From positions 1-64,000 of the forward strand of contig JAADVB010000050.1 of assembly GCA_023334545.1 (NCBI GenBank): a stretch of 64,000 bases of DNA. Reading direction: 5' to 3'. Source of the stretch: Salisapilia sapeloensis CBS 127946 (taxonomy: Eukaryota; Protista; Oomycota). The notes below the pieces were generated by a model, which searched no databases, was not told where the DNA came from, and saw nothing but the letters and a program-made list of their open reading frames with translations. Position 1 is the stretch's first letter. The number at the start of each line of letters is the position of its first letter. The position numbers were made by a program, and so were the translations under genes. Below, one piece after another: positions 1 through 64,000 of this stretch.

Positions 1-1436
1 AACCCGAATGACTTTCGGCAATACACCACGATACGCTAGACACTAGTCCCGCCAAGACATAACAGAGGAACGGACGACATACGTGGATATGAATGTAAAA
101 GCTGAAAATGACGCACGAGTAGGATGAACTGCAAAAGACTTGGGCAGTGATATCAATTAAAACATATCCGTGTTTGTTTTGATAATACCCGGAATTTATT
201 TGCTTAATATTGGATTACCCGCTGAACGAACAAAGCCTTAAGTTTTCTCTGAGCTGGTCTGCGAAAGCAAAGTTGATTCTTCGCCAAACGCGGGCAATAT
301 GGAGCTCGAACTTATTTAATGAGTATTGGAGTTAATAAGTAAATGCCACAAAAAATGGCGCCGCCAAGAGCCGGCGAGGCGTGTGCAAGACAAATGACGT
401 CGCTCCGTCCAAGTCACAAACAAAAATTACACCGCGTCTCATGGGACAACAGACAGTGCACAGACTGCGGACGCAATCGGGTAGATCGAGAAAGCGCTAT
501 AAGCGCTCCACGATGAAATCGATCATCTTACTTAGGAATAAATCAAAAGCAATATATTTTTCTTTAAATTGTTCAATCTGTGTCATTTAAGATTACTGGA
601 ATACACACAGAATTATGTAGCTGAAGGTCCGAGGATAGAAACTGAACGCTCACGAGCAGAGTGGGGATAAAGCGAGTGCATATCCTATAATTTTGGTACC
701 CATGTCAAAGTGCACAAGAGCAGTAGCAGCACATGCTCACTGCGAAGATTCCGTTTAGATAACTATTATACACGTATTAGAGTGTCGTAAATGTGGATAC
801 ATTCATATTGAAAGATCGGAAGGTTTCTTATGCGCCGACCGTACTACTAACACAGACATGCAAAGAAATCAAGATAACCGCGGTTTCATCGCGAGTATCG
901 ACTTTGCGTTTGCACATGTCTCATAAACTATTAGTCCATACATCCAAGCGGAACATGACAATAGATCTGGAGGTCTAGGTTACCAAAGAAGAGATTTTTA
1001 CGGCACAGAGTGACTATCTTGTGCAGTATGAGAGATGTTTGTTTAGAGCGCTTGGCGACATGGAGGGCAGTGAGTCTCATCAGACAAATTCTTTTGAACT
1101 ACGTCGCGGAAAATTTAAACCGGAAATTCGACTCTGGATGGCATTAAGAGCTGCTAAAATCGATCCGTCCTATGAAGAAACTATGGAACGGAAGGCAACA
1201 TGACCCATGTATCCAACCTAACGTCTTCATAGTTTCTTATTCCTTCATGTAGAGATCTAATTCCACTATAAAGTGCCATGTTGAACGGGTGGTAAAATGT
1301 ATCTGCATGATGCTAAACAAAGCTAGGGAATTGTCGATAGCGCATACAATTGAGTTCACTCTTGCATGGTACAATTGATACGCAGATTTATAAATTTGCA
1401 AATATACACATGTCGACATAAAATCTTGGACCAATA

Positions 1437-2128
1437 ATGCTCGCCCAGCAGCAAGAAGTGGAAGCGGATGTACGTCTCATATACATGATAGACGGTAATA
1501 AATAAACTTATACTGTGTGTATAGGTCCGCAAGGAAGACCAGCAGCGTATCAATGAGTTTGGACGAAACAATGCGTCGCTGTATGAGCTCCGAGACAAGA
1601 AGAAGGCGCTCCAGGTAAGACTGCCTCCTTGTTCAGCTTCCAATAGTATCCATTCAATAAACAGACTATGCATGTATTAGGATAAACTAGACACGTTGGA
1701 TGATGCCAACACGGAGCTCATGATGGGTGAAGGCGACAATGTCCAGTACGTCCATTTCAGAGCTTTATCAGCCAATTGCTTGTAGCATCATATTCATTTT
1801 TCTGAATAATCGTAGGCTGTACATTGGTGAAAGCTTCGTGGACACGTCAGAGGAATCTGCACAGGAATATATTGAAAAGCTAGTTGAGGTACGCTCAGAC
1901 TGCATACATCTACCCTTTGTCTAATCTGACGTTGGACGATGCCGTAGAAAACGAATAAAGAGATGGAAGAACTGTCGGAGAAAGAGTCGACTCTAGAAAC
2001 TCGACAAAGCGTACGTCTAGTCTGATGTAAAGTATATAGATACATTGGTAACCTTGTGAGATGCATAGGCTTTGAAAAAGGTCTTGTATGGCCGATTCGG
2101 ACAGAGCATCAATCTCGAAGACAAGTAG
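1437..2128 (+). CDS. PFDN4: Prefoldin subunit 4 (multi-exon)
   Basis: Manual splicing across short GT-AG introns gives MLAQQQEVEAD-VRKEDQQRINEFGRNN...DDANTELMMGEGDNVQ-LYIGESFVD...ALKKVLYGRFGQSINLEDK*, the typical PFDN4/Gim3 signature. Confidence 0.9.
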
Positions 2129-2158
2129 ATCCATCCTGTCCACAAGCTTCCGACAAAT

Positions 2159-3679
2159 TTAACATGACGGACCTTTGACCCATTCATATCTCGCACTCTT
2201 TTCTTCTACTAAGACATTGGCCTCATGCCACTCAGATGCTGCCAATTGAGCCATTAGCTCTGGCAAAAGATCTTTCGATTCGTCATAACTTGATCCAAGG
2301 ATGTCCCATAAATCTGTCGCTTGATCCTTGGATTCTAATTGTCGTTGGGCACAGATAGCATGCAAGTTAGCAGCAATGATACCTCGACTCATTGCATCCT
2401 TCTCAAACGCCATGCGAACTTGAATGTTATTGTTTGACTCTGTCAAGCTGAGAATATAGCGCTCTTGATCAAATATCGATTGTAGTCGAGACAACTTCGA
2501 CATAGAACCTTGCGCAATGTCATATAACGATGCTTCAGTCTGGACATTAGACTTTGGATATAACGTATACGTTCTTCCGACAAGTGTCGAGACATAGCGC
2601 TCTTGCTCACACACATGGTCAATGTCTGGAATTGTCTTTTCATTGACGAAAGCGGATAGAACAAGATGCAAGCGCTGGAGGTTCAGTGTCTTGAGAGACA
2701 CGTAGCTCAGCGAACGATATAAAGTTATCATATGCACACCTGATAGTGCTGCAAATGCTACTAGGATTGACGTAGTTGCATCTCCAGTAGCTTGAGATAG
2801 GAGGATGCCGACTCCAGTGCCTACGACGGACGCTGCGATGCTCTGGGACCCAGCCTTCGCAGTGATATCTGCCAAGTTCTCGTGGGTTGCAAAGGCATAG
2901 TGTAAACCAGCACGAGTGGCACTGGCACTGAGCCACGAGATGTTTTTGGCTACATTTGCGAGTGACGCCATAGGTAGGAAGTAGGAAGGAAAGAGTGGTG
3001 TGAGTAGTTCGATTAGAATGGCGGCATCTAGTGCGATGGAAGAGGCAAAGCGCCATCGTTTTGGATCTGCGTCATATCGGTTATTGATAAAACCAGCAAA
3101 AAGCACACCACCGAATTGGCCTAGACCGTCTTTCAAAACCCAGTTCACTGCGGCGGCAGTTGGAATGGAGCCGGCGCCTAGACCGATGGCATACAAGAGA
3201 GACTGCATCGAGAGGACACCTGCTGCAGAGGATACGACAGAGGAAGCAAAATACCATTTGGCGTAGGGAATATAGTTGGATGGTACAGACGATTGATAGT
3301 CTTTTGGAAGGAAGAGTTCAGACATGGAAACCGACATGCGATGGGCTGATTCCGCCCAAAACTCTTTTGCTGCTTCCGTAGCGTTTGTACTGGCAGATTT
3401 ATGGCGTTGCAAGATATCTAGTAGAGGTTGCTTCGGTTCAACTACTTGTAAATCGTCCTTTTCTTCTTCATAGTTAGAGAGAGCGGTGGTAGCAGCTTGG
3501 TAAACTCGATGAGCACCATTGGATTTGTGCTGCTGCTTTGCAATCACATTTCCTTTGTTGCTACTGACAATAGAGCTTGCAACAAGTTTCTCAGAGCTTT
3601 TGTACCGAACTGAAGTCCAGCAAAGCTGCTGTAAGGTTCTACTTCGCTGTCTACGAGCAGTGGTCACCGTCCGGATCAT
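2159..3679 (-). CDS. RUS1/ROOT UVB SENSITIVE-like (DUF647/RUSF1) membrane protein
   Basis: 506-aa intronless ORF with family motifs FLPKDY..SV..NY..Y, NWVLKDGLGQFGG, DADPKRWR, ENLADITAK..SQ and L...TLN.QRL. The N-terminus is Arg-rich. Confidence 0.9.
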   Translation of the reverse strand: MIRTVTTARRQRSRTLQQLCWTSVRYKSSEKLVASSIVSSNKGNVIAKQQHKSNGAHRVYQAATTALSNYEEEKDDLQVVEPKQPLLDILQRHKSASTNATEAAKEFWAESAHRMSVSMSELFLPKDYQSSVPSNYIPYAKWYFASSVVSSAAGVLSMQSLLYAIGLGAGSIPTAAAVNWVLKDGLGQFGGVLFAGFINNRYDADPKRWRFASSIALDAAILIELLTPLFPSYFLPMASLANVAKNISWLSASATRAGLHYAFATHENLADITAKAGSQSIAASVVGTGVGILLSQATGDATTSILVAFAALSGVHMITLYRSLSYVSLKTLNLQRLHLVLSAFVNEKTIPDIDHVCEQERYVSTLVGRTYTLYPKSNVQTEASLYDIAQGSMSKLSRLQSIFDQERYILSLTESNNNIQVRMAFEKDAMSRGIIAANLHAICAQRQLESKDQATDLWDILGSSYDESKDLLPELMAQLAASEWHEANVLVEEKSARYEWVKGPSC

Positions 3680-3709
3680 GTCTTATGGTAAAATGAAGAG
3701 ATCAAAAGT

Positions 3710-3723
3710 GAAATGAAAAATGG
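3710..3723 (-). promoter_or_regulatory. Oomycete INR-FPR core promoter element upstream of the RUS1-like gene
   Basis: The minus strand reads CCATTTTTCATTTC, matching YCATTYBNNNWTTY, 30 nt upstream of the ATG at 3679. Confidence 0.6.
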
Positions 3724-3785
3724 CTATTTTGAACTTTAGTTTCCACTGGTTTTCAACATGGCCCAAGTCTTCTTAACGATCCGAG

Positions 3786-4073
3786 ATGAAGAAGTCGGAA
3801 CTCATTCAGCACTTGTACAAGACAGCACAGACTGTAACGGACCGCAAAAAGCTCACGAAACTTCATGTGGGTGCCGTGACACAAGAGCTTATTAACACGC
3901 TTGCACGCGACTTGCGTGAAGACGGCAGTGCGTCTCTCAGCGGATTCGGTCGATTTGACATTGCCAAGACGACGGGCATGATCAAGTTCACGCCTTCTAC
4001 TAAGCTCATGGACAAGATTGATGGTGATGTCTCGACAGCCTCAGACAATCACTCTGATGACGACGATGAATAA
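3786..4073 (+). CDS. HU/IHF-family (bacterial histone-like) DNA-binding protein, shortened arm, acidic C-terminal tail
   Basis: 95-aa intronless ORF. MKKSELI matches HU helix 1 (MNKxELI), the central helix is followed by SLSGFGRFDI (LxGFGxF), and KFTPSTKL matches the terminal FxPxKxL strand/helix. Confidence 0.75.
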   Translation: MKKSELIQHLYKTAQTVTDRKKLTKLHVGAVTQELINTLARDLREDGSASLSGFGRFDIAKTTGMIKFTPSTKLMDKIDGDVSTASDNHSDDDDE

Positions 4074-4174
4074 AACATCCTTGAACGTAGCAAGTTCATC
4101 AATACAGCAGATACGATAAACGAAAAGAATGAAAAGCATGTAAATCGTCGATATTGGTCACTACATTCTTCTTT

Positions 4175-5169
4175 CTATGCGAAGTTAATCCACGCTCGCC
4201 ACAGACCAACCACGGATTCTGTGAAGCAGCAGAATGCGATCAGAGGTTCTACATGTGCATAGGATAAGTACAATCGAGCGAGTTTATAGTCAAGTAGCTG
4301 GACCTGGGAAGACACCACCGTCGACAGACCAGTGAATGCTCTCTGTAAAGTAGCAGGCATTCCGGAGTTGCACATAGTAGAGCTCACGTCGTCTGTATCA
4401 CTTTATCAATATGCAATTCGTTATTAGAAAAGGTAGTGCATAGACGCCTACCGTAGGCGAATCTCAGACAGCATGGCTTGTAGCTATTGATAGAATAAGG
4501 TCATGGCTTTGAAGTAGCTGGCATTAAGCTAAAAAAGCTGTACCTCTTCGGTCTTAATGTCCTTGGACGCCATGGCCTGCTTCTCCTTCTCCTTCAGTGC
4601 ATTGATACTAGGAGTGCATATAGGATAAACAATAGACAATGAATGAGTCAGGAAGCTGAGTACCGTTGATAGTTGATGTACATGTCCAAGACAATGTACA
4701 TGGCCCAGATGACACAGGACTGGCGAGAGTACCTGTCTGCGTCCACTTTCAACAGCTTTGGTGCTCTACAAGATGGACATTAGTATGATGGTAGTGGCGC
4801 GAATACAATCTCAAGGGGATTTTCGTACACGTAGCCAATGTACGAGACGTGTTCGAGAGGGTGGTACAAGAGCATGCTGTACGCTTGCAATCGCACCAAG
4901 TTGCGAATGTCTTTGCTATCGTCTGATAGGCACCAAGAGTCTCGTTGGAGAGCTTCGTAGGCTTCAAACGTCCCGGGGAAACGGAGGATGTAACGAGCCA
5001 TGCTGATGCTACCCGCGAGCTGCTGGAGGCCGACGGCTGTGTCGCCATGCTTAGGGGAAGAGTGTGCGAGGACTCGTCCGAGAGCACCGCAGGTATACGC
5101 GATCGTTTTGCATAGCTTGTCGGCACGGCCTGCCGAGGCGGTGAACGCTACCAGCTTGGCTCCCTCCAT
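4175..5169 (-). CDS. PEX11: Peroxisomal biogenesis factor 11 (PEX11) family, multi-exon
   Basis: N-terminal GRADKLCKTIAY, SMARYILRF and YHPLEHVSYIG. The spliced 3' end reads SIHWSVDGGVFPEPLIAFCCFTESVVGLWRAWINFA*. Confidence 0.8.
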
Positions 5170-6372
5170 GATGTGTTTACTCGACTTGCTGTTAAGTGGT
5201 TTGGCCCGTCACGACTTTTCAAGATACCGATGGAGGAAGTTCGTTTCAAAGGCCGTAGAGGACCTCTGTGTTCCTATCGTGGTTGCCTGTAAGCGTGGAA
5301 TAGATTCTTTTAGGCGGATTCAGACATTGAGTGTTTGGATATCACGTATATAGCAATAAGAGTCCAAGTTTCCACTTCGAAAAGAGGAGTATCTATCATA
5401 ACTAGATGTATCCCAATGCTAACGCTGGCAAGCATTGAACCCAAGGTCATAAATTCGTCCTTGTAGTGCTGAATGGAGCTGTCAAGATGAAATAAAGAGT
5501 CTGCTATGGAGTTGACCACTTTAGGTAGTAGCTATAATGCATTCATCCGAAGTAATACTTGAAGATGTTCGTCTGTGGATCTATCTAGCAACTCGATCCT
5601 TGTCTTTATTTGAAGATACAATCAACCATGTGATGAGGTCACACAAAGGCTGTATCCGTTATCCTAAGTCGTATCTTCTGGGTACCTTTGTCAGGTGCAG
5701 GTACGACATGCATAGAGCGTTGACTTTAGCATTCTGCGTATCCATACGATTCCTTGCAAGTAGCATGTCAAGATGAGATGATGACGATTATATCCTCTAC
5801 GCTATGCTCAAAAGAGAACGTCTTTTATTTGAGTGTCCAGCACATGCCTCGATGTTATTGATAAACTTGAAGCCGGTACGAAGAGCTAGTTTCAGTTGTC
5901 AGATAGAAAATTAATCACCTCCAAGCATTAGCATACATCTATTAAATTGATCTGCTCGCATGTCGTACAATAGGAATCGTATGATAGGAGAATGCCGAGT
6001 ACCAGGACGGATGTGCAGACTTGTACAAGCTCCATTTCGTTATCGTAAACCAGAAACACGTGCTAGCGTACTACTCATCAAGTACCTCGTACAAACGGTA
6101 CGGTCGGTCTTTCTGATTTAAATTGATGACACCTCCGAATACGCCTCATTCAAGGCCGATGCCGCTCCCGTCCCAAGTTAAAATCAAGTTGGACCTCCCA
6201 TGTCAACATGGATGGAACGTCATTGGAGCGGCGCAAAATTTACCAGCCGCATTCGGCCCACGAAATGACGAAGCGGATGAGGTGTAGAACGTGGCTGAGA
6301 ATCACCTGTTGCGTGGGTAGACATGTCCGCATGTGCCCACTAGCCAATTTATTCACGTGCAGCTCAAGTCCC

Positions 6373-6971
6373 ATGTATCGCGACGGGTATTTGATCAAGT
6401 GTGGCGACGTACCAGTATGCCTTCTATCTATTTATATGACCACTACTTCATTCTAATGGTCATCTAGCGTGTCTACTTTTGTGTCTTTGGCGATGGCAAA
6501 ATTCAGATTTATTCTGAAAAAGGAGGTTCGCTCGTGAGTGAAGTGTCCTTGGCGGGTAGTATCACCAAAGTTCGTGTCGAAAAGGCTGATCAAAACAAAC
6601 TGCCATATCGATTCACCGTTTCGACCGCAGCCGTCTTGCGCGTCGAAGGTCGTCGTATGAAAGTCGGCGAGACACAAACGACGGAATTTGCAGCACCTAG
6701 CAACGTCTTGATGAAAGAATGGGCAAATGCATTGCATCTATGGAAACGTATGAATTGGAAGGAAGATGTCAAGTTTTTTACTGGCGAAGGCGAGTTATCT
6801 CACCTTGACGAGCGCGAACTATTGCGGCATCACTTGAAAGCCCATGAATGCCCTCCCACTAGTTTACCACACAAGACGACATTTATTCGTCGACTCCCAC
6901 TCCGATCTCCTGCAAGCGTACAAAAGCTCAAGGAACGCGTGATGAGGACAGCTCGTGCCAAGTGCATCTAG
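6373..6971 (+). CDS. PH-domain protein
   Basis: Exon 1 MYRDGYLIKCG is spliced to RVYFCVFGDGKIQIYSEK...YRFTVST...EFAAPSNVLMKEWANAL, which fits the PH beta1-beta7 strands and the C-terminal helix with its conserved Trp. Confidence 0.75.
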
Positions 6972-7055
6972 GCACGTCCATCGTATTTGTCGTATAATCT
7001 CCAATGCAACGTACAAGAAAAGAAACGAGATTCGTATTGATGCTTTTCGTTCAAG

Positions 7056-9733
<2,678 letters not shown>

Positions 9734-9765
9734 AAGAAAAACTCTCTTTCTTTTCTTTCTCTCGT

Positions 9766-11081
9766 CTACTTCCATAGCTTGTTCATCGACATGTTCTGCT
9801 CCGAATCCTTCTTCATGACCTTGCTCACAGCCATTTCAAAGTCTTCTTGCGTCACATGAATACGACGTTCTCGCAGAGCAAACATACCAGCTTCCGTACA
9901 CACGGCCTTACACTCGGCACCAGACGCCGTCGGCATCTTCTCCGCAATCACCTTGAGGTCGATACCACGCAGCAGATTCATCTTGCGCGAGTGAATGCGC
10001 ATGATATCCATACGCGAAGCCTCCGTCGGGTTCGGGAACTCAATCTTACGATCAATACGTCCAGGACGGAGCAATGCTGCGTCAAGAATGTCGATTCGAT
10101 TAGTCGCCATGATCACCTTGATGTTTTGCGCCGGCTCGAACCCATCGAGTTGATTCAAGAGCTCAAGCATCGTGCGCTGGACTTCCGAGTCACCTCCGCC
10201 ACCTTCTTGACGAGACGATCCGATACTGTCGATTTCGTCCATGAAGATGATAGAAGGAGACGCTTCTCGTGCCATGACGAAGAGCTCGCGAACCATACGC
10301 GAGCCTTCGCCAATGTACTTTTGCACGAGCTCTGCACCGGACACACGGATGAACGTACAGTCCGTGTGATGCGCGACAGCACGCGCGAGAAGCGTCTTAC
10401 CTGTACCCGGGGGTCCGTAAAGGAGGACACCCTTCGGTTGAGCGACACCGAGAGCTTCGAAGAGCTCTGGGTGTTTGATAGGGAGCTCAATGACTTCCTT
10501 GATCTCCCGGATCTGTTTGTCCAGACCTCCGATCATGTCGTACGTCGAGTCCGGGACCTTTTCGACCTTCATTAGACTCACGAGCGGATCCACCTTGGTC
10601 GGAAGAATCTTATGCAGGACGTAGCTATCGTTACGTAGGGCGACACGGGTGTTCGGAACACACTTGTTCACATCAATAGCCTTGTCTACATCGACAACGT
10701 ACTTGCCTTCGGGATTGACCTACGTGTATGGTGAATAGGAAGATGCATACAGAGTAGATGTCGAGCATACCTTGACAAGCACTTTTTCTTTGCCCATTTG
10801 CTTTACGACTTCACCGACGTAAGAACCAGGTTCCTGAAGTAGCTGCAATTCTTCACGTAAGAGACGAACTAGGAGGGAGTTAGCATCGAGTCGGATGGAG
10901 AAAAATAGTGAAAGATCGCACCTCGTGAATTCAGCTCATTTCGCTGCGCCTGGAGTCGACGGAGGTTCTGCGTCTTGTCACGCACCGTGAGCTCGAGGTG
11001 CTCGATCTTCTGCTGATAATACTGCGTCAGACCTTCGCTCTCCGCCGCCTTCGCACCGGTCTTCTCCATCGATACCGCCAT
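9766..11081 (-). CDS. PSMC5: 26S proteasome AAA-ATPase subunit RPT6
   Basis: Walker A GPPGTGKT, Walker [27 protein letters not shown]-terminal MSMNKLWK and an N-terminal coiled-coil exon ([10 protein letters not shown]...[11 protein letters not shown]). Confidence 0.97.
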
Positions 11082-11201
11082 CTTCTTGTTCTTTATGCTT
11101 ACACAAGTCGTTCGTTGTTCGTTGTGGTGATTGGAAGATAATGATTTTTGAGAGATTGGATTGGTGTAAAATAGTTTGGACACATATTTTGACACGAAAG
11201 C

Positions 11202-12967
11202 ATGGAAGTGGAGGCGAGTGATGCGATTCGACTTGTACTGCAGTTTCTACGGGAAAATAGTCTCTTGGAAACGATGAGGACGTTGCAGCAAGAGTCTCAA
11301 GTTAGCTTGAATGCAGTCGAGTCCGTGGATGACTTTTTAAAAGCGATGAAAGAGGGGAAATGGGATGCTGTCCTCCAGCAGACGTCGGCTTTGGCGTGTA
11401 GCTCTGCTGCAATGATGGATTTGTATGAACAAGTGGTGCTAGAAATGATTGAGCTCAAAGAGAAAGATGTTGCCCAAAGGCTATTGCGATCAACGCCTCC
11501 AATGGAGCAGATGAAGCAGCAACAGCCAGAACGGTAGGTCCGAATGCGCTATACACAAATCGTACTTCTCACTTATCGGACTCTAGATACCTGAAACTGG
11601 AGAAACTAGCACAAGCGGCAATCTTTGATCCCGAAGCTGCTTACAGTGGCTCTACGAAGCAAGCACGACGGCAAGAGCTTGCCCAAAAGTTCCAAAGTGA
11701 GGTACATCCTCTGTTTTCCTCCTTTTTGTATCATTTCTAACCAACGATATGACAGGTGACAACTGCAGCTCCATCTCGTTTGCTTACATTGTTAGGAGAA
11801 GCTCTTAAGTATCAACAGCTACAGGTAGCTACCTATCTGTCTTTGTGTTTGTATCGACTAACAGTCTACATATAGGGTCGATTGCCAGAAGGAAGCGACT
11901 ACGATCTATTCAACGGTACAACAAAAGCCGCGATCGTCGAGCACGTAGATAAAATCGTCAAGAAACCTCTGAGCAAAATCAAGTTTGCCAAGTCGTCCCT
12001 ACCACAGTCAGCAGCCTTCACACGAGACGGTAGGATGCTCGTCACTGGCTCGAAAGATGGCTTCGTGGAAGTCTGGGACTTTGATAAAGGCACTTTACGT
12101 AAAGATCTCGCGTACCAAGCCAACGTATACTCCATAGTAATATCCTGTTATATTGTGTATTCATGTAGTACAACGTAGGACGAGTTTATGATGCATGACA
12201 AGGCTGTGACTGCAATGGATTTTAGCCGCGATGGAGAGATGCTGGCGACGGCTAGTGAAGACGGACAAGTCAAGGTCTGGAAGTTATCTACTGGCGTCTG
12301 TCTACGTCGCTTTGAGCATGCACATAACCAGACGATCCACAGCATAACGTTTTCCTACGACGGTTCTCAGCTTTTGACTGGTGCATTTGATCATCTCATT
12401 CGTGTTCATGGTCTCAAGTCAGGTCGAACACTAAAGGAGTTTGCCGGTCACGATGGCTACGTTAACTCTGCTTTCTACTCTTCAGACAATGGACGTATTA
12501 TCTCTGTCGCGAGTGATGGCAAGATAAAGCTGTGGGATGCTAAAACAGGCGAATGTATCAGTACGATCGAAGCTCCGAATAACGAGACGGGGTTGGAAGT
12601 GGAGATCGTCCAAGCACATTTGATACAGGATAGCGGCAAGACAAAGGATGAGCTAGTTGTGTGTACGCAGACGAAAGAGATGTTCCGAATGTCCATGCGA
12701 GGGGACGTGACTGTCACGTACAAAGCAGAGGATGTGACGATACCGAACGTTGGAGCGTTCGTTTCGTCGTACGTGTCTCCACGACAAAAGTATGTGTATG
12801 GCATCACAGACAAGGGGTATCTGCTTTGTTTCCATCTCGACAGTGGGGATCTAGCGCATTGTATGCAGATTAGTAAGTCGAATCCACTTGGCCTGCTGCA
12901 TCATCCGCATCGAAATCTTGTTGCAACGTACGCAAGTGATCGATACGTCCGCGTGTGGAAAGCATAA
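11202..12967 (+). CDS. SMU1: WD40 repeat-containing protein SMU1 (LisH/CTLH + WD40)
   Basis: [58 protein letters not shown], and C-terminal [11 protein letters not shown]. Confidence 0.95.
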
Positions 12968-13102
12968 AGCGAGACGGAATATAAAGAAGGAAGATAAATG
13001 ATGCTGTGCATGGTTACGTTTCATTTAGTGCTTGTTCTAGTATACTTTCGTTGTCGTTGTCGTGTTCTATCGAGATGGATGCATAACTAAGGTTGGAATT
13101 GG

Positions 13103-13938
13103 TTATGTGGATGCGAAACTACCATGCTGAGGAGCAGGAGACTGAGTGGAGTGTTTTGCACCTTCATCTTTCGACTTCTCTGGAGACTATATAGCCGTAT
13201 GCAATTAGGTACTTATTAGTAGGGAACAAGGATGATAATCTTGATACCTCATGGACGTCTTCTTTCTTCTCGTGTGCTTGATTTGTGGAAGCTATATTGC
13301 AAGAGGTGAAAAGGAAAAAAACTACTATAAATCAATGCGAATAGATACCTTCCTTTTGCTGCTGTAAGTTGACGACAATGTTGTAGAGGAGCGGAACCTT
13401 GGTCAAGTATGGGTCCTCCGTCACTACTTGATAGAGTTCGCATCAGGTGTGCGTTCATCAACGATGAAAGTGAATGTACCGTTTAGTTCTGCAGCAAGGA
13501 ATTCACGTGGAAGTACTCGATCGACTGGTTGACCTGATTCTATCGATAGGTTTGAGTTGCTTGAAAGCATACATGAAGACATGTCCAAGGTCATACCTGG
13601 CATGAAGACGGATAGTGTGTGTCGATAGCCATTGTATTCGAGGTATTCTCGAATGAGTTCGTTCACGATCAGATTCTCATTAGACAACTTTGGTGCTGGT
13701 ACTTCCTATTTTCCTCCTTAGATACGTCTAAGCAAGATAAGACATGCCACTTCGTACCTGGTCATCAAGCGACGCAAAGATTTCGGCACGTATACGAGCT
13801 TTGATTTGCCCCAAAGAACCACGTGCATGCAGTGCTTCTTTTAAAACTACGCTTGGCTTTAACTATTTGCTAGATACGTACATATGCAATCAGCTTACCG
13901 TCTTTAAGCTCCGATAGCGATGCTGCTCCAGAGTCCAT
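13103..13938 (-). CDS. CEP20: FOR20/FOPNL (CEP20)-like LisH-domain centrosomal/basal body protein, multi-exon
   Basis: Spliced: MDSGAASLSELKD-VLKEALHARGSLGQIKARIRAEIFASLDDQ-...LSNENLIVNELIREYLEYNGYRHTLSVFMPESGQP, followed by VPLLY. The 3' exons are less certain. Confidence 0.85.
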
Positions 13939-13999
13939 TGGTATGTGTCTCTTCGAGATCGGAAGATTTGGATACATGTTCAGAACAATTTATTCGAGA

Positions 14000-15767
14000 A
14001 TGCATCTTATGATCACCTCGACCGATGGCGAACACGTCGTACAAGTCTCAGTGGAGCCTGAGCACTTGATCAGCTCTATATCCACCCAGCTACAGCAGCA
14101 AGTACATGTTCCTATCGTCTTTTATGATGCTCGAAGACTGATATGCTTTCTAGTTTAGCATCCCTCCGGCGTCACAAGTATTGCTACTAAATGGCAATCC
14201 AATTCGCATGGATCAAAGTGTACGATACGATGTGCAATCTAGGCAGAATGACACAACTGAATAGTATGGAATAGTTTGCAAGCGCTGGTGTGACGGAAGA
14301 GGATTTGATGGTTTTGAGCAGCCAATCTTCTTCCACCGCTGCTTCTCAACCTGCTGCGGCTCAGCCTTCGACGCAAGAGCCAGAAGTCCGACCGAACATG
14401 AGAATCCATGATATTCCGGTAAGAAATAGCTTTAGTTACATCGTCTAAAGCAAATATTAATGAGTTATCTGATAGCGCAGTGCATCCCCGGAGCTCCTGC
14501 TCCGAATCATGGAGCAGAACCCACACCTTATCGAAGAGGTATCCAGAGCAAGTGAATCCTCATTGTAGCCAAACTCACGAACGGTATACATGCTGTAGCT
14601 CAAGTATGATAATCGGCCATTAGCTGAAGCGCTTGAGACCAAAGACATCGCGGTATATTCCCTCTCATTTTTCCCCAAGCGTACTCTCACTTGCAGTAAC
14701 AGAAAGTGAGGATGGCGATGATGCAAATGTACATGCAAAGCGCCTCTCAAGTCTTTGAGCAGCAAGAAGAGGTTCGTTATGATCACTCTCTCGTCTCTAC
14801 TCTCGTCTCATTCCATCGCACGTAGGAACGTCGTATCAGTGCCAATCCGTACGATGCTGACGCCCAAGCACGTATCGCTGAGCGCATTCGACAACAAAAT
14901 GTCCAGGCGAATCTAGCGACTGCCTTGGAAGAAACGCCCGAAGCTTTCATCCGTGTTCACATGCTGTACATCAAATGTGAAGTCAATCAGCTCCCTGTTA
15001 AAGCATTCGTGGATTCTGGTGCTCAGATGACTATCATGTCCAAGGTCTCTTTCATCTTAGAACATGCCTACGTCTTATATTCACCTATGAGAATAGAACT
15101 TTGCCGAGAAATGCGGTTTGATGCGACTTGTGGATACTAGATATGCTGGCACCGTACGTTCATTCGACCTTTTGATCCTACATCTAGTTCATCCTTGTGT
15201 AGGCTGTTGGTGTCGGGACGGCTGAGATCATCGGGCGCGTCCACTTAGCACCCATCCGCATCGGAAACGAGTTTTACAACTGTAGTTTTACCATCATGGA
15301 CCAACAGGTACTCTCTCCATCCTTCTGCATCGATGCTCTATGCTTATGATACCTGCAGGACGACATTTTGTTCGGACTGGAGATGCTGCGTCGTCACCAG
15401 TGCTGCATCGACCTCCACAAGATGGTCCTTCGCCTGAACGCCGGTGGAGATAATGCCCATGAAGTCCCATTCCTTCCTGAAAGCGTACGTCTCCTTCACT
15501 ACATTCCCAATATTGTTGCTGACATTGTGTATGCAGGAGGTACCGCAGCATCGTCGACAACCAGAGGATGCCACAGCACAGACGTCTACACCAGCAGCTC
15601 CAACTACCACGGAGACAAATTCGTCTGACCCAGCTACAAGCCAAGACGATAAGATCGCTCAACTCGTCGGCTTTGGCTTTGCAGAAGACGCAGCTCGTCG
15701 TGCTCTAGCTTCTACAAACGGAAATGTAGAGATGGCAGCAGCTCTACTCTTTGAGAATCGATCTTAG
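14000..15767 (+). CDS. DDI1: DNA damage-inducible protein 1 (UBL + retroviral-like aspartyl protease + UBA), multi-exon
   Basis: [39 protein letters not shown], catalytic [30 protein letters not shown], and C-terminal UBA (LVGFGF....[17 protein letters not shown]). Confidence 0.93.
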
Positions 15768-15877
15768 GACAAGTAAGACGAAGGAAAAAAACAACTCTTG
15801 TCGGCAAAAGATCCGGTGTATTTGTGTTGCCTTGATGCACGAACATATTCGCTCTTCCTTTTGACTCAAGACGCACC

Positions 15878-16710
15878 TTAGGCCTTGGTAGAAGAAGCCT
15901 TGCGGCTGCTGCGACGCTTAGCGATTTCGCTGGCACGACGCTCCTTCTGCTCCTTAACGCGCTGCAGTGCCATAAGGCGAATAAGGAGCAGATCCGAGAC
16001 GAGATCGATCCAACGCACGTGAAAGTCAGTGGTGGCATGAGATTGTATATAGCAAAAGAGTTTACCTGAGCGTAAAGACGAGAGTACTCGGCAGCGTCAC
16101 GCTTGACCTTTTCACGCTGCTCGATCTTCCTCTTAGCGATCTGCTTCTTGTGGTGAAGCGTACGCGGGGTCACGAGACGCTGGATGCGAGGAGCCTTGTC
16201 CTGCTTGTTGCCGTTCTTGGTCTCGAACTTGCGACGGATGACGAACTTGCGGACGTCGTCCTCCTTGTCGAGGTTGAACAACTTGCGGATGTTGGACGCA
16301 CGCTTCGGTCCGAGGCGACGCGGCACCTGGACGTCCGTGAGGCCGGGGACGTCGTTGTCACCAGGCTTGACGACAACGAGGTTGAGGACCGAGAGGTCCG
16401 GGCCGACGATGCAACCACGAACCGACTTGCGCTTACGCTCTCCCTTGCGGCGAGGACGGTAGCACGACTTGCCGGCGGAAAGGAGGAGACGCACACGGTG
16501 GTTGACGAGGACACCCTGCTTCATGGGGAAACCCTGCTTGTCGTTACCACCAGAGATGCGGAAGATGAAGCCCTTGAACTCGTCGCCGAGGACGTCTCCG
16601 TCAATCTCCTGGCTCATACGCTTGTCGTAGAACGGGAGGAGCTTGTGCTCATCGTCGATCTCAAGGACCTTCTGAGCACCCGTCAGTGGGTTGGCAATGT
16701 TCAGCTTCAT
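15878..16710 (-). CDS. RPS6: 40S ribosomal protein S6 (eS6)
   Basis: [13 protein letters not shown]...[14 protein letters not shown]...[11 protein letters not shown]. One coding intron at 15962-16065; stop at 15878-15880. Confidence 0.98.
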
Positions 16711-16949
16711 ATCTAGTCGATACAGTTAGATCAAGGATACGAGTACACGTAACGTAGCTTCCTACCTTGCAAGACAACACGGATAATGAGCTCCAGTCAA
16801 GATGCTAGAGCGTAGACGGCAGCCAGTCAAAATTTTACACTTGTAGTTTGTATACTTGAGACTGTCTTACTTTACGGATTGCAATCTTTGTATGATAATA
16901 TTTGTATTTTTCAAGGACGATCAGAGCGTAAGCATCGTTAAAAGACAAA

Positions 16950-18188
16950 ATGGGGAATCAACCGAGTACGACCAAGGCAGCGCAGCCGGAAGGGTGTCCA
17001 GTGAAGAAGGATGCATCGAAAGAAGACGGATGTCCTGTCAAGCACGACGCACCTAAGCAAGATGAATGTCCAGTGAAGCATGATGCAGCCAAGCAAGATG
17101 GATGTCCTGTGGACCACAAGCAGCGCAAGGTGTATAATGTGTACAGCCAGGAGATTGATCCGACGAACATGATGCCAGCGAATCCGAATCAAGAGCCGAA
17201 TGCAGAGCAGAGGTATCCACTCAAGCAAGACCGTGTGCAATCGACGATCCCAAAGGGAAATACCGATGGTACATGGAGCTATCCGTCGGAGCAAATGTTC
17301 TTTAATGCACTCAAGCGCAAAGGAAAGGGAGAAGATGTGCATGAAGGCAACATCACGACGATCGTGTCCATTCATAACAACATGAATGAACGGGCGTGGG
17401 CGCAAGTGGAGCACTACGAGAAGACCTGCCATCCAGAGTGCGTGTCCTTGTAGGAATGATGCTGTATCAACTTCTCACCTTGTATATGCTACAGATCAGA
17501 CCCGAAGCTGCTCAAGTTCATGGGTCGACCGGATGACTTGACACCACTGGCCTGGGCGAAGAAGCTACTCGGATACGGCCAACCGTTCGACCGTCACGAC
17601 TGGACCATCCTTCGAGATGATAACACGGAAGTTCGATACGTCATCGACTACTACTTTGACGAAGAGAAGAGTGCGCAGGATGAGACGCCCGAGCTCCATT
17701 CTGCCTCCAGCGTCAAGTCTATCTCCATGTACGCTCGTCCAGCCCTTGATTCTGTCACTTCAGTGATCGACCGACTGAAGTACCCTGCCATGCGTTTCGT
17801 CGATAAGATGAACGCTCCGGACGTCACAAAGCGTCAGGCGCTCGTTGCGTCACAGGCGGAAGAAGCAGAGGATGACAAGATGACCGTCGAGGAAGTCAGC
17901 CAGACGTTTGCTAGTATCAAGGAGTCTTGCCGCGAGCGCTTCCAGCAAGTTTCCACTTGTAAAAATGAAGCCGAGTGCTCCCAAGCAGCGACTGCTCTTC
18001 AGTTCTGCATGGCTCAGATCGTCTGTCCGACGGAAGCGACGGGCTTTAAGAAGGCGCTAGAGACGGGTGAAGAGGAGCATGTGGAAGCAGCATTTGAGAA
18101 GATGAATGCGAGCTTGGAAAAGTTCCAGGAGCGCAGCGCGGATGTCATGCGCCAGCAAGCTGCTCGTGAAGCCACTGCTGCAGAGTAG
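16950..18188 (+). CDS. HCCS: Cytochrome c heme lyase (holocytochrome c synthase) with C-terminal twin-CX9C extension, 2 exons
   Basis: CPV heme-regulatory motifs, [44 protein letters not shown] and RYVIDYY. Confidence 0.95.
16992..17114 (+). repeat. 36-nt (12-aa) tandem repeat of CPV heme-regulatory motifs within HCCS
   Basis: [12 protein letters not shown] / [12 protein letters not shown] / [12 protein letters not shown] / GCPVD: three full units plus one partial. Confidence 0.85.
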
Positions 18189-18257
18189 GACGTGCGGTAG
18201 ATATGTAATTGAAGCCAAGAGAGGAGGATAGACAGCTGAGTCGTGTCGTTAACTTTG

Positions 18258-19930
18258 TTAATCATTGGGCACATGCAGCTTTTCAACCGCTTGTCGATGT
18301 AACAGTGTCTTTAGATCTGAATGGGAGCGGTAGTAGGGACTGGTTGAGGTAGAAAAGGTGAAGGTACCTGGGCTAGATGACCACGTGGAAGAAAGCGCTC
18401 CTGGACCTTTGTGCAGGAGCTTCCTGTCGTGATGGTATTGTGCTTCCTGGCGGATGGTAGATTGTACCAACGTGTAATTACGTAAGAGTCGAATAAAGAC
18501 GACGTTACCACTGTCTTGTGCTGCTTGGAGACTGGATTTACTGCTAGTTGCTTCTAAAGAGATGTCAGCACCGCTGTCTAGTAGGAGCTTTGTAACATCA
18601 AGCAGCGATGCACGGATACTCAAGTAGAGTGGTGTTTCTCCAAAAGTGTTCTGCGAAGTCAAGAAGGTTAGATGAACGTATAGCGATGTACTGACAAGGT
18701 TTCCACCTGTGCGTTCGGGTCAGCTCCATGTGATAGTAGGAGCTTGGAGATAGCTAGAGCTTCTGCCGGTAAGTCTTTGATTGTATAATTGGACTGCGTG
18801 ATGTCTTTCCAAGCATGGAAGAGCAGGTGGAGCGCTGAGTCACCGTTGGATGTTACCAATTGAGGTGATGCACCTCGCTGTAGTAGTTCCTGGACGAGTC
18901 TGACGTGAAGAAGCTGGCTAGCAGCCATCAACGGCGTCATGCCGACATGCTTATCCACTACAGCTCCAGATGGGCTTTTGACGACTGGAAGGTTGATATC
19001 TGGAAACGAGTGTAGTTGTAGCCACAAGAGAGCCTTGCTAGTAGTCGAGAGTGAGTATTGGTAACTTGGACTAAAGATGAGTAATGTACCTAATAGATCC
19101 ATTCCAGAACAAGTTCCAGTATTCTACAAGACCTTGTCTATGTCCTATTGTGGCTAGACGCATGTCTCGTGCTCGCTGTGCTTGTGTAACTTCCTGTTCT
19201 GTGTCGGATAGGAGATGGAGCGCTTTGTCGATGGCTGCATCTAGCCCTCGTGTGGATGGCACGTTGTACGCTCGATGAGATGGTGCATGGAGTGGAGTGA
19301 GAGGCTTCGCTAGTAGTAGTTTCTTTTTGACGGATGCAAGGACTTGCTGCTGGTTCTCTAGCTTGAGCTGTGTACCAGCGATCGGAAATCGATTCTCCAT
19401 CAACTTGATGTGGTACTTCCCATAGGTGTTTGTTACTGCTGCATCTGTCACTTCGGTAAGTCTCTGCGGTACCATCTTCGTATCTAGTTCATCTACTCTT
19501 GTATACATCCCGATCTGGTCATTTGGAAGTACAGGGGAGGAACTTGGCAAGAGTCGCGTATGCCGAGCACGAAGTGCACCTTCATCTGCGGTCACATCTG
19601 CTCGACGACGTTCCTATTAAGGATATAAATTTATAGCAATGGAAAAGCTTCTATGGTAGCGGAAATACCGTCTCAAAGCGTATACGCTGCTCTGTGAGCT
19701 CCTGCCGCTTCGCCAGACTCGTCCTCTGCTTGTACTCCATACGCCCTTTGAAGATCTGCTGGAAATGACTAGGTTAAAGTATGGCGCGTGCCTACAATCG
19801 ATTAAAAGCCGTCAGGCGGAAGGACTTCGACGACACACGCCGTTCTTCCCCCCATCGTAGCTCCTCGCTTCGACCAGAAGCACATTTGTTGGAGCATCCC
19901 TTCCTCCCTACTCTTGCCTCTGGCGCTCAT
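18258..19930 (-). CDS. Ankyrin-repeat protein, multi-exon
   Basis: Ankyrin motifs GMTPLMAAS..LHVRLVQELLQRGASP, GDSALHLL, HGADPNAQN.FGETPLYL. The 5' exons and start codon are uncertain. Confidence 0.7.
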
Positions 19931-19969
19931 GCATGAACATTTTTCTTCTGTGCCTCAAATCAAACGAAC

Positions 19970-22900
19970 ATGGAGCTCACGGCCGAGCACAAAGTGATGG
20001 ATCTGCCGTTAGCAGCATTAGGACAGCCAGCACAAATGGCAGACATACTTGTACAAGCTTTTCAGCTTGCAGGGTATGCAGATGACCAGGTCGTGCATCG
20101 AGATGGAGATAGCTCGGACATTTTTGGCATGGATGATGAGTCGGAAGAAAAAGAGGATGTGGATGAAGAACACGATACGGAGGCGATTGAAGAAGAGGAA
20201 GAAGAGCAAGAAAAGCAGAGCGATGATCAGGCACAAAGCAACCATGGCAGACCCACACGTGTGTTCGCTACGGATGACACGATCGAGGCAGACTTATCTG
20301 TCAAAGCGAGTGCCTTGCAACTTGCGATGAATGTCGTGCAGGAGCTACGCATACGAATGGCTATCGCTGGAGAAGCCCAGATAGAAGAGCAGACAACCGA
20401 TGGCTCGACATTTTCATCTCCGCAGCCAGGGGTGGCCAAAGCGCCAAACAGTGAACCAGGCAACGAGGTGCACGGTGTCCCAGCTCCGAATGCCCGACCA
20501 CAGGAAAACACACAGTGCATGTCATGCGAGCGATCCTTTCATGCGTTCCAACGCGGTCGACATTGTACCTATCTCTATTTTATTTATTATAAGCATTTTC
20601 TCAACTATATATGACCTAGGTCGAAGCTGTGGCTTTCAGTACTGTCAGAAATGTGCATCCGTGCATCAGGTTCTACCTTCCTCATTTGGATTTCGAGATG
20701 AAGCCGTTAGGGTCTGTGACTTGTGTACCAAGTGGTTCCAACATGCGTTAGACCATTATCTCGCGATGCAGGACCTATCGACGGCACATCCAGGTGCACT
20801 CGAGATCGGTCCGTTGTCGTCGTCTGCACCTATCTACGATGCGTTAATGACGACCAACCACCGACTATCTATGGATCGAGCATCCTCCGTGTCGACCATG
20901 TCTCCTACAGCACAGCCAACGAGTCAACAGTCTGAGAACCAAGACCTGCCGGAGCTAGACATACGAGCAGGTCCAAAGCGTCGAGAACAGAGTGGAGAAC
21001 ACCGACGTCGACGCGCCATGAGTCGTCGCAATTCGCTCACGTCGACTCCACAAAGCACCAAGTCCGTCGCGTCAGTCAAGAACAAGCCATGGCTCGGTTC
21101 GCATCTAAAAGCCATGCACGTGAGTGATCGTCTGCCTCGCAAGAAGAAGAATAAGGACGAGAACTCGGCTGATAATGACGCCAAGTCTCCTCAGGCCGAT
21201 CTAGACTACCGTCGACTCCGGTCCAAGTCACGTACCAAGTCGGTGGACACGATGGAAGATGAGAATTGGGATCCAGTCTCCAAGAATGAACGCAAGTCCG
21301 TTGAAAGCAAGACAGGAAAGGCGAATGGCGAGGATCCGTTGAAAGTTAACATTCGTGCAGGTGCCAAGAAGAAGACCAAGCTAGCTAGATCCGCTAGTTT
21401 CGACGTCACTCAGCTCCATTCCGTCGCACGACCGACGTTTAAAACCTCGACAGACGACCTGGCGCAGATCGTTGAGTCCCAGTCGTCTCGAGACGATCTG
21501 CTTTTGTCACCAAGCGTCGAGTTCACACACAAGACGTCGTCTCCTAGTCGTAAGCCCTCTGCCTTTGACGACAGTGACATTGTCGATACGCATGTGGACG
21601 AGGATGAGGATGAAGACGATCAGGTGAATGCAGACCTCCCGTCCACTGTCCTGCGCTTTGCCGTGTACAAGACAGGTCCAGACTCTGTCCAAAACTTTCG
21701 TCGTCCGTGGGGTGTCAAGAAAAAACACTTGGTGCTCAATCGATATACGTTAGAGGTGGACTGTGGCGACTGCATCGTCCGGTGCAAGTCTGTCTTCATG
21801 CATCGCTTCTGGTCTTTCCATTGCGACGCCGTGAAGAGCATTACGTTCGGTTCTTCCTCTGGCATGGCACGCCTCGTCCTTTCGAACCAGCAAGTGCACG
21901 ACCTTCAGTTTGCAGATGACGACGATCGAGCGGCGTTTAAGCATGCAGTCGAGTCGAGACGATCTACGAGTCTCCAGAGCGCCCGCGAGTCACTCATTCG
22001 ACCTCAAGTCCGGAGTACTTTGAATCGGACGTACGATGCGTCTGGTAGTGGCAGTCTTCCGCATCAAGCGTCTGATAGAGCGATGGTCGTCGGGATTGAT
22101 CACTCGAGCGATGGGAGTACCAAGACACTAGCACACGTCTATTGGCTTCCTGGTGAAGTCCAGAAGATGGATGTGGCCTTCCCTGGCACACTGCTTATCG
22201 GATCGTCGGGAGATACGGTCGAGACGTCGTCGGTGTGGACGACAGTGCCGGTCATGATCACCATCACGAACTTTCGACTTGTCTTTATGCCCGTAGACGG
22301 ACAGCACATTCCATTAGATTCAGGCATCACAGAGGATGTCATTGCTTACGTTCCTCTCTTTGCTATTCTTTCTACACAGATCGTGTACCCAGAAGGACGT
22401 CGTATGCGAGCAAGGACGTTGACGCCTGGCTTTAGCGGCGTTCTCCACATTACATGCAAGGACGTCCGGACAGTCCGAGTGCACATGACTGGCACTGCGT
22501 CCGGCGGAGAGGAGCGTACGAATCAATTAAAGTACATGATCTCTCGGCTGGCGGACCAAGCGCAGCGATACTTTCCCGCTCCACCTGACCAACTCCCTCG
22601 CGCCATGTCGATCGATTCGGACGATACGAACGAGGAGGATGGGAATGCAGTTGAAGTCGACTCGAATAGCTCGCCTTCGATGCAACCAGTGTCTTCGAAC
22701 GTTGTGAGGTTGATAAGTGGTAGTTTTGCCTATTCGTATCGATTGGAAGTCTGTTCGCCGGATTTGGACGGATGGAATGTCTTTTCAGACGAACGAGAGT
22801 TTAAACGACAGCTAAGTCATGACCCGGCAGCTCTACCGTTCTTTAAATTCTACCAGAACAAGACGGGGAATATATGTGGCACGTACCCTTCGAAACTCCT

Positions 22901-24059
22901 CGTGCCGTCCGGTACAACGTCAGCAGAGTTGAGGAAAGTAGCGGACTTTCGATCGAAAAGACGGATTCCTGTCGTCACGTACTTTCATCGTTCGAATCGA
23001 TGCGTACTGGTGCGGTCGAGTCAGCCATTGATGGGGAACCTCATCTCTGGTAGCTCCAATCTATCGGACCAGTTACTTGTAGGCGTCTACCGTCGCATGC
23101 CAGACATTGTCAAGACGCAGTCGACGTCTGCAGCGTCATCGAATCCGATCTACATCTTTGATGCACGCAAACAGCAGGCATCGACAGGTAACCGGATCAT
23201 CGGACACGGAGGCGTGGAGACACCTGCAGACTATCCTCATGCGCTTGTATTCCACCTCAATATCTCCAACATGTACAGGATGCAAGCATCATTCCAGCAG
23301 CTCGTGAAGCTCGTAATGCCTGGAGGCGTTGGAGACCACGATCGTACGTTCTGGTCGAATGTCGAGAACACGCGCTGGTTGGACCATGTCCGACTCGTGC
23401 TGGATGGAGCGTTGAAGATCGCTCGAGCGCTCGAGTTAGAAGGTGCCTCGACTCTAGTGCACTGCAGCGACGGGTGGGATCGAACATCACAGCTAGTCTC
23501 TCTCGCGCAGCTCATGATCGATCCGTACTATCGTACGATCAAGGGTTTCATCGTGCTTGTCGAAAAAGACTGGGCGGCCTTTGGACACAAGTTTGCCGAG
23601 CGACTTGGTGGTGAACGAAACAAAGATTCACAACAGAAGAAGGCATCGCCTGTCATGTTCCAGTTCCTCGATGCTGTGTGGCAGATCCTTCGACAGTTCC
23701 CGGATGCGTTCGAGTTCAACGAAGCCTTCTTGCTCCACTTGGCAGACGCGTTGTCGTCTGGACTCTACGGCACGTTCCTGTATAACTCGAGGCTAGAGCG
23801 TGATGTGAATGACGTGCAGCGGAAGACGACATCGGTGTGGACACCTGTGCTTCTGAGTCCGACCGAGTACTCGAATCCGATGTACGATTCAGTGGACGGA
23901 CCGGTGTGGCCGTGGGTGAGCTGTCAATCGATTCGGTTGTGGGACAGCTACTTTTTTCAGTGGCATCCGAAATACGGTGGTGGGAAAGCATCGGCCGAGA
24001 CACTTGGCCATGGACTCAACAGTGCTGACAATAGCCTTTCAGACGATGTGACGCAGTGA
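19970..24059 (+). CDS. Myotubularin-related PI3P/PI(3,5)P2 phosphatase with N-terminal FYVE-like domain
   Basis: FYVE-like Cys pattern CMSC...HC|RSCG...C..C...RVC..C across a 52-nt intron, RSKRRIPV, RSSQP, catalytic VHCSDGWDRT, DPYYRTI.GF, FGHKF and P..FEFNE. Confidence 0.92.
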
Positions 24060-24120
24060 AATGAGATAGACAACGGATTTAACTTTTGGAATTACGTAGT
24101 TTCTTTTGGATACACGACAT

Positions 24121-25029
24121 TTATACGACTTGATTAGGACGTTGGAGTCGAGTGTGTGTGACCACGACGATTTTCCCTGGACCACTTGTTCCACATTCTC
24201 TTGACCCGAGGACCTTGGAGACGATGCCACTGACGTTCCGCTGTGGACCTAAATGATCGACGATCTGACCTTGTCTGTACTTGGATACTTCTCTACTTGT
24301 TAAGATTAAAACTTTGTCTTTCTCGGCTTCTCGAGCTAAGGTCAGGTCTTGCTGCAGCATTCGACGAATACGGTCGGCGTCCTTTAGGCAAGTCGTGACG
24401 AACTTTGGTGGCGTCGTGTGGTAGAAGACGTACTCGGTCGTATATGGTCGCTGGTCGTCTTTCATTCGAAAGTGGACGAACTTGACAGGCAGATTTCTCC
24501 TTTCTGCTCGAGGAATGGATGGTGTTGTGGGTGGAATGGATGTGGATCGAATGTCGTCTGCCTTGGAGTCACGACAGTAAGCATGCAGCTCGATAGAAGC
24601 TTTCGAGCTGGCAGTCGTCGCGTAGAGCTTGGAACTCATTGATGTGCGGACTCTCTTATCGTCTGTATGCTGCAAGTAGTTTGGTCGGTCGGCCGTGTCC
24701 AAAGACTGCTTCCGTCGGTGTTTAATAGCCGAGAGAATGGCAGCTCCAGAGAACGTTCGGTCGGCATCTGATCCGGATGCAGCGTCTTCCAAGGACGAGA
24801 GGACTGGGGTCACAACCCCCGGCTCAGCTCTCTCTTGCTTCACATGCACAGCACTTTTATTTGGATACCTTTCGGCGTTGGTATGTCTGAATCGAGAAAC
24901 TTGGCTTTCATGTCGGTCTTGATGATTCTGTGTCATTTCATGCATGTCCTTACGAGGCTCCTTACCAGCATACGTTTCCGATGTGGGTGCATCTCCTGCC
25001 ACTACCGCATTGGCATGAGCACTATGCAT
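24121..25029 (-). CDS. Hypothetical protein (5' end uncertain)
   Basis: 302-aa ORF with a low-complexity N-terminal half and a globular-looking C-terminus (GQIVDHLGP..VSGIVSKV..GPGKIVV). Possible extra 5' exons to about 25650 could not be resolved. Confidence 0.6.
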   Translation of the reverse strand: MHSAHANAVVAGDAPTSETYAGKEPRKDMHEMTQNHQDRHESQVSRFRHTNAERYPNKSAVHVKQERAEPGVVTPVLSSLEDAASGSDADRTFSGAAILSAIKHRRKQSLDTADRPNYLQHTDDKRVRTSMSSKLYATTASSKASIELHAYCRDSKADDIRSTSIPPTTPSIPRAERRNLPVKFVHFRMKDDQRPYTTEYVFYHTTPPKFVTTCLKDADRIRRMLQQDLTLAREAEKDKVLILTSREVSKYRQGQIVDHLGPQRNVSGIVSKVLGSRECGTSGPGKIVVVTHTRLQRPNQVV

Positions 25030-25792
25030 GACTCAAGTCGGGATAACAAGTCCAGATGTGAATACTCGGTAATAACGGACGAGCTAGTGGGGACACGATG
25101 GCTATAGAAGACATGGGGCATTTTTCAAATATTCTTGAAGTTGCATCGAGAAAATTGGGCGCGTTCCGATTTGCTTGCAGCTGACAAGACCTGAAAACAC
25201 TCGAACGGATTTCGAACAAAATGAGCACAAGTCGGAGCTCTTGGTCGTTGTTGTAAGGTTGGCTTCATTTCCGTCGCTCCATTTCTGTTGCCGTGGATTG
25301 TAATTTGACAGCTGCGGTGGTAGGTACTGTTTGTACGGACCATTCGTTGCGAAAAGCAGTTCTGGACGCGACCGGCATGTGGCGTAGCATTCGTTGTGCG
25401 AATGGTCCAGGAAATGGAGTAGGCACATGGTATAAAGAGGCAACCTACTTTATGCAATAGCTGCATGGATTGTAGGGGTAGAGGGAGTGATATCTTTCTT
25501 GGAGATGCTGTAGAGCTTGGTTTGTCACATGCACTACTCGAAGGTCATCCAAGTGCAGCTGAAAATGACAAGGCACGATCGTTCTGATGAGATGAGGACC
25601 TGGAACGAAAAGTGACGCGGTCTTGTATATCAAAAAAGGTCCTGAAATGTGACCCACTTCTAATCAAAGAATATCAAGTCTTTCTCATTGGCCCACGCGT
25701 TCACGAAATTGTTTGAGTCAGGCGAGGCGGTCGTACGGCTCGTCTACTTCGTGATTCCGTGCAAGTCCGGTCTTTGGCTCGTCTATTATATC

Positions 25793-26696
25793 ATGCAAGC
25801 TAATCCTGCGAAGGACGGAAACGCAATAAAGCGAGTCGTATCACACGAAACGGTATAGGCATTATAACACGTAGCAGCAACGATATGCTTGCGTCAGTAT
25901 ACTGGAACAGATATCAGAGCTTATGGATGTTTACCCAGCTTTTGGACGTCTAGGCCATGCGTTAATTGGTTCCTCCAGTCAACGGCAGACCAATTCGCGG
26001 TGTTTCGAGGCTAGAGTAACGGGAAGCGATCGACAAGGCCGACTTGAAATGGGTAGCAAACGTTACCCACTACGAGTGAATGAGATTGGTATCGGATGGA
26101 CATGCATCGTCTCCTCGTGGAGATTCAATTCTGTGCACGGACAGCCATATCAAAGGTCATCGCATCAGCAAGTATCGTTCGTCTACACTTTTGTACCTGA
26201 TTACAACATGTGTCTGGCTACTCATCTACCATCGGCTACTGAGACGATATAGATGCGCACGAGGACGTTTGCTTGCACGCATCCTGTAGTCGCATCATCT
26301 CCGAGCACTCCATTTCTGATCCTTCTTACACAAATATCCGGCTAGCTATCCATGACATCGGCCGTTTGTATCAATCTGTCTGGGTAGCACCGTCTGAGTT
26401 GTTGTCATCATCATCCATATCGCGAGGACGACTTGATATGTTATCCAATATCAAGACTAACCCCTACCAAGAAATCTATTTCAAATGTATGAGACAAAAT
26501 GGCCTTTATATCAGCAATATCCAAAGTACCGGTCGTCATTACCACCTGCAGTTCAAGTCTACGGCTACCTAATTGCGCCAGAGACTGGTTACCAACGTCT
26601 CTTTATGGCTCTTGTAGGAAAAATATAAAGCAAGAGAAAACATGGGTTTGTAGAGCATATAAATGTGCATTGTTTTTCTATCTATTAATGTCTTGA
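25793..26696 (+). CDS. Possible multi-exon hypothetical gene
   Basis: Short open segments bounded by GT/AG sites (MQANPAKDGNAIKRVVSHET | QQRYACVSILEQISELMDVYPAFGRLG...). No family recognised and the structure is unresolved. Confidence 0.3.
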
Positions 26697-26728
26697 CTTA
26701 TTCTACATAGTACGTATCTGGTTCGTAA

Positions 26729-27253
26729 TTACAGTGCCGTGTTGGCAAAGTGAATGTCCAAGTCGGACGCGTGTCGACTTTCCAAGCCATACTCAGCAAA
26801 GGTGTGCAATGGCTTCGAAGATGAAATTGGCATCGCCTGCGATTTGCGGACACTTTCTTGCTTCGGGCAATCTTGTGCTTTTTCGTTCGTGCTTTCTTTG
26901 GCGGCAGCAGCGTCGGCCGCTTCTTGCATAACACGAATGGACTGATTCACCTTGACAAGGTATGCGGCGTTCGACTTACAGTCGATGGAGCAGAAGCGGT
27001 CGTGTCGGCTCAAAGATCGAAGGAACACGCGTTTGCAGTTGCAGCACTTGCCACGTTTCTTCTCGCGCTTGGGGCGCAAGTTGCCGGTGCTGTAAATTCC
27101 TGTCTCACTGTCGCGACTTCGGGAGACTCGAGCGAGTATCTCCGGGTACTCATCCTCAGCCACGAGGGTGCGGACGTTTACTGTTTGCGGTGACGGGGAC
27201 TTGCTTTTGAAGAAAGGCAAGATGTCGTTAAAGAAGTTGGCGACGGACGGCAT
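26729..27253 (-). CDS. Small protein with an FCS-type (FLZ-like) zinc-finger motif
   Basis: ORF from MPSVAN contains CCNCKRVFLRSLSRHDRFCSIDCKS (CxxC...FCSxxC). Confidence 0.65.
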   Translation of the reverse strand: MPSVANFFNDILPFFKSKSPSPQTVNVRTLVAEDEYPEILARVSRSRDSETGIYSTGNLRPKREKKRGKCCNCKRVFLRSLSRHDRFCSIDCKSNAAYLVKVNQSIRVMQEAADAAAAKESTNEKAQDCPKQESVRKSQAMPISSSKPLHTFAEYGLESRHASDLDIHFANTAL

Positions 27254-27912
27254 GTTTGGAGGTGTTGGCGGTCGAGAGGAAATTGAGGAATGCTTTGTTG
27301 GCAACACTCCATCACGACTGCCCGGGCTCTACCACCATCAGCCAGCTCGCAGTATCAACATAAGATTTGAGCCATGTGGTCGCACCGGCGGACCCCACAG
27401 CCTCCGGCTCGATGGTTTGTCCGCTTGATAATCATATTCGCAGCGGTCACCCATCTGTATACAAGACATTTTTTTCATCTAGCCAGCGTTTTAGATTGGA
27501 GGAGCAGAGAAATATGGAGTTGAGGACGAAAAGTTGATGCATACCCACACCCCCTCCCACTGCGACTTTCCTTTCCATCACTCGGACGCATGTCTATCCA
27601 ATGAACTCCAATTCCTCCTTGATGCGGCGACTCGACGACAATTTTTCACGATTGATTAGACCTCCTTGGTCGTCCAGTTTGGACCCATCGACATCTGAAT
27701 CGACGTACATACTCCCAAAGGGCCATGTTTAGATATGCACGAAGGATCCATCCCACTGTGAAACTTGACGTCGAATCAATTTTTAACCATCGAAACGAAA
27801 AAATTCCTACAAGATCGCATGCAAACAACGCTTCCGTGTTTCATATCTCTCGTTCATCTCTCCTCCGTCTTTTCCGGCCCCGGACATAATACCAACGTCC
27901 GACACGCAAGGC

Positions 27913-29097
27913 CTACATGTTGCCTGCGTGCGGCATCTCGCCACTCGGATGACCGTGCTCCATGTGCGCGTGCGGGCCAGCGTTTTCGCCAAACCGAGGC
28001 GACTGCACCTTTTCCTTCTTGTGCTGCACCTTGAGGCGCTTCCGTCCGACCTGGAACCCGTTCATGCCCTTGATGGCAGCTTCCGCCGATGCGGCATTGT
28101 CGTAGCTCACGAAGCCTATTGCAACGTGTTAGCGTCATAGTTACCAAGTTGATGTAGGGAGACGTACCAAAGCCACGGCTACGACCCGTGTCCTTCTCGA
28201 CCATGATCCTGGCGCTAATGACGTTTCCGAACGTGGCAAAGTAGTTGAAAAGATCCTGATTGGTCATGTCGTTCGGAATGTGAAAAACAAATAGGTTGCA
28301 TCCAGGAGGACCTGGTCCATGCATAGAAAAGAAAACGGGAGCGAGACCAAGGGACGAATAGAGCACACGCAGACATGCAAAACAAAATACACGGTGACCA
28401 TCCAAACATACACAAAAGGAGACGAGAAGGACGCTTTACACGCATGTAGACACTACAGATCCACGAGAGACGGAACGAGTGTTGTACGAGCTGATGGTCT
28501 CTTCTCTTATATAAACAAGAGAGAAAAGAGGCTTACCTTGGCCGCTTTCGGTCATTTGGATGGGAGGTCCCGGACCAGCCATCTGAGGCGCATACCCTAC
28601 ATACAGCCACGTCAGGATACGTTCGATGGACTAGTAAGAGAAGGGATGAACCGTAAGGCGTCGGGACTGGATACATGTATCCACCGTTCGCGTACGGGGG
28701 ATAGCCCATTTGCTGTCCAAAAGGCTGAGGAAAACCCATAAAGGGAGCACCTATAATATACGATCAGTACGCTGATCCGACAGCTAATCCTGGCGTCTTT
28801 CAGCCTATACCTTGGCCTTGGGCGAGCGGTTGATTGACGAATTCAGCGCCAGGCTGACCGACGTGCGGTTGCATTTCCGCAGGTCCTCCCGCTAAACTCG
28901 CAGGTCTAGAAGAGAATAAAATGTCAGTAAGAAAATGAAATGGTTCGTTGTACAGCATCCTACCGTTCCCAAGTGGATTCTCCAGTGAACGAGTTGTAAT
29001 AATACTTGCGTCCATTCGGGGCGTCATGCTCCGACCATTGGTTTTCAGGAGAAGGCGTGGTATCCTGCACACCGTGCGGATGTTCCGGCGATCCCAT
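27913..29097 (-). CDS. WW-domain + CELF/Bruno-type RRM RNA-binding protein, multi-exon
   Basis: WW domain: [29 protein letters not shown]: [71 protein letters not shown]. Confidence 0.88.
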
Positions 29098-29827
29098 TGT
29101 AGTGTCCATTGTGGTTTTCGTCCGAGCGCAAAGTAATGACGAAGTGATCCGAGGGATGCAAGTGCTATAGATCAAGAGACGCGGGTCGTGCTTGTCTTTC
29201 GATAGAAATACGAAAGCGGTGTATCAAATCACAAGAGCTTGACGGCGTGGACGCGCGTGGCAGGAGAAAACTCGACGGTAGCTCCTACTTGTTCTCTTTT
29301 CCCGAGAAAGTTGTGATGTGCTGGTAATTTAGTGGATCACCACCTATCAAATGTAAATTTATGAGACGTCCGGCTAGATATTCGTGCGACATCCGTGCAA
29401 CCTTTTCGGGTGGGAGAGTAGGATCTTCAGACGGCACTGAGGAGCGTTTTCTTGCCCTTGTCTGGCGGCTGTTGACTTGATGCGATCAGACGATTGGACA
29501 AAACCTTTACTAGCGCTGATTAAAAGTGTAATGACGTCTTGGCTAAGGTAACGCTTGACGTTCGAGTTCAAGATGCGAGTAGGATCAAGCCAATGAGTTG
29601 GAAAGAGGTCTGCTTTTATTCCAATCGCATTGCCCGCATGTGGAAGGACGCGACATGCCGATTTATTCTGCCACGACAAGATAGAAAAGTGGTGGGGAGA
29701 GGAAGAAAAGTCGTGTTCCGACGGTCACTGCGTTCTAGTATGAGGCGATCAGACGACTTATAGAGATCCTGGTCCGTCCGTCCGTCCTCTGGTCATTTCC
29801 CAACTTTCCTCCCGTCGAGCAGACCGC

Positions 29828-31402
29828 ATGGTACGCAAGGCCTTTATCATCGGCGGCGTCGTCCTGGTGCTCGCCGCCGTCGTGGCAGTCATCCTCGGTA
29901 CGTCTATCAAGTAGTCAGTAGCATCCCATCAGCTCCTCATCCCTTTCTGTCCTGCAGGTGTCACGTTGAGCGGTAGCGACGACTCGAACACTGGCGACGG
30001 CAACTCGGGCTCCGGTTCCGATGCCTCTGGAGGTGGAGGCGATATATCTAGCTCCAAGAACGTATCGGACGATGACCTCTTGGAAGAAACAAGCGACTCG
30101 GGCTCTGGCTCTGGCAGCTCGCTATATGCGGATGAACCAGACAGTGACCCCGACACGATTGAAGAAGCGTTGACGATGCTCGCGATCGGTGACTGGGGTG
30201 CCACGACCGACAAGCCTGGTTCGTGCTGCAACAAGTACCGCAAGACGCCGAACGATTCGCTCGCGATGAAGATCGACTACTGGGCGCAGATTAATGTGGC
30301 TGAAATCCTGTCGCAATCTGCTGCAGACATCAAACCCACTGCGATCATCGGCCACGGTGACAACATCTACTGGAACGGTGTCGGTCCGGACGATGCAGAG
30401 TACCGTATGGAGAAAACGTTTGAAGAAGTGTACGACCAGGAGTCTCTCCAGGGCATTCCATGGGTCAATGTTGTCGGCAATCACGATCTCGGTGGATCCG
30501 AGTACCTCTGTGGTGACAAGGATTACGAGTTTCACGAGTGTGAGAGCGCCGATGATTTGGTCAAGTACCTTAAGCTCAAGTTTTCTCTCCAACAAGAGTA
30601 CAAGAGTCCGAATGACGACCGATGGAAGCTGTCGGACCACTACTATGTCGAGTCGTTTGAAGCGAATGGCGTGTCCGTAGACATTTTCAATGTCGACACG
30701 AATTTGGCAGATTCCCATGGTGCCATGCAGATTTGTTGCCAGTGCTATGGCTACGTGAAGAAGGTGGCCAAGACGGCGGAAGAGGCCAGTACACTCGGAG
30801 ACACTTGTAATGACCAAAAGCCTGGCGATGAGCTTTGTGCTGGTGGAGATAGAGCCTTGTACGATGCTTGCTACGACGTGCTGCAGGAGTGGTGGGACGA
30901 TTCGTTGGAACAAGTGCAAAAGGATCTAAAGGCGTCCAAGGCGACGTGGAAGATCATCAACACGCACTACTCTCCCCACTTCCACATGAGCGAAGACAAA
31001 ATGAAGCAATGGTACTCGATTACCAAGGAGCACAATGTCCAGTTGTACATGAACGGACACACTCATGGTTTCAACCATGATCTAAGCAAATGGGGCACGC
31101 ACTTCTTTGAGAATGGAGGTGGTGGAGGTATCCAGAGTGAGACGTCTGGTCTGCCACCTGATGTCGCGATCAAGTTCGTGGAGAACGTGTGGGTCGCGCC
31201 TGGTAACCCGTACGGATTCTTTGAGCTCCACTTTTCGGAAGACTGGCTCACGATGGAATTTGTCACGTTTGACAATGCATGGACATTTAGCAAGGTGAAG
31301 AATGAGATTACGACTGGTGGCTACGAGAAGAGTCATTGCTACCACATCCCAGTGACCATGGGCAAGGGTCGTCCGTGTGGCGGAGGCTCGTCAACTAGCT
31401 AG
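29828..31402 (+). CDS. Calcineurin-like metallophosphoesterase (purple/tartrate-resistant acid phosphatase-like) with N-terminal membrane anchor
   Basis: Metal-binding motifs GDWG, GDNIY, GNHD and NGHTH. Exon 1 encodes a hydrophobic anchor (intron 29898-29957), followed by a Ser/Gly/Asp-rich stalk. Confidence 0.9.
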
Positions 31403-31629
31403 AGACAGCTACTTTGGAAAGATTTCAATCCTTTTTGCATTTACATGTGACCTTTTGGTTTTCAGACACTAGAAAGATCAAAAGGCAAATACAAGTATCG
31501 TTTGGCTTGGCATCTTATAAATATGCAGGAATAGTCTGTATTCCAAGTTTTGATTGGTTGTAAAGATGAATGTAGCTTTGGGATTGGATGAAAATGAAAA
31601 GAGTTTAAATATATTTTTCCCGCGGAAGC

Positions 31630-32761
31630 ATGAAGCACATGCAGCCAGTGATGCTACGGCATCTACCGTCTTTGGACGATGGATATCACTTGCTTCCTGT
31701 CAATGATAAGTGGTCGGAAAAGCTGCCTGCTGAGCTTCCTCTTCGCTTCGCATTCTTTCGGTCTGTGTATAGTTTGGTAAACTAGTGGAGTCTACTGACA
31801 ATGACGATGTTGATACAGTTACTTGGGCTTCTTGGTCGTGTGCAGTAAGAATGGCAAGACGAATGTCGTAAAGACGAAAAAGCTGCGTGCTTTGCATGTG
31901 ACAATCCATAATGACGAGGAAGAAGTGTTTGACGAAAGCGTTCATCCGTTCCCGAACGGTGTCTTCTATATGCAGGACTTGATCATGGAGGAGCCTGGCG
32001 AGTATCGACTATCTATCTCTGTGGAAGGAGAGATGGGTCCTCTAATAAAGCCATTGACACTCAGTTGCAACGTATATGAGTTCATGGGTTTAGATAACAC
32101 TAGTTCCGAGTGGGCACAAGGTGTCTACGCTCCACTTCGGCAGGTCGTGGAGGAACTTGAAAGCCAGAAGAAGATTGAAAACCTTCGTGATGAGAAATTC
32201 ATTACTGAAATAGCTCGTAGCAAGAGACATTCCTTGCGTGTTTGTGATGCAAAGGTACACTTGTTCTCTGAAGGACAGCTTATCAGGTTCTTACAAATGG
32301 ACTAGTGGTGGCTGAAAGCATTCGTCCAGCATAGTCTGGACAGAGAGGAACAGATGCAGCTTCAACGACAGAGACTAGCTGTACGTATACACTACCATTT
32401 CATCCCTCCTCTTTCTCTCATCTCCTACAGACCAAACCTTTGGAATCGAAGCGAAAACGGAAGCAGGAGCATCCAAGTACGCTATATTTTCCTCTTCCAT
32501 TGCATCCTCTATAGCTCATACATTTACATAGGTCGCACAGCCACGGAGAGAGAGCATGAAAACTTGTTCCAGCGTCGTAGGAAAGAGTGGAAGCGTGTCC
32601 GAACGGGAGAACTGCGCATGTTCACCACTGAACGTCTACATGGTACGTCTATCTTCCTACCTCTTGTTCCACCATCTAACAATTGTATAGCTGGCGCGAC
32701 CGTGACTGTGTACAGTCAACGAGATATGTACAAGCAGCTTTCCTTGTACGCTCAGCTATGA
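31630..32761 (+). CDS. Hypothetical protein, multi-exon
   Basis: Open exons joined by GT-AG introns, including a 160-aa central ORF and a basic KRKRK segment. No family recognised. Confidence 0.55.
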
Positions 32762-32799
32762 CTTAAGACCCAGTAGGCAGGAATAAATATACGTGTATT

Positions 32800-35700
32800 T
32801 CAATCCGAGGTCGTCGGTAGCGTGATAGAAAACTCCATCTGCGGCGCGGGAGGTGTCCCATGCGGTCGTTCAAACGCTGATTCATAGTACTCAGCCAGTA
32901 CGCCCAAGTACCGCGACAATGACCTCTCTGCATACGCTTCCAAGTGTGTCGGAAAGTGAATACCTTCCACGCGTTTCTGCCCATGCGTTGCCATCTGCAC
33001 TGCCACCATCTTCATCTGCGCGTCGAGTTTGCTAGCAAGGAGCAAGTCGACTGTCAGCTCTTCATCGTCCATACCTTGATGGAAGATAGAGGCGCTGCTA
33101 CTACTGCTCGAATGCATGCTTCCGTTGCTACTAGGCATCCGAACGGACTTTAACGTAGCGCTTTCATCCCACTCGATCAACCGGCCAAGTACTGCTCTTC
33201 CTTCCATCTGCTCTTCGTCCTTATCTTGAGCATCGGAGGAAGCGCCTAGAAGTAGCGTATGCGCCATCTCACTTAGCTGTGTCCAATACCCACCGACTGG
33301 CGATGCAGATGTGGCAGACGACGTAGATGCGTCTGTCGCTGTCGGACTATTGTGTTCAAAGAAGCGTGTGGGAGCTAGTAGAATCCGATCGGATGCACAA
33401 GGTAGATCCAGTCGATTGTATACAAAGACTTTAAAGACGAGGATGTAGCAGAATATCTTTTGGACTTCTTCGTTCCAATGGAGGAAGAGCTGGAAGAAGT
33501 GTTCTTTCAAGATCAAATTCGCGATTAATCGACGTCGCATTGTAGCTGGGAAAAGACCTACGCTTTCAACGTTAGTGTTTAAGAGAGTATGGAAGAGATA
33601 TTAGAAGGTACCAAGGGTATTGTAGAGGAACGTCAGGACTTTGAGTAGCGTCTGGACGTGTTCAGTTTCCAATGCAGGTCGCATGGCGGATTCAAACATG
33701 TCTAGATCGAACGATTCGGAGATGTTATGGTTCTTTATCCCGTTCATCCTCTCTTCCAAGGCATTTCCGGCGGACGAAACGGATGTGCCGAGGTCACGTC
33801 GAGAGGCTGCAGCGGCTGCGACTTGCAGTAGTCGCTGAAGGACTGTGAATGAGTAGTTGACACTAGCTGGATCGAGCATATTCGTGCCTTCTAGTACGAC
33901 TTGGAGGACGACATTGACGAGCTGTTCGTTGCAAAGCACTTCATAGGACGCATCATACACGATCTCAGTCTCTCTCCCGACCCAATACGCTTGCCACGTA
34001 TCGGCCGTTCTGCCATCAAGGATGGACAAGAGGCGACTCATGGATCCATTAGAGGTTCCTGACGGTGTGTTTAGATCCATACGTTGTCGACGTTGACACA
34101 TGCGTTTTAATACTTCTGTATACGCTCGAAGGAAGGTAAAGTATCCAGGAATACAATACCAAACGATCTCTTCTCTAGCATGCTGGCAGTACCATACAGA
34201 CACAGTATTACACAGAGCTGCTGTAAACGTTACGACCATCAAGTCTTCGCGAACAGGTACGGCCAGTCGCTTGGTGAATGACGTGATTGCGTCCGATAGA
34301 TGCTGACGAGACATCCAGTTCTTCGCAAAGACCTTTCGTTCTGATGTGAGTGCAGTGGAGATGAGAGGCATGGTTGATAGAAAGCTTTCGTCTCGATCCT
34401 TATTCGCGTGCATTTGGTGCTTGAAGACTTTGCTCAGTGCTTCATCGATACGATGCGAGACTCTAGCTAGCATCTTGTCATGACCTTCAGATGTCTTGGT
34501 ATCGAAAGAAGAGCTAGGTGGATGGATATCGACGGGATTCCTCTTGTAATTGCGAAAGGCATTCAATACGTTCGTCACGACATTAACATCTTGGTCCGAC
34601 TCGGAGTCGTTTAATGATACGTAATGCCAAGTAATCTGGTCGGATGGACCCTCTATAGAATCTTCCGTCGTCTTGGAAGATGTATCTTGAGGCTGCTTGT
34701 CCTTCCCTCCACTCCCTCGTATCTGGTGCGTACAGTTCCACGCTGCCGTGATGAAGTGCGACGAGAAAGTTGGAAACCGCAAATAGATGAGAGCAAACGT
34801 ATGAGAGAGAAAGAGCTGGTGTTCATCCGATAGAAACCGTAGATGCAGCAGCTTAGACGTACACAAGTCGAGGCATCGCGTCAGTAGTGCAAAGTATCGT
34901 TCCGCCACTATCATCACATTAGTACCTCTAGAGCACACAAGTAGATAAATGAGAGATGTTATACCGTGATCCGATACGTGGATAATGTCTTTATCTAATC
35001 GGAAGCCCTCGACAAATTCTAGTCGATGTGCGATGCAGACGGCGATCTGGAGATACAACGCTCGGCATCGATTACGCACCGGAACAGACTCACTCATGTC
35101 CATAATGTACTCCCTACATCCACCAGATCATCTACCACTACTCGATATCTCCATCTAACGATAGCAAGTCGTACCATAGATCGACGAGCGCGAGCTGACC
35201 CTCGAGCAATGTCAGCAGCTTGGGTGCTTGTGGGTAATACGACAATGACGTCGTGGTTGATATATGTTCATACCCACTCGCGAGTATATCAGCGCCAAAG
35301 TCTGCGTAGAGGAAGTTTGGTCGTTGGAGCAGCGCTCGGGCGTCCGCAAGCATGGAAACTTTCCGCTCAAAGCCCCAGTGGCCGATGGTCGGACCAGAAA
35401 CTCGCACCGGTTCTCGATTTTTAGCAATCTTGACAAGGTCCTGCTGTACCTGTGAAGTAAAGCCTACGACTGGGTGGTGCACAGCACGATACAAGGCTGC
35501 ATCGCGGAGCATGGCGACGAGTATTCTAATCTGATCGCAGATAGGAATAAAAACGGCAAGTCATGTCGCTGGTTCATTCGGACAGCCGTTCAAAGGTAGC
35601 GATCATATCAGGACAGTACTTTGAAACGATGGAAGGGGAGTATTCGGTGTGTGTGGGAAAGAAAGTATACAGTTCTGTCGTTAAATACCTACGCTTGGTT

Positions 35701-36339
35701 CTAGAGAAATATGCTTGACTATTCGTTCCATAGCTCAGAATGGTTTTCATCTGGTATCCAGCGCGTAGCTCGAAGAAGTAGCATCTCTTCCATAGGTGGA
35801 GAAGGTAGGTCGTCTAGAGACCGGTCCATGTCATCCATGACGATGACTTCAATGTCGTCGTTGAATCGAACAGCATGCGGTGCACCTAGATATTCGTGTG
35901 CTTCGCGGTGTTTGTATCGATTCACTTGCTCGAGAACTGCTTTTCGACGCTCCTGACTTACTCGTTCGGAAGCTTTTTCAAGCTTGCGGAGCACACCGAA
36001 GGCCTGAAACCACTGATTGCGCGCTAGCAACTGTTTGGCGTGATCGGCGGAAGTTTTCAAGACGTTCCATGCATGGCGCACGGCATCATTCGAGGTAACG
36101 CGTGGCCATGGGATGGCATCCCGCGGCCAAAATGTTTTTGCCGAACGTAGAGATGAGCGAGGGGATGCCGACTCGAATTGCTTCGAGACTTTAAGCAGCG
36201 CCAATTGATCGCATGCCGATCCACCGTCGTCTTCGGTCATTTCGTCTGAAAGGGATTGGGAAGTAGAGCGCAACCGTTTTAGCGATGTCGACATACAGGC
36301 CGTGGCCTCGAGCGTCTGCTGGGGCATGCACGAGATCAT
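32800..36339 (-). CDS. Large helical-repeat protein with a DUF1765-like C-terminal region, multi-exon
   Basis: Four long collinear ORFs (35719-36339, 35138-35512, 33601-35103, 32800-33540). The segment ETEHVQTLLKVLTFLYN...FFQLFLHWNEEVQKIFCYILVFK resembles DUF1765 as I recall it. The 5' end is uncertain. Confidence 0.65.
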
Positions 36340-37360
36340 TGGTTGGGTTCCAAATCGAAAATAAATCTTGATTAGGACTCGTGCTCATGCCGAGGGAACC
36401 CCTCTACTGGCTAGAAACTTGGTTGCAATGATCTTAACCGGCTGGAAGCTCGTGTCCTGTGGCTCATGACGCCGCAGCCACACAAAGTGACCACGCATCT
36501 GTTAACAAACGAAGGCAAAAGTGCATATAGATAGGGCGAGGGCATCTACTCGTGGCCTAGAAGAGTGATAGTAATCTCGAAAACAAGATCCAAGATCGTG
36601 TACCTCGATGCGCGAGGTTGTGCATCGTTCCTATGCCCTAGTACTTCACCTGACTTCTCGAGCGACTGCGAGTATGAAGTCTCACGTCGGCGACATTTAC
36701 ATGTTTGTGGCTTCAATGCGAGTGAAACTGTAGGTTTTCGTACGTGCGAAGAGACCGTGTGAAGAGCCTGTCCAAGCGCCTAGTCAACCTTCGAGGTATC
36801 TCATGTAGGCCCACACTTCTGATATAACTCTTCTCTGTTGCGCAAGACAACTTCAGGAAGGATAGAGTAGAGTAGACCTGTGCTGACGGATACATGCGCC
36901 CGTTGCTGTCCATTTTTGTTGGAGATCGCGCTTGTCATCTCCTGCCTGACCTTGTTTCAACCGAAGTGTATCCAGAACGACGAAAGCCATTAACGTTCAG
37001 TCGACAGTCAGGTGCACAAAGGTACCAGTTAGGTACACACCTTCATTGTGGTCGGGAGCATGTATCTAGACGACTACATCAAACATTTTCTCATACACCG
37101 AGGACATGTAGAGCAAAAATTTCTCGAATGCTTCAAGACAAAGAGCATTTCTACCAATCACCACTAGCTTCAACCACACTTCGTATGAACTTCAACCACA
37201 TTAAATGTGGCAATAATTATTTATACAAGGCACATCATCTATTCCTACTGTTCAATCATGGCAATCGGTAGATTTGCAATTGATCGAATGTCATCTAACG
37301 ACTAGCTCCACGCCACAGAGACATCATTTTATATCCTCCAGTCTCCCTAGTACGTAAAAC

Positions 37361-39028
37361 ATGTCGGACGGATTGTACCTTGGATTCGACTGCTCGACGC
37401 AGAGTATGACGGCAGTCGTCGTCGACGCCGACGGAAACCTCGTGCGAGAGCTAAACTTTAGCTTTGACGAACGTCTGCCGCAGTATAAGACCGTCAATGG
37501 CGTCGTGCGTCCAGAACGTGACGCAAATGAGGTCGAGATTCCGTCTCTCCTCTTTGTCGATGCTCTGGACGAAATGCTTGCGGACTTGGCGAAAGATCCT
37601 AAAGTAGACGTTTCAAAAATCCGTGCTGTTAGTGGTAGTGCCCAGCAGCATGCTTCTGTCTACTGGTCCAAGGAATTTTCTCTTCATAATGCTTTGAATG
37701 CTGCTGAAGGAAATGAAAGATTGGTGGATGCTCTTCGAAAGCAGTCGGAGCCATTCTACCTCGAGTGTGGTCCGTCCTGGATGGATTCCTCCACGACACG
37801 CTTCTGCAAGGACTTGGAGAAGGACGTTGGTGGGCCAGACCAAGTCGCTGCTATTAGTGGTTCTCGAGCGTATGAACGTTTTACGGGGAACCAGATCGCG
37901 AAGCGCGTGGAGGAGTATCCTGACTTTTTCGATAAAGTTGGTCGCGTCGCGCTGGTGTCGAGTATGCTAACATCGCTTCTAGCAGGCGAGTACACGGCTA
38001 TTGATGAAAGTGATGGGTCTGGCATGAACCTATACGACGTTCGGAAGCAAGAGTACTCTCCGGAATTGATGAAAGGCGTGGCGAAGTACAGCAAAGACCC
38101 GAACGCTGTGGACAAACTCAAGACTGCTCTAGGAGACAATGTCACTCATTCCTACGCTACGGTCGGTACGATCCACCCGTACTACCAGAAGAAGTTCTCT
38201 TTTGCTCCAGACTGCCGTGTCATCCCGTTCTCCGGTGATAACCCGTGCTCTCTCGCTGGTATCGGATTGTCTGAGACGGGTGACATCGGCATCTCTCTCG
38301 GCACGTCGACTACGGTCATGGCCGTTGTCCCGACGAGCGACGCACGCTTTTCGGGTAAGGAAGGCCACTTCTTCCGCAACCCGATCGACCCGCACAGTCT
38401 CATGGCCATGATCTGCTACAAGAATGGTGCGTTGACGAGGGAGGAGGTGAAGAACCGCCGCGTGCAGGATTCGTGGGAGCACTTTGGATCGATGTTGCAG
38501 CAGACGCCGATCGGGAACAACGGGACATTCGGTTTCTACTACACCGATGCGGAGATCACGCCTCCAACGGCCCGTGGCGGCATCGTTGGCTTTGACGCGA
38601 ATGACAAGCGCATTGATTTATCGCAAGCTCCGGCCGAGACGGAAGTGCGCGCTGTAGTAGAAGGTCAGATTTTGTCGTTACGTTTGCATGCAGAGATGCT
38701 CGGTGTCCGTGACCCGCAGCGTTTGATCGTTGTCGGCGGTGCGTCTGCGAACCGAGAGATCTCGGAAGTTTTAGCAAATGTTTTTAATGCACCTGTGTAC
38801 ACGCTCCCAGCCGTGGCCAACTCGGCTGCATTGGGTGGCGCCTTCCGTGCTCGCCACGGCTACCGTTGCGCGGAAAGCAACGAGTCGTGGGTGCACTTTG
38901 AAGTCGGCAAGAGCTTGAACTTGCAGTTGGCGGCGGAGCCTACGCAGGATGCTGCAGAAGCGTATACGAAGCTACTTCCACGCTTCCAGCAATTGGAACA
39001 GCTCGCGGTACAGGAATTATCCACGTAG
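37361..39028 (+). CDS. XYLB: Xylulose kinase (FGGY family)
   Basis: LYLGFDCSTQS, VSGSAQQH, W.DSST, GSRAYERFTG.QI, FSGDNP..L, SLGTSTT and GGASAN. Intronless, 555 aa. Confidence 0.95.
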   Translation: MSDGLYLGFDCSTQSMTAVVVDADGNLVRELNFSFDERLPQYKTVNGVVRPERDANEVEIPSLLFVDALDEMLADLAKDPKVDVSKIRAVSGSAQQHASVYWSKEFSLHNALNAAEGNERLVDALRKQSEPFYLECGPSWMDSSTTRFCKDLEKDVGGPDQVAAISGSRAYERFTGNQIAKRVEEYPDFFDKVGRVALVSSMLTSLLAGEYTAIDESDGSGMNLYDVRKQEYSPELMKGVAKYSKDPNAVDKLKTALGDNVTHSYATVGTIHPYYQKKFSFAPDCRVIPFSGDNPCSLAGIGLSETGDIGISLGTSTTVMAVVPTSDARFSGKEGHFFRNPIDPHSLMAMICYKNGALTREEVKNRRVQDSWEHFGSMLQQTPIGNNGTFGFYYTDAEITPPTARGGIVGFDANDKRIDLSQAPAETEVRAVVEGQILSLRLHAEMLGVRDPQRLIVVGGASANREISEVLANVFNAPVYTLPAVANSAALGGAFRARHGYRCAESNESWVHFEVGKSLNLQLAAEPTQDAAEAYTKLLPRFQQLEQLAVQELST

Positions 39029-39182
39029 GCTTATTGAACATGAATTGAAATGAGGAACGAGTGTTTTGTGTCTACTTTATATGGCTGTTCATGCTCAAGG
39101 TCGATTAGATGACCTGTTATCACCCATCCTAGATGCATGTGTGTGTAGGAGCCATTTATCAATATCGTGTGGGTGGAACAAG

Positions 39183-40920
39183 ATGCTCGCGAAACGCTTC
39201 CTACAGAGACTACCGACGGGATCCCGTAGTGTGCACCGTAGTGCCGTCGCTGCGCTTCCGGAAATCCCATTCAAGCTCGCGGATATTGGGGAAGGTATCG
39301 CCGAAGTCGAATTGCTACAGTGGTTTGTGAACGACGGCGACACCGTCTCGCAATTCCAGAAAGTGTGTGAAGTCCAGAGTGACAAGGTACTCTTTCCTGT
39401 CTTTCCTATCACGACCCATGTCCTTATGTATGAGTGCAGGCCACAGTGGAGATCACCAGTCGCTTTGATGGCGTCGTGACCAAGCGCCACTACGAAGTGG
39501 GAGATATGGCTGTCGTTGGCACCACGCTCATTGATATTGACGTCCCAGAGGACGTGGCGAAGGCTGCAGGTCCGTCCACGAGCGAGCCGAAGAAGGAGAC
39601 TCCTCAGCCGAAAGCGCCGAGTGCTCCTACTCCAAAGCCGGAGAAGTCGAAACCAAAGACGCCAGAGCCAAAGCCGCAGGCATCTGAAGCTCCAGCGACA
39701 AGGAAGACAGCGGATCGAGGCATTAGTGAGAAGGTGAAGACGTCTCCGGCCGTTCGACGACTTGCTCGGGAACATAACATTGATCTGGAGAACATTGAAG
39801 GCACGGGACCTGCCGGTCGGATTTTAAAAGAGGACTTGCTGGCCTTTATCCGTGATCTGCCGTCTACGCCGCCGGCTCCGGCACCTACTAGCTCCTCGAG
39901 TAGTGAGCAGCAGGCTTCAGACCGTCCGAAATCAGCAGCTTACCTCCAGGAAGACACGGAAGTCTCTCTTACACGTACGCTTAATGCATATGATTCTGCG
40001 GAAGAGTAGTATTAACATGGAGAATAGCGGTACAGAAGATGATGGTCAAGTCCATGAACGCTGCGCTTGCGATTCCACACTTTGGATACGCGGACGAGGT
40101 ACGTGTTCATCTATTCCATCGCTTGAAGGATGCTGATGAAATAGTTGATAGATCCAAATGGATGCTCTCTACAAACTTCGAGAGGAGATGAAACCTATTG
40201 CTAAGGAACGAGGCACAAAGCTTTCGTACATGCCTTTCGTCGTCAAGGTCCTGCTTTTGATACGATAAACGTCTGTAGCTCTACTTACATGTCTACAGGC
40301 AGCATCGCTAGCTCTCAAGCAATACCCGTCGTTAAATGCTAGCGTCAGTGAAGACGCGACGAAGATGACAATGCACGCTGCGCACAACATTTCAGTTGCC
40401 ATGGACACTCCTGCTGGTCTCATCGTCCCAAACATCAAAAATGTCGAGGTATAGCTATTCATCTGATGTGTCTCGACACCCGCATCTTACCTGTCAATGC
40501 CACTAGACGAAGAGTATCTTTGAAGTAGCAGAAGAGATGAACCGATTGCAGGAGCTTGCTACTGCGAACAAACTGTCTCCTGCGGATCTGTCCGGTGGAA
40601 CCTTCTCGTAGGACTTTTACTGATCTTAGGAGGTGCATACGCTAACTCTTTCTCGCTATAGAATCTCCAACATTGGTGCCATTGGAGGCACGTACATGGG
40701 TCCGGTGATCATGGTTCCACAAGTAGCGATCGGGGCGATTGGCAAAATCCAAACATTGCCCCGCTTTGATGAACACGGAGAAGTGCAGGCTGTGCGACTG
40801 ATGCAGGTTTCATGGAGTGGAGACCACCGCGTGATTGACGGTGCGACGATGGCTCGCTTCTCGAACCAGTGGAAGCAGTATCTCGAGAAGCCGACAACGA
40901 TGCTGACGGAGATGAATTAA
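39183..40920 (+). CDS. DBT: Branched-chain 2-oxo acid dehydrogenase E2 (dihydrolipoamide acyltransferase), mitochondrial
   Basis: Presequence [10 protein letters not shown], lipoyl domain [13 protein letters not shown]...EVQSDK|ATVEITS, E3-binding [11 protein letters not shown], and catalytic [12 protein letters not shown]. Confidence 0.95.
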
Positions 40921-40965
40921 GTCGCTCTCGACGCAATAAACTTACCTTGTTATCCTTTAATTCTA

Positions 40966-43312
40966 TCATTCTCTACTCGAAAGCTTGGGAACGAAGACGC
41001 CGTTGCGTGATACGGTAAGGAGGACCTCTTGCATGAGTGGCTTGGGGAGGTTCACAAAGGCCTAAGTGATAGTCAGGGTCAATAATAGAATGATTAGGAT
41101 CGTTTGATGGAACTAACCTCGGTCTTCATGACTTGTCCAAAGTGTTCCAAGATAAAAGCAAGACATTTTTTCTTGAGCGAATGCGCTTCTTGAAAGTCGG
41201 CAGCCTAAAAACGATTTTAAAGGTACATTCCTGTCGAGATAAAGCATGACGTTCGGAATACCTGGAAGACTTCAAAAACATTATCCACAGATAATGTAAA
41301 CATGCTTTCACAAAGTCTACAACCATGCATGCATAAAAATATGTCCACACATGAAATTTGTAAGATCGTACCTTTGAAGGTCGACGAGCAGGAATTGGTC
41401 AGCTAAAGCCAAGACTTGGAGGAAGAGCTCTACATCTGCTTTAAGTATCACATGATGATTTGATGTGGATAGTATGCATACGTGTATCCATTTTCTCTGT
41501 TTCCCAGCTCTTCACACGGTCGGTGTATAGATACTCGAGTAGGATCGCAAACGCATCGTACTATCACATACGTTAGATCACATTATTAGCAGAGTCGCAG
41601 CGTATAACGCACCGAGCAATCTGGAATTTCAATCCGACTCATAGACTCTTCCCGCATGCCTCCCACCAACATTCGCTCGAGTGGTTCACAGCGTGCACCG
41701 ACGATACAGCGATGTGCAGGCAAGTCCTTTCCTTCCACGACGAATGTCACGTCGCTATACTGTGCGTTCTTAAAGAGTTTGGATAGATCCAGCCCGAGTG
41801 ACCGTTGCTGTCCACTCTGCGAGTCGCTCTTCATGTCTTGTACAATGCACGCCGAGTGGTAGTATCCTGCCGCAACCTATTCCAGATCGTCAAGACAAGT
41901 GGCAACTCGAACGCTTTAGAAGTCAGACCTTGGTGACCGTATAATTACGCAGGGCAGGGATGATCTGCGGAGCCAAGCAGTCGACTGTAGTTTCGAGACC
42001 AAGCTGTCCGTGGTTATTTCGACCGAAGGGGTATACTTTACCATCGGAAGAAAGCAGTAGAGTGTGGTAACTTCCGCACGCCACCTGCTTCATTTGTATC
42101 GATGCCACTGCTTGTACCAACTACAATTCTCTTTAGCATCTAGACATACTCCATGATCAACAGAAAAGCTACCGTAGGAACTTGCTTGTCCGTCTTGTGA
42201 CCCAATCCTAACTGACCAAACTTGTTCATGCCGAATGTAAAGACAGATCCGTCGGTCGTAATTGCAACGGAATGAAAGTACCCACATCCGATGTGAGGTA
42301 CAAGTGCTTGATTCAAAGGTGCCGCTAGGAGTCTCGGCTCACTCACGACATAGCCTGTATCTAGTCTGCCCAATTGCCCCCACTCATTGCTGCCGAAACC
42401 AACGACACCACCATCTCCTGTATGCCTTATTTCATTACTTTTTGCATATACTTCTATGATGAACAAGGACGTACGTAGTGACGCGAGTGTATGATGCTGT
42501 CCACAGGCGACCGCCATGACCGGCGCAGAGGCAAAGTAGTTTACCGGATATGGCAACTGGCGATCACGATCATCACCAGTTCCTAGCTGCATCTGCTCAT
42601 TATGACCAAACGTATACACTTGTCCCTCAGTGGTCATCAAGACCGAGTGAAAGTAGCTATTGGCGCCATCCATGATACGTTCATTGCTCAAAGCCGTCAC
42701 AACTTCCGGCTGTAAAGTAGACGTCGCAGCCGAGTCTTGTCCGAGCTGACCGTGGGAATTTAATCCCCACGAATACAGTTTTCCGCTCGCTACATCTTGA
42801 TTAAGATATGCTCGACCAGATACAAGGAGTAGAGAGTACCTGCAATAGCGAGGGTGTGCTCACTACCATTCGCAGCAATCACATGGTCCATCTTGTCATG
42901 ATCAAGCGCTGACAGACGTGCTGGCTGGTCCATTCGAACGGTTGACCCGACCCCACATTGGCCACTAATGCTACCATGAGGGATTCTCCAAGAAGCAGAA
43001 TGGGGAACGCACGTACCTGTCATTAAAACCGAACGCATACACTTCTCCATGCACTAGGACAAAATCAGTACATGTACCTCTTCAGTATCGTCATGTACTT
43101 ATACCATTGATGACAGTCGTCTGTTCATTCCCACACGCGACGTCGACGAGTTCCGTCTCGAAGCATGGGACGAGCGTGGGAACATGCCGCTCGAGCACAT
43201 CCCCGAGCCCGAGCTCATGGTAGTTATTCTAGGTCATAATCGAAAGACGTTGGGAGAGAGAAGACATCAGTTGATACGACAAGAGCACCTGTCCAAAGGT
43301 CCATAGCGCCAT
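40966..43312 (-). CDS. RCC1-repeat + BTB/POZ domain protein, multi-exon
   Basis: Repeated VACG..H and TFG.N..GQLG motifs, then the BTB motif SDVTFVVEGKDLPAHRCIV.ARC. Start MALWTFGQ; stop at 40966-40968. Confidence 0.88.
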
Positions 43313-43378
43313 TTCTGTCCATCAAGATCTTTTTCTTTGTATCAGAATCCGATTCGATCGATAAACCGTACGAGACGA

Positions 43379-44455
43379 ATGACGTCGGAACTACCACTTC
43401 TCCGGCGCGTCGGGTCGAACCACTCGACGGCTAGTATTAGCAGCGCCTCGTCGAAATATTCCCTCCCTCGTGTCGCGTCCGAAGAACTCATTGTACCTGG
43501 ACCCGAGAGCGTCGACTCGGTCTACTACGGCGTCGATGCGTTCTCCCCCACGCTCGTCGACCTCTACACGCCCGGACACAAGCGTATCGTCTGGTCTTCA
43601 CGCGCCCATCGCAAGATGATGACGACGCTCCATCGGGCGTGGCACGGACAAGCGTGGCGTCTCTACTCGATCAGCTTCTGGAGCGGTATCTGCGCCCTCG
43701 CATCCTTCAGCCTCTTAGCTATGGGCTTTTTAGCCGAGGCTGTCGTGCATGAACAAAATCCTGCTCGGTCCGTCCACCGACTTGTGGACGATCCCTTGCT
43801 GGCAGGTAGCATCCTCTTCTTTGCTTCCCACGCACTTAGCTACTTGGAAGTCATCAATAGCTGCCACAACCTCGAGCTGTGGCTAGACGAGTACTTTCAC
43901 GGTCGTCAACCAGTACTTGAACGTCGCTTTGTCGGGTGCTTCCCTTCTCGTATCGACTTTTGGACTGAGCTGCTCGGCATGGTCGGCGCCTCGTTCTTTG
44001 TCGCATCTCGACTTTTCCTATCACTACGTGCGGATGGCGAGAACTACGGTGTGATTGATGTAGAGAGATCGGACGCAAGTCTGATTATCGGATACTGGTT
44101 CCCGTTCTTCCTCGGATCTTTCCTGTTGCTCGTCGGAGCCTACTTGGCTCACGTCGAAGTCGTGCATCAATGGTTCTCCTGGCGTTTTGTCACGCTCGAG
44201 ACGTGGGTGACCGGATTGAATTTGCTGAGCTGCGTCGGCATCTTCCTATCATCCACACTGCAGTTTATGGATCCGTTTGCAGCGATCTTTACGTTCACGG
44301 CATGCATGGCTCCGTTTGGCGTCGGATGTGCCTTCGGAATGGTGTCCACGGTCTTGGGACTCGTCGAATTGACAACCATCCATACACGCAACCGTCATCC
44401 GGAATATGGTCTTTTGGATGACGAAGAAGAGACTGGATACGGAACTTGGAAGTAA
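43379..44455 (+). CDS. Multi-pass membrane protein, YrhK-like
   Basis: Intronless ORF with about 6 hydrophobic segments and repeated F..GS..F/L motifs (LLAGSILFF, PFFLGSFLLL). Confidence 0.7.
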   Translation: MTSELPLLRRVGSNHSTASISSASSKYSLPRVASEELIVPGPESVDSVYYGVDAFSPTLVDLYTPGHKRIVWSSRAHRKMMTTLHRAWHGQAWRLYSISFWSGICALASFSLLAMGFLAEAVVHEQNPARSVHRLVDDPLLAGSILFFASHALSYLEVINSCHNLELWLDEYFHGRQPVLERRFVGCFPSRIDFWTELLGMVGASFFVASRLFLSLRADGENYGVIDVERSDASLIIGYWFPFFLGSFLLLVGAYLAHVEVVHQWFSWRFVTLETWVTGLNLLSCVGIFLSSTLQFMDPFAAIFTFTACMAPFGVGCAFGMVSTVLGLVELTTIHTRNRHPEYGLLDDEEETGYGTWK

Positions 44456-45550
44456 CTCCTTTGCACTCCTTTCATGGATATAAACTCGATGGACGAGAAC
44501 TTCTCTTTCAATTTGCATGTCAAACTGCAGTCATTTCGACCCACACCAATACACGCCCGTTACATTTAAAGTTGCTTGCCTTCTTGCGTTGCTTTGCACT
44601 TGCTTAGAGAAGGTTGTATGTCTAGAAGTACAGGGTAGAGGAAAGAGCGACAGGATTTGATGTACGAAAGGAATAATGCTTTCGATGATTTATGTACGCA
44701 TTGCATTGTATTTTGTTTCGGAAGAGTTACCTAGAAAGAGTTTGAAGGAGCTAGCTACTGATGAAAGACACTACACTTGTACATGAAGCTCCAGCGATAG
44801 TCGGTCAAGGCACTAATTTTTCACTTCGAATCGATGGATAGAAGCGTTTAAAAGGACAAAGGTGGCAACTATGACATCCCGAGAGATCCATAGGATAAAA
44901 CTTCATTTGCCGATCTTCTCATAGCCCTTGGAATACATAATACATGCGTGGCCATTTTGTCCGCTGCATTGAGTCGTTCAACGAAAATGAAGTACAGACA
45001 TTGCTCGATTGCAATGTTGCATTTCCAAGAAAGCCGGGTAAGATTAGATCTGGTCAGCACTCTGGAGGCCTGGCTTTGCAAGGAAAACAATGATAAAACT
45101 CCTTGAGAGCGAAGACAAGAGGCCAAAAGGATAGGTCTTCTAGTAAAATGACGAGCTTTGGACATTTGGAAAACTGCCACTTCAGCTATGGTGCAGACAA
45201 ATGGTACGTTCTATTCTAAAAGTGGCATGGAAAATGTTGATAGCGCTACTACAGCACGTTGGAAATTTATACGAAACCAGATAGTCGTTTCCGGTACATG
45301 TCTGGAATGCATTCATACTTGTCCCAATGTGCACATCTTTCATCGATGGAAAGTTGAACTCCAAAGTCGTTGCCCATCCTGTTGTAGAGCTCGTAAATCA
45401 TGTTCGCAGCCACAATTAATCGGTCTGGTTTATTTCATTCCCCAAGTACTAGTGCCCCGCCTCTGCGACGCCACCGCTACTCGGACAGCTTGCGCATTAC
45501 CGAACCTCGTGCTGTCCATTTGTGTCTGTCAACAAGTTTGGCAAATGTTA

Positions 45551-45564
45551 TCATTTTTCCATTT
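45551..45564 (+). promoter_or_regulatory. Oomycete INR-FPR core promoter element upstream of anoctamin
   Basis: TCATTTTTCCATTT matches YCATTYBNNNWTTY, about 120 nt before the ATG at 45681. Confidence 0.5.
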
Positions 45565-45680
45565 CGTCCATTGCGTTCGTACTCTCGCTTGCTGGCCACT
45601 TCATCTAGGCAGCCTCATCTCAAGTTTCTATTCATAGGTGTCTCTTTGCACAGCCGCAGGCCCAGTTTGAATTAGATAGA

Positions 45681-48600
45681 ATGACGGCATCGGATACTGC
45701 GTCCCGAGACCGGAGTGCCAGTTATGCTGAGCTCCGGTCTCCACGTACTGCCAAAGATGCTGACAAATCAGACCACACACTTCCTAATTCTACTGGACAT
45801 GATTTTACCATCGACTTTCCGTCGAACCATACGTACGATGCCGACTTGGTCATGATATTTCCTCGTCGAGAGGGTGGTGAAAAGTCCAAGCAAAAGGACT
45901 TTACGATCGATGCGTTTGCCGCTCTCATGCTTGGCGAGAACTTGGATGAATCACAAACCCAAGGGGAGATTGTAGTCGACCCATTCAAACGCGTGTTGCA
46001 GACAGAACGGTGTTTCTTATCGGATTATGGAGAGACTCGTTCGTCAGTCCATCGACGGACGACGACACATAAGCAAGAGATGAGGACACTGCATTCCCGT
46101 AAGAAGATTCTTAAGGAAGAGTATATTAGCTTTGTGGGCCATCAAGGCCCGATCCCGGAAGCCACATTCTGTGAACTGGTCGCCACAGCCATCGCTCGTC
46201 GTGTCCAGGTTGCATGTGGACTCACCACTCGCATGTTCCGTTCGTATGACAACGATGAGATCATTATGACGATCAAAGCGGATGATCATGATCTACGCAC
46301 CGAAGCCGATCGGTCTGCATATCACTTGCAGCTAAGTAATCGTCCTTTTGACGATCGATTGCATTCCGGAAAGCATGCGATATTGGCCAAGGAGATTGGA
46401 GACGAAGGGATGAAGGAAGCTCGACTGCATCTATTCCACACACGTGGATCGGTCGCGCAGCAGGAGACAAAGGAAAGAGAGAACGGGACTATTCTGGGCG
46501 TCGAACATGATGAAGCTGAGAGTTTCAACGAATGCGACTCGGAGGATGAATCCGATGCTCCTGAGATGGACCCTCTGCTGATTTCAAGAGGTCCGGACTA
46601 TCATCCTTCCTTGTACAATTCCCTAAAACAATGGGGACATACGGAAGAGGCGGATGGATGGTTTGTCGAGAGCAACGAGTACTCTCAGGTAGAAGGAAAT
46701 CGTCTCACGCGTTTTTTGACTGGCCTCGTGTCCATTCCGTACGATCCCATGACATACTTTGCTCCGTATGCTGAATACAGGATGGATACCAAGTACCAAC
46801 CATTCTACCGTCGATATCCGATCCAATGGAAGGACAAGAAAGAGGAGACGCTGTTCACACAAGTCGATCGTATTCGCCTCATTGCTCGCATCATCAATCG
46901 ACACATTGGTACCGAACCACTGCAAGTAGCGAATTACTTGGAAGGCTCCATGTTCGCTCTGCATGACGAGACTGCGCTGGAGGATTTGCGTCGATCGTGG
47001 GCTAAACGCTGGCACGTTTTGCATCAGCCACTGAACAAGATCCGGTCGTACTTTGGCGAACAGATCTCTCTCTACTTTGCCTGGGTCGGCTTTTACACCA
47101 AGATGCTCGTCGTTCCATCTATCGGCGGCATCATTACGTTCATTTACAACCAGATTAAACGCAGCGATGATGATAAGACGAACGACCAAGGGTACTTGTT
47201 GATCGCTTTCTCTGCCTACATTGTTCTTTGGTCCATGGTCTTCTCTGAAGCCTGGAAGCGGAAGAACGCGAGCTTTAATGCTCTATGGGGCATGGGCGAG
47301 CTAAGCACTAATATGCACTACCGACCTCAGTTCCATGGCGTCCGCAGCTACGACTCTGTGACGGATGAAGTAGAACTTACGTACGCTGACCGCAAGCGAC
47401 GTCATTGCATGATGGGTGTATCAGTCCTCGTGGTATCGATTATGGTCGGTATCGTCTGTCTAGCGCTCTTCGGACTGTTCTGGCTCAAGTTTACTATTAA
47501 TGATAATGACGAGCTGCAAGGGTATGACGTTGGAAGCAATCGTACTATCCTAACGGGCTGCGTGACGGTACTGAATGCCGTTCAGATTCTCGTATTGAAT
47601 ATGGTCTATCGTTACGTGGCAGAGCACTTGAACTCATTAGAGAACCATCGGACGCATGAGGAGTATCAGAACTACTTGGTCATTAAAGTGTTCTTGTTCC
47701 AGTTCTGCAACTCCTTCGCATCGCTTTTCTACATTGCTTTCATCAAGAGATCTGTCGAACATGAGTGCTTGTACGAAGACGACTGTCTGCTTGAACTGCG
47801 TGACCAGTTGCTCATCCTCTTCCTCATTCGTATCGTTGCTGGTAACTTTATGGAAGTCGCGAAACCGTATTTCAAGTACTGGTTCAAGATCTTAAAAGAG
47901 CGATGTTTGACTAAGGGACAAGGATTCAAGGAACATAACAGAGTCGAGAAACAAGCCAAACTCGAATACTACGGCGCAGAGGAGGCCTTTGATGACTACA
48001 ATGAACTGGTGCTCCAATTCGGCTTTATAGTTCTCTTCCCCGTGGCAATGCCGTTGACACCATTGCTGGCACTTGTGAACAACTTGATTGAGATCCATGT
48101 CGACTCGGTCAAGGTAAGACTTACCCATCGATATGCCGTTGTTGTGGATTTGATAACTAATGAGTGTTGCCTAGCTGTGCTACATGTACCGGCGTCCATT
48201 CCCATATCCAGCGAAGGATATTGGAGCTTGGTTTTACATTATGGTAGGAAAGCTGATGTAGTCGTATCTGATCTACGTGCTTATGTTGTTATACAATAGC
48301 GATTCATGTCGTACGCAGCCATGACAACTAATGCAGCGTTGATCATCTGGACGTCCAACTTGTTCGGAGACTCGATGAGTGACTCGACTAAGGCGTTTGT
48401 GTTTGTGCTGTGCTGTCAGCTCTGTCTCATGGTTGCCTTCACTGTCGAACGTACGTATCTACCGCTACTGAGTGGGAGTATTCGTAGACTGACTTTTATA
48501 CGTGATAGGTTTGATTCCGGATCAGCCGTATCATGTTCGACTGCTTTTGCGTCGTCATGAGCACATTGTTGCACAGGTCTTCCATGGACTGATGCGTGCG

Positions 48601-48708
48601 GATGATGACGCGGATTTGTCTGAGAGAGCGGAGAGGGTGGATGTGACGATTTATCCGAATGAAGAATGGGAAAACTCAATCGAATCCACAGACAGCTCTC
48701 GGCAATAA
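45681..48708 (+). CDS. Anoctamin/TMEM16 family channel or scramblase
   Basis: FALHD, QPLNKIRSYFGEQISLYFAWVGFY, E.WKR, ENHRT..EY, KVFLFQFCNSFASLFYIAF, DDYNELVLQFGF, and LALVNNLIEI..D..KL. The last three exons are spliced. Confidence 0.95.
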
Positions 48709-49896
48709 GAGTATACGCCAAGTGATTCTCATTCGAGTTTACTTTCTACATTAATGCATAGCCTGAATAAATCGTTGTTTAACATGAAAGCAACTGATTG
48801 ATTTAGGCCTTGTTTGTGCTGAATACCGATTCGACAGAATTGGGGATTCGCATTTTGTACTTTATTCATGAGAATCGAATCAGGCAGTTCCACGTTCGCT
48901 GAGAATAGCCGATTTTACTTTGCCGCTTGCCGTTGCAAACCTAACGAAACACTACGATATAACTTTCCCATCAAAATCGGAGTATAAGAGCAAATGGTCA
49001 TTCAACTAGGATGCAACCAAGAGGAGATGATCTTCGAGAAGACTTCAAGGCATGTGTGGTGCTCGAAATGTGTACATTTGTAAAAACGCGCGAAAGACTC
49101 GGTGAGCTATTCGCTTTACTTGCGCTATTGAGCTATTCGCTATTATTTCGGAACAGACAGAATAGTTATGGACGAAATAGTTTAGAGATATTTGCGACTC
49201 ACAGTGTACTCCGTCCCACTGAATTGGCGAAGAGCTCAATATTGCAAGTAAATCGAATGCAACTTCAACGTGAAGGGCTTCTGAGGATATGCTCGACACT
49301 TTTCCAATCCAAAGCATGACAGAGTAACGGACAATATACGTGGATAGGACTGGAAAGGAAACTAGCGATGTAAGAGTAGGATGAACGACCAAAGGCTTGG
49401 GCAGTGATTCTAATTATAATTTATCCATGTTTCTTTGCAAAATACCGATTGTTCCTTGCATACTACTCAACTATCTGCTGAACGAGCACTGCTTTAATGT
49501 GCAATTAAGTCTAGCATACAAATGCAGTGGATCCTGTATGGTTCACGGACTAGACAATATTTTAAAACATGGTGCATTCATGCGAACATTTTCTATTTTT
49601 GCTTAATTTCGGTTATGCTGCCAGGAAGATTTTTGGTCACACTTATAATTCGCCTTCAAATAGTACTCTGCTTTCTTAGCTGCTTCCATTTTATCTATGA
49701 TGCATGGAGATTGACAAGAAATTGGGCCAGAAAAGCTCCAAACGCTGCTCAGTAACGAGTCTCTATGAGGGATTTCAGTAACCAAACGAACGATAGCGCT
49801 TTCTTTAAGCTTAAGTAAGCATATCAAGATCATTTATTGGCATTTTATGGTACGAAGCCGCTCTAGGAGTACAGCAGGAGCTTCCAGATGCGAAGT

Positions 49897-50421
49897 TTAG
49901 CGGCTTCTAAGGATATTCATAGCAGCACTGCGAGGTAGCTGCAGCGAAGACTGGAGCGAATGAAGACATTGCTCCTCGAAAAACTCTCGCACAAGTCGAT
50001 GGACGGACTGGGACGTGTACTTATACAGCTCCAGGTAGCTGGAAGGCGGTTGCTCCAACTCGTCTGGGGACACAGACCACTCGCTCTTGCATAGATCATA
50101 CCAATACGCATCGTTTCCGCAAATATCGTATAGAAGACGACTGCAGAGGCGCAAAGTGCAGAGCGACTTGCCATCCAGAAAAGTCAGGATCCGGTGCAGG
50201 GTCTCATCGCAAGTCGAGTCCAGCAGTCCTCGGTGTCGAACGACAAGCGAGTCTTCACCTGTCAAAGCGAAATGGGAACGTTCTAGCAGCACCCGCTGCA
50301 CCTGGTTCCTCCACTCTGGATCATAAATTGTGGAAGAAGCAAGCGGATGCGGCTGCGACCGAGGGTGAAGAATAAGCGCCCTAGACTCATCCTTCTCCTC
50401 CTTGTCAGACATGCTGAACAC
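49897..50421 (-). CDS. Small F-box protein
   Basis: DETLHRILTFLDGKSLCTLRLCSRLLYDICGNDAYWYDLC matches the F-box consensus. Confidence 0.8.
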   Translation of the reverse strand: MFSMSDKEEKDESRALILHPRSQPHPLASSTIYDPEWRNQVQRVLLERSHFALTGEDSLVVRHRGLLDSTCDETLHRILTFLDGKSLCTLRLCSRLLYDICGNDAYWYDLCKSEWSVSPDELEQPPSSYLELYKYTSQSVHRLVREFFEEQCLHSLQSSLQLPRSAAMNILRSR

Positions 50422-50589
50422 GACAAAAGTGCGAGATGTCAGCTAGAAATAGAAATATATTTATTTATGTATCTACAAGTTGATTTGATTAAATTTTCTG
50501 TTTTACACCAATCACAGCGGTGATGCCTGGTGCTCATTCGGCGCCAAAACGCGATTTATTGGCACGGGGGACGTATACCTCCCATAAGC

Positions 50590-51738
50590 ATGTCACCTCA
50601 AGAGCGTCTAGAAGCAGAAGATAGTAAATCCACTTCACTGAAGTCTTCAGAAGAAGCTCCAGCAGACGTTGTGGTTGTAGATGAAGGCGAGTCGGAATGC
50701 ACGCCATCGACTTTGTCACAACCGATGGCCAAGTCCACCCCAGCTCCATCGAAAAGGAAGAAACGGAATAGAGTTGCGTCTACTAGCTCTGCTGTTCCAG
50801 GCAAAGCGATTCCAATGGCTGAAGCTCGTGAAAAGGAAGTCGCGAAACGCTTTGTCGAGCTAGAAGTGAGTGAAGTGTACAAAGCGATTCGAAAGCAGAC
50901 GGGAGCACTAGGTGGCAATGCTGCTGGTGGAGCTATCTACGGAGAAATCACACAATCTTCTTTCCAACGTGTCATTGATTTCCTAAAAGATAATTGTGAA
51001 TTGGATGAATCGAGCTTATTCCTAGACGTTGGCTCTGGTCTAGGGAAGCCCAACCTGCATACAGCAGTGGACCCAGGCGTCGAAGTATCCTACGGTCTAG
51101 AGTTAGAAGAATTGCGATGGCAGTTGTCACTCGTAAATCTCAAGAGTGTCCTGGCTGTCGAAGCTTGCAAGCACCGTCCGATGCGTGTGGTGTTTACTAG
51201 TGGCGACATCTCGGACGCCCAGACGCTGGAGCCGTTTACACACATCTACAGCTTCGACGTCGGCTTCCCTCCTTTCGTCATGCACAAGCTCGCCAAGATC
51301 TTTAACAAGAGCACAGCGAACTACTTTACGAGTTTCCATTCGCCTCGGAAGTTTATCGATAACTACGGCTTTGACGTCAAGAGCATCGGACGTGTCCATA
51401 CGTCCATGGCAGGGTCAAGTGAAGGTCACACGTGCTACTTTTACCAGCGTGTGGAGATGAAGCCGAGACCAGAGAGCTTGTTACATGTAGATCCACTCTT
51501 CCGCCCAGGCTTTGACGTCGTGAGTCAAGGGCGAGAGCGTCTATATGCGTGGATCCAGAGCCAAGGAGGTGATAATAACAAGGAGAGGGCGACGCGTACA
51601 CGTACTCGTCGTCTAAAAGCAGTGAAACGGAAGCAGGAGAGACCGTTGGAATCGTTCTACAAGGTCATTGGCAAGTCGCACGTGATGGAAGATGACGCTT
51701 TGACGAAAAAGAGACGTACGTCGTTGGTTTCGGCATAG
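50590..51738 (+). CDS. DOT1: DOT1-like histone H3K79 methyltransferase
   Basis: GAIYGEI, SAM-binding FLDVGSGLGKP, YGLE, FTSGDI and HIYSFD, with basic NLS-like stretches at both ends. Start taken at MSPQERL. Confidence 0.82.
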   Translation: MSPQERLEAEDSKSTSLKSSEEAPADVVVVDEGESECTPSTLSQPMAKSTPAPSKRKKRNRVASTSSAVPGKAIPMAEAREKEVAKRFVELEVSEVYKAIRKQTGALGGNAAGGAIYGEITQSSFQRVIDFLKDNCELDESSLFLDVGSGLGKPNLHTAVDPGVEVSYGLELEELRWQLSLVNLKSVLAVEACKHRPMRVVFTSGDISDAQTLEPFTHIYSFDVGFPPFVMHKLAKIFNKSTANYFTSFHSPRKFIDNYGFDVKSIGRVHTSMAGSSEGHTCYFYQRVEMKPRPESLLHVDPLFRPGFDVVSQGRERLYAWIQSQGGDNNKERATRTRTRRLKAVKRKQERPLESFYKVIGKSHVMEDDALTKKRRTSLVSA

Positions 51739-51857
51739 ATTTTGAATTAAAAAGGGCAAGTTTTACATGTACCTGATGGACTAATTGTTCGACGCCATCT
51801 TCTTGATCGATTTTAAATAGACGAAAGCGTCATGGAAGCAGCCAGTGTCTTTGGGAG

Positions 51858-53114
51858 TTAATCCACGAGACTGTCGATGAAGTCACCAAAGGCATTGAAC
51901 ATGTCTGCTGTATGATCGTTGTCCAAGACACGGGAAACGGCGTCGATACTCGCGTCAAACATGTCGTGCATGTCGGAGTCAATGCGGGGTTGCTTTGAAC
52001 TGGAGACTACGACTACATCGTTGTGGCTGAATCCGATGGAATGGCCAATCTTGTGTAGATGCCCACTACTCTCACTATCTTCGGACTCGCTACTGTCATC
52101 CAACAGTTCTTCACATTCGATATCGCCGAACGCAGACAGTTCGCTCACGTGTGATATGACTTCGTTCGAGATGTCTGCAAAGAGTTGGAAGACATCTTCG
52201 ACTTCATCTTTCGTAGGTAGAATATCGTAGGCTTCATGTGCTGAGGAACCAGTGTACAAATTCGTTTTCTCTTGGATAGCAGCACCGGCACGACGGTAGT
52301 TGTTGCCATCAAAAGCTTCTCGCGTGATGTCTCGACAAAGCATCAGCATGTCATACAGCTCTTCGCTGTGAGCTGTATCATACGCCCATTTGATTATGTA
52401 GAATGCATTTTGAGGACCGAGAGTGCGTATAAGGAAGCGCACGCTACTCTTCGCTTGATCCACGCAATCTTCTTGCGAGACGTGAGAAGCTAGGCTAGGA
52501 GATAGAGACACGAGCAAGTGGTAGGCCGGAATGGCAATGCCATACGATACGACCGATACGGACGCATCTCCCGTCGCGAACGCACTATCGCGAACGACAC
52601 CCGAGAGACGGTCGGTGGTAGCACTAAATGTCGAATGCGCTCGTGTCGAGACACCTGTGTAAATATTACGCGATGTACGGGTCACTACTGCGTGGGAGTG
52701 CGTAATTGCACCAGAGATCTTCCGACCGCTGTAGTTCGCGACGCTGATCGGCACGGATGCTGCTGCCGAGATACCAGATACGACAGTACGAGCTGGGAAC
52801 AATAGCACTCGTTTGATCGCATGTTCAGCTTCAACAGGAGGTACATCATTCACATCCGTGAGTCGGGGCTGTTCCGACGGAGTCACTTGAGCTTCCTTTC
52901 CCCACGCGCTGTAGATGCTGCCAGTGATTCGGCCTGGCACGTGCAGTGCGTAGTTCGTCACGCTTAGCGCCATGCGTCCACAGAAGATGTATGGATAGAA
53001 GACGACAGTCGCAACGGTAATTGCGGAAGTGACTACGATCTGCACGGCTGACCGCCGCTCTTGGCTTCGTACGGCCGCATCCGTCGCCTGCGACGTGATC
53101 TCCTCTGGTGCCAT
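51858..53114 (-). CDS. Hypothetical protein with an N-terminal hydrophobic segment and amphipathic Ser/Thr/Ala/Val-rich helices
   Basis: Intronless ORF of about 418 aa from MAPEEIT. No family recognised. Confidence 0.7.
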   Translation of the reverse strand: MAPEEITSQATDAAVRSQERRSAVQIVVTSAITVATVVFYPYIFCGRMALSVTNYALHVPGRITGSIYSAWGKEAQVTPSEQPRLTDVNDVPPVEAEHAIKRVLLFPARTVVSGISAAASVPISVANYSGRKISGAITHSHAVVTRTSRNIYTGVSTRAHSTFSATTDRLSGVVRDSAFATGDASVSVVSYGIAIPAYHLLVSLSPSLASHVSQEDCVDQAKSSVRFLIRTLGPQNAFYIIKWAYDTAHSEELYDMLMLCRDITREAFDGNNYRRAGAAIQEKTNLYTGSSAHEAYDILPTKDEVEDVFQLFADISNEVISHVSELSAFGDIECEELLDDSSESEDSESSGHLHKIGHSIGFSHNDVVVVSSSKQPRIDSDMHDMFDASIDAVSRVLDNDHTADMFNAFGDFIDSLVD

Positions 53115-53393
53115 GTGCCGTCGAGCGTGTGTGTTTGTGCTGGATGTTTTGTATTGGCTAATAATAGGCATTCGTAACGCTGTTGATTGGTGAAGAAAAG
53201 GTAGACAGACAGGTCATACTGAAGTCAAGTAGTTTGACAGTCGACGGCACAAAGTATACGGCGAGAGAGAGCGGTGGGAGAACGGTTCGAGTTCCTCTCT
53301 TCATCATCCTTGACGCGACAGTATCTCCGTCAAGTTATTCGAATATCTTGCGAAACGGACTGCGACACTCTGGCGCCGATACGATAGAGAAGG

Positions 53394-55415
53394 ATGGAAG
53401 CAGGGTCTGGAGCGTCAACGCATAGTAAAGCGTCCATGTCATTGTCTCAGTACTCTTGCGGCCCGAGCAAGTCGGCCATGGGCTCCATGCTCTTCTCCGG
53501 AGATGAAGACGATGAACATCGGCGGACGACGCATATGAGAAACCGCGATAGTGGTAGCAGTACGCCAGAGGCCGAGTCCTCGTACGTCATTGAAGGCCCG
53601 TGGGAGCAGCGAAACTTCCACTTCAAAAACGTCTTGCTCCACGTATGCTCCTTTATTCTTATTCTCGAGTTCAGTGAACGTGTCAGCTACTATGGCATCA
53701 ACCAAGGTCTGAAGAACTACATGGACCAACTCGGGTGGAGTCAAGTGGGTGCAAACGCGCTTAAGAGTACTTGGACATCGATATGCTACCTCTCTCCTCT
53801 CTTTGGAGGTTACGTAGCGGATGAAAAATGGGGTCGGTTTAAGACGCTGTGGGTGTTTGGCTTTTGGTATACTGCAGGTACATTTCTGCTCATGGTCTCT
53901 GCGTATCCAGCCGTAAGGGATCAAGAGATGCTCGCGAATCTCTTGTGTCACTTTGGTCTCTTTGGAGGTGTCGCCATCGGTACGGGTGCCATCAAAGCCA
54001 ACGTCATTACGTTCGGTGCAGATCAATTCGACCCGAACGATCCGAATGAAGTGCATCAGAAGGAAAATTTTTTCAGCTATTTTTATATCGTCATCAACCT
54101 CGGCGCCATCTTCTCGTACGGGTACTTGTCCGTACTATGTGTCGAAGGTTCTGGGCTGATTCCTCGTGACTATGGCTACTTTGCCAACTTTTGCATCTGC
54201 GGCGGGATCATGGTCTTTGCCTACGCGCTCTTCTTCTTCGGCTACCCTCGATACGTCCACTTTGAACCAGCCATGAGCACCGTATCGGAGCTCCTAGGTA
54301 TCATTAGAGGCAATTGTGCCTACAGCTACGAAGCCCGGATGCTTTGCTACGGTCTAGGAGCTTTTGTCATCTCGTTCTTGTTTAATCTTGTCGCAGCGTT
54401 TCTTGCTGATACTTTGGCGGTTGGTCAGTACTTGTCCTACCTCGTGGTCATTTGCTGTCTCTTTGGTATGTACGTCTGGATCCGATATGGCATGACAACG
54501 GCGTATATGGATAAATCCAAGGCATCAAATGGTGGAAAGTACAATGACGAAGTGGTGGATGATATCAAGGACGTGATCTGCGTTCTCCCATTCGCGTCGT
54601 TCATGATCGTGTGGGAGTGTGCGTACGATCAACTCGACGCTAACTTCCAGTCAATTGCGCAGCAGTGTGACCTTCGGTTAGGAGCTGATAGTCCGACGGA
54701 CGATACCGCCGTGCAGGTGCCAGGTGCCAGTCTCGGCATCTTCGATCCGCTGACAATCATCGTCCTCATTCCCATCCTGGATAGCATCATCTATCCTCTC
54801 TACCAGCGTCTTGTCGGACGTCCGCCTAGTGCATACGGCAAAGTGCTGACTGGACTAGTCATTTCGTCCTTGACCATGTTCTGGGCGGGTGCGTTTGAAG
54901 TACTTCGGAGGAACACGGACGTATTGAAAGACGCGAATGGACAGCCGATTCAAGATCGAGGGTCTGGCGAGCCCATGAATGAAATGTACTGGGCAAACGC
55001 TGTGCCTATGTACGTCTTTGTGGCTGTCGCAGAGTGTCTGATCAACGTCCCTGCGTACGAACTCTTCTACACGTCTGTGCCAGTGTACCTCAAGAGTACT
55101 TGCCAAGCGATCAATTTGTTCATGGTTGCCATGGGGAGTAACTTGACGTCGACGTTTACGCTGTTGTTCCAAAATTTCATTCCACAAGATCTAAATGACG
55201 GCCATTTTGAGTACATGTACTACACGGTCGGTGCAATTGGTGTCGTGAATGCGATTGCTTTCGTGGCTGTGATGCACGCGATGGAGTTTGGTATGAACAA
55301 GGATCATGACGATGAAGAATTGGTGGAAAGCCCAGACTTGGATGCCCATGGCATGGACAGTGGGTACATTGACCGAAACGCCTCTTTTGAAAGCATTACG
55401 CTGTCACGAGGATAA
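53394..55415 (+). CDS. Proton-dependent oligopeptide transporter (POT/PTR family, MFS)
   Basis: ExxER motif (LEFSERVSYYG), GGYVADEKWGRFKT, GTGAIKANV.TFGADQF, FFSYFY..INLG, and about 12 TM segments. Confidence 0.95.
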   Translation: MEAGSGASTHSKASMSLSQYSCGPSKSAMGSMLFSGDEDDEHRRTTHMRNRDSGSSTPEAESSYVIEGPWEQRNFHFKNVLLHVCSFILILEFSERVSYYGINQGLKNYMDQLGWSQVGANALKSTWTSICYLSPLFGGYVADEKWGRFKTLWVFGFWYTAGTFLLMVSAYPAVRDQEMLANLLCHFGLFGGVAIGTGAIKANVITFGADQFDPNDPNEVHQKENFFSYFYIVINLGAIFSYGYLSVLCVEGSGLIPRDYGYFANFCICGGIMVFAYALFFFGYPRYVHFEPAMSTVSELLGIIRGNCAYSYEARMLCYGLGAFVISFLFNLVAAFLADTLAVGQYLSYLVVICCLFGMYVWIRYGMTTAYMDKSKASNGGKYNDEVVDDIKDVICVLPFASFMIVWECAYDQLDANFQSIAQQCDLRLGADSPTDDTAVQVPGASLGIFDPLTIIVLIPILDSIIYPLYQRLVGRPPSAYGKVLTGLVISSLTMFWAGAFEVLRRNTDVLKDANGQPIQDRGSGEPMNEMYWANAVPMYVFVAVAECLINVPAYELFYTSVPVYLKSTCQAINLFMVAMGSNLTSTFTLLFQNFIPQDLNDGHFEYMYYTVGAIGVVNAIAFVAVMHAMEFGMNKDHDDEELVESPDLDAHGMDSGYIDRNASFESITLSRG

Positions 55416-55818
55416 CGTCTTCCTCTTGGGAAGTTTGTTCTTACAACTGACTATGTCGTAGTTCGTAGCGAATTGTTCTAATAATTAAAAAAACGTTTGG
55501 GTTTTGTGTCTACATGCCTTGTTCATCTACTAGATATATCTTCATCTACGCTTAGAAAGATGTAGAGACAGAAGACAAGAGTAGGATTGGGAAGCTAAAG
55601 TATTAAATGGATTCGAAAGAAAGCACTGTTGAAAGGCAAAGGTCAAATATATCGTTCTTCTCTTCATCCAGTCGTGATAGGAAGCAAATAGTCGTTCGTC
55701 GTATTATACTACTCATCATGGCGAAAGCACGTCCGTGTACGTGCTCAACTGTTTGCTACGAACTAGGTATCTATCGTCAAAGGCTTTTGACACACGACAG
55801 GATCCTACTGCCAACATA

Positions 55819-57924
55819 TCATCTGCGTCCACGCATACTTGGACCAGGCCCGCGGCCTCGACCGTCGAACTGGTTCATCGGAGTAGGAAATGGACCATTA
55901 AACGGCATCGGACCACGAGAGTTATATTCATTTCCAACTTCATGCGCGTACTGGCACGCGTTGCCATGTTTACAGCCATGTGGTGTATTGAAAAACATGC
56001 AAGGAGCAGCACCTCGGTGTTGCGTCCGTTTCGCAGGAGGACCGTCCGGGAAAAGTCCAGGCTGTGCTTTGCGTTTCGCAGGCGGGTTAAACGCTCGAGG
56101 AGGAGGAGGCGGACCTCCAGGGACAGTGTACCCGTGCGGAGGACCGTTTACAAAGCCGTAGCCCTGAGGATGGGGTGGCTGACGAGGTGGAAAGCCACCG
56201 GGAGGACCATGAAACGCATGAGGTGGAGGAGGATATTGAGGATACATTGGCTGCTGTTGCCGACGGTGCTGGTCAACAATTTCCAAAACACGACTGTCGG
56301 GAATATAATTCCCATTCCGCTCTGCCTCGCTGTACACTTGCGGCAGCACTTGTTCATTGTCCATAAGCGCAGCCAGTGTCGACTGCTGTAGAGGTCCAAG
56401 CGCATCCCGCAACGCTCGCTCTTCAGCTGTTTCAGCCGGGAGATTGTCGGTAGTAGACGCAGGCTGTGGTACATGTTTATAAGTATTTATCATCGTACAA
56501 TTCGGAGGGAATAGACTTACGTCAAAGAGAGGAATTTCGACAGGAGGATCTTGAGGCGGGTAGCTCTTAGGTTTCCACTCCTTCGGATTATCCGGCGGCA
56601 CTTCTCCGTCAAGGACAAGGAACTCCATCTCGCGTCGAGTTCGCTGGTCTTGTGCGTCCACTTCCGCAGTCTTGATCGGCCCACGACGTTCCTCTAGCTC
56701 GGACGGTAGCTTCATGATTGCTGGTTCGCTCCATTCATGCACTTCCTTAAGAGAAAACCTCTCGCGTTCTTTATGAGATTTGATCGCGTTGCGTTCATCT
56801 GCATGTTCCCGAAGCTTTGCATCCCGGAAGCTTTCATCCATCTGAGACTCGTTCACGAGATCTCTCCAGGACTCAATCAAACGGACTTGTACAAGTTCCT
56901 TGCCATTATCATCTGCCCATCGAATCTTTTTCGAAGAAGTCGACTTGGAGGTTTTATTCACAGCAGCATTAAAGCTCTCGATCGTCGGCAATTGGACTGG
57001 CGCAGGCTCCTCAATTGCAGGCTTGGCAGTCGTAGACTGCTCTGTAGTGCCTTCTGCTTCACTAGTCTTTGCTTTCTCCTTTCCAGAGCTACTGGATGTT
57101 TTAGATGACTTGGATGTCCGCCGTTGCATCAAGTTACCAAGCAGATCAGAAGACTTGGCTGATTTGTTGCTAGACTTCTTCTTAGGTGTGTCCTTCGGAG
57201 AGCTTTCACCTTGTCGAGGGGAAGCAGCTCCAGTGGCAGCAGACTTGGCAGCCTCCACCTTGCTCTTCTTTTCTTTTTCCGTAAACTTGCTTCGCCAGAA
57301 CTTGAGCAACTCTTGTGCCGAACGCTTGACGCGTTCGTTCTTGGCTGTCTTCCGTAGCTGGACGATGGGCTCGTTTATCTTGGCTTCTGTAATACTGGTG
57401 AGGCGAAGAGGTAGGCTCTTTAAGACGGACAGCAAGAGCAGAATCAGGTCTGTATAGCTCCATTCGACTGCATGGTCTAACCATACTTTCGCGAGCTTAA
57501 GCCCTCCACGCTGTTCAAAGGCACGAGTACAAGCTTTGGCTACTTTACTCGAACTAGAAGTTGTGGTGGCTCGAAGTACAACGAGAATGAGAGCTTGTTC
57601 TGGTTCTTGCTTGGCACTTTCCAATGCATCGATGAACTTGACGACGTTCTGGAGCGTGTCGATTCGAAACTCGGCGTCAATCAAGGGAAGTAAAGAAGCT
57701 TCCGTTGCATTCATAGGTCGACTGGGATCACGATTGGGACAATGGATCGCATTGTATAGTGCTTTAGGCGTATATTCGCTTGTACTGGAAGAGCCGTTGC
57801 TTGATACAGAAGGCTTCCTAGTGGAAGTGTCAGGACTTGGAGATTGTATACACTGGGGCGTGTCCATGGGCACTGGTGTTGGATCAGCGTTCATGACGGG
57901 TACTCTATCGACTAGGGATTTCAT
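55819..57924 (-). CDS. PNUTS/PPP1R10-like PP1 regulatory subunit (TFIIS-N domain + RVxF/W motif + CCCH zinc finger)
   Basis: TFIIS-N/LW domain (GGLKLAKVWL...LLSVLKSLP...I..PIVQLRK...AQELLKFW), KKIRWAD motif, Pro-rich region, C-x8-C-x5-C-x3-H finger and an RG-rich tail. A probable in-frame intron lies at 56464-56520. Confidence 0.75.
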   Translation of the reverse strand: MKSLVDRVPVMNADPTPVPMDTPQCIQSPSPDTSTRKPSVSSNGSSSTSEYTPKALYNAIHCPNRDPSRPMNATEASLLPLIDAEFRIDTLQNVVKFIDALESAKQEPEQALILVVLRATTTSSSSKVAKACTRAFEQRGGLKLAKVWLDHAVEWSYTDLILLLLSVLKSLPLRLTSITEAKINEPIVQLRKTAKNERVKRSAQELLKFWRSKFTEKEKKSKVEAAKSAATGAASPRQGESSPKDTPKKKSSNKSAKSSDLLGNLMQRRTSKSSKTSSSSGKEKAKTSEAEGTTEQSTTAKPAIEEPAPVQLPTIESFNAAVNKTSKSTSSKKIRWADDNGKELVQVRLIESWRDLVNESQMDESFRDAKLREHADERNAIKSHKERERFSLKEVHEWSEPAIMKLPSELEERRGPIKTAEVDAQDQRTRREMEFLVLDGEVPPDNPKEWKPKSYPPQDPPVEIPLFDVSLFPPNCTMINTYKHVPQPASTTDNLPAETAEERALRDALGPLQQSTLAALMDNEQVLPQVYSEAERNGNYIPDSRVLEIVDQHRRQQQPMYPQYPPPPHAFHGPPGGFPPRQPPHPQGYGFVNGPPHGYTVPGGPPPPPRAFNPPAKRKAQPGLFPDGPPAKRTQHRGAAPCMFFNTPHGCKHGNACQYAHEVGNEYNSRGPMPFNGPFPTPMNQFDGRGRGPGPSMRGRR

Positions 57925-59235
57925 TAGTGATCTCCTTTACTTGGAGGTACGGTGGTGTAGGAAGGAGATAAAATCAGGTATGGTAACCGCACTCCAGTAT
58001 GACAAGACTTTTGTATGTACCTCGATAAACGCAGCGAAGGGCACTCACTTAGGTCTATAAGAGCTGAGGTTCACGTAAAGTAGTTGGACCGTGAAGGATA
58101 GAACGATAAAACGCGTGAAGGCGAAGAAACGTGTCGAGATGGATCTGGAGCTCCGTTCGCAGGCACGTCTATCAGTCGCCTCTTCTATCACGAAGACCCG
58201 TTCGATCAACTCGGGAGTTGGAAAGCCAACAAGGATAGGGGGTTGTCTTTACTCCGCGCAATGTGTACGCTAGAGGGCCAAAGACAAAGAAGACGACGTA
58301 GTTTTTGTACTAGTCTCCTACCTACTCTCTTTTTTGCTTTGTATGAAAGGCTTGAAAATGAAACAAAGGGAGGGGGTAGCACTGCCGAATTTGTTAACTA
58401 CTACAGGGCAAGTACTCTCTTCAAACGAGGGCAGACAGACAGAGCTACGAGACGCTCTTCCGTCGTGAAGAATTGGTTCCGATTCTGAACGGCGGAGGTT
58501 TTAACACTTTCGGAAGACCTTCGAGAAACCTTTTTATAGTTTATCCGCAATGATGTCTTTATTACAGGATGTTTCGAAATAATAAGAAAACAGAATGGAA
58601 ATGAACCACGAAGTGTCTTTCTAGCTCCTTGTGTGTGCTCTAGATATTATTTTCAGACTAGTATATGGTATGTGATACTGCGTAGACTTGTTTCTTTAAA
58701 TAGTGAAACTTTTGTGGGCTTGAATTGCAGTGATGGATGGATACGACCACTCCGATTGTAGAATGTATTTAGTTTCTACTTGAACGTTCATTTTACGTTG
58801 TCATGTCTGCTTGATGCGATCCTTGCACTTACGATAGCACCATGCAACCAATGGGCATGCGTTCCGCCCTCGCTATCAGCCTATGATTTCCTCCAGACTT
58901 TCGTACTCCACAGACTCTCGTCCAGCAGGATCCAATGGCATAGGTTTGCTGATGGCTTTCCACTGGATCCAGTCCCCTCCATCGGATCCATGCAATTGTC
59001 ATGACGGTCGCGCCATGGTCCAGACATGTCGGTCACGTCAGTCGTACTCGTCGGTTTATAGATGAATATATACAACAAGGCAATGAATGAGTTGTCCAGT
59101 GGCAGCCTACTGTATTATTTCCCTTTTACGTTGCCTGAATGCCTATCCGAAAGAAGAAACAGCATTGCCCCAAGAGAAGACTCGGAGCACCGATAGATGG
59201 ACCGAAAGCCTCCTCTCGCTAGCACGACCTCCAAT

Positions 59236-59456
59236 TTACCGGTACTATATCAAGCATCAATAAGCTGCTCAAACACATATAACGTTCACGAGAAAAGTAC
59301 CTTGACGAAGCCAATGTCCGTAGCACGCTCACGGAAGCAACGACGGCACATGTTGAGGTGGTACTTGCGGATGAGACCGCGGGTCGTGTGGCAGACACGG
59401 CAGTGACGCGAGTCCTTGCCGTAGTTGCGCGGGTGCGTGTAGTGGAGGTTGGTCAT
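59236..59456 (-). CDS. RPS29: 40S ribosomal protein S29 (uS14), not in the ORF track
   Basis: [52 protein letters not shown]|YR*, with an intron at 59245-59300. Confidence 0.97.
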
Positions 59457-59762
59457 CTACAAAGCACATATCGTCAATACATTCCTCCATCTCGCCATCA
59501 CGAGCTCATGCGCCGTACCTTGTTGTTCGGGCTAGCTTGGACTTTTGGTGGTTGCAGCGCTTTTGCCTCCACCCGTGCTAATTCTACGGGACAATCACCT
59601 TTTCTATCTAAATCACTACGTCTATTGGTTTAAAATACAATTTGTTATTATTTTATTCGCTAAAATATAGATGCAATACTTAAATCAAGTTCTCAGAATT
59701 TTACATGTAATTGGAAAAGCACCAACTTCGATCCAAAACACGAGACTCAGACGCACGTGGCG

Positions 59763-62417
59763 ATGGCTCGGTCCAAGAAGCGTGTAACTGAAGCTTCCGG
59801 TGAGTCTTCACCGGGGAAAAATACAGAGCCGATTGCGACGGAGAAAGTCGACCCGAATGCAACGGCTAAAGTGTTTGGCGTGCCATTGGATGCTGAGCAT
59901 GACGTCGAGGATGAATCGAACGCCCTCGCACCCGTCGCAAAGTATGCGATCTTAGGCATGATTTGCCTCATGTCCTTTGCCATTCGGCTTTTTGCTGTCG
60001 TACGATATGAGTCCGTGATCCACGAGTTCGATCCGTACTTTAATTATCGTACGACCAAGTACCTCGCAGCCGAAGGATTCCTCGAGTTCCTCGACTGGTT
60101 CGATGATCGAGCATGGTACCCGCTCGGCCGTATCATTGGAGGAACGATTTACCCTGGACTCATGTACACGGCTGCAATGGTCTACTGGCTATTGAATTTG
60201 CTCAATATCTCCATCAACGTCCGAAACACGTGTGTCTTCCTCGCTCCTGTCTTTGCTGCGATCACAGCCATCGCGAGCTACTTGCTCACAAAGGAAGTCA
60301 CCCGTCGCTCAAGCGCTGGATTGATGGCAGCAGCATTCGCTGGTATCGTTCCGTCGTACATTTCTCGCTCCGTCGGCGGGTCGTACGATAATGAGGGCGT
60401 TGCCATCTTTGCCTTGTTGTTCACTTTCTATCTCTGGGTGAAAGCTGTCCACACTGGATCCATGTTCTGGTCTGCTAGCTGTGCTCTATCGTACTTTTAC
60501 ATGGTTGCTGCCTGGGGTGGATACGTGTTCATTATCAACATGGTACCCATCTACGTCCTCGTCATGATCGTCGCTGGACGCTACTCGCCTCGTCTGTACA
60601 TTGCTTACTCCACTTTCTATGCTTTGGGTAGTTTGTTAGCGATGCAGGTGCCTTTCGTCGGTTTCAACGTCATCAAACAAGCCGAGTGTGCTGGCTCCCA
60701 CGGCGTTTTCGTCTTGCTCCAAGTCTACTGCTTCGTGAACTGGATTCGCCAGTACATCTCCGCTGCGTCCTTCCGACGTCTCGTACTCTTCGGAGCAGCG
60801 CTCGTGGTTGCAAGCGTCGGTGGTGCTCTTGTCGTGCTGCAATTGATGGGCAAAGTGCAATGGACTGGACGATCGCTGACATTGTTGGACCCGACGTACG
60901 CGTCCAAGTACATTCCGATCATTGCGTCGGTGAGTGAACACCAACCGACGACGTGGACTTCATACTTTTTCGATCTACATGTGCTCGTACCGTTTGCTCC
61001 TGTTGGTCTCTACTTCCTCTTTACGAATCTTACGGACGGAGGTATCTTCCTCATCCTGTACGGAACGGTCGCATGGTACTTTGCCGGTGTCATGGTGCGT
61101 CTCATGCTCGTACTCGCTCCGATTGCCTGTATCCTCGGAGCTGTGGGTATCTCCACGACCTTGCGTACGTTCATGGGTATCCTACGTCGCCCATCTGGCT
61201 ATGTGATTCAAAAGAATGCTGCACAAGATGTTCCAATGCCTATTGTCCTATCGGTCGTGGGAGGCATGCTCCTCATGATGCTCAGCTACACGTTCCACGC
61301 GTCGCAAGTGTCTTCCATGGCGTACTCTTCTCCTTCCATCGTCATCGAAGCCGGACGTACTCGCTCTGGGGAACGTGTCATGTTCGATGACTATCGTGAA
61401 GCATACTTCTGGCTGCGTCAGAACACAGACGCTGATGCCAAGATCATGTCCTGGTGGGATTACGGATACCAAATGTCTGCCATGGCCAACCGAACGGTCA
61501 TTGTCGACAACAACACGTGGAACAATACGCACATTGCGACGGTCGGAAGAGCCTTGGCCTCTACTGAAGAGGAAGCGTATCCAATCATGCAGAGTCTCGA
61601 CGTCGACTACGTCCTTGTGATCTTTGGTGGTCTCACTGGCTATAGTTCAGATGACATCAACAAGTTCCTCTGGCCTGTACGCATCGGCTCTGGTGTCTAC
61701 CCAGACGACATGCCGAAGGAGCAGGACTACTTTTCTTCCTCTGGCAACTTTGACATTGGTGTCGGTGGCTCCAAGACACTGCACAACTGTCTCGCGTACA
61801 AGCTGTGCTTCTACCGCTTTGGAGAGGTCATGACGGACTATCAGCATCCGCCAGGCTACGACCGTGCGCGTAATACCGAGGTGGGTGTCAAGGACATTAA
61901 GCTCACGCACTTGGAAGAAGCGTTCACGTCGGAGCATTGGATCGTCCGAATCTTCAAGGTGAAGAAGCCCTCGAACGTCGAACCGATGAAGCCTGTGAAG
62001 GAAGCACGTGTGCGTGAAGGATTGTCGAATCCGGAAGATATCACGTCTGAGAAGACGACCTTCCTCGGATGTGTCACGGGAGAAGACTTGCTTGGCAATG
62101 ACCGAGTGTACTCTGGTGGTCCGAGCGGTGCGAACTACCAAATGGCGTTGCATCATGCGAAGGCGAAGGACAAGCGCTACTTTGCTCTGTCCCGAGTCGG
62201 TGGAGAAGGACATGCGTTTGCCTTTGACAAGCTCCCGGTGAGCTCCCAGGCGTTTGATGGAAACGATGCCGGGTGCACGCGAGCGTGTAAGGATGATAAA
62301 GACAAGGCGTGTGGATGTGCAGACTTGGGATGCGAAGACGTTGGTGTGAAGCCTGGTGAAGGACAGGAGCACAACCGTCGTTGGGCCATCTACGAACGGG
62401 ACGCAGCGAGTGACTAG
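59763..62417 (+). CDS. STT3: Oligosaccharyltransferase catalytic subunit STT3 with Cys-rich C-terminal extension
   Basis: IHEFDPYFNYR, GSYDNEG, SVSEHQP, WWDYG, DNNTWNN and SSDDINKF. Intronless. Confidence 0.97.
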   Translation: MARSKKRVTEASGESSPGKNTEPIATEKVDPNATAKVFGVPLDAEHDVEDESNALAPVAKYAILGMICLMSFAIRLFAVVRYESVIHEFDPYFNYRTTKYLAAEGFLEFLDWFDDRAWYPLGRIIGGTIYPGLMYTAAMVYWLLNLLNISINVRNTCVFLAPVFAAITAIASYLLTKEVTRRSSAGLMAAAFAGIVPSYISRSVGGSYDNEGVAIFALLFTFYLWVKAVHTGSMFWSASCALSYFYMVAAWGGYVFIINMVPIYVLVMIVAGRYSPRLYIAYSTFYALGSLLAMQVPFVGFNVIKQAECAGSHGVFVLLQVYCFVNWIRQYISAASFRRLVLFGAALVVASVGGALVVLQLMGKVQWTGRSLTLLDPTYASKYIPIIASVSEHQPTTWTSYFFDLHVLVPFAPVGLYFLFTNLTDGGIFLILYGTVAWYFAGVMVRLMLVLAPIACILGAVGISTTLRTFMGILRRPSGYVIQKNAAQDVPMPIVLSVVGGMLLMMLSYTFHASQVSSMAYSSPSIVIEAGRTRSGERVMFDDYREAYFWLRQNTDADAKIMSWWDYGYQMSAMANRTVIVDNNTWNNTHIATVGRALASTEEEAYPIMQSLDVDYVLVIFGGLTGYSSDDINKFLWPVRIGSGVYPDDMPKEQDYFSSSGNFDIGVGGSKTLHNCLAYKLCFYRFGEVMTDYQHPPGYDRARNTEVGVKDIKLTHLEEAFTSEHWIVRIFKVKKPSNVEPMKPVKEARVREGLSNPEDITSEKTTFLGCVTGEDLLGNDRVYSGGPSGANYQMALHHAKAKDKRYFALSRVGGEGHAFAFDKLPVSSQAFDGNDAGCTRACKDDKDKACGCADLGCEDVGVKPGEGQEHNRRWAIYERDAASD

Positions 62418-62547
62418 ATCCGCATGGACTGTGACAGACTTGTAGGATAGCACTATGAGTTTCGCCTTTTACGTCTCGAATATTTTTCTTTGATGCTGCA
62501 ATCGAAAGCGTTTTGTTTTCCTGGAGGTTTCAGTTGCTTGTTAGGTG

Positions 62548-63858
62548 ATGGGCGTAGTCCTTAGCACAGGAGGAGAGCAAGCTCAACTCTTTCGATGTTG
62601 CGTATGGAAGCTCTGCTGTAATTGTTCATGTATCTTGTCTGACGTTGTACAGGTCGTTTATACGTACTATGGAGACTTGGATTGCTTGAAAGAAGCGTTT
62701 CATCCGGTCTTGAATACTTTGCAGGTACAGAGTTTCTCAATCTGGCAATAAATGGCGTAACCTAGGTATTAGATTTCTCGAGCTACGTATATTGATTTAT
62801 GCGAGAGTGAGATCACGAAGATTGATGCTATCGATGATTTGTACGAGCGTGAAAGGAAGGAGAGCGCTTTGCTAGATGAAAAACAGGAATTTTTCTCGGC
62901 TGTAGAGAATGGAGACATTGTTCTGGGAGATACATTGCTTCACGTTGCGGCTCGAAGAGGCCATGAACATGTCGTTGATTATTTGCTTACGAGGGACGAT
63001 TCAGTCTACCGCAAAGATACTATGGCTGCGAAAGGCTCTCGGGTAGCAGCAGTGCCTCATCCATCGCTTACGACAGCTCAGGTACTGAATCTAGATGGCG
63101 AGTTACCCATTGATGTTGCTGCGACTGCAGCTATACAGCTAATGCTTCAACACGTCAAAGACGTTCAAAACGTCTTGAGCTTGGATGCATGTGAAGAAGC
63201 CAAAGTCCATCGTCTTCTCCGAGCACTACGTCGAATATGGCCGTTCTGGATGGTAGATGGCCAGCCTGAAGTAGCTGCAATCGTTCGTGTACTCTACGCT
63301 GCTCGTCCATCCGATCCTATATTCGCCAAGCTCACGACGGTTGTCCAGAAAGCGACATCTAGTATCCGTCGAGCGATATCTGGAGATGGCATTCTTATCA
63401 TGGCCACGTTTCTACGAGATTACCAGAACGATCTTCACGCAGTTCGGAATGAGCTATCAGATCCTTCCAAATGGTCAGGAAAGCAGCTAGAACACCTCTG
63501 CCATCGACTCTTTCAGCGCTGGTTGCCACATGAAGGAGAGGAACGCGACATGAATGGATATTATGAAGAATTTATCTCATCAGCCATGAACGCATGGCTG
63601 CAACTGCTATACGACATGCGAGCACAGGCATCCCCAGGGACTATCCTAAAGAACTCAAACCTACCAGGAGCCTGCACGTATGAAGACATACTAGACGAGG
63701 ATAACATCCAATGCATGATTGAACATCAAACGGTCGATCGCTACAGTGGACAGATATGGGAAAGGAGACTACATCCTCCACCGACGGCGGTAGATGAAAT
63801 CTGCAGCTCTATTCGCGCATTAGAAAGTCATCTACACCTGTCTAATCTCGTCGTCTAA
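62548..63858 (+). CDS. Ankyrin-repeat protein with an N-terminal MGxxxS motif, 3 exons
   Basis: Spliced: MGVVLSTGGEQAQLFRCC-VVYTYYGDL...-ISRATYID... joining the long ORF with GDTLLHVAARRGHEHVVDYLL and NLDGELPIDVA. Confidence 0.7.
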
Positions 63859-63863
63859 CATGT

Positions 63864-64000
63864 TTATCCAAACTTGCCATCGAAACCGACAAAGCCACTG
63901 AGTTTAAAGATCGGGAAGAATGGTTTCTTGTCCAGATTCGAGCACCAGTTCCAAGCGCTTGTGAGGCGACCATCAATACAGGATCCGGCATCAAAGAAGT
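63864..64000 (-). CDS. C-terminal end of a gene extending beyond the window
   Basis: The minus strand reads FFDAGSCIDGRLTSAWNWCSNLDKKPFFPIFKLSGFVGFDGKFG*, which looks like conserved protein sequence. I could not name the family. Confidence 0.6.
   Translation of the reverse strand, partial: FFDAGSCIDGRLTSAWNWCSNLDKKPFFPIFKLSGFVGFDGKFG

Follow-up and report, generated by a model that had tools for sequence, protein, structure and literature searches.

The window analyzed in the present work is the whole 64,000-nucleotide stretch of Salisapilia sapeloensis DNA that is presented above. An ATG-initiated, intronless open reading frame on its forward strand, at positions 3786–4073 in the ORF listing, encodes 95 amino acids and a stop; the product is referred to here as the HU-like protein, and its frame is closed on the 5′ side by an in-frame TAA at 3774–3776. 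The features which the first-pass annotation had read from this frame, namely an initial MKKSELI, a GFGRF motif, the 9 residues DIAKTTGMI, a KFTPSTKL motif and the end SDNHSDDDDE, match the sequence exactly. A 14.8-kb DNA contig carries the gene with intron-bearing eukaryotic genes on both sides of it, in keeping with the earlier claim that it is nuclear-encoded, and the earlier description of its surroundings as ordinary housekeeping genes is borne out by the neighbours found in the window: RUS1/UVB_sens, PEX11, STT3, anoctamin, POT, FGGY and DOT1. The features of the locus are the following:

2159–3679, reverse strand: RUS1/UVB_sens-like gene, the divergent neighbour (Pfam PF04884, E 1.4e-72)
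3680–3785, no strand: divergent intergenic region of 106 bp shared with the RUS1-like gene, a probable bidirectional promoter (RUS1 ATG at 3679 on the reverse strand, HU-like ATG at 3786; RNA contigs end at 3670–3674 and begin at 3780–3784)
3758–3760, forward strand: out-of-frame upstream ATG in good context (A at −3, G at +4), read from the sequence; the 5′ ends of the three RNA contigs all lie 20–26 nt further downstream
3780–4157, forward strand: overall extent of the unspliced RNA contigs (run X4, 3780–4157; run X2, 3784–4147; organism B, 3781–4005), the true ends of which may lie slightly further out
3786–4073, forward strand: HU-like coding sequence (ORF listing; PF00216 match above threshold; homologues at E 2e-21)
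4131–5180, reverse strand: PEX11 gene of 233 aa with five introns of 55–63 nt, convergent with the HU-like gene (RNA joints; spliced translation)

Within the divergent intergenic region, on the strand toward RUS1, are the sequences TCATTTC and TCATTTT, which we take to resemble oomycete initiator elements. On the other side of the gene, 101 nt (4074–4174) separate the stop codons of the HU-like and PEX11 genes, and at the 3′ ends the RNA contigs of one gene extend approximately 27 nt into those of the other (4131–4157). The N-terminus of RUS1 is fast-evolving. A further plus-strand gene at 1500–2160, with at least 4 introns of 58–70 nt (joints at 1612/1679, 1745/1816, 1886/1946 and 2010/2069), is convergent with the RUS1-like gene, whose 3′ end it faces, and a single RNA contig spans both.

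Transcription of the locus can be followed in runs X2 and X4, which derive from the same organism as the window and from samples other than the probable DNA source, X1. These two runs are RNA assemblies, because GT..AG and CT..AC joints occur in the neighbouring genes, while no such joints are present in the DNA run X1. In both RNA runs a discrete, unspliced contig of approximately 370 nt covers the HU-like ORF, and a contig with five differences covers it in X6, a run of the closely related organism B, so that the transcript on which the first-pass annotation had made its reading depend is seen in two samples and in a second organism, in contigs that carry no strand, exact ends or expression level. 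A search of the RNA contigs across 3780–4157 for a joint or a loose 5′ end found none. Because the RNA contigs contain no upstream spliced exon, the protein has no N-terminal extension or targeting peptide, as had been claimed; the in-frame stop at 3774 and the alignment of the start with residue 1 of bacterial HU agree with this. The upstream ATG opens a 45-codon ORF (3758–3895) which overlaps the HU-like start, but since all three contigs begin downstream of that ATG, the HU-like mRNA may carry a very short leader.

Comparison of the window with organism B provides a measure of selection on the gene. All 4 of the differences listed within the HU-like ORF are synonymous third-position changes, while the 18 differences in the adjacent 5′ region of RUS1 comprise 7 synonymous and 11 non-synonymous changes. 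In terms of positions, the divergence is approximately 8% in the RUS1 5′ coding region (3405–3674, mostly non-synonymous) and approximately 2% in the HU-like ORF (3781–4005).

An ORF this short could in principle be a chance reading frame, a decaying relic, bacterial contamination or a recent, functionless transfer, and the exact protein is absent from the gene-call collection and was without a match in initial word-index searches. That absence says nothing, however, because RUS1 is absent from the same collection, and the remaining evidence is strongly contrary: homologues appear at E 2e-21 in an exhaustive search, the listed differences to organism B are all synonymous, the RNA contig is discrete in independent samples, the 14.8-kb DNA contig places the gene between intron-bearing eukaryotic genes, the synteny with PEX11 is conserved, and one relative has an intron. 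Explanations of this kind are effectively refuted and retain only a minimal probability. The interval 3786–4073 holds a genuine nuclear gene, intronless and transcribed, on which purifying selection acts.

The exhaustive search covered 1.84 billion protein representatives with the window protein as the single query, and returned 14 matches with E-values down to 2e-21. Four long matches (P0003, P0004, P0007 and P0014) were rejected as spurious; they are repeat proteins of the Ig, cadherin or FG-GAP kind that contain acidic repeats. The ten genuine relatives, which form small clusters, are 58–133 aa long and 31–53% identical to the window protein. Metagenomic or Logan assemblies are the source of every one, an NCBI or UniRef accession is lacking for all ten, and one was automatically named “nucleoid DNA-binding protein” by JGI. 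The 58-aa members (L008, and also L007) were truncated by the gene caller: in L008 (region 3990–4400), helix 1 is encoded in an upstream exon, and a spliceosomal intron of approximately 95 nt (GTACGT...CAG) interrupts helix 2. The 133-aa call of P0002, on JGI contigs, has a GTG-type upstream start which adds 21 residues, and the conserved MNKGQLL at residue 22 of that call is probably the true start.

An alignment of the family with the window protein has six invariant positions (G47, G55, F57, G64, F68 and P70), with F54 being mostly F or L, and the short turn described below is common to all members. The family proteins, at 80–133 residues, contain a single HU domain. A Ser/Asp-rich acidic tail with a net charge of −7 to −16, attached to a core with a pI of approximately 10, is found in 8 of the 11 distinct lineages; P0008, P0011 and P0012 lack it, so it is not essential to the role of the fold. 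The region downstream of tail-less P0012 was inspected for an acidic exon hidden behind an intron, and no candidate was seen there.

Gene order in the relatives associates the family with PEX11 rather than with RUS1. The HU-like gene lies tail-to-tail with PEX11 in four lineages, represented by the window and by the contigs that carry P0001, P0002 and P0012, and the convergent spacing regions in relatives were observed at 3133–3238 in L001 and 3788–4377 in L002. The synteny with RUS1 which the first-pass annotation had suggested surveying is not conserved, as the related loci contain no tblastn match to RUS1. The window PEX11 is 52% identical to the HU-adjacent PEX11 of L001 and 33% identical to those of L002/L003, and because the identities of the HU-like protein fall together with these values (53%/52%, then 34%/33%), the protein is not unusually fast-evolving. 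Other members, from TARA and other marine metagenomes, adjoin C5orf34-like, GH47 and THOC3-like genes.

Searches by other routes did not enlarge the family. A word-index search with the single window protein found no match, and one with the family profile found only four members already known, results which reflect the limits of the index and not absence. Pattern scans of the metagenome, viral and bacterial-genome collections with the close trio recovered only canonical bacterial and phage HUs of 90–119 aa at approximately 30% identity, and a viral scan with the divergent subfamily gave no match. From the family itself, its eukaryotic contexts, the short turn, the intron and the PEX11 synteny, it follows that this is a real, old, eukaryotic single-domain clade of the HU superfamily, and the earlier description of the protein as old and domesticated accords with the approximately ten divergent clusters, the conserved microsynteny and the intron in one lineage.

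The elements of the encoded protein map onto the window as follows:

3792–3842, forward strand: helix 1, residues 3–19, with the bacterial-HU-like MKKSELIQHL at its beginning (AlphaFold2 secondary structure; alignment to bacterial MNKSELIQHI)
3828–3851, forward strand: basic insert QTVTDRKK between helices 1 and 2, with the family pattern S/T-x-R-[KN]-K (alignment and hhalign; conserved family-wide and not found in canonical HU)
3858–3923, forward strand: helix 2, residues 25–46 (AlphaFold2 model, pLDDT 87–90 there)
3942–3956, forward strand: GFGRF motif, G53 to F57, with G55 and F57 invariant in the family (sequence, family alignment)
3963–3980, forward strand: tight hairpin turn AKTTGM in place of a beta-ribbon arm of approximately 24 residues, with G64 invariant and no RNP proline (18-residue alignment gap; hhalign 9+9 gap; model strands E55–59 and E66–70)
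3984–3998, forward strand: KFTPS, the counterpart of canonical (R/K)F(K/R)PG, with F68 and P70 invariant (family alignment, hhalign)
4023–4070, forward strand: acidic Ser/Asp tail GDVSTASDNHSDDDDE, net charge −7, with casein-kinase-2-like S-D-D-D sites (sequence; low model confidence; counterpart in 8 of 11 family lineages)

The charge of the protein is divided sharply between its two parts: core residues 1–79 have a pI of 9.8 and a net charge of +5, and tail residues 80–95 have a net charge of −7, so that the acidic tail reported in the first-pass annotation, ending in SDNHSDDDDE, is present.

Assignment of this core to the HU superfamily begins with the search against Pfam PF00216 (Bac_DNA_binding) that had been proposed as a check. 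The match is above threshold (E 4.9e-7, 30.3 bits against a cut-off of 22.4) and runs over protein residues 1–73 and profile positions 1–66 of 90; with 179 ATG ORFs of at least 60 aa in the window, it is significant at approximately 9e-5 after correction. The weaker Pfam matches are to other models of the HU superfamily, namely HU-HIG and HU-CCDC81_bac_2 (PF18175), the latter with 13.6 bits against a cut-off of 35. A single-sequence search of the PDB sequences gave weak HU matches (E 0.2 and above), while the family profile found HU in the PDB at E 1.8e-6. All 14 family sequences match PF00216, four of them above the cut-off (the window protein, P0001, P0002 and P0012), and in every member the PF00216 score exceeds the scores of the CCDC81 models. 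Among those models, PF18175 matches 10 of the 14 members weakly (best E 1.9e-5, 24.9 bits, cut-off 35) and PF14908 matches one member at E 0.037; none of PF14908, PF18289 and PF18175 reaches its cut-off in any family member.

Structure prediction leads to the same superfamily. An AlphaFold2 monomer model of the HU-like protein, built on the family alignment, has a mean pLDDT of 76.7, rising to 87–90 over residues 31–70, and its elements (H3–19, H25–46, E48–51, E55–59, E66–70 and H72–85) follow the HU order with a tight hairpin. The best 50 Foldseek matches in the PDB are all HU/IHF proteins (top E 1.7e-3, probability 1.00), and re-alignment with VIA matches the complete set of 72 ordered residues to E. 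coli HU beta2 (Z 6.1). In an exhaustive VIA comparison with 48,161 chains, Z of at least 5 was reached by five chains only, all from the HU superfamily. A second model, that of P0006 (34% identical, pLDDT 68), likewise has HU-superfamily chains as its top six matches in an exhaustive VIA comparison, at rmsd 2.5–3.8 Å. In the viral structure library the matches are phage HU-like proteins only, and African swine fever virus (ASFV) pA104R is found amid the structural matches at Z 4.8–5.2. Lower in the ranking, at Z 3.2–3.9, are doublet-microtubule inner proteins of flagella, the matched parts of which are probably HU domains of the CCDC81 type. Structural Z-scores of 5–6 are middling on VIA's own calibration, and the monomer models superpose poorly on protomers taken from dimers (rmsd approximately 7 Å for the first of them). 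Because the Z-scores are middling, the fold assignment rests on the agreement of the sequence profiles with two independent models. On this agreement the product has the HU/IHF fold, in which a pair of helices is followed by a three-stranded sheet and a C-terminal helix, and the first-pass reading of it as an HU-fold protein finds support in the PF00216 match, the hhalign comparison given below and the HU-superfamily chains at the top of the PDB matches for both models.

The protein retains much of the classical HU: the MxKSELI start, the GFGxF and F-x-P motifs, the three core Phe positions, and the order of helix 1, helix 2, three strands and C-terminal helix. Its N-terminal MKKSELIQHL is close to the bacterial MNKSELIQHI. 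What it lacks is the arm. For comparison, canonical HUs of 90–119 aa were taken from the results of the pattern scans across the bacterial-genome, metagenome and viral-contig collections. The distance from GFGRF to KF is 9 residues, compared to 27 in canonical 90-aa HUs, so that the arm is 18 residues shorter; the canonical spacing of about 25 that had been cited was close to the count of 27 obtained here, though not equal to it. In a joint alignment with canonical HU, a gap of 18 residues falls exactly over the arm, and an insertion of 7–8 residues is placed between helices 1 and 2. Alignment of the family with canonical HU by hhalign (97.3% probability, E 2.1e-11) superposes the TG of the family on the P-x-TG tip of canonical HU and leaves either strand 9 residues short, so that the ribbon is shortened symmetrically. 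The 18-residue deletion is family-wide and leaves a tight four-residue turn, xTGx. The loss of the intercalating arm, asserted from the window sequence in the first-pass annotation, is thus demonstrated both by the alignment gap and by the 9+9 gap in hhalign.

With the arm have gone R55, R58 and R61 of canonical HU and the intercalating proline, none of which the HU-like protein possesses, and canonical K80, K83 and K86 are replaced by T69, T72 and M75. Conversely, the basic motif S/T-x-R-[KN]-K carried by the family in the insert between helices 1 and 2 is not found in canonical HU. The acidic tail, the eukaryotic nuclear gene and the intron in one lineage likewise distinguish the family from classical bacterial HU/IHF. 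The short turn, the basic insert between helices 1 and 2, the basic core and the usual acidic tail together define a small, single-domain eukaryotic family.

A truncated hairpin is also the hallmark of the CCDC81 clade, the members of which are arm-truncated, charge-depleted eukaryotic HU domains for which a role beyond classical DNA bending has been proposed (PMC5499826). The HU-like family could therefore be a stand-alone offshoot of HU-CCDC81, making protein-protein contacts at the centrosome, at the basal body or inside axonemal microtubules instead of acting on nucleic acid, and both the weak PF18175 matches in 10 of 14 members and the microtubule inner proteins among the structural matches could be cited for such an origin. 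It is nevertheless unlikely. No member reaches the 35-bit cut-off of PF18175, and PF00216 scores higher in all of them; classical HU chains stand higher structurally (Z 5–6 against 3–4); and the N-terminus is of the classical HU type. In eukaryotic CCDC81 members, moreover, HU domains always occur as a tandem pair joined to further modules (PMC5499826), while the family has one, and the CCDC81 domains have lost positive charge, whereas the HU-like core has a pI of approximately 10. The resemblance of the N-terminus to MNKSELIQHI and the higher PF00216 score in every member suggest that the family descends from classical HU rather than from the CCDC81 clade.

An organellar role can also be considered. 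Those classical HUs of eukaryotes that are known to be nuclear-encoded function in organelles, the plastid-type HUs having signal peptides (Burroughs et al. 2017, PMC5499826). On this view the HU-like protein would belong to the nucleoid of an organelle, probably the mitochondrion, and would be imported with no presequence to be cleaved; its first 30 residues are lysine/arginine-rich and helical. Against this, the protein begins exactly at the bacterial HU start with no upstream exon in the RNA contigs, its relatives likewise have no extensions beyond 4–8 residues, and the arm which compacts nucleoids is missing. Long acidic tails are, in addition, unusual in imported matrix proteins. An organellar function for the HU-like protein is, on this evidence, rather improbable.

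The best overall explanation, which can be held with moderate confidence, is that the gene encodes an armless HU-fold protein, one of a small eukaryotic family, that would form an HU-like dimer and would probably not bend DNA. The conserved Phe triad and the helices imply a dimer, and the protein would accordingly pair with itself through the conserved hydrophobic core, as judged from residue conservation. Without the arms and the C-terminal lysine triad (T69, T72 and M75 at these positions), such a dimer would not be expected to clasp and kink DNA in the manner of HU. The core may still bind some DNA or RNA, given the one or two basic residues at the turn and the basic insert, and the basic body could thus bind nucleic acid weakly without bending it. 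The acidic tail, probably phosphorylated by CK2, would either mask the basic body by folding onto it, in the way of the tail of HMGB1, or bind basic partners, for example histones. The protein would then be a small architectural adaptor of the nucleus or the cytosol; this non-bending adaptor is the most likely single role for it, and is put forward tentatively, at somewhat less than even probability. The functions offered in the first-pass annotation, a nuclear or mitochondrial architectural factor or a non-bending or DNA-mimic partner, are likewise hypothetical.

A more specific proposal, which is conceivable but doubtful, is that a protist lineage domesticated an HU of bacterial origin as a nuclear chromatin protein of a new class, an armless dimer whose basic body and phosphorylatable acidic tail would bridge DNA and histones or mimic DNA. 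If this were true, the family would be a component of eukaryotic chromatin with bacterial nucleoid ancestry, distinct from both the dinoflagellate HU-like proteins and CCDC81.

HU is the textbook bacterial DNA-bending protein, and within eukaryotes it is associated with organelles, with dinoflagellate nuclei, with one virus family and with the derived two-domain CCDC81 proteins. The family described here adds a further and simpler case, in which protists, most of them marine, have long kept in their nuclear genomes a single HU domain of the classical type that has lost the element defining the mechanism of HU. It thereby constitutes a natural experiment on the capabilities of the HU body without its arms, and it supplies, from a lineage that has received little study, a candidate for a new small protein of chromatin or of the adaptor kind. 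Genes as short as these go unseen in named proteomes and surface only among metagenomic gene calls.

A full-text search of open-access papers, directed at HU in oomycetes or stramenopiles and at PF00216 in eukaryotes, turned up no account of such a protein, so that the novelty proposed in the first-pass annotation stands within that literature, although arm-truncated eukaryotic HU domains as such have already been published in the form of the CCDC81 clade (PMC5499826). The HU-like protein is a single-domain, armless, acidic-tailed variant within the HU superfamily that was not found described.

Beyond classical HU/IHF, its relationship to known systems can be stated in terms of three comparisons. 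The HU-CCDC81 clade shares with the family a eukaryotic HU-fold domain with a truncated beta-hairpin tip, but HU-CCDC81 proteins combine two tandem HU domains with a coiled coil, EF-hands or dynein fusions and have few basic residues, whereas the HU-like family consists of a single basic domain of 80 residues with an acidic tail and falls below every CCDC81 Pfam cut-off.

Other members of the superfamily in eukaryotic cells or their viruses are the organellar HUs of algae and apicomplexans, the HU-like proteins of dinoflagellates and pA104R of ASFV. The dinoflagellate proteins are nuclear, ASFV has an HU of its own, and sporadic transfers of HU into eukaryotes have been described (PMC5499826). 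In these proteins the arms are complete and DNA is bound and compacted, while the family is armless, and the organellar HUs have targeting peptides, which the HU-like protein does not. With respect to the tail, a parallel lies outside the superfamily: to our knowledge no organellar, dinoflagellate or ASFV HU has been reported with an acidic tail, while in proteins of the HMGB1 type an Asp/Glu-rich tail, which is able to fold back and modulate binding, comes after a small, basic core that binds DNA in an architectural capacity. The fold of the HMG box is unrelated to that of HU, and the likeness of the HU-like protein to HMGB1 in its tail is one of functional analogy only.
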